From a virus, in IMG/VR virus record IMGVR_UViG_3300036944_000990, positions 42,807-106,806 of that record: a stretch of DNA of 64,000 nt; one strand, 5' to 3'. The notes under the pieces are model-generated. The model ran no database searches. It saw only the letters and a list, made by a program, of their open reading frames with translations, and was not told where the DNA came from. Position numbers and translations under genes: made by a program. Shown here in pieces: positions 1 to 64,000 of this stretch; position 1 is the stretch's first letter; each line of letters starts with the position of its first letter.

Positions 1-51
1 CTACACCCAAGGAACCTTCGGGTAAAATAAAAAAAAAAAATAAGCTAAGAC

Positions 52-77
52 CTACACGGGGCCAAAGCCCCGTGTAG
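52..77 (-). terminator. Hairpin terminator downstream of the HNH gene
   Basis: CTACACGGGG-CCAAAG-CCCCGTGTAG; A-run at 26-40 reads as a U-tract on the minus strand. Confidence 0.6.
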
Positions 78-82
78 TGTTC

Positions 83-775
83 TTATGTTGCTTCATTGGC
101 CGATTGCTTTGTTAGGTAATCTATAGCCTCTTCTGGAGACATTCCTTTCAACAGTCGATAACCTAACGAACTAACAGATAGGTTAAACTTATCAGCTAGC
201 TCAGCTACTGTGTATCGCTCACCTTGATAATGGACGTTCTTGTTGGATCTTCTATTGTTTGCCTGTACTTTGCGTGTGACCCATCTACAATTATCAGGAT
301 TATAGTGTCCGTCATTGTCTCGACGATCAATGGTGAGTTTATCGGTGTAGCCGTTACTCAAAGCCCAGTCCCTAAAAGCTTCAAAACTATCCGACCACTC
401 TTTACATACACGAATACCTCTTCCACCGTAGCGAGGGTAAGCCATCACTGTAGGTAGATCACACCGACGTTTCATTTGTGCCCATATGCGATACAGCCTA
501 GTACTATTCTTCCCTGCTTCCCCATGTACAGTGTTTAGCTTGTGTGAAACCTCTCGTCTATGACAACCACAAGATTGTGTTTGACCACGTTTAACCGAGT
601 GTGCTGCAGCTAGAGTCACTAGCCCACAATCACATACAAAATACCAGTAAGCATTCTTTTGGTGATTGTGCGAATGAATGAGTGCAACGAGTTTATTAAA
701 TCGTTGACCTCGTATATCCATGATAGCCATAAGTACTCCTAAGGCATAGTTACCCTTTGATAGTATATACTTCAA
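83..775 (-). CDS. Free-standing HNH homing endonuclease
   Basis: CDCG...SCGC Cys motif, YGGRGIRVCKEW and TIDRRDNDGHYNPDNCRW...QANNRR (HNH core). Bounded by hairpins on both sides and looks AT-richer than the core genes. Confidence 0.8.
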   Translation of the reverse strand: MKYILSKGNYALGVLMAIMDIRGQRFNKLVALIHSHNHQKNAYWYFVCDCGLVTLAAAHSVKRGQTQSCGCHRREVSHKLNTVHGEAGKNSTRLYRIWAQMKRRCDLPTVMAYPRYGGRGIRVCKEWSDSFEAFRDWALSNGYTDKLTIDRRDNDGHYNPDNCRWVTRKVQANNRRSNKNVHYQGERYTVAELADKFNLSVSSLGYRLLKGMSPEEAIDYLTKQSANEAT

Positions 776-792
776 ATAGCTTTAACCCCAAC

Positions 793-836
793 GCGGCATA
801 AAAGCCTACAGGGAGGCGTGAGCCTCCCTGTATGCC
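793..836 (-). terminator. Terminator after the lysis genes
   Basis: TACAGGGAGGC-GTGA-GCCTCCCTGTA (807-832), followed on the minus strand by GGCTTTTATGCCGC. Confidence 0.7.
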
Positions 837-837
837 C

Positions 838-1245
838 TTACGTGCCTGTCAGTACCTGTAGCAAGGTCTGGAGTGCAGAGACCAGCGCTTGCGTCATCTG
901 CGACTTTTCTTCATCACCCACCCCAGCAGGATTGAAGTGATAAGTAGCAAAGGTGCTAACCATTGCCATAACCACAGACAGCATTACCAAGCCTGCGCGT
1001 ACATACGTCGCTTTAGTCTTGTTACCGCTGTCTAGAATGGTGCCGACTTCCATCGACAACAACTTGATCTGGATCGCGTCCTTCAAAGTTGCAATCTTGG
1101 CGTATGCGTCATTCCCCGAGTCTGTCAACAGCAACTGATTCTTTTCGTTCAGGTGGCTGTTGCAGATATCAACGATGGTTTCCCCCCACTCGAACTCCCC
1201 CAACGGGCGCTTCCCAGCTGTCCCCAACGCCCCACCGATGTTCAT
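838..1245 (-). CDS. Membrane protein in the lysis cassette (holin/antiholin candidate)
   Basis: One hydrophobic segment (AGLVMLSVVMAMVSTFATYHF); starts 2 nt after the o-spanin stop. Confidence 0.4.
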   Translation of the reverse strand: MNIGGALGTAGKRPLGEFEWGETIVDICNSHLNEKNQLLLTDSGNDAYAKIATLKDAIQIKLLSMEVGTILDSGNKTKATYVRAGLVMLSVVMAMVSTFATYHFNPAGVGDEEKSQMTQALVSALQTLLQVLTGT

Positions 1246-1247
1246 GG

Positions 1248-1619
1248 TTATTTACCTCGCAAGTTGACCCTCTTGGCCGTTTCCTCATACCATTTCTGGA
1301 AAGATTCTTGCGTTGCAAAACAAAGACCCAGGTTTTTAGTCTGGATCATGTACGCCAATGAAGCCATCAACAGCTGTTCTTCAGGGGTTGCTCGGTTGAA
1401 CGCTTCGAGATCCGGCGGGGGTTGTACCGGTGCTTTTCTTTGGTACTCCGGTGGGATCTGGCTTGGGAGGTCCGTTGAGGGATTGGGTGGAGGCATACGC
1501 GTTCCACATCCCGTTGATAGCAGAGCTAGCAATATCAGGACGAATACTAGCAACAGTGTTTTGAGGTTCGGGCTTTTTGGCGTTGACGGCCAGCTCGTAC
1601 CGAAACTTAGTGAGCACAT
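1248..1619 (-). CDS. o-spanin (Rz1-like lipoprotein)
   Basis: Hydrophobic signal with lipobox LLALLSTG-C, Pro-rich mature part, overlaps the upstream gene in another frame. Start (MCSLS) uncertain. Confidence 0.7.
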   Translation of the reverse strand: MCSLSFGTSWPSTPKSPNLKTLLLVFVLILLALLSTGCGTRMPPPNPSTDLPSQIPPEYQRKAPVQPPPDLEAFNRATPEEQLLMASLAYMIQTKNLGLCFATQESFQKWYEETAKRVNLRGK

Positions 1620-1893
1620 TTTCAACCTCGGTCTGGTAACCAAGTTGCACATCAGTAAACTTGGTGGTGGTGTTAAACCAATCCTCGACCGATTCGCGAT
1701 CAATGCGCATTTGTTCACGCAGATCTTCCACATCCGCCGTCAGGTCTGAAACCTTCTGTTGCGAATCTTCAAGCGAGGACGTTAGTTCGTTGATGGTTTT
1801 TTCTTGACTGTAAATCTTCCACTGCGTCCAACTCACCACAGCGACGATCGCAATCATGAGTAGATTGCGAGGGTTAAGAAAGAACTTGGACAT
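1381..1893 (-). CDS. i-spanin (Rz-like)
   Basis: N-terminal TM (LLMIAIVAVVSW) followed by coiled coil; the ATG overlaps the ruvC stop (TAATG). Confidence 0.7.
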   Translation of the reverse strand: MSKFFLNPRNLLMIAIVAVVSWTQWKIYSQEKTINELTSSLEDSQQKVSDLTADVEDLREQMRIDRESVEDWFNTTTKFTDVQLGYQTEVENVLTKFRYELAVNAKKPEPQNTVASIRPDIASSAINGMWNAYASTQSLNGPPKPDPTGVPKKSTGTTPAGSRSVQPSNP

Positions 1894-2480
1894 TAAACTT
1901 CTCCTAGCAACCACTTACGTACCAGGGTGTACTTGTAGTACCCAACCGCAATGGCGTCGATGGTGTGTTCGTCAAAACTTTCCATCGATGTACCTGTGAG
2001 GTTGTTCAGGTGCGTAAGTTTGAGGATGCTTTCTTTGACGTTGTCTTTACTACCCTTTTTAACCAGAGCACCCACGGCCGATTTAGCACTGGGGGGATCA
2101 ATGGTTTCCAACGGCATAAAGGCATCGTACTGAGTCAGGGCTCTGCGAATCGTTGCCTTACACTCCACGAGGGATTCAAAGGCTTGTGGGAAACGTCCCA
2201 GAAATGGTGACTCGCAGATCAACGCATGCGGTTGATAAGTCCGAAGCCAGTGGAGGATGTTTTGTTCATGCATAAAAAGCTTGGCCCAACGGTCACCGTG
2301 AATAGTGAAACTGTCAGGCGCTTTTCGACTCATGCGCAACCCCGAGGACGTGTAAGCAGACACCAAGTCCAACCCATACGTTCTCAGGTCCACATCCAGT
2401 ACCGCCAACCCCATGGTGTCAGTCCCAGGGTCAATGGCACAGATTCGGTACTTACCCACCCCTTGTGGGACGGTAAGCAT
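1893..2480 (-). CDS. ruvC: Holliday junction resolvase
   Basis: AIDPGTDTMG (motif I), ICESPF, K.x.VK and DEHTIDAIAVG acidic catalytic motifs. Confidence 0.85.
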   Translation of the reverse strand: MLTVPQGVGKYRICAIDPGTDTMGLAVLDVDLRTYGLDLVSAYTSSGLRMSRKAPDSFTIHGDRWAKLFMHEQNILHWLRTYQPHALICESPFLGRFPQAFESLVECKATIRRALTQYDAFMPLETIDPPSAKSAVGALVKKGSKDNVKESILKLTHLNNLTGTSMESFDEHTIDAIAVGYYKYTLVRKWLLGEV

Positions 2481-2489
2481 AACTACCCC

Positions 2490-3362
2490 TTAGTTCCTCA
2501 GCACCCCAGCCGTTACGACATCAGTCGCGGACAGCAGTGGTTCAGTCGCACCGAGTTCAATGTTCTGTTCGAACCCGCTGTTAGTGAATGCCACACGGTG
2601 ATCGGTAGTGATGAAGCTACAGATCTGTGCGCACGCCACTTCCATCATGTTGAACGATTGGTTACCGCCGCCTTGAACTGTGGCCAGTCGATCAACCCCC
2701 GAAACCAGACCGATCTCAGAGATCACGGCGTAGGCTTCATTGTCGTACTTGATACGACAAGCTTCGATCAACTCGAGCACGTCTTTGGCAGTGAACAGCA
2801 GCTTCAGAATCGAAGACACCGAGAGGTAGTTACCCGAGGTGGTGATCACACCTTCATTCGGCACTTCCGGTGGCGTGGGGTTGAGGTTCGCCATCGTGAA
2901 TTCGTACGGCGAGGAAATTTCATTGTCGCCGTTCACCGCCGTGTGTTCAATCACAGGGAGTACGTCGGCAAGGTTGATGCGTTTGAGGTAATACGCCCAA
3001 TAACGCAGGTTGTTGTGGGTTTCCAGTACACGCATACCGTACTGGGCACGCTCGGAGACGCTCAGGTCGTTGTCGACCGGACGCAGCACAAACGGTAAGT
3101 GGCGGTACAGGGCCGCGTGAGAAGACACGCGATGATGAGGGGTGCTGTAGGGAGTACCGTCACCGCCAACGCGGTTACGATGACCACCATTACCAATGGC
3201 GAAATAACCCAAATGGGGGACCTCACCCTCGTTCAGTTTCGCATCAGCCAACACACCGAACTTTTCGTTGAGTGTGGTGAAAGGTAGGATTTGCGGGCGA
3301 ATACCCAGCAGCAGTGCGCTTTGCAGGGCCGAACCCATGATAGTACGCGTAATCGTTTTCAT
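2490..3362 (-). CDS. phiKZ-like virion structural protein
   Basis: MKTITRTIMGSALQ...YFAIGNGGH...LYRHLPFVLRP resembles conserved phiKZ-like structural proteins; lies in the structural block. Start moved to MKTIT. Confidence 0.6.
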   Translation of the reverse strand: MKTITRTIMGSALQSALLLGIRPQILPFTTLNEKFGVLADAKLNEGEVPHLGYFAIGNGGHRNRVGGDGTPYSTPHHRVSSHAALYRHLPFVLRPVDNDLSVSERAQYGMRVLETHNNLRYWAYYLKRINLADVLPVIEHTAVNGDNEISSPYEFTMANLNPTPPEVPNEGVITTSGNYLSVSSILKLLFTAKDVLELIEACRIKYDNEAYAVISEIGLVSGVDRLATVQGGGNQSFNMMEVACAQICSFITTDHRVAFTNSGFEQNIELGATEPLLSATDVVTAGVLRN

Positions 3363-3450
3363 GTGGGGATAAAACCTTATCAGGTGAGACTCACATAATA
3401 GGGCATAAAATGTAATTTGGCATAGACGGGACCGAAGTCCCGTCAGATGG

Positions 3451-4038
3451 TTAAGCGTCAAGACTGGTGACTGGCGGTAACTGTTTGGTAGGACCAATCA
3501 AAGCCAAATCGGAACCGGTGGTACTGACAATACGGATATAAAACGAATCACCCCCACGCACCTTAGGAATGAAACGAGGTGAGTGTTCGGCAATCTGCAA
3601 TTCGATGGTGTAGTCGAAAGGTGCGTACATCGACTTTTGGAATGAATGTGTGTCAGAAAGTGTCTGGGTTGAGCTACCCGGAACCAATACGTCTTGGTTC
3701 TCAATCAAGACCCCATACGTCCCTAACAAGTGTGTCTTAATGGCACCCCAAGTCACAGGCCATTCCGAAGGGAAAAAGAACACAGGGCGTCCGTTGAAAA
3801 GAGTTTGCAGACTCTCTCGCCGATAACGAACCGAAGCTTCGTTCATATACCGACCGGGTTGCATCTGGTCAGTCAGCGTCCGTGCCCGAATGTTCACCAC
3901 CACATAGTCCCCATCCGCTTGGTAGCTCAAGGCAGTGTGGTCAGTGTCCAAGTCATGGTCATTCACCATGCTGTACAGATTCTCCAGCAGCGTCTTGGAA
4001 TCTAAACGCAATACTTGACTGATGGATAAAAGGCTCAT
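3451..4038 (-). CDS. Putative virion structural protein
   Basis: Shares a Y..RxxL..LF repeat with 4043..5272 and 54693..55211. Confidence 0.5.
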   Translation of the reverse strand: MSLLSISQVLRLDSKTLLENLYSMVNDHDLDTDHTALSYQADGDYVVVNIRARTLTDQMQPGRYMNEASVRYRRESLQTLFNGRPVFFFPSEWPVTWGAIKTHLLGTYGVLIENQDVLVPGSSTQTLSDTHSFQKSMYAPFDYTIELQIAEHSPRFIPKVRGGDSFYIRIVSTTGSDLALIGPTKQLPPVTSLDA

Positions 4039-4042
4039 GTGG

Positions 4043-5272
4043 TTATCTCTTGTAGTAAATCAGAAAACGACCGCCAAAGTACGTACAGTACTGTGGGTCC
4101 AAACGCACCACCCAGATCAGTGTAAGACGAGGATCGGGACTAGCTGGGTAACCAACGTTGCGTCCCAAATACTCCACCTCAGCATTGAACAGGTTCACTG
4201 GAGAAGGTGTAGGACTACATTGTGTTGTACCCTCAGGTAAACCCAAGATTCGATCCATAAACGTCAGATCTGGTAACGATGTTAAGACCGTACCTTCATA
4301 GAGCGCTTGGAAACCTTCCAGCTCCGGCGTACCATCCAACAATCCAGCCCACAACTCCGCAGGATACCGATATCCCTGTTCAGGGAATTCAGGTACCAAC
4401 TTAGTGACTTGGGCGTTGTAGTTAAGTGTGAGAGGACCCCTTACTTTGGTGTTGAGGGCCTCGTCCAATTCAACCTGTAGTACTCGACTGACTGTGAAAA
4501 CGTAGGGAGTAACTCCCAGATCGATAGCCCGCCCATTGAAGGTCACTTTCGCACCTTTAAGGTTAGCTTCGGCCGGGACAGAAGAATGAACCCAACTGTA
4601 GTTGGTCTCACCCACTTCGAAATAGACCCGACCCAATGCTTGATGAAGAATAGAATCGGCTGAGATATCACCCAACGGGATACGCTTGAGGTGATCTCCG
4701 TAAAAGCGACCGTCAGTAAAATGCTTACGGTGCTGAACGAAGTCACGCGTCTTACTGGGATCTATCAGTCTGCCGAAATCACTGACCACTGTCACTTGAT
4801 CCAACGCTTCTTTTTTAAGCAGTGTCAGCGTCACCTGACCCCACCACCGAAGTGAATAAGGGGCTGCCTTAAGTACATACCCGTAGGCGTTCTCTGCGGT
4901 GATCAGTTCGTTAACATAATCACTGCTGTCAAAGACGTAGCCGTAATGGTGACTCAACACCTGAATGACATCCGAGGTCTTACAAGGCAAGTCCATCTGA
5001 ATGGACAGTTGGGTATTGGCAAACAACTCCCCAAAATCAATGCGCTTATAAAAGAAGTCTACCGAACCCCGGTAGACCTGACCCATAAAGCTGTCATTGG
5101 GTTTGCGACCCGTCACCTGAATCATGGTCTCACGACCCACCAAGGCTTGGGGTATACCAAACTCCATGTGATCAGGCGCAATAGAGACCTGATTACTGTG
5201 AGTGATGATTCGGACCAACGCTTGTTGCGGAGTCAGACTCAACAACTCTTTAAAATCGAGGGCATCAATCAT
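4043..5272 (-). CDS. Putative virion structural protein
   Basis: YRGSVDFFYKRIDFGELF-type repeat domain. Start moved to MIDALD, which follows a terminator. Confidence 0.55.
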   Translation of the reverse strand: MIDALDFKELLSLTPQQALVRIITHSNQVSIAPDHMEFGIPQALVGRETMIQVTGRKPNDSFMGQVYRGSVDFFYKRIDFGELFANTQLSIQMDLPCKTSDVIQVLSHHYGYVFDSSDYVNELITAENAYGYVLKAAPYSLRWWGQVTLTLLKKEALDQVTVVSDFGRLIDPSKTRDFVQHRKHFTDGRFYGDHLKRIPLGDISADSILHQALGRVYFEVGETNYSWVHSSVPAEANLKGAKVTFNGRAIDLGVTPYVFTVSRVLQVELDEALNTKVRGPLTLNYNAQVTKLVPEFPEQGYRYPAELWAGLLDGTPELEGFQALYEGTVLTSLPDLTFMDRILGLPEGTTQCSPTPSPVNLFNAEVEYLGRNVGYPASPDPRLTLIWVVRLDPQYCTYFGGRFLIYYKR

Positions 5273-5284
5273 AAACCCACCCTG

Positions 5285-5309
5285 AAAAAAAAAGGCCTCC
5301 GAAGAGGCC
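5285..5309 (-). terminator. Intrinsic terminator
   Basis: GGCCTC-TTCG-GAGGCC followed by T9 on the minus strand. Confidence 0.8.
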
Positions 5310-5315
5310 CTGAGG

Positions 5316-7487
5316 TTAAATATCGAGATCTTCTGGTGGCGTGTCCGGATAACGGTATTCATCACTGGTACGGACCGGGAAGACGTCTTCCAACTCCTCC
5401 AACGGACGCACCGTCAGCGTGGCGTAGACAGACGGAATCGTCATGCGCACACGGCTGGTGTAGCCAGTTCCAGATGACATGTCCAGTGTTGGATCAAGTC
5501 GATCGGTGTGAAACTGGGTCGCTGAGGTGTCTGATTCGAACGTGGCGTCCGATAGATCCACGTACTCGGCATTGTAACCCTTACCGAACAGATCCTGAAC
5601 GTACACGTTACTTTGGTGAATGCGAGTCACCCCTTCACCAAGTCCTTGATAATCCCCCACCCGAATAGCCGGACAACCGACCACCGTGATGTTTTTACCT
5701 TGGAGTTCCGTGACCACTTGGATTGAATAGCTGCTAAGCTGGCGCAGCAAACGCACCATACTCTCTTGTAGGTCACTCAAACCCACAGACACCTTAAGAT
5801 CTGACCCTGTTGCAGTTGCCATCAGGTTGTTAGCCAGTAGATCAAACTCTTCACGGGACAAACCGTCCAATTCCAAGTTCTTAGCTTTCAACCAATCGGT
5901 GTAGTCCATACCACCGGCCAAGTCGTAGTGTACGTCTTGATACAGGTGATAAGCCACATTTTCAACTTGTCCACGAGTTACCATGTGTTCACGGAAGGCA
6001 ATGAAATCACTGTGTAGCTTCCACGCCTTATGAATCTCTTGGCACTTCTCGTAGAAAGCAGCGGTGGATATCACATCACCAATTACCGGTTGGTCTTCAC
6101 GCAGGTAATGAATCCATTCCGTGGGGACACGAGAGGGTTGCGCCAGCGCCCGCATCTCAGCTACCGAAGGAATCACAGGCTTGCGAACAAAGGTGGCTAC
6201 CACATCCGGGACTTGTTCCAACCGAACACCATGCGAGGCATTGTAGGCGTACAAGAACAGGATAAACGCTTCCTTAGCCGTAAACCACAAAGACTCACCA
6301 TTGGCTGGGTTGTCGAAGTTGGTCATGGCCAAATAGTTGCCTTCACACGCCCAACTGATCCAGTGGTTCAGTAGGACATCCCCTAACTTAACGCTAAAGG
6401 CTTCAGACCGATCCACCACCGAGGACTCCAACACTTTGGTTGGGAGTTCGCTGTGAGTGTGTCGTCCGTATTTGTGCGTAAGGTCTTGGAGCGCTTCAGC
6501 TTGGTAATGGACGTTGTTGCGAGTTACTGACACTTCTTTCTGGATCAACTCATTCGCCGAATAAATGTCGCGTACAGTACCGCTGACATACTTCGTCAGA
6601 TCAAAGCGTTTGGCGTTGATTGCCGGCAGTAATTTATTAGGCATCCCAGAAATATTGTGTTGCAGGCGATACTTAGCCAGCGGCAATAGGCGCTCTGTCA
6701 ACAGGTTCTCAACCAACCAGTCAAAGGTTTCTTGTTTACCAGCATTGCGGTTAATGTACTGGATGTTCCGATACAAAAACAACATCTGCTTTTTATTGAG
6801 GTTGTCGATGTAGCTGTCCAATTTACCGTTGGATGCTAGGTATTGTCTGATATGGAAACTGTGCACCTTTTCGGTTCGGCAATTGGCTAACCGAATGTTC
6901 AAGATGAACAGGGGAATGTTCATATAAAGGATGGCCAAGTTAGCGGCTGGATACAGATCATCCACCTTCGCATAGTCGGCTACATCCCAACGGACTTTCC
7001 ATCCATCGATTTTCTTTTGCAGCTCCGGAATCAGATTGGTTTCGTTGCTCTCAACCAGATTGGTGTCATAGCTGAGGATCTCTCCATCCCGTGCCGCAAT
7101 GGCTTGTTGGATATCGATGGGTTCCAAGATCCCTTGAATCAGATCGATCTGGTTCGGGTATTTACGCACCAGTTCTTTATAGAAACGTGTACCGGGCAAG
7201 TAACCACGCTTAGTGGCACGATGCTCGACCAGATTGGCCTTGGAGAACTCGATCATTTCACGAGTATCCAATGAGGTGACAAACATCCGGGTGTCGGTAC
7301 TATGGTACTCACCCGCCAAATTCAGGTAATACTTCCACGTTTCTGGTTGCTCTTCGAAGACTTCCGCTGCGCCTGAATCGCGAAAAAACTGGTTGATAGA
7401 ATTCGCCGTACTTTCGCTTTTGAGGACGATCGAGCGGGCGAGCAAGAGCACATCGTCGACATACAGCTTATAGCGTGCATTGGACAC
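5316..7487 (-). CDS. phiKZ-like virion structural (baseplate-type) protein
   Basis: LLLARSIVLK...PETWKYYLNLAGEYH N-terminus recognised from phiKZ-like genes divergent from the portal. Probable GTG start at 7487. Confidence 0.65.
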   Translation of the reverse strand: MSNARYKLYVDDVLLLARSIVLKSESTANSINQFFRDSGAAEVFEEQPETWKYYLNLAGEYHSTDTRMFVTSLDTREMIEFSKANLVEHRATKRGYLPGTRFYKELVRKYPNQIDLIQGILEPIDIQQAIAARDGEILSYDTNLVESNETNLIPELQKKIDGWKVRWDVADYAKVDDLYPAANLAILYMNIPLFILNIRLANCRTEKVHSFHIRQYLASNGKLDSYIDNLNKKQMLFLYRNIQYINRNAGKQETFDWLVENLLTERLLPLAKYRLQHNISGMPNKLLPAINAKRFDLTKYVSGTVRDIYSANELIQKEVSVTRNNVHYQAEALQDLTHKYGRHTHSELPTKVLESSVVDRSEAFSVKLGDVLLNHWISWACEGNYLAMTNFDNPANGESLWFTAKEAFILFLYAYNASHGVRLEQVPDVVATFVRKPVIPSVAEMRALAQPSRVPTEWIHYLREDQPVIGDVISTAAFYEKCQEIHKAWKLHSDFIAFREHMVTRGQVENVAYHLYQDVHYDLAGGMDYTDWLKAKNLELDGLSREEFDLLANNLMATATGSDLKVSVGLSDLQESMVRLLRQLSSYSIQVVTELQGKNITVVGCPAIRVGDYQGLGEGVTRIHQSNVYVQDLFGKGYNAEYVDLSDATFESDTSATQFHTDRLDPTLDMSSGTGYTSRVRMTIPSVYATLTVRPLEELEDVFPVRTSDEYRYPDTPPEDLDI

Positions 7488-7531
7488 GTCCAAGCCCCCT
7501 TTAGTGGATTTGAAAAGATAGGAGTGTGAAA

Positions 7532-10363
7532 ATGAGTCGAAGTCCCGATTCGAACGAGTTGGCGCAACTGGGGTTGTCAACCCAGGAAAAGCGCCACGAA
7601 CGCGTTAAGGCGTTCCGTCGTAACCCCACATCGGCAGCCGTGGTGAACAAACTGGTTCGGGAAAATCAAGGCCTCTATGACCGTGATACTCGGGCTAAAG
7701 ACCAGTTGAACGTTGGTGGGTACCTGCGCCGTACTTCTGACGAAACCGCAGCCAACGTTACTGACTCCAGCAACCTGTATCAACTGTTGCCTGACACCGA
7801 ACTGGCCGAGCAAATTCTCGTCAGCTCTATTCTGGCACCAAAAGACATGGTCAATGTGGAGTTGAACTTCAACGTCAACAGTCCAAAAATTCCCTTGGAG
7901 ATCTCAGGTCCGATGCTTGGCATCGTGGAAGAGTTCTTTACCAAGACCTATAAAATACCATCTCTTTTGCCGAAGATTTTGTCGGACGCGTTGTTTAAGC
8001 GCGGCAGCTACCCCATGTTGATTCTGCCAGAGAGTTCGATCGATGAGATCATTAACTCTTCAGGTCAAGTGGGTTTGGAAGACCTGTCTAACAACGACCC
8101 TTTCAAACTGTCGGTCGGTATTCTGGGTAACGCTTTGGATAGCGTGGGTCAAGCCATCCCTCGCCGCAAAACCAACGTATCGATGGAATCGGCTCGCGAC
8201 ATCCTGTCTACTCGGGTGGGTACTTACAACCCCTCTGTCAATGCCAAAGGCAAAGATAAAAACCGGGTAGATCTCAAGGTGTTGGTGAGCGACAACCCTG
8301 ACGTGCTTAAAGCACCCTTCCTGTACAGCCGTGTCCGTAGTCAAGCGGTGAGTAACCGGTTGGGCCTTTCGATGGAATCTCGTGCTGAACTCAACCGTTC
8401 CGACATCGAGGCTAGTTTCTACAAGCCACGTCAGTATCAATCCCGTGAAGTCGTAGGGTTGAAAACTGCAGCGCAGGTAGGTCGTCCTACGGTCGGTCAC
8501 CCGTTGGTGATGCGTTTGCCTTCTGAGAGCATCATTCCGGTCCACGTGCCGGGCTCTCCTGAAGAACACGTAGGCTATTTCGTCCTATTGGATGCCACAG
8601 GTAACCCGCTGAACAAAGCCAACAAAGCCGACTACTACAACGACTTGGGTCACAACCTTCAAGCTAACCGGGAACTGGCCAGTCAATTGATTGCCCAGTC
8701 GACGCGTGCGGTAGAGGGTTGGCGTGACGGCACCATCGACACCGCCGTCGATGAAGCCACACGAATGTACGCAACGGTCGTTGAGAATGACCTGATCTCT
8801 CGCCTGAAGAACGGGTTGTACAATGACACCGTAGAGATTGCACGACCGCTGGAAGTGTACCGGATCATGCTGGCGCGCACCTTTGCCAACATGACTACAC
8901 AGTTGTTGTATGTACCGGTGGAACTCGTCAGCTACATTGCTTTCGATTACAACCAGTACGGTGTGGGTCAATCCTTGTTGGAAAACAACAAGATCCTGGC
9001 TTCTTTGCGTGTGAGTATGATGCTCGCCAACACCATGTCGGCCATCGACAACTCGGTGGCGCACACGGGCCTTAACATCACGCTGGACCCTGATGATCCC
9101 GATCCCTCTACCACGGTAGAGAAATTGGTTCACAACTACGTCAATACGCGACGGGCAAGTTACCCCTTGGGTGCTTCCAGTCCTGTTGACATCATCAACT
9201 TCCTTCAAAACGCCGGGGTCGATATTCACGTCAGTGGTAACCCTGCGTATCCGGAAACTCGGATGGAGGTTGAAGACCGGGGTCGGAGCATCGTAGAGCC
9301 TAACAACGAGCTGGAAGAGTCGTTGAAAAAGCGCTACCTGATGTCGTTGGGTCTGTCACCTGAAACTGTGGACAATAGCTACAACGTGGAGTTCGCGACG
9401 TCCATCGTGTCCTCTAACCTGCTGTTGACCAAACGTGTTGTGTTGTATCAAGACATGTTTACTGAGATGCTGTCGGATTTCTTCCGTAAGTACATCAGTC
9501 AGTCGGGTGCCTTGCGAGATGCTCTACTCAAGTGTATTGCGTCTGCTCAACAAACGGCGGCTGAACAAGAAGCCAAAGAGAAAGAGGGACAAAGTCCTGC
9601 TGAAGAGAAAGCTCAAGCTTCCAACCAAGGACCTGAACTTCAAACGGATGGTAAAGAGCAGAACGAACAACACCTTGAGTGGTACCGTGAGTTTGTGATG
9701 GCTCTGTCTGTGTCCCTACCACGCCCTGACAACATCACCATCGAGCGTCAGCTGGAAGCATACGACAAGTATGTAGAAGCGCTGGAGAAGGTGGTAGATG
9801 CCTACATCAACAGTGAGTTCTTGGACGGCACTGCGTTGGGTGAACAGGCCGACCAAGTCGATGTTATCAAATCTGCCATTCTTGCGTACTTCAAACGTAA
9901 GTGGCTGAACGAGAACAACGTCATGCCTGAGTTGCTTGACTTGGTAACCTTCAAAGATGAAAAGCATCCGATGTTGGACCTTCTGGAAGTGCACAACGAT
10001 CACATCACTGCGATCGGTGCCTCTATCCAAGGGTACATGGTTAAAGTGGCAGAAGCTCAGACTAAGCGTGATGAACTGAGCCGCGCCATTGAAGCCGACA
10101 AAGGCATCAAGTTGGGATCGGGTGACGAGTACGGTAGCGACAGTTCGTCTGATGACGACAGCGAAAGCTCGGACGATGATTTCGGAGACGATGATGACAT
10201 GGGCGGAATGGACGACGACATGGGCGGTGAAGACGAAGAGTTGGATGCTGAACCTGAAGCTGAAGCCGAACCTGAAGAAGAGGAAGCAGAAGAAGAATCT
10301 GATGCGGATCTCGAATCAACGGGCGGTGTTGCAGGGGATGGGGTAATCATTCAACCTGAGTGA
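7532..10363 (+). CDS. Portal protein (phiKZ gp129-like)
   Basis: LPDTELAEQILVSSILAPKD and LPSESIIPVHVPGSPEEHVGYFVLLD...G; opposite-strand position next to the head block; S-x-E protease motifs; acidic tail; AGGAG RBS. Confidence 0.75.
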   Translation: MSRSPDSNELAQLGLSTQEKRHERVKAFRRNPTSAAVVNKLVRENQGLYDRDTRAKDQLNVGGYLRRTSDETAANVTDSSNLYQLLPDTELAEQILVSSILAPKDMVNVELNFNVNSPKIPLEISGPMLGIVEEFFTKTYKIPSLLPKILSDALFKRGSYPMLILPESSIDEIINSSGQVGLEDLSNNDPFKLSVGILGNALDSVGQAIPRRKTNVSMESARDILSTRVGTYNPSVNAKGKDKNRVDLKVLVSDNPDVLKAPFLYSRVRSQAVSNRLGLSMESRAELNRSDIEASFYKPRQYQSREVVGLKTAAQVGRPTVGHPLVMRLPSESIIPVHVPGSPEEHVGYFVLLDATGNPLNKANKADYYNDLGHNLQANRELASQLIAQSTRAVEGWRDGTIDTAVDEATRMYATVVENDLISRLKNGLYNDTVEIARPLEVYRIMLARTFANMTTQLLYVPVELVSYIAFDYNQYGVGQSLLENNKILASLRVSMMLANTMSAIDNSVAHTGLNITLDPDDPDPSTTVEKLVHNYVNTRRASYPLGASSPVDIINFLQNAGVDIHVSGNPAYPETRMEVEDRGRSIVEPNNELEESLKKRYLMSLGLSPETVDNSYNVEFATSIVSSNLLLTKRVVLYQDMFTEMLSDFFRKYISQSGALRDALLKCIASAQQTAAEQEAKEKEGQSPAEEKAQASNQGPELQTDGKEQNEQHLEWYREFVMALSVSLPRPDNITIERQLEAYDKYVEALEKVVDAYINSEFLDGTALGEQADQVDVIKSAILAYFKRKWLNENNVMPELLDLVTFKDEKHPMLDLLEVHNDHITAIGASIQGYMVKVAEAQTKRDELSRAIEADKGIKLGSGDEYGSDSSSDDDSESSDDDFGDDDDMGGMDDDMGGEDEELDAEPEAEAEPEEEEAEEESDADLESTGGVAGDGVIIQPE

Positions 10364-10370
10364 TCCAAGG

Positions 10371-10441
10371 CAAAAAAAAAACAGGAGGGGAAACCCTCCT
10401 GTTATGCCGCATAATAAGTCAGGGAGCCGAAGCCCCCTGAC
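10371..10441. terminator. Convergent double terminator
   Basis: ACAGGAGGG-GAAA-CCCTCCTGT and GTCAGGG...CCCTGAC hairpins separated by TTATGCCGCATAA, between convergent genes. Confidence 0.75.
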
Positions 10442-10450
10442 CTACCATAC

Positions 10451-12727
10451 TTACAGAGCAGTTACACGACGTACCAGCATCGAACCTGGAACCAGCCAGC
10501 CACGATGGACTTCCAGTACGTTACCCACACTGTCCACGAAGTAGTGGTGTTTAACCCGCTTCTTCTGATCGCCGTGGTGACGACCAAAGGAGGCACGAAT
10601 GGCACCCAAGAGGGCTTCATCCATTTCCTTCGTGATTTGCAGTGCTTCATCGTCGCGGAACTCCGGACCGAACACACCCGGCAGGTGCACCACTACATTC
10701 TTCTCAACCAGCGACAGCACTGACTGATACTGACGACGCTGCTCTTTTGGAGTTTTGTCGATCAGCTCATACAGGTATGCCGACTGGTCATCACCGGTCA
10801 GTACTTCCAGAGCCGGCAATGCGATTGCGCTGTAGCGCTCCTTGTTCAGGGTGTGCCACATGGTGTGGTAACCATCCGAACGAATGGCGTCGCCCAAGGC
10901 ATCCATATCGTAGATGAAGTCATCAATGTTCAGCCCTTTGCCATAGCCCAGGTTATAGGCCAGTGCATCATTGACAGCTTCGGTCAGGATGGAGTTCAGT
11001 TTGGACTTCAGCAGCATGTCCATGTCGGCATCACGCAGCATTGCAGACAGCTCTACCAACGTTTCACACTGACGCAGCTCAGAGAGCTTAGCCAGATGCG
11101 GCTTGGACAGGAACAGCGGTGTCACCTTACGGAAGCTGTACTCCACTGGCATGTCTTCTGGCACATCGTGACAGATCATTTCCTTGTGGTAGTTCAGTTC
11201 GGCCTCTTCGAAGGTATGGCACGCCTTCTTGAGATCGAGGAGGAGGATATCCACCGGGGTGGGTTCCTGACCTTCTTCCAGTTTGGATTGAGCTTCTTCG
11301 TGCTCTTTGAGTTTCTCGACCGGCAGGGGTTCATGCGTCAACGCAGACCACGGTACCTCAGCGACCTTGACGTCCTCAGGCAGACGGTAATCAAGGCTCT
11401 TACGGATTTCGTGGTTCATGTATTGCATGCTAGACCTCAGATCGTCTTCGATTTCGACCAGTTTCTCACGGATAAACATCGACCCGTCAGGATTGATCTT
11501 ACGGATGTGGAACTTCATGAAGCGCTCAGGATCGCAGAACAATCCATAAGGCTGCGCCGGATCGTAGCTGACCTTCCAGCCACTGGAGTAAGCGGGACGT
11601 ACTTCTTCACCCGATTCCAGTACCAGTTGATCCCACAGACGATTGGGGTCCGAGGCAATGAAGCCCATCTTGTTGACGAACTGGAGACCCGACAGATCCA
11701 GAGGATGGAACTCACCCGGATTTTCCAGCGACTCGATTACCGTCATCTGCTTCGGTTTGCCGGTAGGCTGTTCCTGAACAGGTGCTTGGGTTTGAGCCGG
11801 CGGGTTGTAGGACCCTTGTTGAGTTTGCGGGACAGCACCCGACCCATAACGCTGCGAAGTTTCAGAACCCCATTCTTCCATGATCGCATCTACTCCCTGT
11901 AGTTTGGTCACTTCGACTTGCTGTTCTTCTTGAGAACTCTGGACTGCCGGGGTGTACGAGTTGCGCTCGTTGCTCCGACTAACCACAGCATCAGCGGTGT
12001 TGTTGTGCTGATTCTGTTGGCCCGCCCAGCTGGGCTGCTGCATTTGATTGCCCCACCCTTGCTGCGGTTGACCCCAACCAGACTGTTGGGTCTGTTGTGG
12101 CCAGTTCTGCTGCATCGGTTGTTGTTGGGTTTGGGCGGCTGCCCACTGACCACGCGGTTGCTGGAACTGCATGGAGTTCTGTCCCCACCCTTGTTGCATC
12201 GGTTGTTGCATACCACCCCAACCACCCTGCATCTGCTGACGCATTTGGCCGATGCGCTGGGAGATTTGCTGATAGGTCGCAAGCAACGCTTGGATTTCTT
12301 GCTGCTGCTGAGGCGGCATGCCGTTCATCAGTGCAGGAAACTTCTGCGTGTAGATCGCAGCCAAACAGCTAGCCACTTGGTTGGCAGCTTGGACGATAGC
12401 CGCTTCGGGGTTGTTGCCTACTTGGCCGGAGCTAAGGAGAACAAACGCAAAGTCCGACACCGCCATGAAAGCGCTTTCGAACTCTGGGTTGACCCAGCGG
12501 TTCTGCGACAGCATGTTCGCAGTGAAGCAGCGCAGCGGGTTGCGGCCCGCGTTATCTTGAACCACCTTGATCAGATACCCAGCCACCATCGGGTTGAACT
12601 GTTGCATTTGGGGCAGGGAATTGAAGTTGAAGGAGACCGGGATGTTCGGAGCACTCGGGTAGAAGTTCTCCTGCATCGGACGGTCGATAGGTACAGGAAG
12701 CGAACCGTACATGGGTTGTTGGTACAT
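10451..12727 (-). CDS. Conserved-block hypothetical protein with Q/G/W-rich low-complexity region
   Basis: 758-aa ORF between the RNAP subunit gene and the portal, with a QQGWGQ-type repeat segment. Confidence 0.7.
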   Translation of the reverse strand: MYQQPMYGSLPVPIDRPMQENFYPSAPNIPVSFNFNSLPQMQQFNPMVAGYLIKVVQDNAGRNPLRCFTANMLSQNRWVNPEFESAFMAVSDFAFVLLSSGQVGNNPEAAIVQAANQVASCLAAIYTQKFPALMNGMPPQQQQEIQALLATYQQISQRIGQMRQQMQGGWGGMQQPMQQGWGQNSMQFQQPRGQWAAAQTQQQPMQQNWPQQTQQSGWGQPQQGWGNQMQQPSWAGQQNQHNNTADAVVSRSNERNSYTPAVQSSQEEQQVEVTKLQGVDAIMEEWGSETSQRYGSGAVPQTQQGSYNPPAQTQAPVQEQPTGKPKQMTVIESLENPGEFHPLDLSGLQFVNKMGFIASDPNRLWDQLVLESGEEVRPAYSSGWKVSYDPAQPYGLFCDPERFMKFHIRKINPDGSMFIREKLVEIEDDLRSSMQYMNHEIRKSLDYRLPEDVKVAEVPWSALTHEPLPVEKLKEHEEAQSKLEEGQEPTPVDILLLDLKKACHTFEEAELNYHKEMICHDVPEDMPVEYSFRKVTPLFLSKPHLAKLSELRQCETLVELSAMLRDADMDMLLKSKLNSILTEAVNDALAYNLGYGKGLNIDDFIYDMDALGDAIRSDGYHTMWHTLNKERYSAIALPALEVLTGDDQSAYLYELIDKTPKEQRRQYQSVLSLVEKNVVVHLPGVFGPEFRDDEALQITKEMDEALLGAIRASFGRHHGDQKKRVKHHYFVDSVGNVLEVHRGWLVPGSMLVRRVTAL

Positions 12728-12791
12728 AACAGTTATCCTTAAGCGCTAGGCTTATCAGTTTAGTGCGAGAAAGGGGTTGACCCTAAGGCCG

Positions 12792-14459
12792 TTAGTGCGT
12801 GTGTTGAATCTTTTTCTGTACGCTGTTTAGCAGTTTGACAAACCGCTGGTTACGCTTGACGCGACGCCCTTCTTCCAGTTGCAGGTACGGGTTGGTCCGT
12901 GTGCGACCGTCAGGGCTGGTCTTGGGTAGGTTGTTGTAACTTCCTACCTCAGCGATAGATGCGTGCAGATACTTCGATGGATCGGTCAGGGTCGTCTTCT
13001 TGTTTCCACGACCACCGCCAGTGGCACTGGTTTGCGGTACCAGGATCGAGGTGATCTTGAAGTACATGTTGTCGCCGGGACTTGAGATCCCCGCCACTTC
13101 ACCGTGACCACGGTTCATCTTAGCAATTTCCTCTTGACCAATCTTGGTCTTGAGAGCGCCAATGATCTCCTCTTTAACCTTGGCTTTCTTGATGATTTTC
13201 TGGAGGGTGAACTTAAAGTGAGAGATGGCCTTATTGATATCGAACAGTGCATAACGCAGAACCATCAGTTCCTTGTCATACATCGTTGACTCAACGTTAT
13301 CCGGTCGAATGACCATCTCAGCCAACATTTCGATCGCGCTGTTGAACAACATGTAGATGTCATCCGCCACCACACCAACGCTGGCCAGATCCATACGAGA
13401 GCGTTCGTCCATGTACTCATCCAACGATTCAATGTGAGTATCCACATCGTCAGAGAGCTTAGCTTCACTTTGACCTGACCCGAAGATCAAGTATCCCATC
13501 AGGACTCGCCACAAGCGCGTGTTGTCCACGAACTCAGGTTCAATCCGGTCAGGGAAATGGTCCACTACATAGAAGAAGGATGCGATCAGTGCCTGCAGAC
13601 CAATGCTGAGGTAATCCTTGCGCACTGCCAGCCGTAGGTTACTTGGGAAGTACACCCGTTTACCATTGGCACCTGGAGCAACCTTCAGTGTTCTGGGTAG
13701 ATCCTTAACACTCTCGCAGATCAACCACTCTGAACGATCCATTCGCTCGTAGTTGATGGTGTCAGGATATCCCACTCGAACATCACAACCCGGCACCAGT
13801 TTTTGGAACGCTTCAGTAACACCGTACTTGCAGAACAAGTAATGACCCAGCGTATGCTTGGCCTTCACAAAGTACTGCCCCTGTCGTTTTGCGCTGTCTT
13901 GGTTATAGATCGTCGACCAAGCAACGTTTGCTTCCACGCAGTACAGCGCATCCGCAGGCTCAGACTCCATCGACCCGACTTCGTTGTACTTATAGTCCAA
14001 CCGTTCGAACGTCAACTTTGCCACTTGCACTGGGATGAAGATGCTGTCAGAACCATAGCTGATTGCTCGGTCAGCCAATACAGGACTGATCGAAAAAGTA
14101 CTGCCCCGAATGGAGATCAACCCGGCTTGACGCACATACGGCAAGTATATGTAACGGTCTGGCAGGTCTTCCCCGTCATAGCGAAACTTATACTTCATCA
14201 TGAAGAAGTCAGAACGAGCGATGTCGATCGTGTACCGGTTGTTGCGTTTGCGGGTGATCTCTTGGTATTCCTCTTGGGGCGTGCAGCGCGAGCACCCAAC
14301 GTATTTCAACTTCTCAGGGAAGCTCTTTGAAATACTGCGAAAGAGAGAGTCAACATAGAGTTCCACTCCTTTCATTTGTTCGACGGCCAACCCATTCATG
14401 ATACTTGAGTTGAACTTGGGTGTTGCGTCAGCAACCAAGCTAAAGAGATTCATATCCAC
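12792..14459 (-). CDS. Non-virion RNA polymerase beta-like subunit (phiKZ gp123-like)
   Basis: 555 aa; IYLPYVRQAGLISIRGSTFSISPVLAD and C-terminal LHASIAEVGS...PDGRTRTNPY; synteny with the MCP/DnaB block. Confidence 0.7.
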   Translation of the reverse strand: MDMNLFSLVADATPKFNSSIMNGLAVEQMKGVELYVDSLFRSISKSFPEKLKYVGCSRCTPQEEYQEITRKRNNRYTIDIARSDFFMMKYKFRYDGEDLPDRYIYLPYVRQAGLISIRGSTFSISPVLADRAISYGSDSIFIPVQVAKLTFERLDYKYNEVGSMESEPADALYCVEANVAWSTIYNQDSAKRQGQYFVKAKHTLGHYLFCKYGVTEAFQKLVPGCDVRVGYPDTINYERMDRSEWLICESVKDLPRTLKVAPGANGKRVYFPSNLRLAVRKDYLSIGLQALIASFFYVVDHFPDRIEPEFVDNTRLWRVLMGYLIFGSGQSEAKLSDDVDTHIESLDEYMDERSRMDLASVGVVADDIYMLFNSAIEMLAEMVIRPDNVESTMYDKELMVLRYALFDINKAISHFKFTLQKIIKKAKVKEEIIGALKTKIGQEEIAKMNRGHGEVAGISSPGDNMYFKITSILVPQTSATGGGRGNKKTTLTDPSKYLHASIAEVGSYNNLPKTSPDGRTRTNPYLQLEEGRRVKRNQRFVKLLNSVQKKIQHTH

Positions 14460-14479
14460 GTTAGTTTAACCCTGCTGTG

Positions 14480-15658
14480 TTAGCGTAACGCAAGGAATAA
14501 AGCAGCACCAGCACCAATTAACCCAGGAACCCACTTGAAGAACTCAGAGCTGTCTTTACGACTGTAACTGCGTTCCTCGTAATGGTCTTTACGATGAAGT
14601 GACTCCATGGAGCGTTGGTGCTCCAAAGTAGCCACCTCCTCCTTCAGTCGCATCAAGCGAATTGACTGTTCAGATTCTTGGCGCTTCCACTCATTCTCGC
14701 GAGTTCTGCGGGCCTCCTCTTCCTGGAGACGCTCCAGTTCGAAAGCTCGCTTCTGTTCATCAAAGGCTCTATCGTGATTAAGCTTAGCGGCGTTGAACTC
14801 AGCAAGGTCACGCTTAAGTTGGAGTGCACGCTCTTCCAACTCACGACGTTGTTCCTCACTGATGTCACCCAATATCCGAGCTTCCTCAATGGTCTTGAAG
14901 AACCCCAAATACTGCTCAGCTTCCTCGAACGTATAGAGCATAGCGATTGGTGGTGGCACAACACCATTGTCCCCAATCGGTGCAGTTTTGGCGTGGTATA
15001 CTCCACTTAGCCGACTGCGGTCCACAATAGGACTGATCTCGTAAATTTCCTTATTAATGTTGATATACCGTTTACCGTAGATCCCCTCGTTGTCTACGAT
15101 CTGAATGGCGTAACCAAATGAGCCTACTGTGTTGATTGTTTCCTCTCGTCCTACAAGGTAGTTTCGAATACCGTCGAGGTTGTGAGGATGACGCGGGACA
15201 TAGTGCCCCTGCATCGTGGAGACCACGATGTCAAGGTTTGTGAGATAAAGGGAGCCACCTCCTGCTTTGAGCTGTTCTTTGGTCACAGCGTAGGTTATAG
15301 AAGTTGCCATCTTACCGAAGGCACCCTCTTTTACAGAGCCGTGACGTATGGCATCACGCAATGCTCGTGATGTTTCACACTTCGCATTAGATAGACGCTC
15401 AATGTCAATTTTTACACTTCTGTTGTAGGTGAAAGTGAATCTCACCAAGAAGGTATTGGGATACTCGATACGCATGGGTGCGATGGTAATCGGAAGGCCC
15501 GACCGACTCACCAGCGTAACTGGTTCGGACAGGCCGTTGTAAAACTCCTTTTCCATTTTGCAGGGAGTAGTCTCCCCTGAGTTGGGATTGAAGGGTTGGT
15601 CTAAGATGTTTGCCAGGGCATTAATAGCTTCTGGATGATGAATGTACTGGTGCGTCAT
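14480..15658 (-). CDS. Conserved phiKZ-like hypothetical protein (coiled coil, C-terminal hydrophobic tail)
   Basis: 392-aa ORF with a charged coiled coil and terminal WVPGLIGAGAALFLALR; sits upstream of the RNAP subunit gene. Confidence 0.6.
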   Translation of the reverse strand: MTHQYIHHPEAINALANILDQPFNPNSGETTPCKMEKEFYNGLSEPVTLVSRSGLPITIAPMRIEYPNTFLVRFTFTYNRSVKIDIERLSNAKCETSRALRDAIRHGSVKEGAFGKMATSITYAVTKEQLKAGGGSLYLTNLDIVVSTMQGHYVPRHPHNLDGIRNYLVGREETINTVGSFGYAIQIVDNEGIYGKRYININKEIYEISPIVDRSRLSGVYHAKTAPIGDNGVVPPPIAMLYTFEEAEQYLGFFKTIEEARILGDISEEQRRELEERALQLKRDLAEFNAAKLNHDRAFDEQKRAFELERLQEEEARRTRENEWKRQESEQSIRLMRLKEEVATLEHQRSMESLHRKDHYEERSYSRKDSSEFFKWVPGLIGAGAALFLALR

Positions 15659-15694
15659 TGTGCGTAGCCTTTTCTACTGACCACATTCATCTTG

Positions 15695-15720
15695 ATAATA
15701 TATACCTGTTTTTACTTTCA
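15695..15720 (-). promoter_or_regulatory. phiKZ-type early-like promoter (TATATTAT variant)
   Basis: Minus strand AAAGTAAAAACAGGTATATATTAT, 37 nt upstream of the 15658 start. Confidence 0.5.
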
Positions 15721-15725
15721 ATCCC

Positions 15726-15762
15726 AAAAAAAAAAATAAGGGACTAGGTCCCTTATTTTTTA
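15726..15762. terminator. Bidirectional terminator
   Basis: AAAAAATAAGGGAC-TAG-GTCCCTTATTTTTT perfect inverted repeat. Confidence 0.75.
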
Positions 15763-15768
15763 TGCTGG

Positions 15769-16125
15769 CTACTCAGCCCCGTTAACCGGCTCGTAGCGTA
15801 CTGCAAGATCTTCGAAGAAAGCATTGTCATCTTCGAGTGCTTGTAGCGAGGTCACGCGAGTCATCCGGCGCCGGACGTTAGCGGTGATCAGGAAGAAGTC
15901 CGAACGCCCAGCGCCCGAGACCTGAAAGCCTGCATCACGAATCTCGGTGATCATGCCACTGACGGTGGAGTCTTCGATGCGACTACGGCCGGTAATGGCC
16001 GTCAGTTCACCACGCGTGAATTGAACTTCAACATCATCCAGGCAACCGAACTTCAGGTTCAGTTCCAGACGGTTTTGCAGCAGGGTGATGATGTGTTTGC
16101 CCAGATCTTTATTACTCAGTTTCAT
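15769..16125 (-). CDS. Hypothetical protein (early cassette)
   Basis: 118-aa ORF with RBS; last gene before the terminator. Confidence 0.6.
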   Translation of the reverse strand: MKLSNKDLGKHIITLLQNRLELNLKFGCLDDVEVQFTRGELTAITGRSRIEDSTVSGMITEIRDAGFQVSGAGRSDFFLITANVRRRMTRVTSLQALEDDNAFFEDLAVRYEPVNGAE

Positions 16126-16178
16126 TAGAGGTTCTCTCTGTACAGTTTAAGGTTAAGGATTCTCGACGCTCTTCTTTC

Positions 16179-16391
16179 TTACCGAGCCAGCTGCAAGGTA
16201 CTATTGCGTAGCATTTGAATCTGATTGAGCTTCATCTGTAAGGTTTGAAGCTCCTGATTCAGTTGAGGGACTTTACTTAAATCGAAAGTCTCTGCATGCT
16301 CTTTGAGTTTCTCTCTGAACTCCAACATCAACGCGTATTCGATCTGAGCAAAGCTATCGGCCGCTTGTGTTACAGTGGTTGCTACTGACAT
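16179..16391 (-). CDS. Hypothetical small coiled-coil protein (early cassette)
   Basis: 70-aa helical ORF collinear with its neighbours. Confidence 0.55.
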   Translation of the reverse strand: MSVATTVTQAADSFAQIEYALMLEFREKLKEHAETFDLSKVPQLNQELQTLQMKLNQIQMLRNSTLQLAR

Positions 16392-16411
16392 GAGTCTATC
16401 CCCATTAAAGT

Positions 16412-16690
16412 TTAAACGGATTTGGCCACCAGAACAAATTGACGTTCTTTGACCATCTCTTCTACGGTGTCTTCATCGAACATTGCGTTCGACGTATTAC
16501 GCTTCCAACTGAATTGAGTTTTGACGAGGGTGTCAAAGTACTTGTGGCCATCGGCTTCAAAAACACCGCAGACCATCCAAATATCAGCACCGGTAGCAGC
16601 ACGGGCCAGATACAACTCTTGTGGCATCTCGTCATCAACACCAACACGAGCGACTTGTTGGAAGACGTACATTGCTTTAATCAGATCCAT
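16412..16690 (-). CDS. Hypothetical protein (early cassette)
   Basis: AAGGAG RBS before MDLIKAMY. Confidence 0.6.
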   Translation of the reverse strand: MDLIKAMYVFQQVARVGVDDEMPQELYLARAATGADIWMVCGVFEADGHKYFDTLVKTQFSWKRNTSNAMFDEDTVEEMVKERQFVLVAKSV

Positions 16691-16758
16691 TTTCGTTCTC
16701 CTTAGAACTAGATAAGACTGGGAAGACCTTTTGTCTCCCCAGGGTAACAAACGATGGG

Positions 16759-17043
16759 TTACCGGTACACGTGACAGAGTTCTTGAAACAACTCTTCACT
16801 AATACCGAACTCCGCGTTCAGAAAGATCAACCCTTGGTAGGATTGAACTCGTCCGAACAACACCCCTGCATCGTAACCCAACGACTTGCGGGATTTGAGT
16901 CGATCCACTTCCTTGTAGGTCTCCTCAGGAGTAATGGGCTTATTCGCCGCACTCCAGCCTCGGAAGAACTCCCCGTGTTTCATGGCCAACGATTCGTTGG
17001 GACACAGGCTACGGTTGAAGTGGGTATTGTAAACTGGTACCAT
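16759..17043 (-). CDS. Hypothetical protein (early cassette)
   Basis: AAGGAG RBS; first gene after the TATATTAC promoter. Confidence 0.6.
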   Translation of the reverse strand: MVPVYNTHFNRSLCPNESLAMKHGEFFRGWSAANKPITPEETYKEVDRLKSRKSLGYDAGVLFGRVQSYQGLIFLNAEFGISEELFQELCHVYR

Positions 17044-17102
17044 AATAGATTCTCCTTAGAATCTTGGGGATGAATACAGTTATTTGTATTCTATTCCCTT
17101 GA

Positions 17103-17130
17103 GTAATATAGATCTGAAATTTTTTTAACT
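17103..17130 (-). promoter_or_regulatory. phiKZ-type early promoter (TATATTAC)
   Basis: Minus strand AAAAAAATTTCAGATC-TATATTAC; same layout as the site at 62231. Confidence 0.75.
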
Positions 17131-17140
17131 AGAAAATAGA

Positions 17141-17186
17141 CGGCATAAAAAGAAAGGAGCCCTCGGGAGGCCGAAGCCCCCCGAGG
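17141..17186 (-). terminator. Major capsid gene terminator
   Basis: CCTCGGG...CCCGAGG hairpin followed by CTTTCTTTTTATGCCG. Confidence 0.7.
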
Positions 17187-17262
17187 ATTCCAGTGTCCCC
17201 ACTTAAGGACCCGACTTCAACAACCCGAAGATTGTTAAAGCTTTTCAGCCAGCTGCAATAAC

Positions 17263-19452
17263 TTACGGAGTTACGGCAACGACGGTCTGACGGTTCTTCA
17301 GTACCTTGTCCAGGTTCTTGACCTTGATGCGAGCAGCGACCGGAACGTTGTTCACGTGCAGGTTACGCGGCTGAACCATGGCCTCTGGGTAGGTACCGCC
17401 ATCACGAGCAACCATCATGCTGGAAGCCAGTTCCGGAATCCACGCGTGAACGCCCCACTGCAGCGGGTCACCGGCTTCACACTGGCCGTCACGGGTCAGA
17501 GCGATGACGATGGTGTCGTCCATACGGGAGTCGAAGGTCGACTCGATCTGGTAGCTGGCGAACGCGATACCGAAGGTACGGCTGTCGCCGGTAACCATCA
17601 GGTGACGCTGCAGCAGTACGTCGGTACCGATCAGCAGCTTCGGCTGGTTGGAACCGTTGCTCGAGGCATTCAGCGCAGGCTGGAAGCCGGAAGCGCGGTA
17701 CATGCGGTAGGACACGTCACGAATGGCGTTGACCAGCAGAGCGTTGACGTCGGCCGCGCGGTCGATATCACGGATCGAGCTGATCTCTTGTTCCATGTCG
17801 ATTTCGATGTCTTCGAAGAACGGGCTGACCAGGAAGCCACCCACACCTTCCACCGACGGCAGGCAACCTTTACGCTGAACGCCACCAACGTACTCTTTCA
17901 GAGTGCTGATGTAGTTGAGCAGGCGGGTCACGGCGTTGTTGGTGTTACGAACGCGAACGGCGTCGATCAGGCTTTCCAGGTCACGCGCATCGCGGTTGGA
18001 ACCGGCCGGGCTCGGAGCAGAGATCGGCGCACCCAGCGGGATGGTGTAACGGAAGACTTGATCGTTGTGGTCGAGCAGCAGACCACGGGTACGACGGTTG
18101 CTGTTGGTACGGGCAGCTTTCAGCTCGTAGCCGAGAACCTGCGAAGAAGCAGTCAGGGCTTGAGCGATGGTGCGGCCAGCGCCGGAGGCCAGGCTGATTT
18201 CGTTACCGTCTTCGTCGACGATCGAAGCCACGTTCACCTTGGAGGCGAACAGTTCAGCGTTACCCAGCTGCACGTTGACGGTACCGGTCACGTTGACCGA
18301 CAGACGAACGGTGTAGTTGGCATCACGAACAGCTTGCAGAACAGCCGGAGCAACGCCAGCAACGTCGGTGGTGTTCTTGTCCAGGACCAGGTCCTGAGTA
18401 CGGAACGCCAGCGCCATTTCACGGCCGTCGCCTTCAACCGACTTCACGAAACCGGCACGAGCCAGACGCAGAGTGTTGAAACGAACGATGGTCGGAGCTA
18501 CGTTGTTGGAAGCGTCGCCTTCGTCGAGTTGCACGTACAGCTTCTCGAGGCTGATGGCAGCGTCGATGGCATCGGTGTGATCGATGAAACCAGCGCCCAG
18601 CAGGCCCGGATGGCTGGACAGACCCAGCAGGTCAACCTGCTGACCGATCAGCAGAGGAGCGGTAACGACGTCGACATTGCCGATACGGCGAGTGGTCGGT
18701 GCGACCAGAGCTTCCGGAACGAACTTGTCGGCGTTGCTGCCGTTGGTCAGAACAGTCGGGATCAGCGCGGTGCTTTCGTCGGCCAGGATGGTGGCGTCGA
18801 TAGCGGCGTGAACCAGGTTCTTACGCTGCCAGTCGCTGCGGTTACCGCTGGACTGGTGCTGGATGGCGTTGTGCACGAGGGTGCGGCGCAGGTGGACTTC
18901 GTAGCCGCCCTGGTCGGGGCTGACGACGGTAGTCGGGTAGAACATTTCGGAGAAGCTGTCCTGACGGGACGCTTTCACGTTGAAGGCGATCGAGTACGGG
19001 ATGAACTTGGCCAGTTCACGCTCGTCGAACGCTTCGAGGGACGGAGTTTCGCGGACGTCGACCGAACCGGCGGCACCGGAGGTAGCAACTTCCAGACGCT
19101 CACCACCTTCAGCAGGAGCGGAGCGCAGAGCGATGTCGGCGTACTCGGCAGGTGCGCCAGCGGCCATGGCAGCGATGGCACCAGCTTCCAGTTGCGCGTC
19201 GGTCAGCTCTTCGCCAGCTTCGTCGCCTTCCATGGAAACCGACAGAGCGTTCTTGATTTCGCCTTTCAGCATGTCGGCAGTGCGGGTCAGTTCGCCCAGG
19301 GAGGCCGCGTCCAGCGATTCCATGCTGATCACTTGTTGGGTGATCTGACGGGAGCTGAGGTCGGTACCTTGCGAGTCGATGGTGCTGCGCAGAGCGCCTA
19401 CAGCAGTGGCCAGAGCGGAACCCTGTCCGGATTTCGAATTGATACGAGACAT
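17263..19452 (-). CDS. Major capsid protein (phiKZ gp120-like)
   Basis: 729 aa; propeptide with S-x-E sites ending PSLEAF; YSIAFN..ASRQDSFSEMFYPT; RTNSNRRTRG; strong C-ending codon bias. Confidence 0.9.
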   Translation of the reverse strand: MSRINSKSGQGSALATAVGALRSTIDSQGTDLSSRQITQQVISMESLDAASLGELTRTADMLKGEIKNALSVSMEGDEAGEELTDAQLEAGAIAAMAAGAPAEYADIALRSAPAEGGERLEVATSGAAGSVDVRETPSLEAFDERELAKFIPYSIAFNVKASRQDSFSEMFYPTTVVSPDQGGYEVHLRRTLVHNAIQHQSSGNRSDWQRKNLVHAAIDATILADESTALIPTVLTNGSNADKFVPEALVAPTTRRIGNVDVVTAPLLIGQQVDLLGLSSHPGLLGAGFIDHTDAIDAAISLEKLYVQLDEGDASNNVAPTIVRFNTLRLARAGFVKSVEGDGREMALAFRTQDLVLDKNTTDVAGVAPAVLQAVRDANYTVRLSVNVTGTVNVQLGNAELFASKVNVASIVDEDGNEISLASGAGRTIAQALTASSQVLGYELKAARTNSNRRTRGLLLDHNDQVFRYTIPLGAPISAPSPAGSNRDARDLESLIDAVRVRNTNNAVTRLLNYISTLKEYVGGVQRKGCLPSVEGVGGFLVSPFFEDIEIDMEQEISSIRDIDRAADVNALLVNAIRDVSYRMYRASGFQPALNASSNGSNQPKLLIGTDVLLQRHLMVTGDSRTFGIAFASYQIESTFDSRMDDTIVIALTRDGQCEAGDPLQWGVHAWIPELASSMMVARDGGTYPEAMVQPRNLHVNNVPVAARIKVKNLDKVLKNRQTVVAVTP

Positions 19453-19624
19453 GTGTTGAGTCCTTACCTTATTTCAGATACAGTGGGGAGTACGGCAGAA
19501 GTCGCCTCATAGTGTAGGTACATCTACAGGAAACAATTTAATCTGCTATACCATTTGCAAAAAATCCACTTCCTTGCAGAAAGCAGAAACTTGTTGGCTT
19601 GGCGTTAAACTCCATAGAATAGAG

Positions 19625-20182
19625 TTAGGCGACCAATCCTTTCAAATAGTTGATAAACACCGGCTTGTCAGCCAACTCTGGCAACTTATGCTTCAGCAGG
19701 TGTTGACCAAACAACCGCTCCTTAAACAGGCGCTCGGCTTGTCGCACTACTTCGTTGGGCGTACCCACCTCGTGCTGACCCAGCGTGACGACGATGTACT
19801 CGTCATCCAGCACAGTGCAGCTATAACATAGTGGCGCACCCTCCACGAAATTGCGGCCGATCAGATGCTCCAACGGATTGAACTGTTGGGTCTGAGCAGG
19901 GTTGTTAACCTCAGTGGCAGGATTGAGCTTCATTTCCAGATAGCTCATATACGAACTGACTCGTGCATCCTGAAGGGCCAGAGCCTGTTCAGTGATCTCG
20001 TAACAGCCCGTATAGACGGCACCAGAGACGTGTAGCGGCCACGCATTAACCATGGCGTAAACCGATACATCTTCAGCTGATGTTATAGACAGAACTTTTT
20101 TAACGTCGGTGACAGCAGACAACGGAAGCCCATGGGCTGCCAGGGTTTGCTCCAGCCACCGAGGAACAATGATCAACTTCAT
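19625..20182 (-). CDS. Conserved hypothetical/virion protein upstream of the major capsid gene
   Basis: 185-aa ORF at the syntenic position between DnaB and the major capsid gene. Confidence 0.6.
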   Translation of the reverse strand: MKLIIVPRWLEQTLAAHGLPLSAVTDVKKVLSITSAEDVSVYAMVNAWPLHVSGAVYTGCYEITEQALALQDARVSSYMSYLEMKLNPATEVNNPAQTQQFNPLEHLIGRNFVEGAPLCYSCTVLDDEYIVVTLGQHEVGTPNEVVRQAERLFKERLFGQHLLKHKLPELADKPVFINYLKGLVA

Positions 20183-20203
20183 GTTTTACTCCTAGGAAAG
20201 ACA

Positions 20204-21736
20204 ATGGACTTCAATATTTTGCTGGTTCAGGTGATTACCCTTTTGTATCGGGAAAGTCAGCTGGACAACCGGACGAGTAACTCTGCCGAATTGGCGAATA
20301 CCGTCGTAGGTACCATCAAGCTTCCTGACACCACCGTAGAGATGGATCGTAGTCGCGATACCTTGGTCTCTCTGCGCAGCACAGCCTTGTGGATGATCGG
20401 CAACCCGCCGACACAGGACTACGATCGCGGAATGCTGCTTCAAAGGATACGTGTAAACGTTGGTGATGACGAGTATCTCTACCAAGCTGTGGAGATGGCC
20501 ACACAAGACCTTCCTGACATCGGTGCTGTTAAGAAGGCAGTGCTCGAATACCGTGCTTCGCTGAACTCGTATGTCAACCTGGCAGCGGTTGAGGAAATCC
20601 TCAAGAACAACTACCACAAGCTTGCTTTTCATCGCGGTGCCATTGGACGAGACTTCGTAGGCGAGATTGTCACGGCCCTCGAACCTTACCAAGCCGGTAC
20701 AGGTGCTATTGCTAACCCTGCCATCGTTGGTGAAGCCGACCTTGATGACATGGAGAAGGTACTGTCTCTGTTGGAACAGTCGCGTGATGAACTGTCCAAC
20801 GAAGGTATCCTCAAAACCGGTTGGCAAGCGATCAACCGGATGTTTGGTGATCAGGACGGTGCACGGCGCGGTGAGCAGATTCTGGTAGGTGCACTCCAGC
20901 ACAACTACAAAACAGGTTTTACCCTGAACCTGTTTAAGCACTTCTGTATCTACAATAAACCGTACATGCGTGACCCTTCCAAGAAACCGATGGGTGTGCA
21001 CATCTCGGCTGAGAACAACCTCAACGACAACATCATGCAGCTCTACGTCTCGCTTCGTGAGAACGAAACCAAAGAGCCGGTGGTGTTGCGTGAGGTGGAT
21101 ATCGACTATGCCTCCAAGTACGTTAAGGAAAAGCTCCAGGAGACGGGTTACTCCATCCGGATGCTTCGGGTAGACCCCAGCCTTTTCACGTACCGGGACT
21201 ACATGGACTTGATCACTCGCTACGAGTCCGAAGGCTACGAAATCCACTTCTGTGTGTTCGACTACCTGAACATGATCAACAAGAAGGGTTGTCAGCAAGG
21301 CCCGCACGGTTTTGAAACACGTGATCTGTTCCGGAGGATGCGTAACTTCAATACCCCACGAGGCATCACCTATATCACACCACACCAGTTGTCGACTCAA
21401 GCCAAAGAACTCGTACGTTCCAACATCGAGAACTTTGTCCAAGAGATTGCCAACAAAGGTTACTACGACTCCTGCCGGACGATCGACCAAGAAGTGGATA
21501 TGGAGATTGCGATCCACATCGAGAAGATGAATGGTAAGAGCTACCTGACTGTACAGCGAGGTAAGCACAGAAAGTTGGGGGTGACTAAGAACGAACACCT
21601 TTACACTGTACTTAAGTTTGAACCTGTAGGGGGAGGAATACCCGACGACATTAATGGACCCGATATGTCTCTAAGAGCAGTTGGCGGAAGCGCCGTATCT
21701 TCAAGCGAACAGACTGACACTTGGTGGGCTAACTAA
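20204..21736 (+). CDS. dnaB: Replicative DnaB-like helicase (phiKZ gp118-like)
   Basis: LKTGWQAINRMFG, variant Walker A GALQHNYKTG, Walker B CVFDYLNM, TPHQLS, QRGKHR. Confidence 0.85.
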   Translation: MDFNILLVQVITLLYRESQLDNRTSNSAELANTVVGTIKLPDTTVEMDRSRDTLVSLRSTALWMIGNPPTQDYDRGMLLQRIRVNVGDDEYLYQAVEMATQDLPDIGAVKKAVLEYRASLNSYVNLAAVEEILKNNYHKLAFHRGAIGRDFVGEIVTALEPYQAGTGAIANPAIVGEADLDDMEKVLSLLEQSRDELSNEGILKTGWQAINRMFGDQDGARRGEQILVGALQHNYKTGFTLNLFKHFCIYNKPYMRDPSKKPMGVHISAENNLNDNIMQLYVSLRENETKEPVVLREVDIDYASKYVKEKLQETGYSIRMLRVDPSLFTYRDYMDLITRYESEGYEIHFCVFDYLNMINKKGCQQGPHGFETRDLFRRMRNFNTPRGITYITPHQLSTQAKELVRSNIENFVQEIANKGYYDSCRTIDQEVDMEIAIHIEKMNGKSYLTVQRGKHRKLGVTKNEHLYTVLKFEPVGGGIPDDINGPDMSLRAVGGSAVSSSEQTDTWWAN

Positions 21737-21740
21737 AGTC

Positions 21741-21790
21741 GGCATAAACGAGGTCTTCCCCTTCGGGGGAAGCCTCACCCTTTTATGACC
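21741..21790. terminator. Terminator after dnaB
   Basis: GAGG(T)CTTCCCC-TTCG-GGGGAAGCCTC followed by CTTTTATG. Confidence 0.7.
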
Positions 21791-21814
21791 TCTGTATTCT
21801 AGGCGGCATAAAAG

Positions 21815-22075
21815 TTATTCCGACCACTAAGCCTACGGGTGCACTCCGCGCTTAGTGGTCGGTCTAACCCCGTCACCTAACAACACCCGCGCACAAAAGC
21901 TGGGTATAGGCTTGACGGCTGCTCACTGACTTGACGGGTCAGAAGCGTTCTCGTTCGTCCCCTGAGTGTCAATTCAGGGCACACGTTAAGCGCTCTTAGG
22001 CGCTGAAAGGGCTTTCGTAACCCTCACCACCTGCACGATGAGTCAGTGATGGAGCGTATCTTTAACACTCATTAA
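21815..22075. ncRNA. Candidate structured non-coding RNA (part 1)
   Basis: No credible ORF; 13-bp stem CCGACCACTAAGC/GCTTAGTGGTCGG plus further hairpins. Strand unresolved. Confidence 0.3.
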
Positions 22076-22134
22076 AAACCCCACAAAAGTAATTTTTTAC
22101 AGAATTGGGTAAAAGTATACTTTTTTTGACCATT

Positions 22135-22690
22135 AGTTTGAGAGTAATGTACTCTCTTCACTTAAGGTACCCCCAGTACCATAACCTAATCAAGCTTCGT
22201 GCTTGCGTATCGGACTAACCACTGTGAATAATCACAACGTCCTGAACGGGTGTGACTGTCGCCAGCAGTCACCAAAGACCCCGTTTGAAACTGGTTTAGC
22301 TCGTAACACCGTAACACCCTTCACTGTCGCTGATCGTCAGCAAACCTCTCACGAGGGTTTTCTCAGTGTCGCGTTGTTCCTCTTGATCGGCGATCTTTCT
22401 AATAGAACCGTTCAGTGTGGGAAAACTGCAATTCATCGCGGTTTGGTAACTTTGTTGTTTAAGACAAAGCCTCTCTTTAAAGTTCTCTCCAACCAGAACT
22501 TTAGTCGGGTTTTTAAAAGTGTTCAGTTGGGCGTTGGCCGCAAGTCGCGTGTACTCTCTACACCTATTGTCGCAGCGTTCTACGCAGGTTCTTATTGTGA
22601 ATACCTCACAACGAGTACCAACCGGTAACGATAGCGCCCCTGCCACAGGGCCACCCTTAGGAGGACTCCCGTGTAGGGAGCCTCCAAGGG
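22135..22690. ncRNA. Candidate structured non-coding RNA (part 2)
   Basis: At least 10 consecutive stem-loops visible by eye, ending in a long hairpin followed by TTATGCCGC. Strand unresolved. Confidence 0.35.
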
Positions 22691-22703
22691 ATCGTTATGC
22701 CGC

Positions 22704-23090
22704 TTATTTTCCAAAGCCTTTTATGCCGGCAGAGCTAAAGAGCCGTTTGGTACTGTAGTAACCAAAAGCTCGACCACTGTACCCGTGGCTTTTTGGCAGT
22801 GAGACTTCCACCACCATCAGTCCTTGATCGTCAAAACGACGTTCAAGCATCTCCCCTAAGCTGACAATGAAGTCGACTTCGCGGTGTTTGAGTTCAGAGA
22901 ACAGGCTGTCACTGACATACAAGCAAAAGCGTTGGCGGTAGTATTGACTGTCATTCTTCACCCGGTAGGTGACATAACCACTACAGCTCTTCTCAATGTC
23001 ATCCTCAATATCAGCGATGGGCATGAAAATCGTGTTAGGTAATACTTGAATAACATCGCCGTTCTCCACCATAGCGTCCAATGTAATCAT
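22704..23090 (-). CDS. Hypothetical protein
   Basis: 128-aa ORF collinear with upstream genes. Confidence 0.6.
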   Translation of the reverse strand: MITLDAMVENGDVIQVLPNTIFMPIADIEDDIEKSCSGYVTYRVKNDSQYYRQRFCLYVSDSLFSELKHREVDFIVSLGEMLERRFDDQGLMVVEVSLPKSHGYSGRAFGYYSTKRLFSSAGIKGFGK

Positions 23091-23125
23091 CTACTACACC
23101 TCGGATTACGTGACTGGTGCTGTGG

Positions 23126-23647
23126 CTAAAGGACAGTCTTAAGGACAAACCCATCGAAGAAGTTTTTAAGCACGATTGGATCAGTTTGAAGGTGTACTTT
23201 AGCAGCGCTAGGTTTAGTGAATCTTCCGCCGGTGAAGGTCCGGTGTAGATCCACGCCACCTCGAATTAATGTGAGTTTCCACTTAGCCACTTTTAGTACT
23301 TGTAAAGCTTCGTAGAAAATGGAGTCGACTCGTGCCCGGCTGATCACCTTCGGTCCGGTCGGAGTCATGAGTTCTGGTTTCTCACACAGTTTGTCGTGTA
23401 AGGCTACCGCTTGGTCGTATTCACCGTGACGCGGTAAGAGTGACCAGACAATGCGTGGGATATCGGCTCCATTGGTCAGAAAACCCAATTCGACGTCAAC
23501 CCATTCGTCACTGCCCTTAGTACCCACATAATACCGGAATGGTACACACACCCGCCAGAAATCTCCGGCCAGTATGAAACTTGCATTCTCGTCATAGGCA
23601 AACGCCGTGCGGTTACTCAGATTGGTGAATCCAACAAAAGTATCCAT
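23126..23647 (-). CDS. DUF1353 family protein
   Basis: GFLTNGADIPRIVW...P..GEYDQAVALHD...R..VDSIF..AL. Start moved past the terminator. Confidence 0.75.
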   Translation of the reverse strand: MDTFVGFTNLSNRTAFAYDENASFILAGDFWRVCVPFRYYVGTKGSDEWVDVELGFLTNGADIPRIVWSLLPRHGEYDQAVALHDKLCEKPELMTPTGPKVISRARVDSIFYEALQVLKVAKWKLTLIRGGVDLHRTFTGGRFTKPSAAKVHLQTDPIVLKNFFDGFVLKTVL

Positions 23648-23748
23648 AAGCTTCCTTGTGAAGGCTAACGAAAAAAAAAAAGGACGAGGCCCTCTCATAA
23701 AATAGGCGGCATAGACGGGGCCGTAGCCCCGTCTAAACCAAGTAGCAA

Positions 23749-23886
23749 CTATTTCGCCAAGAGGTACAACCAATACCCAAGGTTCGCTAGCAGGAATGCG
23801 CAGTTACCCACCAGAAAGTTCCGGTCGGCTAGAAAGGCCCTACGACGCTCCTGTTGCAGCACCAGCGCTCTGTCGAACACTACCAT
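23749..23886 (-). CDS. Small 45-aa protein, absent from the ORF track
   Basis: TAAGGAGTAAGCC-ATG; MVVFDRALVLQQERRRAFLADRNFLVGNCAFLLANLGYWLYLLAK. Confidence 0.6.
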   Translation of the reverse strand: MVVFDRALVLQQERRRAFLADRNFLVGNCAFLLANLGYWLYLLAK

Positions 23887-23909
23887 GGCTTACTCCTTAA
23901 ACGCCTTGC

Positions 23910-24578
23910 TTAGACCAATCCAAAGGCGTTGTGTAGACGTTTGATCATCACACGGCCATCGTCCGCATGCTGTTCTTCGGTTTCCACTTGGATGGAGGTG
24001 ATGTACCGCGAGGGTACTACGAAACGACCTTTGTCATCGCGTGGGAAGAACTGTACAACATACTCGTTCTCCAGTTGATCAGTGACCATGTCGGCCGAAA
24101 GGACGTGGAACTGTTTCTGATCCCCGTACGCACGTAACGTGAGGTTTTCCAACCACCCCTCTTTACATTCGTCATCGGCGTAGTACCGAGGGAACTCGAT
24201 ATCGCGGGTCATGTTGGTGATGCGTACCGGCTGGTACTCACGCTTCATGAACTCTCGCACCAGGTTCAGGTTGTGTTCATCGTTGGCGAACATCCCGAAG
24301 GTATTGAAGCGACTGCCCAACACCAACAGAATCACCCGACGGCGAAACGTTTTGCGTTCAGGGTCAAAGGTGGAGATGGGGGAGAAGCGTTCTTTGAAAG
24401 CTTCTTCGGTGTTGTAAAAGAGCGTGCCGCGCACACTGTCGAACGATTCGGTCAACAGGGAATACACCACCTGCTTTTGCGAACAGTCATCGGCGTGACT
24501 GGCCACCCCATGAAACATCACCGGAAAGCCGCTGCCGCTGATGTAGATGGTGCTCGTGATTGGGTTGTGGTCAAGCAT
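23910..24578 (-). CDS. Hypothetical protein
   Basis: Start overlaps the upstream stop (ATGCTTGA). Confidence 0.6.
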   Translation of the reverse strand: MLDHNPITSTIYISGSGFPVMFHGVASHADDCSQKQVVYSLLTESFDSVRGTLFYNTEEAFKERFSPISTFDPERKTFRRRVILLVLGSRFNTFGMFANDEHNLNLVREFMKREYQPVRITNMTRDIEFPRYYADDECKEGWLENLTLRAYGDQKQFHVLSADMVTDQLENEYVVQFFPRDDKGRFVVPSRYITSIQVETEEQHADDGRVMIKRLHNAFGLV

Positions 24579-24936
24579 TGATACTGTTCTCCAAAACAAC
24601 GTAGCCAACGGTTCCGTTGGTCAGGTGATATTCCTGAAGCACCATGCCTTTCCACGGCACCTGCTGACCGACCTTAGCCCCTTCGAACAGGTTCTCAGCC
24701 GAGTTGGTCAACATCCGGACACTGCCGAGATGGCCGACGTGGTTGTTCAGCTCTTCGAGGGATTCGGTTGTAGCGTTGATGCGACACCCTTTGACATTGA
24801 AGTAGACGATGCCGCCGGATGCTTTACCGACCCCGACTGTGGTCCGCTTAGGGTGGAAGGTGTTAAAGTCCACACCCTCGATCACGCCCAGCTTCTTCCC
24901 CAACCCCAGTTTTTTGAAAGTCATAAAGCTACCCAT
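24571..24936 (-). CDS. Hypothetical protein
   Basis: AAGGAG RBS; follows the DHFR gene by 3 nt. Confidence 0.6.
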   Translation of the reverse strand: MGSFMTFKKLGLGKKLGVIEGVDFNTFHPKRTTVGVGKASGGIVYFNVKGCRINATTESLEELNNHVGHLGSVRMLTNSAENLFEGAKVGQQVPWKGMVLQEYHLTNGTVGYVVLENSINA

Positions 24937-24939
24937 GTC

Positions 24940-25443
24940 TTACGCTCCTTGCTTTTTGTAGTGTTTAGTGACGACCTTTACCCCGTGCTCCCATTCCGTA
25001 AATGTCATGGGGCCCACATACCCGTCAAGGGGTGGGGTGTAGTAAGTATCGCCTTCGTAATCCTCATCGATGTGGGTGATGAGGTACTCGTCTACGCCGT
25101 AGGTGTCGGCAGTTTCGTAGAGTTGTTTTCCACCTATGACGTAAACAAAACCCGTTTCAGAAACACTTTTGGCAAAGGCCAGTGCTTCTGGGTACGTGTT
25201 GAAAACCCGAAGAGATTCATCTGTGGGCAGATTCAAAGAGCGTGTGACGACGATGTTGAGGCGGCCGGGTAGCGGCTTGCCGAGGCTCTTCCACGTATTG
25301 GCACCCATGAGGATCGGGCTGCCCATGGTGGTCTGGCGAAAGTACTGCATGTCGCACTTGAACCGGGGCCATGGCAAAGCGTTTTCCTTGCCAATAACTC
25401 CATTGCGAGCGATTGCAACGATTGAGCGAACTTTGACTGTCAT
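24940..25443 (-). CDS. folA: Dihydrofolate reductase
   Basis: IVAIARNGVIGKENALPW...DMQYFRQTTMGSPILMGANTWKSLGKPLPGRLNIV, VIGGKQLY, GDTY. Confidence 0.95.
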   Translation of the reverse strand: MTVKVRSIVAIARNGVIGKENALPWPRFKCDMQYFRQTTMGSPILMGANTWKSLGKPLPGRLNIVVTRSLNLPTDESLRVFNTYPEALAFAKSVSETGFVYVIGGKQLYETADTYGVDEYLITHIDEDYEGDTYYTPPLDGYVGPMTFTEWEHGVKVVTKHYKKQGA

Positions 25444-25774
25444 TCGATGACTTCCTAGTTTGTACCGCAACTAAAGTGACTTGGCGACGCGCAAGGGCCG
25501 CGCACACCCACTCCAACTCGATCCAGGAGATGCCTGAGACATCTAACCCGTAACGCGGGGAGTGTTGAGCAGTTGGTTGTTTTATCCCTTCCAAGGTCAA
25601 CAGGGCTATACATCCTTGTAGCCTCTGGAAGTGGTCCAGCATTTTACTTGCAGCGATTTCCAGCGGAACGTACCGCGCTCCGCTATTGCAGTAGAAGCGT
25701 AACTTCAACGTCGGGAAATACGCCAGAAATACCGAAAGCTGCTCAGAGTTGAGCGACGGCAGTTTCATCCCCAA
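25217..25774 (-). CDS. Hypothetical protein whose 3' part overlaps the DHFR gene
   Basis: The first ~105 codons fill the gap between genes; the remainder runs over folA in another frame. Confidence 0.35.
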   Translation of the reverse strand: MGMKLPSLNSEQLSVFLAYFPTLKLRFYCNSGARYVPLEIAASKMLDHFQRLQGCIALLTLEGIKQPTAQHSPRYGLDVSGISWIELEWVCAALARRQVTLVAVQTRKSSNDSQSSLNRCNRSQWSYWQGKRFAMAPVQVRHAVLSPDHHGQPDPHGCQYVEEPRQAATRPPQHRRHTLFESAHR

Positions 25775-26366
25775 GACGACTTCTCCTTGCTGCTTGTTGA
25801 GCAGCCAATTCGTTGTGTGTGAAAGTTGCTTCTAAGACCTCACCCTCCCCAGGGTAATACAACAGGTCTTTGTAAGGAACCGGTCCACCGATGTTTTTGA
25901 TTGCCCACCAACGAGGGATGCCTTTAAAACCCCAGTTACCGAACATCAAGAACTCCGCCTCGATGTTGTCTACAATGCGGTGATGCCAGATCAACCAAAA
26001 GAGCGCAGCGGTGTAGATTTCAGTTTCGTTCTCGTGGGCCCACAACAGGTCTTCTTCGGTTTCGTAGGTGACGTCAATGCCCCACACTACACCGTTGTGG
26101 ATGACCATCCCCATTACACCCGCATCGCCCAGCTTACGAGCAGGGAGTGCGTAATACAGATAGTCGTCAATGTAATTGTCAAGTTTACGGGAGGCTGACT
26201 CGACATTGCGGTCGAGAATACATTTTTTGATAAAGCCTTGGGCCACTTCAGGTTTGACCTTGACTTTACCTTTGTACATGTCAACCGCTTTTTTATACAT
26301 CGCTTTCTTACCATGGTTGATCTCAATCAACTTCAGAATCAAAAAAGCATCCAAGTCATGATACAT
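25743..26366 (-). CDS. Hypothetical protein
   Basis: 207-aa ORF with AAGG RBS. Confidence 0.6.
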   Translation of the reverse strand: MYHDLDAFLILKLIEINHGKKAMYKKAVDMYKGKVKVKPEVAQGFIKKCILDRNVESASRKLDNYIDDYLYYALPARKLGDAGVMGMVIHNGVVWGIDVTYETEEDLLWAHENETEIYTAALFWLIWHHRIVDNIEAEFLMFGNWGFKGIPRWWAIKNIGGPVPYKDLLYYPGEGEVLEATFTHNELAAQQAARRSRLGDETAVAQL

Positions 26367-26476
26367 AATGCGTATCCTTTCTTCCGTTTAGGAATGTAAG
26401 TTTAAGTGAAACTCTACAGGGCTTAGGCGTGAGCCTAAGACCCTATAGAAAAATGCAGGAATGTTTTTATTTATCG

Positions 26477-27448
26477 TTACAGGCGACCCAAATAGCTATC
26501 GCGGAGAACCTGTATACCCGCGCTATGGGCATGTCCGCCCCCACCCCACTTCTCAGCAATGGTGTTGACCACAATCCCACCTTTCTTCGAACTGATGCGG
26601 TACACGCGTCCCATGGCGGTTTCGTGATAGATCATCACGATGGAGAAGTTGTCTTCCAACGCCCGACCGATTTGGGTGCAGAGGTACTTCGGTGCGTTGA
26701 CCAACGCCACGTCATAGTAGGTGGTGGTGCGACCGTCACCGTTAGGCACCTCCAAGCTCACCACGCGCAAGGTGTTCTCGATGGCCCACTGAACGTGATT
26801 GTCCTCAGTCTCCATCAACAGGCGAGCCTGCTCCATCACGCGCAGATCGGAGGTAAAGCCATCAACCATGTACAGGTTCAGGAAATCGTCCACTGCACGC
26901 ATGCTGGTCAGTTTGGCTTTACAGTACGCTGCAAAGGAGCGGTATTCAGCTTTCTGGGCATCCGGAAGCTGGAGGTCCCACGTCTGTACGCGGTCCAGCA
27001 GGCGCTTGTAGTGACGCATGTCACCAATACGCACACAGGGGAACGCCAGCTCGTCAAACACCAGCTGTGCTCCGCAACGTTCTAGGTCAAAGACTAAGCG
27101 TACGTCAACCCCGTTAAAGTACTCCCCTGAGAGCCCTTCAAACATCCGAACGGCGGTGTCGTGGTGATCGTAGATGTGTACCCCAACAGCTTTCTCAGCG
27201 ATCGCCAAGATGACGTCAGGCTTTGCTGACATGTCGGCAAAGACCACTTGATCGCCAGGCATTACGAAACTCAGCAGTTCGTCCTTGTAGGTCACCGCAT
27301 GGAGTTCGTAGGGTTTACCAATGTACTCGAACACCCGCTTGAGCAAAGCCCCACTGAAGTAACCGTCGGTACAGTCTTTGTGATAAAAGCCCACCATGCG
27401 GGTAATGGCGGGGGCGTCTTTCCAGGCTTGAGTGATTGCGTGTGGCAT
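26477..27448 (-). CDS. DHH/DHHA1 family phosphoesterase (NrnB/nanoRNase-like)
   Basis: HKDCTDG (motif I), FADMS, YDHH, and C-terminal GGGGHAHSAG (DHHA1). Confidence 0.85.
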   Translation of the reverse strand: MPHAITQAWKDAPAITRMVGFYHKDCTDGYFSGALLKRVFEYIGKPYELHAVTYKDELLSFVMPGDQVVFADMSAKPDVILAIAEKAVGVHIYDHHDTAVRMFEGLSGEYFNGVDVRLVFDLERCGAQLVFDELAFPCVRIGDMRHYKRLLDRVQTWDLQLPDAQKAEYRSFAAYCKAKLTSMRAVDDFLNLYMVDGFTSDLRVMEQARLLMETEDNHVQWAIENTLRVVSLEVPNGDGRTTTYYDVALVNAPKYLCTQIGRALEDNFSIVMIYHETAMGRVYRISSKKGGIVVNTIAEKWGGGGHAHSAGIQVLRDSYLGRL

Positions 27449-27693
27449 TGTAGAACCTATTAGGTATTAGGGGTTAGGTGTCTCTTACCTAAGTAGATCG
27501 TGTGTTTACGCATGTCTACCTCGGGTAAAAAATAAAAAGGGAGGATAAGGCCTTTGTGTCCTTATCCAACCCCTTGTTAGGTAAAGCAAGAGCAGTGGTA
27601 GTCGTAAGGCAGAATAAACTGCCTTACTCCTTATTCTATCCGAATAAGCTCTCAATCAATAAGAGCTATCAGTAGAAATAAACCCGATAGGGT

Positions 27694-28560
27694 TTAAGCC
27701 TGATGCTTGTAACGCTTAAGGAACATCAGATCCAGCACCTGCATACCCAAGTGCATCTGAGGCGTAGCCTGAATGCCTTCCTCGGTTTCAGTGATCTCAA
27801 CCGGGATAGCTTTCACTTGCATGTGAATCCCATCCTCTTCCATACGAGGACCCATGAAGTACACCTGCTCAGGGCTATCTACCCGTACCACTAGCTCCCC
27901 TTCCTGCAGGTCCTGCCAGCCGTGGTTACGGATGTGATCCATGAGCTTACGGGTGACAGAGTTGACAGGGGTGAGGCCCGGCAAGCGCAGAGTACCGTTA
28001 TGTAGTGCTTCACGCAACACCTGCTCACTGGTGGGTGTTGGTAGGATACGGAACAGGTTAGCATTGCTTAAGTGGTCCAGGTACAATTCCAAGACCCCAT
28101 GATGAAGCACCACCTGACCGGCGATTTGAGCCAGTTCCTTGTCCCGACCTGAGTAGGTCAGGTACTCACCCTCAACCCCAACAAACTTGAAGCTGTCAGT
28201 TAAGACCGTGTCGTGGTAGGTGACTTGGAATTCAATTAGGGCAAACAGCTGCTCGAATAGTTCTGGGTGATCTTTGCCCTGGTAGGTTCCGAGGTGTGGG
28301 TCACGGAGACTGGCCATGCCAAAACCACCGAAGTGCAGACCTGGGAAACGAGGGGTGGGGTACTGACTCAGGAACTGGTGCTTGCGGCAGAAGTATTGTT
28401 GGAACTGGTGATATTGCTTGGACACCACTGTGATGATGTCGATAACGTCCTGCGAATCCAGCTGCACCGATTCGATAGCTGTGGCCAGAACTTCTTCGAG
28501 GCAGACGCCGCTAGACGGGCTATTGATAACGGTGTTGATGTTGAAGGTCTTCTTATCCAT
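27694..28560 (-). CDS. Hypothetical early protein
   Basis: 288-aa ORF with GGAG RBS, downstream of an early-type promoter. Confidence 0.65.
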   Translation of the reverse strand: MDKKTFNINTVINSPSSGVCLEEVLATAIESVQLDSQDVIDIITVVSKQYHQFQQYFCRKHQFLSQYPTPRFPGLHFGGFGMASLRDPHLGTYQGKDHPELFEQLFALIEFQVTYHDTVLTDSFKFVGVEGEYLTYSGRDKELAQIAGQVVLHHGVLELYLDHLSNANLFRILPTPTSEQVLREALHNGTLRLPGLTPVNSVTRKLMDHIRNHGWQDLQEGELVVRVDSPEQVYFMGPRMEEDGIHMQVKAIPVEITETEEGIQATPQMHLGMQVLDLMFLKRYKHQA

Positions 28561-28615
28561 GGTGGTGCTCCATTTAAGTTTAAGGTAAAGGGGTATCGCT
28601 AACTATTGCACTTGG

Positions 28616-28640
28616 ATGATATAGGTTTGAAAATATTTAG
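28616..28640 (-). promoter_or_regulatory. Early-like promoter (TATATCAT variant)
   Basis: Minus strand AAATATTTTCAAACC-TATATCAT. Confidence 0.5.
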
Positions 28641-28806
28641 GTTGGAATAAGAAAAAACACCTTGGACCTAGTGTATGCAAAGTGTCTAATTTCAGGTAAG
28701 GCGGGGCATCCCTGAGGTCCGTAGTCCGGATTGAATTCCGTTGACCCTATGGTATAGTTGGCACAATTTTTTAACCCCCGATTGACTTGAAGAAAAAGGT
28801 TTTCCA

Positions 28807-31296
28807 ATGCTTAAGACCATGGTGAAGTTCAACGGTACCGAAGAACCCTTTACAGCGAAGAAGGTCGCTCGTTGGGCAGAGTGGGCCGCCAAGAAGCTGG
28901 GTCACAAGGTTGACTGGCCGAGCATCGTTATCACTGCGGTAAACGAATGTCCTGAGAAGATGTCCACTCAAGACTTCCAGAAGAAACTGATCGACGTCGT
29001 CCTGCGTGGCGAAGACTGGCCTCATTACCAGATGGCCGGTCGGTTGTATGCCCCGATGATTTCGAAGGCCACTTATGGTCATGACGTCCCCACCGTCCAG
29101 CAACTGCATCAAAAGCTGGTCGGTTTGGGTTTGATGGACCATCTGAGCTACACCGACGCCGAATACGCTGCTGTGGAAAAGGTCATCGACCATGACCTGG
29201 ACAAGGATTACATCCACTCGCGTATCGAGTACATCTACAAGAAGTACGCGGTACAGAACCGTGTGACGGGTAAGAGCTACGAAACCCCACAGTTCGTCTA
29301 CATGCGCATGGCCATGGCCTTGTCGGAAAGCTTCCCGACTGAACAACGCATGAAGCACATCCGCAAGTGGTATCACTACCTCAGCAGCGGTAAGCTCAAT
29401 GCTCCGACGCCGAACTACGTCAACCTGGGTACGCCGCTCAAGGGCTTTACCTCGTGTTGTATCTACACCAACCACGACTCGGCACGTTCGATCGGGGTGG
29501 GTCTGCATATTGCCTACACCATGACCTACATGTCGGCAGGCACCGGTACGTACCTCAATACCCGATCGATCGGGGATGAAGTGCGTGGCGGAGCCATCGA
29601 ACACCAAGGTAAGCTACCTTACCTGCGTGCTGAAAAGTCTATGGTTAAGTGTAACCTGCAAAACGGACGTGGTGGTGCACTGAACGTCAGCTGGTCGGCT
29701 TTTGATCCTGAAGCCGAAACGTTGGTGGCGGCGCAGAACCCGATGTCGGTGGAAGACAAGAAGATCCGCGGGATCGACTACACCATGACCATCTCCAAAT
29801 TCATGGTGCGCTTCGCAGCTCGCAAGCAGAAGCTCTTCCACTTCAACAGTCACACCGCACCTGATCTGCACGACGCTCTGTTCTCCGGCGACGTTGAACA
29901 CTTCGAGAACCTGTACAACAAGTACGAAGCCGATCCGCTGTTCATCAAGACCTACTTCAACGCGCGTGAGCTGATCCTCAATGCGATGAACGAGGCCTAC
30001 GAGACCGGCCGCTACTACTTGGCATGGGCTGACACCATCAACATGCAGACGCCGTTCTATGACACCATTTGGGCAACCAACCTGTGTGTCGAGATCATGT
30101 TGCCGACCTCCGGGTACGCCGACATGCAGGATCTGTACAAGACCGAGGACGTGGGTTACATCCGTTTCCAAACCACCGATGGTAATCGCCATGAACTGAC
30201 GGCTTCTCAACCGGTTTATGTGGAGCGGGCACCTGTCAATGCACTGCGTACCGCACGCCGTGTGATTCCGGCCATTGAGCTGGAGCAGGGTGAGCAGTTC
30301 CAGTTTGTCAAGGATGGTCTGCACTTCAATGTGTTGCAAGTCGATGAGCGCAAGGCTGAGCCGGAAGTGGCGATGTGTAACATTGCCGGTATCTGTCCGG
30401 GACTGATCGAAAGTGACGAAGAATACGCCGACGTGATGTATTACGCGCTGCTGATGATCGATCGTTGCATCCACATGACACACTACGAACTGCCACACAT
30501 CGGCTTCACCTCGAAGAACCGCATGAACGCAGGTGTAGGCATCATCGGTGACGCGTACTGGATGGCCAAGAACGGGTACAGCTACACCACCCGTGAAGGC
30601 AAGGGTAAACTGTTCGAGCTGAACGAAACCCACTACTACCACGCCATCACTCAGTCGATTCGTCTGGGCCGTGAGTTTGGTAACGCGCCGTGGATTCACC
30701 GCACCAAGTACCCAGAAGGTTACTTGATCTTCGACGATGGCGCTAAGGCCGTCATGGAGATCCATGATCAACCGTTCATGCGTGACTGGGACCAAGTCCG
30801 CAAGGATCTGGTAACGTACGGTGGTGGACGTTTCAGCTGCCTTGTAGCCCACATGCCAGGCGAGTCCAGCTCCAAAGGGGCCGGTCAACCTAACGGTCGT
30901 TATCCGGTTCGTAAGGCTGTGATGACCAAGACCGACAACGGTATTGTGACGCGCTTCGCTGCACCTGAGAGCGATGTATTGCACTACGAATCGTGCTGGG
31001 ATCTTTCCAGTGTGGATCAGATCGATATCTATGGTCTGGGTCAGTACTTCACCGATCAAGGGATCTCGGCTGACACCTGGAAGCGTCTGCCACCGGGTGA
31101 GACTGTCAAGACTTCTGAGATGATGAATGACATCATCTACATGACCAAGATGGGCATGAAGTCGCGCTACTATACCAACAGCCTGACCTCCTCGCTCAAA
31201 GAGCTGGAAGACGGTACAGTGGTGATGGTGGAGCACCTCAATACCGATAATGCGGTGGAAGTGGCGAACTGTGCTGAAGGTGCCTGTTCTATGTAA
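28807..31296 (+). CDS. nrdA: Ribonucleotide reductase class Ia, alpha subunit
   Basis: N-terminal ATP-cone-like region, TSCC, NLCVE, PGESSS, C-terminal CxxxxC. Confidence 0.95.
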   Translation: MLKTMVKFNGTEEPFTAKKVARWAEWAAKKLGHKVDWPSIVITAVNECPEKMSTQDFQKKLIDVVLRGEDWPHYQMAGRLYAPMISKATYGHDVPTVQQLHQKLVGLGLMDHLSYTDAEYAAVEKVIDHDLDKDYIHSRIEYIYKKYAVQNRVTGKSYETPQFVYMRMAMALSESFPTEQRMKHIRKWYHYLSSGKLNAPTPNYVNLGTPLKGFTSCCIYTNHDSARSIGVGLHIAYTMTYMSAGTGTYLNTRSIGDEVRGGAIEHQGKLPYLRAEKSMVKCNLQNGRGGALNVSWSAFDPEAETLVAAQNPMSVEDKKIRGIDYTMTISKFMVRFAARKQKLFHFNSHTAPDLHDALFSGDVEHFENLYNKYEADPLFIKTYFNARELILNAMNEAYETGRYYLAWADTINMQTPFYDTIWATNLCVEIMLPTSGYADMQDLYKTEDVGYIRFQTTDGNRHELTASQPVYVERAPVNALRTARRVIPAIELEQGEQFQFVKDGLHFNVLQVDERKAEPEVAMCNIAGICPGLIESDEEYADVMYYALLMIDRCIHMTHYELPHIGFTSKNRMNAGVGIIGDAYWMAKNGYSYTTREGKGKLFELNETHYYHAITQSIRLGREFGNAPWIHRTKYPEGYLIFDDGAKAVMEIHDQPFMRDWDQVRKDLVTYGGGRFSCLVAHMPGESSSKGAGQPNGRYPVRKAVMTKTDNGIVTRFAAPESDVLHYESCWDLSSVDQIDIYGLGQYFTDQGISADTWKRLPPGETVKTSEMMNDIIYMTKMGMKSRYYTNSLTSSLKELEDGTVVMVEHLNTDNAVEVANCAEGACSM

Positions 31297-31329
31297 ACTA
31301 CAGGAGGGTTTAGGCCCTCCTTTCCTTTT

Positions 31330-32463
31330 TTGTCAGAGTGTGTTATGAAACTTAAACCCGTCGATATTGACCCGTCCATTTTTAACCTGAAGAAGACTGA
31401 CTACGAGACCAAGAGTTTGTTCTTGGGTCAGCAACCGGGTTTGTTTGATACGATCAATAAAACGTATCCGCTGATCTGGGAAAACTACAAGACCATGAAG
31501 TCCCTGGACTGGGATGAGAATGAGTTCAACTACTCCAGCTGCATGGCCGAGTTTGAATCCGAAGACCCACGCAAGGTCCGTAAGATGATCTACTCGCTGG
31601 CGTGGCAATGGGAAGCCGATTCGGTGGCGGCGCGTTCGATCAGTCACATCGTTTCGTTGTTTGACCCAGCTTCTGAGTTATGGGCTGCCTGGCAGCGAAT
31701 CAGTGACAGTGAATCGACACACGGGGCTACCTACTCAGAGATTGTACGGGCGAGTTTCAAAGACCCGCGCAAGGTTCTAGAAGACGTGTTAGGTATTGTG
31801 GAGGCTCACCAACGGTTGGCTGTAGTGGCGAATGAGTTTGCTTGGATTCGTCGTCGTGGTCTCCGGTATCAACTGGGCGACGTTCCAAATGACCAAGAAA
31901 CCTACAACGCGATTTTCATGTTCACCTTCCTGATGTTCGTACTCGAGCGTCTGCAGTTCATGTCCTCGTTCGTAGTGACCTTTGCCATGGGTGAAGAGAA
32001 CAGCTTCATGCCGGCCTGTAAAGCAATTCAGAAGATCGCTCAGGATGAGTTTGAAGTGCACGTAGAGTTGGACCGCATGGTGCTGAACAACGAGTTGCAG
32101 ACCGAGCGTGGTAAGATCGCTTATCAGCAACTCAAGCCGCGCATGCAAGCGGTGTACGATGCAGTCATCAATGCCGAAGTGACCTGGCTCAAAGACGTTC
32201 TCTGGGCTGACGGTTACGACCTACAGAACCTCAACCTCAAGCAAGCAGTGGATTGGGTTCACTGGTGTGGTCTGAACGTTGCGCGTCCTATGGGTCTGGA
32301 AGTGACTCACCCTGTGGTCGATCGCATTCCGGTTCACTACATGAAGACCTGGCTGAACATCTCTGACATCCAAGCTTCGCCTCAGGAAGAAGCCAACGGT
32401 CAGTATAAAGTGGGCATTATGGAACGTGACGACGAGGACATCGAGTTCGCGGTGGACTTCTGA
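31330..32463 (+). CDS. nrdB: Ribonucleotide reductase class Ia, beta subunit
   Basis: W...E motif, ESTHGATY (ExxH plus radical Tyr), LERLQFMSSF, QDEFEVH, ASPQE. Confidence 0.93.
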   Translation: MSECVMKLKPVDIDPSIFNLKKTDYETKSLFLGQQPGLFDTINKTYPLIWENYKTMKSLDWDENEFNYSSCMAEFESEDPRKVRKMIYSLAWQWEADSVAARSISHIVSLFDPASELWAAWQRISDSESTHGATYSEIVRASFKDPRKVLEDVLGIVEAHQRLAVVANEFAWIRRRGLRYQLGDVPNDQETYNAIFMFTFLMFVLERLQFMSSFVVTFAMGEENSFMPACKAIQKIAQDEFEVHVELDRMVLNNELQTERGKIAYQQLKPRMQAVYDAVINAEVTWLKDVLWADGYDLQNLNLKQAVDWVHWCGLNVARPMGLEVTHPVVDRIPVHYMKTWLNISDIQASPQEEANGQYKVGIMERDDEDIEFAVDF

Positions 32464-32546
32464 TGAACACGGTTCTGTTAGTACTTTTCGCGGTGTTGCT
32501 GGGCGTTATTTCCTGGTGCGTGCGAAGTGAGGAAGACCATGGTTAA
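32463..32546 (+). CDS. 27-aa single-TM peptide, absent from the ORF track
   Basis: TGATG overlap with the nrdB stop; MNTVLLVLFAVLLGVISWCVRSEEDHG. Confidence 0.5.
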   Translation: MNTVLLVLFAVLLGVISWCVRSEEDHG

Positions 32547-32808
32547 TCAAGTCCGTCCTCTGGAGCGTTTGGCATTTCTCTTCGAATGTCGGGAATACCC
32601 CATCCGTGAAGAGAACCGTCATGGTTATGTGGTGTCCGATCGAGACGAGAAGCGGTTCTTTACGATCATCAACGGCGTATGTCGACCTGATGAAGTACAG
32701 GACTACTTCAACACTCAAGGAATCGGCCGTTTGGTATTGGACAATCCGCTGTTTGAAGTGGGTGAGCCAGTCGAGATTCACTTTAACACTCCTCTTTGTG
32801 GTTTCTAA
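32539..32808 (+). CDS. Hypothetical protein
   Basis: GAGGAAGACC-ATG start (MVNQVRPLE). Confidence 0.6.
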   Translation: MVNQVRPLERLAFLFECREYPIREENRHGYVVSDRDEKRFFTIINGVCRPDEVQDYFNTQGIGRLVLDNPLFEVGEPVEIHFNTPLCGF

Positions 32809-32820
32809 CCACTTGGCCTC

Positions 32821-32893
32821 TAAGGGACTTCGGTCCCTTAGAGTGCTCTTTATGCCGGCATAAAACCCATGAGGCCCGAAGGCCTCATGGGTT
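32821..32893. terminator. Convergent double terminator around the palindrome TTATGCCGGCATAA
   Basis: TAAGGGAC-TTCG-GTCCCTTA and AACCCATGAGGCC-CGAA-GGCCTCATGGGTT. Confidence 0.8.
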
Positions 32894-32897
32894 CGCC

Positions 32898-33521
32898 TTA
32901 GGCTGCCGGAGCTTCCGGTTGAGCAAAGGTCCAGCTGATGGCGTTGAACGCAACATCGTCACCCAGCTCTGCAGCAGTTCGCAGTTGTTTCTCGATACCG
33001 TGGCGGTATGCGGTGAAGCCAGCCAGCGCCGGACTGTACACTGCATCATTAGCCAGGATACGCGAGACCAGGTCTTCGAAACCGTCGCCAACATTTGCAG
33101 CCACGCGCCCTTCGTTCAGTTCCACCAGGAACGGAACTTCAGGAGCATCACCTACACGACCACCATCGATCCATGCTTGGTACGCACGGGCTTCAGTGAC
33201 TTGTAGGGTCCACGTGTGTGTTTCAGCAGCGGGGTAATCGACATTGAGGACAGCCACCGCCTGATCGTAGTCAGCATTCAGACGACCCAGTTGGATGGTC
33301 AGACGCTCGGCCAGCGGCTTGGCCAGATACTCTTCTTCCGGAGTTGGGATGTGAGGTGCTTCTACAGCGATCGGATTGCCTTCGGCATCTGCATCGAGCA
33401 CCTTACCGGCAGCCAACTCGATCATCAGTGCGGTAGCAACTTCCTCGGTCAACAGAACCGCATCGTCACCCACCGGCAGGTTGAACAGGCCTTTACGAGA
33501 AGGCGAGAAATAGGTATTCAT
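32898..33521 (-). CDS. Tail fibre assembly chaperone (Tfa-like)
   Basis: YFSPSRKGLF...DDAVLLTEE...GKVL.ADAEGNPI...P.PEEE N-terminus; YP..E..TW..Q..EA. Confidence 0.75.
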   Translation of the reverse strand: MNTYFSPSRKGLFNLPVGDDAVLLTEEVATALMIELAAGKVLDADAEGNPIAVEAPHIPTPEEEYLAKPLAERLTIQLGRLNADYDQAVAVLNVDYPAAETHTWTLQVTEARAYQAWIDGGRVGDAPEVPFLVELNEGRVAANVGDGFEDLVSRILANDAVYSPALAGFTAYRHGIEKQLRTAAELGDDVAFNAISWTFAQPEAPAA

Positions 33522-33544
33522 TTAACGTACCTCAAGGTGATGAA

Positions 33545-34288
33545 TTACGGGGTGTACTTGATCCACAGGTCGCCGTCTTTACCGTCAGCAGCGACAGGGT
33601 CAACGGTCGACACGAAGATGTTGGCCGTCGAGGCAGTACCGAGGTTCAGTGCAGTTTGAACGTCACTGATTACCTGTGCTTTGGTGCGACCTTCAAGCTT
33701 AGCCGAATCAGCTGCCTGGGCAGTGGCGTTAAGCTTACCGGCCAGGTCGTCAGCCAGTGCAGCTTCGGCAGCCGCGACAGCTTCAGTTACAACCTGAGCT
33801 TTGCTCGAACCTTCCAACTTCTGAGAGTTTACAGCCGTAGCAGTAGCGTCCAGTTTCTGGCCGACCAGAGTGGTCAGTTCGGTGATCACATCCGGGTTGT
33901 TCTGTAGGGCTTCGGCCAGCTCAGCGATGGTGTTCAGGGCTTCCGGGGAAGCACCGATCAGCTCGTTGACAGCCGACTCGATAGCCGCTTTGGCCGACAC
34001 AGCGGTGATGTACTTGACATCGTCAGTGCCCGCAACAGCTTCAGCAACCGAGGCCTTGGCGGCCACGAAGTCATTGAACCCTTGTTGCAGAGTGGCGAGG
34101 TCAGCACCCGAAGCCAGATCAGCCAGCAGAACGGCCAGTTCCAGTTCACCCACTTTGTATTGACCGAAGTCATCAGTCTTATCGACCTTGGACCCCAGCG
34201 ATGCTGCGACGGAGGCAAGTGCCCCGTCTACTTTTTCCGACACCCAAGTCGAAAATTCGGCAAAGCCGAAAAAACGTTTATCAAACAT
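33545..34288 (-). CDS. Short tail-fibre-related protein (KRFFGF family)
   Basis: SPEALNTIAELAEAL fibre motif, A.DS.KLEG repeats, terminal DPVAADGKDGDLW. Confidence 0.7.
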   Translation of the reverse strand: MFDKRFFGFAEFSTWVSEKVDGALASVAASLGSKVDKTDDFGQYKVGELELAVLLADLASGADLATLQQGFNDFVAAKASVAEAVAGTDDVKYITAVSAKAAIESAVNELIGASPEALNTIAELAEALQNNPDVITELTTLVGQKLDATATAVNSQKLEGSSKAQVVTEAVAAAEAALADDLAGKLNATAQAADSAKLEGRTKAQVISDVQTALNLGTASTANIFVSTVDPVAADGKDGDLWIKYTP

Positions 34289-34429
34289 TTTTGATGCTCC
34301 GTTGAGGTGAAAATAAAGCAAGCTTGAAAAAGGTGTGTCGAGAGGCCAGTTTCGAGAGCCCTTTTTCATCGCCCTCTCATAAGATTCTGATGTTTGGTCC
34401 GCTAAAGTCCTAGAACTCCCTTTATTTTT

Positions 34430-35209
34430 TTAATCCTTTCTGATTAAACGGATGAACCAAGCTGCTGTATCGACTTCACCCTTTTTCATCACGGTGGTCC
34501 ATGAGCGAGGATGTGCGTGGTGGTTGTTGTGTAAACCACAAGCACCAAAACTCAACAAGTGCATGCTCGGGGAGTTTTGAGAATGGTCGGGTGTGTCGAA
34601 ACTACGGTAGTTCAGAGGTGCCTTAGCATGAAGCATGTAGTTTTGGACCGTAGAAAGAAAGGGTCCCAACGCCCAAGGCAAAAGTACAATGAACATCAAC
34701 CCATTGATCCCCGCCAACCAATACCACAGACACGCCCACCCCAACATCCAAAGAACGTAGTATTGGTGCAGTGATTTGTGGATAGGGTCACGAGCCAAGT
34801 AACGAACAGAATGTAACGTTCCCGTGTAAGGATAACGCCACACCAACAACTCCCAGAACTTCGAGTATTGTGCACTGTGTGGATCTTTCTCGGTATCCGA
34901 GTATTGATGATGGGCGGCGTGGATCATCGCCCAACCCATGGTCGATCCAGTTCCCGGTACCACACTGGTCAGTACTGCCAATAACCACTCAACAGGTTTG
35001 CTAAGTTGATACGCCCCATGAGTACAGAAGCGATGGGCAAAGGCTTCGATCAAACAAATGTTGAAAAACGCCACCACACCCAAAGTCGCCCACAACCACT
35101 GGTAATTCAGTTGTGTTGTGTAGTGAAGAACCGGTAGTAGTGTCACTACTAACAACACCTGCAGCGGCATGAACTCGCCCCGCGAACGAGTGTATTCCCA
35201 AAGTTTCAT
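34430..35209 (-). CDS. Membrane fatty acid desaturase family enzyme 3
   Basis: His boxes HRFCTH, HAAHH(QYSDTEKDPHS), NYMLH, HNNHH; TM segments. Confidence 0.88.
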   Translation of the reverse strand: MKLWEYTRSRGEFMPLQVLLVVTLLPVLHYTTQLNYQWLWATLGVVAFFNICLIEAFAHRFCTHGAYQLSKPVEWLLAVLTSVVPGTGSTMGWAMIHAAHHQYSDTEKDPHSAQYSKFWELLVWRYPYTGTLHSVRYLARDPIHKSLHQYYVLWMLGWACLWYWLAGINGLMFIVLLPWALGPFLSTVQNYMLHAKAPLNYRSFDTPDHSQNSPSMHLLSFGACGLHNNHHAHPRSWTTVMKKGEVDTAAWFIRLIRKD

Positions 35210-35219
35210 ATCAACCCCC

Positions 35220-36143
35220 TTAAGACAAAAGTGTCACAAATTGTTCGAGGTACGATTCTTGGTTTGGGATTGCTCGATTAAAAGCAACCCGCAAATGATG
35301 CGTACCGTTGTAGGAGATCACTTGGAGTCTTCCCATCTGATTCTTCTTTAGAAACTGTACCAGTTCAGTAGGTTCAAAGTGACTGGAACCTATCGGGAAA
35401 GAGCCTACAAAGAAGTTTCCAATCTTCTCACTCAAACCAAACTTCATGATCAAACGAGTGAAGTTTTCGTGACTGATGTCGAGCGAGAACTTCCCGTCTT
35501 TATTAGACCCTAAAGCATAGAGCGAGTAGTGTCCCCAATAGTCCTCACACCCTTCTACAAAGCGCGTGGTGATGATGTTAGGGTTATCCAATACCGTACA
35601 AGTCACTTGAGCGAGGTAGTCCTGTACACGCATCCCTAGGGCTTTAGCTTGACGCAAGTAACCGGTACCAATGGGGATGCTGTAGGTGTTGGCTAAACCG
35701 ACCTCCCCTTCAAAGACAAAGGGTCTCAGTTCCATTGGTCCCGTCGGTTGTATTTTCGGTAAAGGTTGGTTGGATACATAAGTCCCTACCTCACCAGTTC
35801 GGGCAATGTGGAACAGTTCACGCGTGGTCTTCATGAACGTCCAACCATCAACAAACTCGTGGGACAAACCAATCCAAAATCCGTTATCGTCCTCGGTGAC
35901 CGATAAGCAGGTTGGAATCTGTTGGTGGAGGTTACCGTGACCTTGTGTTACCAACACCCGATCATGTTCCACGACTTTACCATTGACCACACAGGCTTTA
36001 AGAAGTGGGATGTGATGAGTCAGTTCGTCCACCGCTTCTTGCATCAGGTTGCGGTCACATGGGAATAAAGGGACGTTCAAACTGCTGTACATCATCGCCT
36101 TTCCATCATTAAGAAAGGCTTTCTGAAGTAGGTTCAATTTCAT
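35220..36143 (-). CDS. Standalone condensation-domain / CoA-dependent acyltransferase
   Basis: LNLLQKAF (C1-like), DRNLMQEAVDELTHHIPLLK (C2-like), LSHEFVDGWTF..TTRELF (HxxxDG, nt 35844-35861). ATGA overlap with the upstream gene. Confidence 0.7.
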   Translation of the reverse strand: MKLNLLQKAFLNDGKAMMYSSLNVPLFPCDRNLMQEAVDELTHHIPLLKACVVNGKVVEHDRVLVTQGHGNLHQQIPTCLSVTEDDNGFWIGLSHEFVDGWTFMKTTRELFHIARTGEVGTYVSNQPLPKIQPTGPMELRPFVFEGEVGLANTYSIPIGTGYLRQAKALGMRVQDYLAQVTCTVLDNPNIITTRFVEGCEDYWGHYSLYALGSNKDGKFSLDISHENFTRLIMKFGLSEKIGNFFVGSFPIGSSHFEPTELVQFLKKNQMGRLQVISYNGTHHLRVAFNRAIPNQESYLEQFVTLLS

Positions 36144-36883
36144 CGTTTGATTAGCCTGATAAACCACGCCCCTGGGTCAATTTCGCCTTTTTTCATGGCC
36201 ATGTCCCAGCGGTTGGGGAAAGCGTGGTGGTTGTTGTGTAGACCCTCACCCCCAAACAAAAGTGCTAAAAGTTTGGAGTTGCGTGAGTCATCATTAGTGT
36301 TCCAACTCTGGTATCCGAACCTATGGACCCAGTCGAGCAAAACTGTTTTGCGTAATACCTGAGTACACGCCGTTGGGATCGCCCACAAATAGATCAGAGC
36401 CTCCCACGAGATCAAGGCTAGAACACCGGCCGTTACTAGAGGATACAAAAGGTAGTACTTTTGAATACGCATCGCAACAGGGTCGTTTAGAAACTGTTTG
36501 AGTAACCGTCGGGGGATTGTGAGGTTCAGTTTCTTAGCGTTGACCAAACCCCAACCGCGATAATGGTTGTGGGGGTCGTTCGGGGTGTCTGAATGTTTGT
36601 GGTGCTCGCGGTGGATAGCAATGCTGATATAGGGATGGAGTCCTCCGGCGGCACAGATAGCCCACACCATAAACTCCCGCCAGAATGGACTGGTTTCAAA
36701 TGAACGGTGTACAAAGTACCGATGAGCCCCACAGGCGACGCCGCAGACCCAATACACTTGAAAGGCCATAAAACTCCCCAGTACCCATAAGGCACTGGGG
36801 TGAATTACGCAGAACAGACTGATTCCCATTGCCAGCACAGCTACCAGAACCGAAGCCCTGCCACTGAACTGTAGATATTTCAT
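36140..36883 (-). CDS. Membrane fatty acid desaturase family enzyme 2 (Delta9/DesC-like)
   Basis: GAHRYFVHRSF, HREHHKHSDTPNDPH, WVHRFGY, GEGLHNNHH. Confidence 0.92.
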   Translation of the reverse strand: MKYLQFSGRASVLVAVLAMGISLFCVIHPSALWVLGSFMAFQVYWVCGVACGAHRYFVHRSFETSPFWREFMVWAICAAGGLHPYISIAIHREHHKHSDTPNDPHNHYRGWGLVNAKKLNLTIPRRLLKQFLNDPVAMRIQKYYLLYPLVTAGVLALISWEALIYLWAIPTACTQVLRKTVLLDWVHRFGYQSWNTNDDSRNSKLLALLFGGEGLHNNHHAFPNRWDMAMKKGEIDPGAWFIRLIKR

Positions 36884-37668
36884 TTACGGATCACCTTGAT
36901 AATCCAATAAGCTGGATCGAATTCCCACCACTTCTCACGAAGGTTAACGGCCGTTTGGTCGTGATGGTGGTTGTTGTGCCAACCTTCACCCCCGGAGATG
37001 AGTGATACGAACCACCAGTTGTGACTCAAGTCAGGTGTTTCGTGGTTACGGTAACCCAGTCCCGGTACGTGTCCTGACCAAACCACAAACCGCAAAGTCA
37101 TGTGACACATACCACCTGGAACGAGGTACAACCAGAAGAGTGCAGTCAGAGGATCAAGTCCTGCAAGTACACCCACCGAGGTCAGACCAGCTGCCAACAG
37201 CGCTACGATCAAGAAGTAATACTTGATAGTCAATCCGTGCATCGGGTCACTTGCCAACATCTTAAGCAACATGCGGTTGCCTTTGAAGTTTTCGTGGCTG
37301 AAGGGTGAGACTCCTGTGCGGATAAAGTCGATATACGGATCATCGTCTTCATCGGCATGTTTGTGGTGCTTGATGTGCAGATCAGCCCATACACAAGGCG
37401 GACCTGTCAAGGCACCTACGCAACTGACTGCCATCACCCACTGCCAGAAACGACTGGTTGTGAACATCCGGTGAGAGAAATAACGATGCGCTCCCACCAC
37501 CAATCCCATCACTTGCAAAAACTGCCAGATAGCAAGGGTTGCAAACAACAGTCCCCAACTCATGCCAAAGACGTACGCCACCAAGGGCGCTGTAAGGACA
37601 CAGGCTGCGGTCAACCGATTAACGACTTTAAGTCGTGAGTAGGTAATCATGAAAGGTGGGGTTTGCAT
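36880..37668 (-). CDS. Membrane fatty acid desaturase family enzyme 1 (Delta9/DesC-like)
   Basis: GAHRYFSHRMF, HIKHHKHADEDDDP, WSGH..GYRN, GEGWHNNHH, WWEFDP. Confidence 0.92.
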   Translation of the reverse strand: MQTPPFMITYSRLKVVNRLTAACVLTAPLVAYVFGMSWGLLFATLAIWQFLQVMGLVVGAHRYFSHRMFTTSRFWQWVMAVSCVGALTGPPCVWADLHIKHHKHADEDDDPYIDFIRTGVSPFSHENFKGNRMLLKMLASDPMHGLTIKYYFLIVALLAAGLTSVGVLAGLDPLTALFWLYLVPGGMCHMTLRFVVWSGHVPGLGYRNHETPDLSHNWWFVSLISGGEGWHNNHHHDQTAVNLREKWWEFDPAYWIIKVIRK

Positions 37669-37671
37669 GCG

Positions 37672-38310
37672 TTACTCCTGAAGGCTTTCGACGGTGGCTA
37701 AACTCTCCACCGGAACGTTGGTACATTGGGCTTTGACTTCTTCTACAGTTGCTTCATAAACATAGACCAGGAACGCATTGTCTTGTCCGGTATTACGGAA
37801 GCTGTAGTCTTGGGGTTTAGTCAAACGAAGGTGTTTGATGCTATTGAACACCCCGCCGTCATTTACCTGAAGAGCCCCTTCTACGATAAAGACATTTTGC
37901 TCCATCTCTCGAGGGGTGATCACACACGACTCACCGGGAGCCAACGCGTAGTTCTTCGACAGGTAGAGCTTGGCCATCGGGTCTTGTGCATTGATGCACA
38001 TAAACCGATTGCGATCCTCCATCCCCAGCAGATGAAAACTACCCTTGATGGTCACACGACTCTCATCGCCACCGTCACCACGACTCCGAATGAATTCGGG
38101 TGTAACGGTAGAGCCGACTTTAAAAGCCCCTTCGATAAAGGCGTTGAATCGGTAGGTGTTGATACCTGCATCGCTGGAACCCAAAGTCGCTTGTGCGGGC
38201 ACGTCTACAGGTACTGCGGCGATCTTGTTTTTTTCCAGAACCAGTTCGAACAAGTCAAAGCCATTTACGCGAGTGACGTTCCAACCGTTACGGGTATAGG
38301 TTGTACTCAT
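37672..38310 (-). CDS. Beta-rich cupin/pirin-like protein
   Basis: LAPGESCVITPREMEQNVFIVEGALQVND resembles the pirin C-terminal cupin strand pattern. No clear metal His pair. Confidence 0.45.
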   Translation of the reverse strand: MSTTYTRNGWNVTRVNGFDLFELVLEKNKIAAVPVDVPAQATLGSSDAGINTYRFNAFIEGAFKVGSTVTPEFIRSRGDGGDESRVTIKGSFHLLGMEDRNRFMCINAQDPMAKLYLSKNYALAPGESCVITPREMEQNVFIVEGALQVNDGGVFNSIKHLRLTKPQDYSFRNTGQDNAFLVYVYEATVEEVKAQCTNVPVESLATVESLQE

Positions 38311-38547
38311 TTAAATCTCCTCCGTGACTTCTCGAGTCACTTGGGTTTCTTCCAATCCTTCGTTGTGATTGGTGGCGGGTTGATGAGGCAGACCGCAGTT
38401 GAACAGAACCGCATAGGCCATCCCTTGAAGGAATGCTTCGTCTGGAGGGAGTGCACCCACATCCATAGGCTCGTAAAAGATCTCCACATTCCCATGCAGT
38501 GTTTCTACCACCACACTCTTTTCATTACGACTGACAAAATTAAACAT
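38311..38547 (-). CDS. Hypothetical 78-aa acidic protein
   Basis: Its stop abuts the next ATG (TAAATG). Confidence 0.6.
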   Translation of the reverse strand: MFNFVSRNEKSVVVETLHGNVEIFYEPMDVGALPPDEAFLQGMAYAVLFNCGLPHQPATNHNEGLEETQVTREVTEEI

Positions 38548-38557
38548 GGAGTCACCT

Positions 38558-39109
38558 TTATGGGAGGAGTTTAACGACAGTGGATTTATTGAGGATAGCG
38601 CTTCTTACAGTCGTAAATTGTGCCGCGGTTATAGCAACAGAAAAGACAATTGTACTGGTGCCAGTTTTAGTGTTTGTAACAACTGTAAAGGCTCCTGAGA
38701 ACGTCACCCCACCAATTACCAGTTTGGTCGCGTAGGACCAAGCAGGTCTCGCTCCACCCGTATTGACTTCAAAAGACACACTGTAGCTACCGGCATAATT
38801 CATTACCGAACAAGTCGAAATGGCGTAGCCAGATAACGTGGTCGGTGAAACCGAGCCGTACGTGGCTGAGCCGAAACCCACATTCTCATACCCAGATGTG
38901 GGTACATAGGAAACGGCACCCAAAGTGATTTCAGCCAGACTGTTGTTAACGGCCTTGCCGCGCAACATCGACAAGTTCACCTGACCACTGAGTGCACCTA
39001 CTAGTTGACGAATAGAGGCATCACTCAAATTTAATTGTTGATTGGCAGGACGACCCAATTCAGTATTGATCATACTGAATGTGATCGGACCGGAAGTAGG
39101 CAATGCCAT
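38558..39109 (-). CDS. Putative tail-fibre tip adhesin
   Basis: MALPTSGPITFSMINTELG N-terminus of the kind that follows S74-type fibres; S/T/G beta-rich C-terminus. Confidence 0.6.
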   Translation of the reverse strand: MALPTSGPITFSMINTELGRPANQQLNLSDASIRQLVGALSGQVNLSMLRGKAVNNSLAEITLGAVSYVPTSGYENVGFGSATYGSVSPTTLSGYAISTCSVMNYAGSYSVSFEVNTGGARPAWSYATKLVIGGVTFSGAFTVVTNTKTGTSTIVFSVAITAAQFTTVRSAILNKSTVVKLLP

Positions 39110-39122
39110 GGTGTATTACCTC

Positions 39123-39159
39123 GCAATAAAAAAGGACTGAGTCGTAGCGGCTCAGTCCT
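39123..39159 (-). terminator. Terminator between the fibre gene and the adhesin/desaturase cassette
   Basis: AGGACTGAG-CCGCTACGA-CTCAGTCCT followed by TTTTT on the minus strand. Confidence 0.7.
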
Positions 39160-39170
39160 ATACACAGGGC

Positions 39171-40859
39171 TTATTTTTCGAGTTGGCTTTGGAGTTCGGT
39201 AAGTTGCACTTTGATTTGCTCAACCGACAGCACCAATTGATCGAGTTTCGATCGATCATTGTCAGCCAAGTCCGCCAGCTCATTGATCGCCATTACCACG
39301 TACGGAAGTGTGCGGTGGTATTTCATTGTGAGGTAGTACTCACCCGATCTTGAGACATTCGGTTCCCCGTCGTCATCGTAATCAAAAGGTGCCAACTCAA
39401 CAATTTCAGGCGCAACGACTTGCCATTCTTGAGCACTGAAACCCACCTCAGGTTTGAGGGGGTCGTAGCCAAACCCTGCGGCCAATTCGTTGGCCGTATA
39501 GCGATAGCCCGTGATGGTACGTAGACTTTCCAAAGCCCCTTCAATCGGCGTCATGTTCTCTTTCAGACGTTCGTCGGAGTAGAAGCCACTGATCTCACCT
39601 GTGGCTGCAATGTTACCCTCAACGTAGAAACTCTTAGACCCGTACACACGAACCCAAGTAGTATCCGACATATGGATGCCGCCACCATAGGTCTCGCTAT
39701 ACCAACCTGTTGCTCCGGTGGAACGGAACCAGTTCCCCGTATAGAAAGTCGAAGCCGTGATGTTACCGTTTACGGTACCACCCGACGTACTGAACTTGGC
39801 ATCCAGAGCTGCTTGAAGACCCGATACAGTCGAGATCGCTTGTGTACCCGTATGGTTACTACGGCTCAACAATGCAGCGTCTGTGGAGTTAACAGTGGCG
39901 CCGGCTGAGATACCATTGAGCTTGGCTTTATCGGCCGCACTTAACAACCCAGCCGCCGCAGTAGTGGCTCCAGGCAAACTGGCATTCGTACCCGTGGAGC
40001 TGGTTATAGTACCGGCAGTAGCACCTGTGGTATAGCCCAAATCGGTAGGTACGTTGACTTGGGCGCCAGCAGCAATACCGTCCAGTTTGGTTTTATCCGC
40101 AGAGCCTGTCCACCATGCAGCAATTGCCTGACGTACCCGTTGTGCAGTCCAAGCACGACGCGTTGTAGCCACACCTGTCTCTGCTTCAGACTGGGTGATC
40201 GTAGTCGCTGACCACTCACGGGCATCTGTCAACCGTGTATCCGTCTTGTCGACTTTAGAAGCCAACTGGTTGGTGATGGTAGTTGCAAAGTTGGGATCAT
40301 TACCCAATGCCGTTGCCAACTCATTCAACGTATTCAACGCATCAGGAGAAGAATCTACCAGCGCCGAAATAGCTGCATTTGTGAAGGCTTTGTACTCAGC
40401 TTCGATTGTCGCCAGTTGTTTACCATCAAGCGCGTCAGCATCCAATCCTGAGTTAGGACCGTCCACTGTCAACAGCTTAGCCAAAACGTCACCAGCGGTA
40501 TAGCCAGATGCATTGAGTTTGGTGTTCAATGCGGCCTGAAGAACGTCAGGCTGTACCGCAGTGTCGGCCTTAACGCCTTGTGCGGCAGTTGCAAATTCGG
40601 TACGGGCCGTCACATCCAACTTAGTGTCTAGGTTGGCTGCTGCGATTGCCTCAAGAATAATCTGGGCTTTTGTTTTACCGTCAAGCAAGGATGAATCCAC
40701 AGCTTTTCCAGCAATTGCCAAGAAAGTCTCAAGGGCTTCTTGTTTCGTGTGTACACTGGTTTTATCAGCTTTAAGGTTGAGGGCATCCATGACCCCCGTG
40801 ACTTGGTCACGCACCCACATGCTGAAATCAGCAAACCCAAAATAACGTTTATTGGTCAT
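39171..40859 (-). CDS. Tail fibre with C-terminal peptidase S74 intramolecular chaperone
   Basis: PDALNTLNELATALGNDPNFATT; NWFRSTGATGWYSETYGGG; FYSDERLKEN...GFSAQE...KY. Confidence 0.88.
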   Translation of the reverse strand: MTNKRYFGFADFSMWVRDQVTGVMDALNLKADKTSVHTKQEALETFLAIAGKAVDSSLLDGKTKAQIILEAIAAANLDTKLDVTARTEFATAAQGVKADTAVQPDVLQAALNTKLNASGYTAGDVLAKLLTVDGPNSGLDADALDGKQLATIEAEYKAFTNAAISALVDSSPDALNTLNELATALGNDPNFATTITNQLASKVDKTDTRLTDAREWSATTITQSEAETGVATTRRAWTAQRVRQAIAAWWTGSADKTKLDGIAAGAQVNVPTDLGYTTGATAGTITSSTGTNASLPGATTAAAGLLSAADKAKLNGISAGATVNSTDAALLSRSNHTGTQAISTVSGLQAALDAKFSTSGGTVNGNITASTFYTGNWFRSTGATGWYSETYGGGIHMSDTTWVRVYGSKSFYVEGNIAATGEISGFYSDERLKENMTPIEGALESLRTITGYRYTANELAAGFGYDPLKPEVGFSAQEWQVVAPEIVELAPFDYDDDGEPNVSRSGEYYLTMKYHRTLPYVVMAINELADLADNDRSKLDQLVLSVEQIKVQLTELQSQLEK

Positions 40860-40986
40860 TGTGAAGTCTCCAGTTTAAGTATCGAGGCAAAAAAAAAATA
40901 AGGGCTAGACTTAAGTTTGGAAAAATGTCTTCTCTTTGTAAGTCTAGCCCTCTTCATAAAATTGCTTAGGGACAGACCCCCATTGA

Positions 40987-41550
40987 CTAACGCCAGTTAG
41001 AGTCTAACTTCACTACTGCGTTGGGTAAACCACCTGTGACTGGGATGCCAGAACCGCAAGGTGTCAGAGATAGTCGGTTAATACCTACCCTCACTACAGG
41101 TTTGAAGCCAGCATATTGTACGTTGTCACTCGCATCGTAACGAATAGAGCCTAGGTACATCGATTCCAAACTCTCAGGCATAATCTCCCTTCTAATCTGG
41201 TGTTCCACCACCCCGCCACCGATAGTCAAGTAGACATGATAGACTTTATTAGCCGTCACTTCGTCTTGAATAACAGTTTCAAATTGATCGAACACCCTAG
41301 ACTGCCCTCGGATAAACGCCACGTTTCGTTTAGTGAACCTTACTGTTTTTCCAGTAACGGAAACCCCGATGTCGTCGTCGTTAATTTCACCATAACGACT
41401 AACAGACAACGAACCCAGGGATAGCCTACTGTCCAAGTACTGATCCACGTATGTGGTGGTGACCCCTCCACAATTAACCAGCAGCAACCAATTGGATGTT
41501 CTCCAACCGCGAGGCTTTGCGTACATCAATTGAGGTGATGGTGCTGGCAC
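40987..41550 (-). CDS. Virion/tail protein (SRYG family)
   Basis: LSVSRYG and YHVYL...YLGSI segments shared with its neighbours. Confidence 0.6.
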   Translation of the reverse strand: MPAPSPQLMYAKPRGWRTSNWLLLVNCGGVTTTYVDQYLDSRLSLGSLSVSRYGEINDDDIGVSVTGKTVRFTKRNVAFIRGQSRVFDQFETVIQDEVTANKVYHVYLTIGGGVVEHQIRREIMPESLESMYLGSIRYDASDNVQYAGFKPVVRVGINRLSLTPCGSGIPVTGGLPNAVVKLDSNWR

Positions 41551-44299
41551 CTGTCACCACACGCCCCAAATACAACAGAGTTGTGCTGTCGGCTTGTTTG
41601 GTCAGACTCACCAAGTATTTGGCTTCACCGTTTACCACTTGAACGTGAACGTAGAACGTTCTGTTCGCTGGTGTGGCGGTGAGAGTAAGTAGGTTAAAGT
41701 TTTGTGGTGGTAGTTTGTAGAAACGTCCATTGAGCACTACAGAAGTTTCTTCTGTGAAATACAGTACCCACCCTTGCGCTACTTCCTGTGAGGTCAAAAC
41801 ACGGTAATTGGTTTTAGGGACGTTACCCAATACCCAATTGTCGAATTCACTCTCGGAGATCTTGGCAATCGGCACAAACACCAATTTAGTCAACTCATCG
41901 TTTGCTCCAGAGGAACCGACTACGCCATAAATCATCCCTAGACCCAAGGACGGTGAGGCATAGTACGAGCGACTACTGTGTAGAGCATTATACGCCTCAA
42001 ATCCCAGCCCAGCATCGAAAACAAACTGGCCGGTGGTTTTGTTGTACTTAAAACGGATGGACGTTTGAGGACCGTTCCCGACAAACAGATATCCAAAAGG
42101 TCCAGCGTACCCGATCAGACATACAGACCCTACAGTGTAAATAACTGTCGCACCGGCGTAGAGTTGATAGCCTTGATAGCGTAACAGAGACAGGCCACCC
42201 GTGGACAAAAGAACCCGAGGTGACAGTGAGTGTACGGTCACTTCAGTTACTGCTCCACTAGCTACACCACCGACCACATTCAAACGAGCCACAAACTTTT
42301 GGATGATACGGTTGGTATAAAGGACCATCACCACTGCGAATGGAGGTACGCCTGAGGCTTGTGGGAACACCACATCAACAACCATGTCTTGAACCACACC
42401 CGCTTCACCAGCAGCCGATAACGCCACAGCTAATTTGGCTTTAAGGTCATCAATCACTGCTTGTGACATCGACCCTGAACCACTGGTAGTAAAGTCCGCA
42501 TTAATGCGTACAGGGGCGGTGGTTTTTAAACCATCCAAATACCGCGTACCGGCTACTGTGTGAGAAGATCCATTTACCTCTACGATTGGTGCCGCAAGAT
42601 CAATGGGGTTACTCACACCAATGTCGGTTAAGAAATCGCGGTTCGCTGACGGTTTATAACCACTGTAGCTACCGTTATAGATCGATTTGTGCGTATACCC
42701 GGTTGGGAGTCCTTCCAAGTCAGTATATGCCAATCCGGCTATTGTTTCACCGTTGCGTGACCGACCATTGGAGAAGAAGATCATGCGAGTATCCGACAAC
42801 GCAATAGGGGCTGCCAACTTACCACCCACAGCACTACCAAATGCTGGCGGTAGCGATATACCACTATAGTTCATAACAGACTGACGAGGTATGCGCAGAG
42901 CTTCGTATTTGTCACTGAAGTCAACCATCTGTGAGCGATACAAAGCCACGCTATCTACTGTTTGGCTGTTGATCATGTGGAATACCCACCCACTCCCCGA
43001 ATAGATGCGGGCGTCGTAGACGTTGCCGGTGGGCGGGTAACCTAAAGCCGATTCGGATTTAGAAAACAACGTTCCTGACGGAGTAATGGAATTGTTGTCT
43101 TGACGAGTCATCGTTGCTTGAACAATGTTCGTCTCGTCCAGCGCAGCTGTTTTGCTCACAGGATCGTAGGTGAAGCTAAAGATCACTGCACCTCGAGTAC
43201 TGGAGTAACTGTTAGCAAAATAGGAGCGTCCTATCACCAACCCGCGCAATTTACCGGTGACAGGGTCAGCAGCCAATTGAAGGTATGGTATCTCGTAGTG
43301 GAAGACGTTGCGGGCTGTAAAACCAGTACCGACTGACAATACCAGCGGTTTAGTGGCCGGATCGTCACTAACGCTAACGTTGGCTAGATGGATCAAGCTA
43401 GCGTTTGCTACCGTTCCACTGAATCCTGTAGTAGTGATACCTGTCACCAAGGTAAATGCTACAGTTCCGCCCGCTTGAACGGCCGCTTTAGAAACTTGGT
43501 AAACCAAATAACCAAACGCACCGCTTGCGTTAAGACCCGTCGGGATCATGTAGTAGATGGTGGAGCCGGCCAGAATGGCTGTTCCCCGTGAACCTTGATA
43601 CGTAGTGGTTGAGATGAGGGCGCCAGTGTGTTTGGCGTCGTTGTAGGTACCGTTGGTTAGTGAGATAAAGTAATCCCCCAAAACACCATTCGCATCTTGG
43701 AGACGACCCATGATGACCGACTCGCTACAACTGATGACAAATGCCGCTTCCATACCCGCTGGAAAAAAGGATGGGCGGTACTTTTTATTGGTACGGATGG
43801 GTTGGCGAAGGTTACCGACCATCGCGTTTCTTAAATAGGCGTAGTATACACCTCGTCCTGAACCGTTGGTCCCATTTCTCAGTATGATCAATGTTCCATC
43901 GTCTTCCACGAACATACCAGCATCTTTGGGTGAGGTGATGGTGGTGGCTCCTTCGAATGTGGCGGCCAAACCCACCGGCAGGTAGTCGGGTGTGCCGTAC
44001 GAGGATAACGGCAGAATCCCTTCAGGCATCCGTGTGGCGGCCAAACTACGCACCTCAGCTTCACTATAACCACCAACATCCGCCGGCGTCAGGTTGTGTG
44101 GGTTGCCTTTAACCAGTTGATGGTCCATGATCGTTTGTAGGCTTTGTGTTTCCAGATCGCTGTACGGTAGGTCATTCAGTGCGTCGCTGTTGTCAGCACT
44201 GACGGTTGGCACCACACGTGAAATGGCTTTATCATGTAAAGCCTGAAAGTACCGCCCCATCGCATCAGACAAGGTAGTTAGGTTGAGATTGAATTTCAT
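41474..44299 (-). CDS. Large tail/baseplate fibre protein (possibly phiKZ gp131-like)
   Basis: 941 aa; NPHNLTPADVG and PLSSYG at the N-terminus, beta-rich centre, C-terminal domain shared with paralogs. Confidence 0.65.
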   Translation of the reverse strand: MKFNLNLTTLSDAMGRYFQALHDKAISRVVPTVSADNSDALNDLPYSDLETQSLQTIMDHQLVKGNPHNLTPADVGGYSEAEVRSLAATRMPEGILPLSSYGTPDYLPVGLAATFEGATTITSPKDAGMFVEDDGTLIILRNGTNGSGRGVYYAYLRNAMVGNLRQPIRTNKKYRPSFFPAGMEAAFVISCSESVIMGRLQDANGVLGDYFISLTNGTYNDAKHTGALISTTTYQGSRGTAILAGSTIYYMIPTGLNASGAFGYLVYQVSKAAVQAGGTVAFTLVTGITTTGFSGTVANASLIHLANVSVSDDPATKPLVLSVGTGFTARNVFHYEIPYLQLAADPVTGKLRGLVIGRSYFANSYSSTRGAVIFSFTYDPVSKTAALDETNIVQATMTRQDNNSITPSGTLFSKSESALGYPPTGNVYDARIYSGSGWVFHMINSQTVDSVALYRSQMVDFSDKYEALRIPRQSVMNYSGISLPPAFGSAVGGKLAAPIALSDTRMIFFSNGRSRNGETIAGLAYTDLEGLPTGYTHKSIYNGSYSGYKPSANRDFLTDIGVSNPIDLAAPIVEVNGSSHTVAGTRYLDGLKTTAPVRINADFTTSGSGSMSQAVIDDLKAKLAVALSAAGEAGVVQDMVVDVVFPQASGVPPFAVVMVLYTNRIIQKFVARLNVVGGVASGAVTEVTVHSLSPRVLLSTGGLSLLRYQGYQLYAGATVIYTVGSVCLIGYAGPFGYLFVGNGPQTSIRFKYNKTTGQFVFDAGLGFEAYNALHSSRSYYASPSLGLGMIYGVVGSSGANDELTKLVFVPIAKISESEFDNWVLGNVPKTNYRVLTSQEVAQGWVLYFTEETSVVLNGRFYKLPPQNFNLLTLTATPANRTFYVHVQVVNGEAKYLVSLTKQADSTTLLYLGRVVTGASTITSIDVRKASRLENIQLVAAG

Positions 44300-44967
44300 G
44301 CGACCACCTCAATCGTTCCGTCTCGGTTGGTGTATACCCGATATTGCGTCATCAGACGCGACACTTTACGAATCGCTGTGCTCAGGATGCCTGAGGCATT
44401 CGTGGTGAGAGTACCAATGTTCATCAGTACGTCCGTCTCAGCCAACACCGATTCACTGAACCGGTAACGCAACGCCCCGGCATCTAACACCACATAAACG
44501 TAAATCGTTTTGTTGGCCGGGTTAACAATCGATTGCGACAAGTCGTAGTCAGCTGCTACCAACACCCCTTCTTGTCCCGTTAAGATCACCGGCACTGCGT
44601 TTTGGAAACTGACCACCCAGCCACCACTACCGATCACCGTTGGGAAAGTAGTATCCATTGACCCGTAACGTGATACTGCCAACTGCCCTTGCGGCATCAA
44701 AGGTGCCAATAAGGCGTCTATCTGAGCCGTGGTGAGCATTCCCAAATGGGCTGCAGTGGTTTGGTGAGGATTGGATTTATTCGCTTCATGTGAGGCGACA
44801 ACCACGTTCACGGTGTTGGTCAGATGGGTCTGGGTTTTACCCTCAATGGCCAAGGCGTTATCTGCTACCGAGGCGTGAGCCAACTTTTTACTCAGTAGAG
44901 TTTTGATGTCGGTGAACATCGTATCCAGCTGGTTACGCAAAGCGGTAATTTTTTCAATGATACTCAT
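44296..44967 (-). CDS. Virion/tail protein (SRYG family)
   Basis: NPHQTTAAHLG, AVSRYG, YVYVVL...IGTLTT. Confidence 0.65.
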   Translation of the reverse strand: MSIIEKITALRNQLDTMFTDIKTLLSKKLAHASVADNALAIEGKTQTHLTNTVNVVVASHEANKSNPHQTTAAHLGMLTTAQIDALLAPLMPQGQLAVSRYGSMDTTFPTVIGSGGWVVSFQNAVPVILTGQEGVLVAADYDLSQSIVNPANKTIYVYVVLDAGALRYRFSESVLAETDVLMNIGTLTTNASGILSTAIRKVSRLMTQYRVYTNRDGTIEVVA

Positions 44968-45618
44968 TTATACCTCCCGAACCAAACCCAATGAACCATT
45001 GGCGTTGGTGACCATTCGACACACGTCCAACCGAGACAGGTGCGTCAAAGTGTGGCTAGTGATAGCTGTCGCTGAGGTCACAACAGTTCCTAAAAACATG
45101 CTGGTCAATGTGTCTGGTGTTTTAGCGGTTTTGATCACATAGACCAACGACCCATTCGACACCTCTAAATACACGTAGTTGGTGCGATTGGTATAACCTG
45201 CAAAACTCAGTACCTGTTGTGGCAGATTGGCATACAGTCCAGCCAAGAAACAGGACACTGGTTTTAAGGTCAGGTTTAAACCTGAAGTAGTGGGCGCAAT
45301 AGTGGTACCTGGTGCCCCGTAACGAGAAATCGGTACATATTGAGCAGCCAACAGTTGTGCTAACGCCGCTTGTACTTGTGCGGTGCTATAGCTCCCTACT
45401 TGGGCAGCCGTGGTATTGTGGTTATTACGACTGGCTATGTGAGCAGCTGCTGAAGTTTGACTGGCGGACATAATCTCAGCAAAGGTTTTACCGCCTAACA
45501 ACAATGCGTTGTTGGCAGCAAACGACGAAGCCACTTTCTTTTTCAGTGCCGTTGTAGTGTCGGCGATAACCTTTTCCACGCTGGCCTTAAGCGCAACCAG
45601 TTGTGTTTGAATTGTCAT
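44968..45618 (-). CDS. Virion/tail protein (SRYG family)
   Basis: NNHNTTAAQVG, PISRYG, YVYLEV...FLGTVVT. Confidence 0.65.
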   Translation of the reverse strand: MTIQTQLVALKASVEKVIADTTTALKKKVASSFAANNALLLGGKTFAEIMSASQTSAAAHIASRNNHNTTAAQVGSYSTAQVQAALAQLLAAQYVPISRYGAPGTTIAPTTSGLNLTLKPVSCFLAGLYANLPQQVLSFAGYTNRTNYVYLEVSNGSLVYVIKTAKTPDTLTSMFLGTVVTSATAITSHTLTHLSRLDVCRMVTNANGSLGLVREV

Positions 45619-45675
45619 GACGATACCTTTTATAAAACCCACAGAGGCGTGTGACCGCCTCTGTGAGTAACCCCT

Positions 45676-46278
45676 TTAGAAGGTAACTGTAGAGGCCAGT
45701 GACATCCTAGCCACCAAGTCCCCACGATTAAACATGGCACTCTCAGCCCCTGTAGACACCATCATCGAATCAATCGACATGGTAGAATAATAGATGCTGG
45801 AAAAGAACATGCGAACGATCACGTTGTTGTTACTGTCTACGTACACGGTCGGTGAGAAATTGCCTTTAGTAGCAATCCCTTCAGTCCGACCTGCCGACGC
45901 TTTACAATAACCCACTACGGTCTCGTCGATGATTTTAGCCGACCCGTAACAATAGCCTCGAAACCGCAGGTGAAACATACGGTTGTTGGTTGTGATCTTG
46001 AGCGGCAATTTAAAATGAAGGTACACGTTACTTGTGTCGCCCAAATCTGTTCGAGGAAAATCGCCAGCCGCACCTAGACCCGGTGCACCACCTGTGGCGT
46101 AAATGATGCCCTGGAAAATCCCTCGACGAACACACCCTGGACGCGTTGGGTCACCTTCTACACTTTGCAAAGCATTAAGCTCTGCTAAGTCTTCTGTGAC
46201 TTCACTCAAGCGCAACGCATAGTCAATCAACTGTTGTTCTGTTGCATTGACCAGCTGGTTAACCGATTCAATCATCAC
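45676..46278 (-). CDS. Tail-fibre-associated protein, paralog A
   Basis: YLHFKLP...GYCYGSAKIIDETVVGY; paralog of 46516..47136. Confidence 0.65.
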   Translation of the reverse strand: MMIESVNQLVNATEQQLIDYALRLSEVTEDLAELNALQSVEGDPTRPGCVRRGIFQGIIYATGGAPGLGAAGDFPRTDLGDTSNVYLHFKLPLKITTNNRMFHLRFRGYCYGSAKIIDETVVGYCKASAGRTEGIATKGNFSPTVYVDSNNNVIVRMFFSSIYYSTMSIDSMMVSTGAESAMFNRGDLVARMSLASTVTF

Positions 46279-46290
46279 ACCACCTCACAG

Positions 46291-46506
46291 TTAGAAGGAC
46301 GGTGTAGTCGGCCAAACAACCGCATATGGCGATTCAATGGTCTCGGTTATGTCACGTAACTGTTGACGATACGCAGCCATCTCACTCTTTTGCTCGACCG
46401 ACAGAGGACTGTCAGGCAATTGGGTGAAGTCGGTTTTGCGCAGCAGTTGGTTACGTGTTTCACGCACCGAAGCCCACGCCGCTTTAAGCACTTCTTCTTC
46501 GTTCAT
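46291..46506 (-). CDS. Phage tail assembly chaperone
   Basis: WASVRETRNQLLRKTDFTQLPDSPL...YRQQLRDIT...VVWP.TP. Confidence 0.85.
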   Translation of the reverse strand: MNEEEVLKAAWASVRETRNQLLRKTDFTQLPDSPLSVEQKSEMAAYRQQLRDITETIESPYAVVWPTTPSF

Positions 46507-46515
46507 AATTACACC

Positions 46516-47136
46516 TTAGAAGTTGACGTTAGCACTGAGCGAAAGACGAGCAACCAAGTCACCCTTATTGAACAACCGTCCATTACCCACCCGCATCGTG
46601 TCGATTTTAAGCGTGGTGTAATAGATACTTGGGAACAACAACCGAATCACCACGTTGCCACTGACATCGGTGTAAAGGGTTGGTGAGAAGTTCCCAGTGG
46701 CATTGTTATTCAACAGGGCTTTACTAACCGCATAGCTGTAACCGACGATTGTCTCATCGATCATCTTAGCCGAACCAAACGCGTAGCCGGTCAGGTGAAA
46801 CCACAACATCTCTGAATTGACGTTGATGTTCACCGGCACTTTGAGGTGTAGGTAGACGTTGGCATTGGTCCCCAAGTTCGGGACTGTACCAAAGTCACCC
46901 TGTGACCATATCTCTTCGCCGCCACCGGCGATGTTACCTACGAACCCCTGGAATATCGCTTTACGGACAGTCCCGATGTTGTACGGAATACCGTCGACTT
47001 CCCGCAACTCAAGTAGCTGTGTAGCGTTGAGTTCTTGTGTAGCAATACCTGACTCCAATTGATCAGTCTTTTCCTGTATAGCTGTGGAAAAGCGATCAAT
47101 GGACTGCAAAAGAGCTGCACGATTTTCAGCATCCAT
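46516..47136 (-). CDS. Tail-fibre-associated protein, paralog B
   Basis: YLHLKVP...GYAFGSAKMIDETIVGY. Confidence 0.65.
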   Translation of the reverse strand: MDAENRAALLQSIDRFSTAIQEKTDQLESGIATQELNATQLLELREVDGIPYNIGTVRKAIFQGFVGNIAGGGEEIWSQGDFGTVPNLGTNANVYLHLKVPVNINVNSEMLWFHLTGYAFGSAKMIDETIVGYSYAVSKALLNNNATGNFSPTLYTDVSGNVVIRLLFPSIYYTTLKIDTMRVGNGRLFNKGDLVARLSLSANVNF

Positions 47137-47148
47137 ACATCACCTCAC

Positions 47149-47547
47149 TCAGACCGCATTGATCTTGTCAGCACCTTCGTTAAACGCAGCAGTGAGGTCA
47201 GTCAACATGGTGTTGACATCGGCTTCCAGTTGAGTTACCGCTTCTGCTGTGGCGTAATGGGTAGGGAGTTGTCCACCCAACTTAGCCGAATCTACCGCTG
47301 TAGCAGTAGCATCCAACTTAGTGTCTAATGCATCGGACACTTCGTTCTGATTGGCTTTGGTCGCTACCGCTTGATTGGTCGAATCCAAAGCACTTTGGTC
47401 GGCTTTGCTCTGAAGAGTTTGGTCCACCCCATCCATCCGAGTGTTGACTTCACTCAACTCCAGATTCAGATAATCGGTCAACGTTTGGACTTGGCTGCGC
47501 ACCCACGCACCGAATTCCACGAAACCGAAGAAACGTTTCTCAGACAT
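47149..47547 (-). CDS. Short tail-fibre-related protein (KRFFGF family)
   Basis: MSEKRFFGFVEFGAWV; LDATATAVDSAKLGG. Confidence 0.65.
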   Translation of the reverse strand: MSEKRFFGFVEFGAWVRSQVQTLTDYLNLELSEVNTRMDGVDQTLQSKADQSALDSTNQAVATKANQNEVSDALDTKLDATATAVDSAKLGGQLPTHYATAEAVTQLEADVNTMLTDLTAAFNEGADKINAV

Positions 47548-47680
47548 AATGAAGACTCCAGTTTGTGTATTAAGGCAAAAAAAAACAAGAACCCGACTTG
47601 CAAGAGAGGCCAGTTTCCCAAGCGTAGCCTTAGTTCCTTTTCATAAGATTCTGAATAAATACGGTATAAAGCCCGCCCCG

Positions 47681-48112
47681 TTAATCGGGACGGACTTTGC
47701 GTATTTGTGTCAGAATTTGTTGGGTACAGCTCATCACACGAGTTGGGTACAAACGTAAGTCGTATGCCGAACCACAAGAAAGACGATCTTCGGTAATAAG
47801 GTCTTTGTTAACATGGACGATTTCATCGTAGTTTTCACGAATCAGAACGGTCAAGTAGTCAAAGAACTCATCACTGATAATGGTCTCATCCAAGTAGTAA
47901 TAGGCGTAACTACCCATCAGCCACCAGGATACTGCAATGTTTTTAGAGCGCTTAAGGAGGTTCGCTACATATACATCCAAAACACCATTGACCACCATCA
48001 AAGGAGGGTATTGGTAATTAGGTTGATGTTGATAACTGGCTAGGTAGCCTGACGCTTTGGGGGTCAGGCTTACCACATCAGACTCCTTAGGTGCAAAGAG
48101 GTCTATTTGCAT
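47681..48112 (-). CDS. Standalone NAD+-ligase subdomain Ia-like protein
   Basis: SYAYYYLDETIISDEFFD matches LigA Ia (Y-Y..D.P.ISD..YD). No adenylation domain. AAGGAGG RBS. Confidence 0.65.
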   Translation of the reverse strand: MQIDLFAPKESDVVSLTPKASGYLASYQHQPNYQYPPLMVVNGVLDVYVANLLKRSKNIAVSWWLMGSYAYYYLDETIISDEFFDYLTVLIRENYDEIVHVNKDLITEDRLSCGSAYDLRLYPTRVMSCTQQILTQIRKVRPD

Positions 48113-48287
48113 CGATGCCTCCTTCACGCTGTCTGCTTTGATAAAAACGTTCACACTAAACCCCCAAAGAAAAGCTGTGCAGTCTCTATTAGATACCACA
48201 CAACCGTTAAGTTTAACTGGTCAGCGAATGTCCATTAGGACCTCCAGTTTAAAAAAGAGGGTGGGGTGTCCCACCCTCTATGTCGTC

Positions 48288-49322
48288 TTACACCGCTGCT
48301 GCTGGGTACTTGATTGCCGGTTGTGGATGGTAGTCCACCACTTGAATATCGTCGATGGTGAAATCGAAGATGTCCTTCACTTCGGGGTTGAGGACGATAC
48401 GAGGTGTGTACGGACCTTCGGTTGGACGCGCCAGCTGTTGATTGGCGGTGGTCACTTGGTCTTCGTAAACGTGGCAATCGCCACCCACCCAGACAAACTC
48501 ACCCGTTTCCATGTTGGTGACATGGGCCAGCATTTGGATCAGAAGCGAGTACTGGACGATGTTGAAGGGGACTCCGATCGGTACATCAGCGCTGCGCTGA
48601 TAAAGCAGACCAGACAACCGATGGGTTGCTACTTGTTCCAGAGGGATGTCCCGTTCTTCAGCAATCACCTTGCGTTCCGTCAACCCGAGTTTGTACGGTT
48701 TGAGATGAAGGAGGGTGTGACAGGGCGGCAAAGCCATCTCGTCAATCTCCGCCACGTTCCATGCCGAGAGGATGATACGGCGATCGTCGGGGTTATTCTT
48801 GAGCTTATCGACCAACATCTGGATTTGATCGTACTCCTTCTTCATGATGGCGTACGTCAGGTGGTCTTCAGGCTGATAGACTTCAGTCCAGAGCCGATAC
48901 CCTTTGTCCCGGTAGTAATCGACCAGAGGACTGTCATTGTCCACCGTCTTGATCGATTCCCAACGCCGCCACTGATGTTGATAGATCTTCGGAAGTTCAC
49001 CTGCGACGAGTACACCGTCCACGTATTCCTCGGTGCCCTTCTTGACCCAACTGTCCCAGATATTCACCCCGTGTTGCTTGAGGTAGCGGATGTTGGTATC
49101 GCCTGAGAGCATCCAGATCAACTCGTGGATGATACCTTTGGTGAAGACCTTCTTACTGTGAAGCAGGGGAACTTTACCTTCACTAATGTTAAAGCGCATC
49201 ACGCGCCCAAACACACTATGGGTGTCGATTCCGGTACGGTTCTCGCAATGGATGCCGTTATCCAGAATGTCTTCCATCAGGGCGTGATACTGACCGGTTG
49301 GGCTATTGTCGCGGTGAGGCAT
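48288..49322 (-). CDS. thyA: Thymidylate synthase
   Basis: RTGIDT, HELIWMLSGDTNI, RRIILSAWN, ALPPCH, YQRSADVPIGVPFN, GDCHVY. Confidence 0.95.
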   Translation of the reverse strand: MPHRDNSPTGQYHALMEDILDNGIHCENRTGIDTHSVFGRVMRFNISEGKVPLLHSKKVFTKGIIHELIWMLSGDTNIRYLKQHGVNIWDSWVKKGTEEYVDGVLVAGELPKIYQHQWRRWESIKTVDNDSPLVDYYRDKGYRLWTEVYQPEDHLTYAIMKKEYDQIQMLVDKLKNNPDDRRIILSAWNVAEIDEMALPPCHTLLHLKPYKLGLTERKVIAEERDIPLEQVATHRLSGLLYQRSADVPIGVPFNIVQYSLLIQMLAHVTNMETGEFVWVGGDCHVYEDQVTTANQQLARPTEGPYTPRIVLNPEVKDIFDFTIDDIQVVDYHPQPAIKYPAAAV

Positions 49323-49360
49323 GAGTCGTTCCTTATCAAGGAGGGTTAGCGTTTAGTTGA

Positions 49361-49546
49361 TCAAATGACAAAACTGCTAGCTTCGGCGAGTGCGGCGAGG
49401 ATTAGTCGTCTTAAATCTCCATCGTTCTCCAAATTTAAAGTTTCAATCTCAAGTACTGGGCGGGGGATATACCGAAACTTGATCGTACGGGAGTTGAATT
49501 CATACCAACAACTTAAGTAATGTCCTCGTGGGGCATATATAGACAA
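49361..49546 (-). CDS. Hypothetical protein
   Basis: 61-aa ORF filling the gap. Confidence 0.45.
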   Translation of the reverse strand: MSIYAPRGHYLSCWYEFNSRTIKFRYIPRPVLEIETLNLENDGDLRRLILAALAEASSFVI

Positions 49547-49569
49547 CAGTCTGCGACAAAGGGTAGTGC

Positions 49570-50211
49570 TTAGAAAAAGAAGTCGAGGTCGATGTCTTTC
49601 TTGTCGAAGGTGTGGAACGCTTCACCTACGTTTTCCAACGCTGTGGTAGCGGTTCTCATCAACTCTTCCACCGCTTTACGAGCTTCTTTAGGCTTGACGA
49701 CAGTGGGGACGTAAAACGCTTCGAAGGCTTTGTCGTTGACCTTTACACCAGCGTAGCCAATGGTCGCCCACTCGGGTGCGAATTGTTTAACCAACACTTT
49801 AACGGCATCGGTCGACCACCACCAAGGATCAGTACGCAGTTCACTTTCAGAAGTGATGATAACGCGAATGTGTGGGACGCTTTCCAAGTTGTGTGACGGT
49901 GCTCGCACCACGGTCTCAGCGACTTGAAGGAAACTGATAGGCCCGTTGTAACGTACCGACGCACCTTCGTTTTGTACCCACAAGCCCGTAGGTTCTTTGC
50001 CGTTACGGCGCATCTCGCTCAAGGTGGCATAACCTTCTGCCCCGTCGTATTGAACGATTTGAGATTCGTCGATCTCCAAAGACAACACGTCTTCATTGAA
50101 GTTGGGTTGGACGTAGTCCATGTCAGGATAGAAGGTCAGCGAGATCCCGGTATCCAGTTCCTTGAGGTGGGGTGTGATCAACGCATTCAGAGCAAAGTAC
50201 ATTTTACGCAT
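49570..50211 (-). CDS. Hypothetical protein
   Basis: 213-aa ORF with AAGGA RBS. Confidence 0.65.
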   Translation of the reverse strand: MRKMYFALNALITPHLKELDTGISLTFYPDMDYVQPNFNEDVLSLEIDESQIVQYDGAEGYATLSEMRRNGKEPTGLWVQNEGASVRYNGPISFLQVAETVVRAPSHNLESVPHIRVIITSESELRTDPWWWSTDAVKVLVKQFAPEWATIGYAGVKVNDKAFEAFYVPTVVKPKEARKAVEELMRTATTALENVGEAFHTFDKKDIDLDFFF

Positions 50212-50269
50212 GGGTTATTCCTTTTACCGATCCAAAAAGAAAAGGCCAGCGAACTGGCCTTGAGTTGGG

Positions 50270-50704
50270 TTAAAGCACTACTGTAACACGGCCTGAGGCT
50301 TGTAACCCGGCCCAGAAGTGACTGAGTACGCGGTCTTTGTCACGTTCACGTTGGTGTTCACTGGCGTAGGTCATACACCCCTGTAGCTGATCAATGAACT
50401 GATCAATGGCATGGTCCAAGCCTTCAGGAAACCCAAGCCATACAGAGGGCTTTACAGGGACTTGGGCTAGGTCAACTGGAGGGATAGCATCACCCAAGGG
50501 TCGATCAATGACCGTAGTGAGCACCACGATGGCACTTTCAGTCATGAAGGCTGTCAAGTGAAACGCACGCGCATGGTCTTTAGGGCAATCACCCAACACT
50601 TCGAAATGCCGATCCCACATATCGGGTTCTTCTTTAACGAACAGAGCCTCACGAGCTTGTGGGGCGAGGAAGGTGCGAAATTGACCGTAGTTTTGTGTTG
50701 ACAT
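50270..50704 (-). CDS. Hypothetical protein
   Basis: 144-aa ORF followed by an AGGCCAG/CTGGCCT terminator. Confidence 0.6.
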   Translation of the reverse strand: MSTQNYGQFRTFLAPQAREALFVKEEPDMWDRHFEVLGDCPKDHARAFHLTAFMTESAIVVLTTVIDRPLGDAIPPVDLAQVPVKPSVWLGFPEGLDHAIDQFIDQLQGCMTYASEHQRERDKDRVLSHFWAGLQASGRVTVVL

Positions 50705-50724
50705 GGGAACTTAGTCCTTTAAAA

Positions 50725-51693
50725 TTAGGCAGTTGCTTGTTGGATTGAGGTAACCTGAGTTTTGTGAACGAGATCAACCAAGCTAAACATCCGCTCGGGG
50801 CGGTACGTGCTGTATTTGACAATGGTCGTATCGCGACGGCCAGGGAAGTCAACTACAACCATGGTGGTTTCTTCTTTCTCTGAAGTACACTCACCCACAA
50901 CCATTCCTACCCACGTAGGGGTCGCTACGAGGTCACCATAATTGAAACCGCCAAAACACGGGGTTCCCCACTTAGTGCGAACATGGGGATGGTCTTCTTC
51001 AACATAACGCTGAGTCTTGAAGGTCCAGCTGAACAAACTTTCCTCAGGTTCACTGGCTAATAACCAATGGCTGAGTAACGGACGACCCATCGGGATGGGA
51101 TTTAATACCGCATTCCACAGGTGGCCTTTGGTGTAGTCCCAGTGGATAATGTGTTTGAACTTCAGTGTTTCAGCATCCAGGACATTGAAGTTGATGATAC
51201 TGCCTTGGGAAAGACTAGCGCTGTCACAGGGACGAGACCCCGAGTACAGGGTCAGCAGATTACCAAAGGTATCTGTCCCGACCACCCATTCAACCACGCG
51301 GTGCAAAGACATCGCCTTGGCAGCGTAGGATGCCGCCAGACGTTCGTCCACACCTTGGGTGAGGGCTACATACCTGAAGTTACCAGCGGGCAACAGTGCG
51401 GCTTTGGGAACCTCTTCCACGGTGTAGGTAAAGGTACTGCGTTCGTGAGTGTAGGGGTTGAGTATTGCGTAGGATTCTTCGCGTTTACTGCGATCGTAGT
51501 CCGCACTTGTAATCATGCGAATTTGCGAACTAAGGCCGAGTTGACGACCTCCTAGATCGTTGTGGCGAACGTAGGCACACCCATCAGCTTTAATCGCAGC
51601 TTTCACTTTGATAAACAACTCACTACGACGATGGGGTTTGGAGAATTTAAACAGCGCATTCGCTGCGCGTTGAATGAAGCCTGGGGTGCTCAT
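50725..51693 (-). CDS. Hypothetical protein
   Basis: 322-aa ORF with AAGGA RBS. Confidence 0.65.
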   Translation of the reverse strand: MSTPGFIQRAANALFKFSKPHRRSELFIKVKAAIKADGCAYVRHNDLGGRQLGLSSQIRMITSADYDRSKREESYAILNPYTHERSTFTYTVEEVPKAALLPAGNFRYVALTQGVDERLAASYAAKAMSLHRVVEWVVGTDTFGNLLTLYSGSRPCDSASLSQGSIINFNVLDAETLKFKHIIHWDYTKGHLWNAVLNPIPMGRPLLSHWLLASEPEESLFSWTFKTQRYVEEDHPHVRTKWGTPCFGGFNYGDLVATPTWVGMVVGECTSEKEETTMVVVDFPGRRDTTIVKYSTYRPERMFSLVDLVHKTQVTSIQQATA

Positions 51694-51753
51694 ACTCGTT
51701 CCTTGATGACATAGCAGAGTGAGCCTTACGACCCACTCTGATACATTTATGGG

Positions 51754-52635
51754 TTACAGACGTTCAGCTTGACACTCTGCCGAACAGCCTTCTTCTGAAA
51801 CAGTTTCTTGGGCTTCTTGCACGCCTTCAACACCACCCACGGCAACCAGACCTTTGAGGGCCTCTTCCTGTTGGGCTTTGAAGTCGGCGAACTGCACCGC
51901 TGCAGCCAGACCTGCTTGGGTCAGGTCTTCGATGAAGCTGTCTTCGAAACCTTCGATCAGCAGCTTCGACCAGTTTTCGAAGTTGTAGTCGGCCAGGGTT
52001 TGGCGCAGCTTGCTCAGCGGAATGAAGCCCAGGCCGACAGCCGAGGATTCGCCCATGACCGGCTCGAGACCGTAAGGGATCATCATCAGCATGGTCACGC
52101 CGAGATGACGCTGACCGACCGGGTCGCTGTTGTCGTTCAGGTAGCCGTAGATGCTCGGTTGAGCACGGATGTTTTCGTCGAGCAGGGCTTGGATGATCGG
52201 CTGCCCTTTGAGGGTCAGTTCTTCACACAGCTCTTCCATCACGTTGTACATGATGGTCATGCCGAGGTTCAGGCTACTGTGGGCATCGTAGAACTGAGCA
52301 TGGCTGACGTTGATGTGACCGCCCAGACCGATAGAGTGACGACCCAACAGGCGCTCTTCGCCGCTACCTTTCACACGCTGGTAAACGAAAACTTCGAGTT
52401 CACCTTCGGGGTTCACGCGGAAGATCTGGACGTAGGGGAGCAGGTGACGATAGGCCGGGTTTTCTTCGACCGCCTCACGGCGCTTGATGGCCAGCCCTTC
52501 ATTGAGAGCGGCTTCCAGTTGCTGGATATTGGCGAAGTTCGGGGCCATGTCCGTGCCGGTGGCAAAGCCTTCTTTCGGGAACAGGTCATTGATCTGAGCG
52601 GTGGGATGAACGAGGATCAGTTCTTTCTTCGACAT
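51754..52635 (-). CDS. NUDIX-family phosphoesterase-like protein
   Basis: EENPAYRHLLPY, YQR..GSGEERL...SIGLGGHIN, EELCEE, D..DPVG..HLG. Confidence 0.75.
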   Translation of the reverse strand: MSKKELILVHPTAQINDLFPKEGFATGTDMAPNFANIQQLEAALNEGLAIKRREAVEENPAYRHLLPYVQIFRVNPEGELEVFVYQRVKGSGEERLLGRHSIGLGGHINVSHAQFYDAHSSLNLGMTIMYNVMEELCEELTLKGQPIIQALLDENIRAQPSIYGYLNDNSDPVGQRHLGVTMLMMIPYGLEPVMGESSAVGLGFIPLSKLRQTLADYNFENWSKLLIEGFEDSFIEDLTQAGLAAAVQFADFKAQQEEALKGLVAVGGVEGVQEAQETVSEEGCSAECQAERL

Positions 52636-52641
52636 GGGTCG

Positions 52642-52842
52642 TTATTTCCTTGTAGGTTGGGTAGGGGTTTTTGCGTTAGCAACAATCCAGTTGTCCACAT
52701 CATCCAGTTTAAATAACACAACCGGCTCAGTTTCAACGGGGGTGAGTTCCTCCACACATCGCAGGATGGCTTGAACGTGATAGCCCTTACAGGCCAGTTT
52801 GGTGTACAGTTGTTCGCGTGCGATGGTTTTAATAGCGGCCAT
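52642..52842 (-). CDS. Hypothetical protein
   Basis: 66-aa ORF collinear with its neighbours. Confidence 0.55.
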   Translation of the reverse strand: MAAIKTIAREQLYTKLACKGYHVQAILRCVEELTPVETEPVVLFKLDDVDNWIVANAKTPTQPTRK

Positions 52843-52908
52843 AGTCTGACTACTTCGGGGAGGTTAAGGTTAAAGGCTTTTGCTCACAGCATGGGACTTG
52901 CTAGTTTT

Positions 52909-53187
52909 TTATAACTGTATGTTGTACTCTTCGACCAAGGCTTGGATTTCTTCTGGGGGTAAGAACTCAATATGGCTGCGGAACGGCCATTCTTTTACCA
53001 GAGCCAAAAACCGTTGCGTGGTTTCCGGGTGAGACTCACTATATTGAGGAAACGCCTCAACCACCCGCAAGGCCAGCGACGCAAGTCGGTCCACACCCAA
53101 ATTTTGCAACAGGGTTGCATCCTTCGGGTGGTTTTCCATCGTGTTGATGGCTTTGTCGATAAAGGCTTTCCATTGGGTACCGCGCAT
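52909..53187 (-). CDS. Hypothetical protein
   Basis: 92-aa ORF with AGGA RBS. Confidence 0.55.
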   Translation of the reverse strand: MRGTQWKAFIDKAINTMENHPKDATLLQNLGVDRLASLALRVVEAFPQYSESHPETTQRFLALVKEWPFRSHIEFLPPEEIQALVEEYNIQL

Positions 53188-53198
53188 ACACCACTTCC

Positions 53199-53465
53199 TT
53201 ACAGATTAAGATTGGCGGGATCTTGGTCGAGATAACCGATCCGCACGTTGTAGACATGACCGTCTTCACGTTGACGTACGATCTCTACGGGCCAGCCGTA
53301 GGTATCTCGTTCAAAGAAGACCAAGTCAATGTTATATTGTTCGGGGACATGGAAGTCAGGGTGTTCGAGCACCCCTTTGATGAACAACTCTTCCTCGAAC
53401 TGGTAGGTGAGTACTACCATGGGTGCGTCTTGATAACCGCACTTAGTCAGTGTGACTGTCGTCAT
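53199..53465 (-). CDS. Hypothetical protein
   Basis: Start moved to MTTVTL, which overlaps the end of the upstream gene. Confidence 0.55.
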   Translation of the reverse strand: MTTVTLTKCGYQDAPMVVLTYQFEEELFIKGVLEHPDFHVPEQYNIDLVFFERDTYGWPVEIVRQREDGHVYNVRIGYLDQDPANLNL

Positions 53466-54054
53466 CGTCAAGGTCCTCGAGGTCTTCCAAGGTTGCGGGA
53501 CGGAAGTTTGGTGTAAACGCACGGCACGTATGGCGCCCTGCGCTGTCGACAATCCAGATGCTGGGGACTGTCGGGTACAACACGCTGTTGTCATCGAAAG
53601 CAGCGTAATTCAGGGTGAAGTAATCACAGAGTTCGCCGCCGTCCAAGAAGTACGCGCGAGGGCGAGCGTTCTTCACACAGATGTCTTCGACTTCCTTACG
53701 CATCACCGTGTATTCGGCAACGTCATAAAAAGACAAATCCCCGATGACTACATAGCGGACATCAGGGGACAGGTTTGGTGAGACGGTCACCGGGACACCA
53801 TCTACCCCTTCGATAACCACAGTGCGCATGACTCGGGGTTGAGGGATTTGGAGAATGCGAGCATACTGAATCACATCCTCACTGTTATCGTTGACAGGAT
53901 GCCAAGCCAATACAAAGCCAGTCGCCCCATTGTTGATAAGGTCGCCCACCTCGGCCAATACTTCAGCGTCGAGTTCGCCATTACCAAGGTAACTCCCACG
54001 GATTTGGGAGAAACGGCTTTCACCATTGATGCGGTCTTCGATCAGTTTAAACAT
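53443..54054 (-). CDS. Hypothetical protein
   Basis: 203-aa ORF. Confidence 0.6.
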   Translation of the reverse strand: MFKLIEDRINGESRFSQIRGSYLGNGELDAEVLAEVGDLINNGATGFVLAWHPVNDNSEDVIQYARILQIPQPRVMRTVVIEGVDGVPVTVSPNLSPDVRYVVIGDLSFYDVAEYTVMRKEVEDICVKNARPRAYFLDGGELCDYFTLNYAAFDDNSVLYPTVPSIWIVDSAGRHTCRAFTPNFRPATLEDLEDLDDDDSHTD

Positions 54055-54055
54055 C

Positions 54056-54547
54056 TCAGATTCCTTGAGGAATGTAGGTTAAGTTTGGGGTTTTACGTTT
54101 ACGACGAAGTTGTTGTTGATTGTGCACCGCACTGATCAGGTGATCAGGGACATCGAGTTCGATCTCCACCTGAATCAAACGGTAGTTTTTGAGTTGCCCT
54201 TGGTACATGACCAAGACCGACTCCTTTAATGGCTGAATCTTCCAAATGTGAGAGAAGTACTGAATGACCCTTAAGTACACCGAATAACTCAACATCACCA
54301 ACGAATTGAACTCGTGTTCTTCAAGGTCGTTAATACGATCCATCACCACACGATCATCGTTGAAGTCTTCGTCCCACAACGTACCGTCAAAGAGGTATTC
54401 AATCATCTCGGTATGGAATTTCTCATACTCCATATAACGGTAGCTGGCGCAGTAGTTCAGGGCACAATCAAGCAGGTAAGGTTCTAGTAGACGAAACAGA
54501 TGATTAGATCCCAAATGGAGGTCCGATACATCAACAGTCACCAACAT
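54056..54547 (-). CDS. Hypothetical protein
   Basis: 163-aa ORF downstream of a TACATTAT promoter-like site (54578-54585). Confidence 0.6.
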   Translation of the reverse strand: MLVTVDVSDLHLGSNHLFRLLEPYLLDCALNYCASYRYMEYEKFHTEMIEYLFDGTLWDEDFNDDRVVMDRINDLEEHEFNSLVMLSYSVYLRVIQYFSHIWKIQPLKESVLVMYQGQLKNYRLIQVEIELDVPDHLISAVHNQQQLRRKRKTPNLTYIPQGI

Positions 54548-54692
54548 GATACAACACCCAGTAGCAGAGTCACTTTTATAATGTATGTCTCAAATGTGTT
54601 TAATTACCGACTCAGGGTGTCAGGTATGGTATGAGAGGGGAAACGTACTCTCACTTTAAATGGGCAGTAGGAAACCAAAGGGGAAACAAACC

Positions 54693-55211
54693 ATGAAATA
54701 CGATATCCTGAAAAGTGGTATTGAAAACATTCTGGCTCTGGTCAATGCGGACAACGCCCAAGCGTTCACTCTTGAGCAGATCTCGATCGGTGCACCTGCG
54801 GTATTCGTGGATGAGACGGGGGTCAATCCACGCAACACCCAGATCGTGGTCAGTGCTCAACCGGGCAGTGGTATGGTGGGTTCTCAGACTCATCGTTACA
54901 CCCGTCTGGATCTGGCTGGTCTTCCGGTAGCTCCGATCGAAATTCAACTGGGTGAGACCACCACTCTGGCTGACGTCAAAGCCGACGTTGTTGGTCAGCT
55001 GCTGGTCTCTGACAGTGAAGTCGAATTCACCGTCGCCGAGATCCCTGCTTTCGAAGAAGGCGTAACCTCTCAGGTCCTGACTCTGCAGGCTATCGACGGT
55101 AGCTACGGCTATATCGGTTCCGTAGAGATCACCGTCCTGGCTTACGAGGCTCCGCCGGTTGAGCTGAGCAGCGTACTGCCGAACCAAGACCTGAATGGTT
55201 TTGAGTACTAA
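54693..55211 (+). CDS. Putative virion structural protein
   Basis: Strong codon bias; HRYTRLDL repeat related to 3451..4038 and 4043..5272. Confidence 0.6.
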   Translation: MKYDILKSGIENILALVNADNAQAFTLEQISIGAPAVFVDETGVNPRNTQIVVSAQPGSGMVGSQTHRYTRLDLAGLPVAPIEIQLGETTTLADVKADVVGQLLVSDSEVEFTVAEIPAFEEGVTSQVLTLQAIDGSYGYIGSVEITVLAYEAPPVELSSVLPNQDLNGFEY

Positions 55212-55220
55212 GTAGCAAAC

Positions 55221-55263
55221 GGCATACAGGGAGGCGTGAGCCTCCCTGTAGGCTTTTATGCGG
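55221..55263. terminator. Terminator between convergent genes
   Basis: Same 26-bp hairpin as 807-832. Confidence 0.75.
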
Positions 55264-55866
55264 TCACAAACCAGAACGGTTAATGACTTCATCAACCATC
55301 TTGTTCAAGTCGCGATGACCGGACATCAGGTAGTAACGGCTAGGATCTGCTTCGATCTGATCCAAGAAGCCTTCACGCACCCTTTGGTGGTATTCCAACC
55401 CCTTGGCTTCCATCCGGTCCAGTACCCCACGGGCACTTACTTTTTCGAAAGACAGTTTGGGGTCGACGTCGATCACCACAGTCAAGTCAGGACGAAATTC
55501 GCCCAACGTGGTGTTGACCAACGCATTGAAGGTGTGTCGTGAAAGGTTACCACCACGGCACTGGAGTGCGTAAGTCGAGTCAATGAAACGATCGCACAAT
55601 ACGATCTTACCCATACGGAGATGGGGTTTGATCACTTGTTCGATGTGCTGGCGCCGGCCGGCGAAGAACAACAGAGCTTCGGTCAGCGGATCAACTTTCT
55701 CGTCGCGGTGGCGCAGCAGTACTTCACGAATCTCTTCAGCCATCGGCGTACCGCCAGGCTCGCGAGTTTGAATCACCTCGTGACCCATGCACTCAAGGCG
55801 AGTGGCTAACGCATTACGCAGAGTGGTTTTGCCACATCCTTCCCCGCCTTCAAACACAATGAACAT
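55264..55866 (-). CDS. tmk: Thymidylate kinase
   Basis: FIVFEGGEGCGKTT, TREPGGT, LCDRFIDSTYALQ, PDLT. Confidence 0.95.
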   Translation of the reverse strand: MFIVFEGGEGCGKTTLRNALATRLECMGHEVIQTREPGGTPMAEEIREVLLRHRDEKVDPLTEALLFFAGRRQHIEQVIKPHLRMGKIVLCDRFIDSTYALQCRGGNLSRHTFNALVNTTLGEFRPDLTVVIDVDPKLSFEKVSARGVLDRMEAKGLEYHQRVREGFLDQIEADPSRYYLMSGHRDLNKMVDEVINRSGL

Positions 55867-55868
55867 CG

Positions 55869-57209
55869 TTACTCCTCTTCCTTATCCAGGAATAAATACA
55901 GCGCCGTGTTGGATTTAAACCGTTGGCTCGTACCACCTCTACCTTCCATCGAGATAAAGTGTTGATCCCCCACCAGAACGCCATAACGAATGCGGACTTG
56001 GTTTTCATGCTCGTACATGAAGCGTACAGGCATGCCGGGGTAAAGCAGGGTGTGATCAGAGTTCTCCCACGTGGCAGTTACATTGTTGCCCTTGCGAAAG
56101 ACTGTTTTAGACAACTCAGCAAACAAGTTACTGGTTGCTTTGGCCCCACGCGTAACGTGTGCCAATCCCTCCACTGCTTGATCAATCAACACCTCCGTAA
56201 CGTTCTTACCTCGAGAGGCTTTGGCTACGTTACCGACAGTGTGTACAAAACTGTCTAAGAGACCTTTGGCGTCGTTGAACCGAATACCAATCCCCTTGTC
56301 CAGCTTTGCTTTATCTGAAGTATCGGTAATGTCCGTGCGACCAGTGGACAAGACAATCAATTGATTCCCTTTAGTCAGCCACGTTCGTTCGATACTCGGC
56401 ATCTTCTCTTCTGGTACGTTAATGACCGTGAGTCCACGAGGACTTTGGTCAAAACGTTTGGTGTTCAGTGCTGGCCATACATACCAGTCGCCTGCCAGTA
56501 AGTAAATACCCAACCCGGTGTTGTAAATCCCCCCACATTCTTCTTGAAGAAAATCAGCCAGTTCCACCAACGGCTTACCGTGAGGCACTACAATGTGGTC
56601 ACGAGGTTCAAGGTTGTCTGGCGGTACCATGTCAACACGTCCTTGGGTACCCACCACCTCACGCGGAATCTCCTGGGTTTTAACCGTCAACAAAGTCAAC
56701 AGAAGATCTGCTGCTGTACGTTTGCGGAAACTCCCACCCACTGAAACAGACCGCAACCACTCAACCGATCGATCGATCAACTGCAGGCGTACATTGGCAA
56801 CGTTAGCTGAGTCAGCGACCTCAACGTTATCCAGAATGCCTGAACCCGAAGCGGCAGCAATATCCTTGGTCTCACACAGAACGGCTTTGTATTCTCGGGT
56901 GATGATCGGTTCATCATCGGCTGTGGCGTGATCCCCAATGACTTCACGAGTGAGTTGCACCGACAGCCGCTCTTTATTGGGATAGATGTATTTGCTGTAC
57001 GTCCCCACCCCAAAGACGATCGTGATATACGACTCATCGGCGAACGTCTTGAGGTAGTCACGGGCAATGTCAGTAGACACCACCCGTAACGGTACCAATT
57101 CACGACCGTCCGGTAGGCGTACACTACAACTGTAGCGATATTGGGGAAGTGGCGTACGGCTGTCCGTCACTTCCCGCACAGCGTTGATTAAGGAACTATT
57201 CTCCAGCAC
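55869..57209 (-). CDS. phiKZ-like virion (baseplate-type) protein
   Basis: GGAGG-N8-GTG start; structural block context; GGIYNTGLGIY. Confidence 0.55.
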   Translation of the reverse strand: MLENSSLINAVREVTDSRTPLPQYRYSCSVRLPDGRELVPLRVVSTDIARDYLKTFADESYITIVFGVGTYSKYIYPNKERLSVQLTREVIGDHATADDEPIITREYKAVLCETKDIAAASGSGILDNVEVADSANVANVRLQLIDRSVEWLRSVSVGGSFRKRTAADLLLTLLTVKTQEIPREVVGTQGRVDMVPPDNLEPRDHIVVPHGKPLVELADFLQEECGGIYNTGLGIYLLAGDWYVWPALNTKRFDQSPRGLTVINVPEEKMPSIERTWLTKGNQLIVLSTGRTDITDTSDKAKLDKGIGIRFNDAKGLLDSFVHTVGNVAKASRGKNVTEVLIDQAVEGLAHVTRGAKATSNLFAELSKTVFRKGNNVTATWENSDHTLLYPGMPVRFMYEHENQVRIRYGVLVGDQHFISMEGRGGTSQRFKSNTALYLFLDKEEE

Positions 57210-57783
57210 TGTCCTTACCTCCGCGTTTATCAACCATGTCCGTAATGGCGTGCGCCAGCGCATTGTGGGTATAATCCACTTTTGGCATTTCAGCCTGCTC
57301 TTGGGACGCACGTCGACGAACACTACGACGACTGTTGAGTCGATCCAAGGCGTTGAACAGCTTGGAATTGGTCGGTTGGGTTTCCATGTACATCCGAGCC
57401 ATGGGGAAGAGCTGTTCGGCGAACTCTTCCAAGGTAGCCAGGTCCTCTACCGGTGCATCGCGACGGTTGGGGTCTAACAACAGAGCATCGTGCCAGTCAC
57501 TGATATGGTCCCGAATCCATTCATAGATCTGTTTGGAATCATCGGGGTTGATCAGTGCAATCTGGGCACCCTGGCGGGCTTTATCCGCCATCTGCGCAAC
57601 CGTCAGACGCGCAGGAACAGGAGCGTTCATACGTCCGTTGTCCACAGCATCATCCATCGAGGTGTGCAGGCCGAAGTGTTCGGCAAACGATTGGTCGATC
57701 AGATACAGCTGTGGGATCATGCAATCGACGTAGTATTTGAAGATCTTTTCGGCGGGGGTGTGCCCAGGTTTTTCGATGATCAT
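57196..57783 (-). CDS. Conserved hypothetical protein
   Basis: 195-aa ORF abutting the upstream stop. Confidence 0.6.
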   Translation of the reverse strand: MIIEKPGHTPAEKIFKYYVDCMIPQLYLIDQSFAEHFGLHTSMDDAVDNGRMNAPVPARLTVAQMADKARQGAQIALINPDDSKQIYEWIRDHISDWHDALLLDPNRRDAPVEDLATLEEFAEQLFPMARMYMETQPTNSKLFNALDRLNSRRSVRRRASQEQAEMPKVDYTHNALAHAITDMVDKRGGKDSAGE

Positions 57784-59193
57784 TTAGTAATCTGCCATGG
57801 CGTACTTGATGAGGATCAACACCAGTGGGATGTAGTAGAAGCGCTCAAGGTTGGGCCAAGTCTTAGCAGACTCTACCAATCGTAACAGATCGGCTTTATC
57901 CACAGGCTTGCCTTCCAAGGTATTGCGCGTCGCCAACTCCAACACGGATTGACCTTGTTCTTGGTAGTAGAATGCCCGACTGAGGACGTAGAAGTCGTCA
58001 ATGGTCACCGGATGGATCAGTACCGGCTCACTACCTGATCCCTTTTCAAAGCCTGCGAGGTCAGTGCTGGCTTGAAGGATCTTGTTCAGGTTATTACTGC
58101 GACGAGAACCTCCCACAATACGTTCGGGTATCAGTGGGTCTATGTATTCACACCCGTAGTTCAATCCTTGGTAATCAGTCCGATCACTGCGTGTCGAATC
58201 CACCACCTTAAGATTGGTTTTGTCGGTGGGGTAGACAATCGATTCAATACCGCTGTAATAGAACCCATTGAACTGTGGGTGCTCGTTGAAGCGTTCGCGT
58301 GGTGCCACTCCGGCTTGATAAAAAGCCATGGTCAACAGATCCACGTTGTTCTGCGCCAAGCACTGCCACAAGTTAACTTCCTTGAAAGCCGGATCGCGTT
58401 CAACGTTCAACACTTTGATCCGGTAGATCAGCGGATGTTCACTCTGCTCAACGGTCGACAACACCCCACTGACCAAGAAGGGGTCGTACAGCTTCTCCGG
58501 TTGATCGGGCACCAATAACGTTTGGTGTTCGATGTTGAAGAAGTCTCGGAAGTAATGCATCACCAAGTGTTTGTAACCTGCCTCGATTTTGGCCAGTTGT
58601 TCGAACTCGGTAGTGACCAGGGTGGCATTACGATTGGTTTGGAGGGTGTTTCTAACAAACACCTGTTCCACCACAACCTTACTGTCGAGGTCACGTCGAT
58701 GCAAGTCATCCATCTCAGAACGCATTTTGTACGAGATGGTGTACACCGCATCATGAAGACGAGACTTCTTCTCAGAAGCCGTAACAGTAAACAGGCCTTC
58801 TTTACCGTCGCCGATGTCTGCAATGAATACGTCACCTACGTTAGGAATCACTCCTGCGTAGACAGTGGCTTCACCAGATACTTCCCACGTGCGGGTATTG
58901 GCATCTTGGCTTTGGGAAAGCTCGCCGGTAACCTTGAGTTCCAGAAGCTTTACCAAACGGTATTGTTGATAGGCCGCCTCTTGGTTGACTTGGAGATCAG
59001 AGACCTCATCATCTTTACCTAAGATTTGGCTGTAGTAGTTGACAATCCAACTGGCCCCTTCCACGTACGCCAACAGTGACTTGTGAGGTTGGTACCGGGT
59101 ATCGACCACGTTACTTTGAATTTCGGGCGCAACGGCATGGCCCAGGTTTTTCTCTGGAGCGGGTGCTGGCGCTTTGGGATTAAGAATCGGCAT
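57784..59193 (-). CDS. phiKZ-like virion structural protein
   Basis: LLAYVEGASWIVNYYSQ...VIPNVGDVFIADIGDG resembles phiKZ-like structural proteins. Start MPILNP. Confidence 0.65.
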   Translation of the reverse strand: MPILNPKAPAPAPEKNLGHAVAPEIQSNVVDTRYQPHKSLLAYVEGASWIVNYYSQILGKDDEVSDLQVNQEAAYQQYRLVKLLELKVTGELSQSQDANTRTWEVSGEATVYAGVIPNVGDVFIADIGDGKEGLFTVTASEKKSRLHDAVYTISYKMRSEMDDLHRRDLDSKVVVEQVFVRNTLQTNRNATLVTTEFEQLAKIEAGYKHLVMHYFRDFFNIEHQTLLVPDQPEKLYDPFLVSGVLSTVEQSEHPLIYRIKVLNVERDPAFKEVNLWQCLAQNNVDLLTMAFYQAGVAPRERFNEHPQFNGFYYSGIESIVYPTDKTNLKVVDSTRSDRTDYQGLNYGCEYIDPLIPERIVGGSRRSNNLNKILQASTDLAGFEKGSGSEPVLIHPVTIDDFYVLSRAFYYQEQGQSVLELATRNTLEGKPVDKADLLRLVESAKTWPNLERFYYIPLVLILIKYAMADY

Positions 59194-60700
59194 GGAGATC
59201 TTCCTTCGGTCGGACGATGATGCTGTAACTACCCACAGTCCGCATCGTTGCTTGTCGACTGGTGCGATCAAGGAGTTGTTGAAGCGTCTTACGGGGCAGT
59301 AATTTATCGCCGAGCAGTTTAGTGTCTTTGGGGTCGATGGACTTTTGCGGGTAAAGTACCTTAACCAAATCCAGCGCCAATTGACCATGTTGACGCAAAC
59401 GTTCCAACGCCTGAGGACTCAGGATCTTAAGATCACAGATAGTCATCACCACGTGGTACATTTTACGAGGATCGAGGTCGACTGTGGTTCTCACATTCAG
59501 ATCGGCGTCCACTGTCAAAACCGTCTCCTCCATTCGGGTGTCGCCATTGAACAAATGGAGGTTGAAAACAGTCTGTGCAGGCAGATTCAAGTACCGACAC
59601 TCGTCTGAGAGAAACGCCAGAACTTGTGGTGTGAACTCGTGTGTACCCAACTCCTTAAGACTGAACAACTCACGAGGGTCTTCAGGATTAACACCCATCA
59701 ACAACGTCAGTACTGGGTACATGTTCTTAAACTGGGTAGTGGCAACCCAGTCATCGTACTCCGGAATGCGTACACCTTTAAAGGGATAGAGTACATCGGT
59801 GTACAGACGTGTGAACTTGTCCAAGTGACGACGTTCATCGTTCGGTCGGCGGGCGATGTTGGCCAGTTCGTAGGTCAATTTCTCTTGACGGTACTTCTGA
59901 TCCACCACTTGGTTGTGGACAACAATCGGGTAGCGCATCGCACAGGCCACAGGCTTGTCGTACTGGAATCGGTATTCAAACCCGATCTCCCAAGGAGCCC
60001 CTTCATTCGCAGCACCGCCTTTGTCGGGCTGGGCCATAAAGTCAAACCAGCCGATGACCCCTACCTGACGTTCAGCCATGGACAACAGTGCACCGCGCCC
60101 CGCTTGGTTAGTAACCGAAACTACCCGAGGACTGAAGTGTGCTCGTAGGTATGATTTCAGATCTTCTCCATAACCGTACTCGGCTTCTCTCATTCGCCAC
60201 AGTTCGCGCAAGATGAGTAGTTCGGCCTTAGGGAGGGGGTAGTGGTAGTCGAACTCGTGCAAGAGTTCCTGTTGGCCTTCAGAGACCTTCAAACGCATCC
60301 GATCTCGCCACCGTAGGGCGCTGGTGCGATCTGGTGCTCGGTAGCGGAAACTGATCGCTACCTCTGTCCGTACATAGACGGGTTTGATGTGAATACCCAG
60401 TACCGGGTCTGAGAAAATGAACTGTTCGTTCGGTTTACGAACCGCGGTGGTGAGGGTACGTTCTTCAATGTACTCCTCCTCCACTTCTACATAAACCCGC
60501 CCAGTGAAGCCGTACTTGTTTTCAGCAGTAGGGTCCATGGGACTGGCCGATTGGTATTGTGCTTCAGTGGCGCCGTAATAATCGATCCCGGTGTCTTTAG
60601 GCAACCCCATATAAGCTACCAGGTCTTTGATCATCTGAACGCACACTGGTCGAGTCACCGAGTTATACGTCTCGGGGATCTCAGAAACAATGTTGGGCAT
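59180..60700 (-). CDS. phiKZ-like virion structural protein
   Basis: MPNIVSEIPETYNSVTRPV...YPIVVHNQ; AAGGAG RBS. Confidence 0.65.
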   Translation of the reverse strand: MPNIVSEIPETYNSVTRPVCVQMIKDLVAYMGLPKDTGIDYYGATEAQYQSASPMDPTAENKYGFTGRVYVEVEEEYIEERTLTTAVRKPNEQFIFSDPVLGIHIKPVYVRTEVAISFRYRAPDRTSALRWRDRMRLKVSEGQQELLHEFDYHYPLPKAELLILRELWRMREAEYGYGEDLKSYLRAHFSPRVVSVTNQAGRGALLSMAERQVGVIGWFDFMAQPDKGGAANEGAPWEIGFEYRFQYDKPVACAMRYPIVVHNQVVDQKYRQEKLTYELANIARRPNDERRHLDKFTRLYTDVLYPFKGVRIPEYDDWVATTQFKNMYPVLTLLMGVNPEDPRELFSLKELGTHEFTPQVLAFLSDECRYLNLPAQTVFNLHLFNGDTRMEETVLTVDADLNVRTTVDLDPRKMYHVVMTICDLKILSPQALERLRQHGQLALDLVKVLYPQKSIDPKDTKLLGDKLLPRKTLQQLLDRTSRQATMRTVGSYSIIVRPKEDLHADS

Positions 60701-60794
60701 GGTTAACTCCTTGGGTTGTGTAGTGTCAACCACACGTTTAGTCTAAGCCATACCATACGCGGCATAGGAGGAGGGGCTAACCCCCCCTCCTTAC

Positions 60795-61211
60795 TTATGC
60801 TTTCTCGAGACCTTCGACTTGTCGAACCAGTCGGTCCAGGGTCCTTTGTTTAAGGGCATCCAAAGCTTTGCCCACGTGTAGCAGTGCTTCTGCATTATAG
60901 TTGTTGGAGTATGGTCCTGACTGGAAACCAGACAAACGGTGTTCGCAGATTGCCAACAGTGCTTCTATGGTTATGCCGTTCTGACCACATTCGGGTACGG
61001 TACCGTGTTGGAATATCACCGGCAACCTACTGAAACTGGAAACATAGCCTTCAGCGTTACTATTACTGGGATTGGATTTAGTATCAAAACCAGTGATGGT
61101 GTAGTGATGGTTAGCATTACCTGGTCCTGGTTGATCTACGGCTTCAACTACTAGGGACTCTTTATGGTCACCAAAGATAACCAGATGGCGGTGAAGGGTT
61201 TTATTACTCAT
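60795..61211 (-). CDS. tad1: Tad1-family anti-defence sponge protein
   Basis: PGPGNANHHYTI, IFQHG, NGITIEALLAICEHRLSGFQSGPYS...NAEALLHVGKAL..LKQRTLDRLVRQVEG align motif by motif with Tad1. Confidence 0.85.
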   Translation of the reverse strand: MSNKTLHRHLVIFGDHKESLVVEAVDQPGPGNANHHYTITGFDTKSNPSNSNAEGYVSSFSRLPVIFQHGTVPECGQNGITIEALLAICEHRLSGFQSGPYSNNYNAEALLHVGKALDALKQRTLDRLVRQVEGLEKA

Positions 61212-61262
61212 ATCGACTACTTCCATTAGTGGTGGGTTGTCTATAGTATCACTAAACAATGT

Positions 61263-61292
61263 AAAAAAAAAAAGAGGCCCGAAGGCCCCTTT
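61263..61292 (-). terminator. Intrinsic terminator
   Basis: AGGGGCC-TTCG-GGCCTCT followed by a long T-run on the minus strand. Confidence 0.8.
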
Positions 61293-61307
61293 GTTTATTG
61301 TGTAGCC

Positions 61308-62171
61308 TTATGCCACATACAGACGATGCAGACCCAACGGAATACCAGGACCTGTCAACAGCGTAGCACGCATCATCGAGAAGAGATTGCTACGATCTTT
61401 ACGCATGTGATCAAGACGGGTTTGGCGTTCACGCTTGTAACTCACCAGACTTTCGAGATGTTCGAGTATCTCAGTTTCAGGCTCGTTCAGTTCGCCGGCG
61501 GAGCGCAGGGTCCGGATCAAACGTTCGCTACGTTCCAGGTCTTCTTCAGCGGTCACCACCGGAGCGGGGGTAACTTTGGTGATGGTTTCTTCTTTACGCA
61601 CCTGTTCGACATTCGAGGTTTCGGCCGAGGCTTCTTCCTGAGTGGCGACACGCACCGGAGTCATACCTGCAGCAATCATGGCCTGAACCAGGCTGTCTTC
61701 ATCAGACAGCATGTCAGGATCAACCTGCTTGATGGCCTGATCGACGGTGGTCATGGTGGCAGCCAGAGCACTGCTGATCAGTTCTTCACCAGAGACATTA
61801 CCGCCTTTGGCGTCGTACTGACGAATCATGTTGTTGAAGCTGGCCATGATGATCGCCTTTTCCATCATGTTGCAATGGAAGAACAGCGGATTGATCAGAC
61901 CCATCTTCTCGCAGTAGATGGCGAATGCGTCCTTGACCGGAAGGTCGTGACCCGGCTCGAATTTCACAGCCCCCTTCAGGCGCTTATTGGTGAAAGTGAT
62001 TTCGCCTTTATCGTCCACTGTGATGTTGACCGGGTAGTTGTAATCGCTGATCAGGAAGATACGTTCTTCCTTGTCAGTGGCCACGCCGGCGTAGAGTTCG
62101 TCACCTACCCGCCCGCCATTGTCCATCAGTTGGACAATAGCTTTGATCAAATTGATGTTGTTAACTTTCAT
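61308..62171 (-). CDS. Hypothetical early protein
   Basis: 287-aa ORF with GAGGAG RBS, directly after a TATATTAC promoter. Confidence 0.7.
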   Translation of the reverse strand: MKVNNINLIKAIVQLMDNGGRVGDELYAGVATDKEERIFLISDYNYPVNITVDDKGEITFTNKRLKGAVKFEPGHDLPVKDAFAIYCEKMGLINPLFFHCNMMEKAIIMASFNNMIRQYDAKGGNVSGEELISSALAATMTTVDQAIKQVDPDMLSDEDSLVQAMIAAGMTPVRVATQEEASAETSNVEQVRKEETITKVTPAPVVTAEEDLERSERLIRTLRSAGELNEPETEILEHLESLVSYKRERQTRLDHMRKDRSNLFSMMRATLLTGPGIPLGLHRLYVA

Positions 62172-62230
62172 GGTGAATCTCCTCAGATAAACAATGGTAG
62201 TAGATACGTTAGTGTATCCTATTCACCTGA

Positions 62231-62258
62231 GTAATATAGACTTGAGATTTTTTTATTT
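62231..62258 (-). promoter_or_regulatory. phiKZ-type early promoter (TATATTAC)
   Basis: Minus strand AAATAAAAAAATCTCAAGTC-TATATTAC. Confidence 0.75.
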
Positions 62259-62272
62259 AGCCTTTATAACAG

Positions 62273-62308
62273 GCGGCATAAAAGCCCACCCTTCTGGGTG
62301 GGCTTTTA
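62273..62308 (-). terminator. Terminator after the internal head protein gene
   Basis: AAAAGCCCACCC-TTCT-GGGTGGGCTTTT plus the GCGGCATA tag. Confidence 0.75.
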
Positions 62309-62337
62309 CAGTGCTCTAAAGCAACCCCACCGAAGAA

Positions 62338-63624
62338 TTACTTCTTCTTAGAAGGACCGGCTTTGTGAGCGGCAACGCCACGATCAACCAGAGCCAGTGC
62401 GGCGCGAACAACAGCGAACTCGTGCGAGTACACTTGGTTCACAACGCGGGACAGGTCGAAGTTGGCCTTACGCATGATCATGGAGGCAGCAGCCTGCTTG
62501 GCGCTTTCCTTGATCTTCTTGGTCCAACCTTCAACCTTGGTCTCGGTGGCTTTGAGCGCTTTCTCGCGAGCAGCGGTCAGCTTCTCGAGAGGCTTCTTCT
62601 TCTCTTCCAGCTGAGCGATCAGCTTACCGGAAGCTTCGAGAAGCTTCAGCAGTTCGGCCTTGCTCGGTGCATCGATTTCAGTACTGACATCGTCGATGGC
62701 CTTGAAGCCGTAACCTTTGATCAGCTTCGGTGCGCTGAGGTTGGTGTCGGAGCCTTTTTCCATGCTCTGAGTAACTTCAGCACGAACAACGGCGTCGCCG
62801 GACATCGGAGCGGAGACGGAAGTGATCTTCTTGATCACACCTTCAACGCCGTCAGTGGCTTCGCTCAGAGCTTTCTGAAGCTCCTCACGGGCGAAGTCAT
62901 TAACTTCGGCTGCTTCAAGCAGACGAGGAACGCGGATTGCGTAGAAGGTTTCAGCGGCGTCGCCGAGATCCTTGAGGATGCCGGCAGCCTGTTGGTGAGT
63001 GGCACCCATGCCGGAGAGGATCGAACCGATGTCAGCCTTGCCTTTGTAGCGCAGGGTATTGGCGTTCGGGACTTTGATCTTGTCACCGTTTTCTTCCTTG
63101 ATTTCCTTGACAGCCTTTTTCAGGGCTTCTTGGCGGCTCTTCAGCTTGGAGACGCCGCCGAAGATCTTGGAGAAGAAGTTCTTGATGGCCTGGATGGCCT
63201 TGGAGACGGCGTTCTTGATCGCCAGCCAGATCTTCTTCAGGGTTTCGCCGATACCTTCCATCGAGATGGTGGTAGCAGCGGCTTGGCCAGAAGCGCCACC
63301 GAAGGATTCCATCGACGGGGTGACGTCGGAGGCTTCCAGGCCGAGGCGGCCAACGTGGGCTTGAACGGCGTGCTGCATGAACAGGGCTGCTTGCGGGTTC
63401 AGACCGCCGTCTTGCATGGCGCTTTCCATGGAGACCAGGATGCCTTCCAGACCTTCGGAGATGTCGCCCAGCTCTTCGACGTTGTCGCCTTGCTCTTCGA
63501 ATTCACCTTCGGCTTCGCCAGCTTCGGCGATTTCGATTTCGAGGGTATCGTCGGCAGAGACGACCAGCTCGGTTTCGTTGGTGGCTTCATCTTCCATGGA
63601 GATGAACAGTTGCTTCAGACTCAT
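62338..63624 (-). CDS. Internal head protein (phiKZ gp93-97-like)
   Basis: Acidic propeptide with repeated SME sites, then EGIGETLKKIWLAIKNAVSKAIQAIKNFFSKIF helix; high-expression codon bias. Confidence 0.8.
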   Translation of the reverse strand: MSLKQLFISMEDEATNETELVVSADDTLEIEIAEAGEAEGEFEEQGDNVEELGDISEGLEGILVSMESAMQDGGLNPQAALFMQHAVQAHVGRLGLEASDVTPSMESFGGASGQAAATTISMEGIGETLKKIWLAIKNAVSKAIQAIKNFFSKIFGGVSKLKSRQEALKKAVKEIKEENGDKIKVPNANTLRYKGKADIGSILSGMGATHQQAAGILKDLGDAAETFYAIRVPRLLEAAEVNDFAREELQKALSEATDGVEGVIKKITSVSAPMSGDAVVRAEVTQSMEKGSDTNLSAPKLIKGYGFKAIDDVSTEIDAPSKAELLKLLEASGKLIAQLEEKKKPLEKLTAAREKALKATETKVEGWTKKIKESAKQAAASMIMRKANFDLSRVVNQVYSHEFAVVRAALALVDRGVAAHKAGPSKKK

Positions 63625-63710
63625 GAGTAAAACTCCGTAACGTTAAGGATAGTCATGCGACTAGGTTTTGCGCACTTGTGCATACAATACACTGATTGTG
63701 CGAAAAATGT

Positions 63711-64000
63711 TTAAGCGAAAAGCTGGTTGAGCTTTTTGATCCGATCGGCTGTCGATTCCGTGGTGTCTTGCTCAAAAGAAGAGCCAAACATCAACCAGAT
63801 CGTCATAACCATATCTTCAAAACCATTCGGGTGGGAACACCAGAGGGCAACGACCTCAGCTCCTGGGCGACCCATGAATGGCTTAAAGACATCACCCAGC
63901 TGGCCACTACTAGCGCGCTGCTTGTGCTCAGAACGGGGTTCGGCCCATTCAGCCAGCAAAGGCTTCCAGTTGTGAATGGAGACCTTGCGGCATCCAGTCT
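63711..64000 (-). CDS. 3' end of a hypothetical protein (truncated by the window)
   Basis: The frame stays open to the window edge; stop at 63711. Confidence 0.5.
   Translation of the reverse strand, partial: TGCRKVSIHNWKPLLAEWAEPRSEHKQRASSGQLGDVFKPFMGRPGAEVVALWCSHPNGFEDMVMTIWLMFGSSFEQDTTESTADRIKKLNQLFA

Follow-up and report, generated by a model that had tools for sequence, protein, structure and literature searches.

The occurrence of predicted desaturase genes among the tail-fibre genes of an uncultured giant (phiKZ-like) phage raised a question about the role of such enzymes next to a receptor-binding apparatus. In the window, i.e., the whole 64,000-nucleotide stretch of phage DNA under study, a preliminary description had placed seven contiguous minus-strand genes joined by short gaps or by ATGA and TAAATG junctions between positions 34430 and 39109, and the coordinates and upstream sequences bore this out for all seven tightly packed ORFs. 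The first gene, encoding an adhesin-like fibre accessory protein of 183 aa (38558..39109), lies 10 nt ahead of that of a small conserved protein of 78 aa (38311..38547), which is joined by a TAAATG junction (gap of 0 nt) to the gene of a predicted soluble bicupin of 212 aa (37672..38310) and this, across 3 nt, to that of the putative Desaturase 1 (Des1, 262 aa, 36880..37668). ATGA overlaps connect Des1 to the putative Desaturase 2 (Des2, 247 aa, 36140..36883) and Des2 to the gene of a condensation-fold acyltransferase-like protein of 307 aa (35220..36143), the second overlap provided that translation of the latter starts at the ATG at 36143, a start with which the 307-aa homologues agree, unlike the GTG at 36167. 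A gap of 10 nt then precedes the putative Desaturase 3 (Des3, 259 aa, 34430..35209). An SD-like motif stands ahead of every cassette start, and the cassette forms one translationally coupled block. When the relative L004 (85% identical) was taken as the reference, all genes were found to be under strong purifying selection (dN/dS 0.03-0.08), and the two genes with saturated dS showed a pN of ~0.10 versus a pS of 0.76-0.85.

The cassette indeed lies inside a fibre module, with fibre genes on both flanks. The upstream tail-fibre gene (39171..40859, minus strand) encodes a 562-aa protein that starts with a KRYFGF N terminus, ends in an S74 intramolecular-chaperone domain (Pfam Peptidase_S74, 1.6e-10; Shufflon_N, 5.6e-07), and matches many PHROG tail-fibre families. 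The downstream gene (33545..34288, minus strand), which also matches PHROG tail-fibre families, encodes a shorter fibre with a KRFFGF N terminus that shares 29% identity with the 562-aa fibre, in agreement with the proposed paralogy of the two; its start is most likely at 34288 (M28, giving 247 aa) rather than at 34369, because the L004 orthologue begins at M28. A gene for a tail-fibre assembly protein of 207 aa follows (32898..33521, minus strand; phrog_188, 6.5e-08). RNA folding revealed a terminator-like hairpin (39127..39159, minus strand) between the 562-aa fibre gene and the first cassette gene, with a 9+2-bp stem followed by U6 (-18.8 kcal/mol, z -2.86; 1/200 shuffles equally good), and a comparable hairpin with U10 upstream of the fibre gene itself (z -2.85). 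The position of the former speaks against a coupling of fibre gene and cassette, and their linkage could also mean that neighbouring genes were transferred together and are functionally unrelated. In the stretch from Des3 to the following fibre gene, RNA folding gave no structured element, and a strong terminator appears only past the fibre-assembly gene, the last of the unit, where a double hairpin (32816..32897, minus strand; -53.4 kcal/mol, z -7.0; 0/200 shuffles equally good) ends the minus-strand unit and separates it from convergent ribonucleotide-reductase genes. A pattern scan also detected the second hairpin, on the plus strand. Coverage of the cassette in RNA-labelled library contigs, which may be DNA, was thin.

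The three predicted desaturases all scored above the Pfam PF00487 (FA_desaturase) cut-off of 29.7 bits, with values of 57.4 bits for Des1 (2.5e-15), 48.8 for Des2 (1e-12), and 53.6 for Des3 (3.4e-14). Each one has hydrophobic, TM-like segments and, as had been claimed, the full set of HRxxxH, HxxHH, and HNNHH boxes (HRYFSH, HIKHH, and HNNHHH in Des1; HRYFVH, HREHH, and HNNHH in Des2; HRFCTH, HAAHH, and HNNHH in Des3), and residues 4-241 of Des2 matched the mouse and human SCD1 structures 4ymk/4zyo (E 2.5e-14). These sequence features indicate that Des1-3 are membrane di-iron desaturases of the SCD/Delta9 type. In a phylogenetic tree, Des1 (support 100/100, 10 rows) and Des2 (100/99, 13 rows) formed separate clades, and Des3 (100/100) stood apart from the Des1+Des2 clade; with identities of ~30% between them, the three would represent anciently diverged orthologue classes. 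The closest cellular homologues of Des2, among the matches from a pattern-seeded scan of the genomes of 185,579 species, reached an identity of at most 34%.

The 307-aa protein had been described as an HxxxDG acyltransferase, and structural comparison upheld this identity. Its AF2 model (pLDDT 93.3) found matches in the PDB with Foldseek (E 1e-14, probability 1.0), and VIA aligned all 307 residues with AzeD (8s6l) at a Z value of 23.1, with values of 21-23 for NRPS C/Cy domains, 20-22 for the lipo-initiation starter C domains CDA-C1 (4jn3/5du9) and RzmA-Cs (7c1l), and 18.5 for PapA5 (1q9j). With PapA5, the starter C domains, and AzeD (Z 18.5-23.1, rmsd 3.2-3.7 A over the 307 residues), it shares a two-lobed CAT-like fold and the catalytic HxxxDG, here SHEFVDGW with H95, D99, and G100 invariant across the family. 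In contrast to them, it is ~110 residues shorter than any, only 8-14% identical, carries Ser in place of the first His of HHxxxDG, and lacks a carrier-protein partner in the genome. It also belongs to a phage-only family of its own, for which 1.84 billion proteins yielded just 9 representatives, all on phage-like contigs, and it has one match among BFVD viral structures. The model thus portrays a predicted stand-alone, minimal but full-length condensation-domain (CAT-superfamily) acyltransferase-like fold.

The cupin-like nature ascribed to the 212-aa protein was likewise supported, the fold being that of a bicupin according to its AF2 model (pLDDT 87.9) in Foldseek (E 4.5e-07 to 1e-05), VIA (PA5104/HutD, Z 11.3; BacB, Z 10.3), and Atlas (TM 0.55-0.61 to HutD/Cupin_2), and we consider it a predicted soluble bicupin. 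Two fused double-stranded beta-helix barrels in ~200 residues (Z 9.7-11.3) relate it to HutD/PA5104 (1yll, 5fcc), BacB (3h7j), AerE (5zbe), and pirin-like YhhW, which are bicupins without a defined redox role. It differs from them in the lack of a conserved His/Glu metal site, deduced from the absence of His from all 37 invariant columns of the family alignment, where Arg, Asn, Glu, and Tyr are invariant instead. By sequence, the phage bicupin resembles none of the Pfam cupin families, and a search of 50,697 cultured-phage records gave no match for it. Its family, seen only on phage-like contigs, amounts to just 16 clusters in a set of 5.8 billion proteins.

Homologues scattered without a conserved neighbourhood would have spoken against a cassette, but the neighbourhood was conserved at 13 loci from ~7 lineages, across which the identity of Des2 falls to 40-45%. 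At all 13 loci a tail fibre with an S74 chaperone lies directly upstream, followed by the genes of a ~75-aa protein and of a ~180-aa adhesin-like protein, the bicupin gene, which is directly upstream of the enzyme genes in every locus, and two to four desaturase genes, usually with the acyltransferase gene. The latter was present in 11/13 loci and, being missing from L011 and L024, is not obligatory. Three desaturases, as seen in the window, are not the conserved state: most loci have two, none has a single one, Des2 is the sole class found in every locus, and Des3 occurs in 6/13 loci besides the window. The internal order varies as well, with the acyltransferase gene before or after the desaturase genes and the 75-aa and 180-aa genes swapped. 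Genome G004, which is complete at 108 kb and bears terminal repeats, carries the cassette and has no phiKZ-type capsid gene, which shows that the cassette crosses phage lineages as a unit.

Among the known phage desaturases are the cyanophage vFADs, single genes whose Delta9 activity has been demonstrated for C16 lipids (Roitman et al. 2017/2018; PMC5776448). The cassette might, in the same way, be a set of auxiliary genes that introduce a Delta9 bond in host membrane lipids and keep the infected cell working, its neighbouring genes and fibre linkage being incidental. Like the vFADs and other single viral desaturases, Des1-3 are phage-borne, Delta9/SCD-type members of PF00487 with three His boxes, and they would likewise take reductant and acyl chains from the host; moreover, reports of viral desaturases exist for cold brines and for Lake Baikal, and the phage occurs in samples from the subsurface, shale, wastewater, sludge, and soil. 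However, this explanation is unlikely, since every locus combines 2-4 paralogues of old classes ~30% identical in a coupled operon, together with the phage-only bicupin always and the phage-only condensation-fold enzyme in 11/13 loci. The cassette also stays beside fibre and adhesin genes although its flanks change, it belongs to phiKZ-like and other non-cyanobacterial phages, and a tblastn search of 50,697 cultured-phage records with Des1 revealed no genuine homologue from a phage. It looks like a small acyl-chain tailoring pathway and unlike the lone membrane-fluidity desaturases described for phages so far; no paper describing such a phage desaturase operon was found.

The adhesin-like gene had been counted as a member of the cassette. 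Its adjacency stood, but its protein is better regarded as a fibre part than as a pathway enzyme, because its N-terminal domain adjoins tail-fibre genes in 21 cultured-phage records without desaturases (tblastn; Vibrio phage BUCT194 was the one whose neighbourhood was examined). The family alignment showed ~55 conserved N-terminal residues, including invariant Lys and Ser, and a variable C-terminal part, and Pfam gave no match. In the fibre tips of T2/S16-type phages, gp37 with a cleaved C-terminal chaperone is combined with the gp38 adhesin (Pfam Gp38_N), and the locus likewise presents a chaperone-ended fibre and, after it, a small protein that is conserved at its N-terminal end and varies towards the C terminus. 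The 183-aa protein, in contrast, gives no HMM match to Gp38_N, and what likens it to gp38 is the order of the genes, the pattern of conservation, and a protein-language-model score of 0.84-0.87 to its nearest clusters, those of Gp38_N adhesins, to be taken as a lead only. Alignment and synteny place the gene of the 78-aa protein, which has an acidic C terminus, beside the adhesin-like gene in every locus and in either order, and it is probably part of the fibre apparatus as well; the protein has no family or fold match, and its family alignment contains no conserved Cys cluster or carrier-protein motif. With the adhesin-like gene assigned to the fibre apparatus, the enzyme set proper would consist of the bicupin, the desaturases, and the acyltransferase.

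Because the enzyme genes adjoin the S74 fibre, adhesin-like, and 78-aa genes in 13/13 loci, the condensation-fold enzyme could acylate one of these proteins and give the virion a lipid-anchored receptor-binding tip. The starter C domains among its closest structures, which N-acylate an amino group from a fatty acyl thioester, and the invariant Lys and Ser of the adhesin N-domain would fit such a lipidation. Nevertheless, we regard it as quite improbable, given that the N-domain is kept beside fibres in many phages without these enzymes, so that its conservation needs no lipidation, that no lipidation motif is known, and that the acyltransferase is missing at two loci.

Fibre regions are hot spots for exchange and cargo, and the enzyme genes may simply have landed in one of them, with a function unrelated to adsorption or the virion. 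Several loci do place the cassette between fibre and lysis genes, and in the window a hairpin divides it from the fibre gene. Against this stands that the internal order has been shuffled and the flanking genes replaced, yet no gene intervenes between the fibre/adhesin pair and the enzymes in any of the 13 loci, which makes mere hitch-hiking very doubtful.

Bacterial polyynes such as caryoynencin and protegencin require three cooperating desaturases (PMC9828172), and the conserved polyyne cassette holds seven genes, for a jamA-type acyl-AMP ligase, the jamB desaturase, the jamC carrier protein, two further desaturases, a thioesterase, and a rubredoxin (PMC8406139). The three desaturases in one operon of the window had suggested an analogy to these cores. 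In such a pathway, the triad would make conjugated triple bonds and the acyltransferase would release or couple the product. The phage operon resembles the jamABC, cay, pgn, col, and ccn cassettes (PMC8406139, PMC9828172) in co-encoding membrane desaturases of the same superfamily that presumably share one acyl chain as substrate. The analogy hardly holds, since most loci have only two desaturases, AMP-binding, PP-binding, and thioesterase families were not found in the window's contig or in the carrier genomes G001-G004 (three of them complete), nor rubredoxin in G001-G004, and the phage cassette has a condensation-fold enzyme and a bicupin in place of thiotemplate parts.

Taken together, these results suggest, with a probability that we put at about 55%, that the cassette is a phage-specific acyl-chain tailoring operon genetically coupled to the receptor-binding module. 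Its structural part would comprise the S74-chaperone fibre, the gp38-style 183-aa protein, and the 78-aa partner, and its enzymatic part the bicupin, Des1-3, and the miniature stand-alone condensation-fold acyltransferase. In the most likely scheme, an acyl chain of the host would be altered by the desaturases and then passed to an acceptor by the condensation-fold enzyme. Coupled translation would occur late in infection, as the fibre context implies, and the desaturases, with their predicted membrane segments, would insert in the host inner membrane and take electrons and acyl chains from the host; searches of the carrier phages revealed no ferredoxin, rubredoxin, carrier protein, or acyl-activating enzyme. 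Since three conserved orthologue classes are combined 2-4 at a time, the paralogues may add successive or differently placed unsaturations to one acyl chain. To judge by its fold and invariant catalytic motif, the HxxxDG enzyme would take the modified acyl group over from a thioester of the host, either acyl-ACP or acyl-CoA, and transfer it to an acceptor with a hydroxyl or an amine. The bicupin without a metal site might perhaps act as a non-redox helper, e.g., as an isomerase or as a subunit that binds substrate or acceptor. The most likely acceptor, speculatively, would be a host envelope lipid or glycolipid at the surface met by the co-inherited fibre and adhesin, and an envelope modified in this way could conceivably block superinfection or keep progeny off debris. 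The C-terminal part of the adhesin differs from locus to locus, unlike the conserved enzymes, and this speaks against enzymes strictly matched to a receptor. The variant locus L025 encodes, besides a fourth desaturase, an Asp_Arg_Hydrox enzyme (1.9e-27), from a Pfam family that we take to include LpxO and OlsC, the bacterial acyl hydroxylases of lipid A and ornithine lipids, and a pantoate-beta-alanine ligase (1.2e-66), which presumably provides a precursor of the CoA/ACP cofactor, and both are consistent with an acyl-thioester lipid chemistry.

The seven minus-strand open reading frames of the cassette (34430-39109) were found at the positions given in the preliminary description, and their junctions are as tight as claimed there, with gaps of 10, 0, 3 and 10 nt and two ATGA overlaps; the genes are translationally coupled. 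For the 307-aa gene, the start is the ATG at 36143, which generates the ATGA overlap with Des2 and is consistent with every homolog, and an SD-like motif lies 5' of each of the cassette gene starts. When compared with the 85%-identical relative L004, every cassette gene gave a dN/dS of 0.03-0.08 or a pN of about 0.10 against a saturated pS, and these low values indicate that the cassette genes are real and under purifying selection. Paralogous fiber genes with KRYFGF/KRFFGF N termini, which had also been reported previously, are present on both flanks; the upstream one carries a C-terminal S74 intramolecular-chaperone domain, and the downstream one probably starts at 34288.

When the intergenic stretches were folded, a hairpin followed by U10 was found upstream of the 562-aa fiber gene (z -2.85), and a second one, followed by U6, between this gene and that of the 183-aa protein (z -2.86). 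The latter is terminator-like and may terminate, attenuate or merely punctuate transcription. There is no significant structure 3' of Des3 (z 0.27), and a very stable double hairpin (32816-32897; -53.4 kcal/mol, z -7.0), probably a bidirectional terminator, lies 3' of the fiber-assembly gene and before the convergent plus-strand ribonucleotide-reductase genes. According to this hairpin map, the seven genes, the short fiber gene and the fiber-assembly gene look like a single unit with terminator-like elements at its bounds. Scans for sigma-70 promoters and simple terminators returned counts at or below chance. Contigs from RNA-labeled libraries, which may be of DNA origin, cover parts of the cassette at a depth of 2-6.

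Searches with the Des2 and bicupin proteins recovered 13 loci besides the window, belonging to roughly seven lineages, with identities as low as 40-45% for Des2 and 34-36% for the bicupin. The order is invariable in these loci: a gene for a fiber with an S74 domain is followed by those of a 71-115-aa protein and a 156-201-aa adhesin-like protein (in either order), then by the bicupin, and then by the enzymes. After the bicupin, the window, L004 and L023 encode Des1, Des2, the acyltransferase and Des3; L005, L015, L017, L008 and L026 encode Des1, Des2 and the acyltransferase (L006 and L007 have the same Des2 protein as L005); L010 and L027 encode Des2, the acyltransferase and Des3, with the acyltransferase first in L027; L025 has these same three genes plus a fourth desaturase; and L011 and L024 encode Des1 and Des2 only. 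Just the bicupin and Des2 are universal among the loci, and none of the other window genes within 8 kb on each side is common to most of them. The carrier genomes also differ in their capsids. In the complete phiKZ-like genomes G002 and G003, the capsid protein shares only 39% identity with that of the window, and the complete 108-kb genome of phage G004, which has terminal repeats, lacks a phiKZ-type capsid gene. Taken together, the synteny of the 13 loci, the unshared flanks and the capsid differences indicate that the block stays intact beside the fiber and adhesin genes across lineages despite internal reshuffling, i.e. that it is a conserved mobile operon exchanged between unrelated phage lineages while remaining next to receptor-binding genes. 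Homologs scattered without a conserved neighborhood, which the preliminary description had named as an outcome that would speak against a pathway, are contradicted by the order kept in these loci.

Some of the loci contain additional genes. A co-oriented, tightly packed extension in L025 (L025:10192-13063) encodes the fourth, very divergent desaturase, an unknown 191-aa protein, a small Cupin_2 fragment, an enzyme of the Asp_Arg_Hydrox family (1.9e-27) and a pantoate-beta-alanine ligase (1.2e-66). The two acyltransferase-less loci carry, downstream of a DUF1353 gene, a dense block (L011:8768-16744; L024:8753-16744) containing a Cupin_2 protein, three radical-SAM-like genes and several unknown genes, which may represent a second enzymatic island. 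The DUF1353 gene itself lies directly 3' of the cassette in six other loci and at 23126-23773 in the window; it was rejected as a member of the unit because in the window it is 11 kb away from the cassette and it is missing from G004.

Des1, Des2 and Des3 passed the 29.7-bit cut-off of the Pfam family PF00487 (FA_desaturase) with 57.4, 48.8 and 53.6 bits, respectively. As the preliminary description had stated, all three proteins keep complete His boxes (HRYFSH/HIKHH/HNNHH in Des1, HRYFVH/HREHH/HNNHH in Des2 and HRFCTH/HAAHH/HNNHH in Des3), the three motifs (HxxxxH, HxxHH, HxxHH) that bind the di-iron center of membrane desaturases, and the His-box residues are invariant in 12 Des2 orthologs. 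The crystal structures of SCD1 could be aligned with the desaturases (E 2.5e-14 for Des2 with 4ymk/4zyo). In a crude hydropathy scan, as distinct from a topology predictor, hydrophobic 19-residue segments appeared in the three desaturases and in none of the four other cassette proteins. On these sequence grounds, Des1-Des3 are assigned to the Delta9/SCD-like branch of the membrane fatty-acid desaturase superfamily, and desaturation activity is predicted for them. The phage desaturases scored only 52-67 bits with the NCBIfam DesA equivalog NF049918 (cut-off 400 bits), which places them, as judged by their sequences, as relatives of bacterial DesA outside that equivalog. Pairwise identity among the three proteins is only about 30%, and a maximum-likelihood tree resolved them into three ortholog classes (support 100/100 for Des1, 100/99 for Des2 and 100/100 for Des3), with Des1 and Des2 as sister classes and Des3 separate; a new regiochemistry may exist in these classes.

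The cassette DNA had no match in cultured-phage records. The sole Des1 match among these records, in "Acinetobacter phage MD-2021a" (CAKLQH020000002.1 48237-62899), was rejected as a genuine phage homolog. That region contains ordinary bacterial chromosome genes (trpB, trpC, btuB, baeSR and a 390-aa desaturase), which suggests that the record either contains host DNA or is wrongly labeled as phage. A related short desaturase, P0060, was also observed in a different packed operon of a 26.6-kb contig (L100:149-9749), together with two SPASM/radical-SAM enzymes, a weak Asp_Arg_Hydrox match, a dienelactone hydrolase and a B12-binding radical-SAM enzyme.

None of the 10 members of the 307-aa protein family matched any Pfam, NCBIfam or PHROG model, including those of Condensation, WES_acyltransf and PapA_C. 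An AlphaFold model built from ten family members (pLDDT 93.3) shows the two-lobed condensation/CAT fold in full (Foldseek E 1e-14, probability 1.0). The VIA-align Z score was 23.1 with AzeD, with 307 of 307 residues aligned and an rmsd of 3.2 A, 21-23 with NRPS C/Cy domains, 20-22 with lipo-initiation starter C domains and 18.5 with PapA5. Within the motif SHEFVDGW, H95, D99 and G100 are invariant in the 10 family members, which are 26-86% identical, and the family profile weakly matches the same motif in NRPS C/E domains (E 0.0048). Both the predicted fold and the invariant motif agree with the earlier HxxxDG acyltransferase call, and on this basis the protein is placed in the condensation-domain/CAT acyltransferase superfamily, with acyl transfer as its predicted activity. 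With 9 representatives among 1.84 billion proteins, the family is very small, and the one similar viral structure in BFVD comes from an algal giant virus. The 307-aa protein has the smallest complete condensation-domain fold among the entries returned by the searches, and it offers a compact scaffold for enzymology.

The cupin-like assignment of the 212-aa protein was upheld, and the structural model (pLDDT 87.9) indicates a bicupin made of two double-stranded beta-helix barrels, with Z scores of 11.3 to PA5104/HutD and 10.3 to BacB and a TM score of up to 0.61 over about 165 residues. No Pfam cupin family matched this protein, and none of the 37 invariant columns in six bicupin members (34-93% identity) is a His, indicating that the usual cupin metal site is absent. 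The bicupin family comprises 16 clusters among 5.8 billion proteins, and those with sufficient contig are all on phage-like contigs; no match was found in cultured-phage records.

The 183-aa protein has about 55 conserved N-terminal residues followed by a variable remainder. Its neighbors in a language-model feature search are Gp38_N adhesin clusters (0.84-0.87), and the Pfam Gp38_N model had no match, even at E 1, in six members of the family. An adhesin-like gene is present in every cassette locus, and the same N-domain also adjoins tail-fiber genes in 21 cultured-phage records without desaturases, which sets the adhesin-like protein apart from the enzymes as a part of the fiber apparatus. 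In one of these phages, the N4-like Vibrio phage BUCT194, the N-domain gene overlaps the stop codon of the fiber gene. The 78-aa protein is conserved; it has no recognizable family or fold, no Cys cluster and no carrier-protein motif, and it is unlike the product of the gene 3' of the adhesin homolog in BUCT194. A complex prediction for the 183-aa and 78-aa proteins scored 0.01, with a partner pLDDT below 50, values that argue neither for nor against a complex. Vibrio phage ValKK3 (L028:3501-4601) also has a homolog of the 183-aa protein, and the next gene bears the annotation PagP, a lipid A acyltransferase; this name was set aside because it lacked Pfam support (0 families at E 0.01).

Among the phage genes of the genomes searched, no carrier, activating or electron-transfer proteins were found. 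The desaturases would act in the host inner membrane, drawing on host reductant and host acyl chains, and the paralogs might modify the same chain, either at different sites or one after another. The condensation-fold enzyme would then take the resulting acyl group from a host acyl-thioester and pass it to an O- or N-acceptor, with the bicupin as a possible non-redox helper. The additions in L025 (fourth desaturase, Asp_Arg_Hydrox-family enzyme and pantothenate synthetase) fit acyl-thioester lipid chemistry; LpxO and OlsC, which hydroxylate lipid A and ornithine lipids, belong to the Asp_Arg_Hydrox family. A more far-reaching reading is that the phage converts host fatty acids into an unusual polyunsaturated acyl group, which may be acetylenic or conjugated, and that the condensation enzyme attaches this group to the gp38-like adhesin or fiber tip, or to a host surface lipid recognized by the fiber, to which we assign a probability of roughly 0.15. 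If true, this would make it the first acylation pathway encoded by a virus to be linked to receptor binding, and it would employ two phage-only enzyme families.

In other phages, receptor-modifying or receptor-blocking genes adjoin receptor-binding genes. By this analogy, we favor the explanation that the block is kept with the fiber and adhesin genes because it would act on an adsorption-related lipid or glycolipid of the envelope. Our second choice as the reason for this linkage is acylation of the adhesin or fiber itself, and mere co-transfer of the block with the fiber and adhesin genes is the null hypothesis. The variable C-terminal part of the adhesin and the two acyltransferase-less loci count against a strict match between enzymes and receptor.

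To our knowledge, the phage desaturases described so far are single auxiliary genes that adjust host membrane fluidity. Full-text literature searches likewise found no paper describing a phage operon of this kind, in line with the preliminary description, and we regard the operon as a new form among the phage lipid-desaturase genes that brings in two new protein families restricted to phages. A set of several acyl-tailoring enzymes in one operon would give tailed phages a dedicated lipid chemistry linked with adsorption or the cell surface. A simple membrane-fluidity role, as shown for the cyanophage vFADs (PMC5776448), leaves unexplained the obligate combination of diverged paralogs, the two phage-only partner proteins and the fixed position of the block.

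The analogy to three-desaturase polyyne cores was not borne out. The conserved bacterial polyyne cassette has seven genes, encoding an acyl-AMP ligase, a desaturase, a carrier protein, two further desaturases, a thioesterase and a rubredoxin (PMC8406139; PMC9828172). Profile searches of the window's contig (G000) and the carrier genomes G001-G004, three of these genomes being 100% complete, detected no fatty acyl-AMP ligase (jamA type; PF00501), acyl carrier protein (jamC type; PF00550) or thioesterase (PF00975); rubredoxin (PF00301), searched for in G001-G004, was not found either, and no 2Fe-2S ferredoxin is encoded. Because these partners are absent and most loci have two desaturases instead of three, there is no support for the polyyne reading. 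A PF00487 search of 61 genomes of Oxalobacteraceae, the family of a Janthinobacterium MAG, was made and three of the loci were retrieved; the one inspected, L102, contains an aminotransferase and a cupin without ligase or carrier protein and was discarded as non-polyyne.

The parent IMG/VR virus contig of the window is 131.5 kb long and 47% complete according to CheckV. Its large genes match phiKZ-type families, i.e. a 729-aa major head protein, virion proteins, a polymerase-family protein (phrog_2943) and DnaB, and the closest cultured capsid proteins to that of the window are those of Xanthomonas jumbo phages (43% identity). Defence-system models gave no match. At least part of the window stretch was present in 11 studies, two of which may be its source, and its DNA occurs in shale-gas, subsurface, wastewater, sludge and soil metagenomes; given this wide distribution of the phage, the product of the operon could matter ecologically. 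In run X17, which has a single-organism label ("organism A", possibly RNA), 55% of the sampled words of the cassette (34430-39109) were found in short near-identical contigs, a possible hint at an infected culture or a culturable host.
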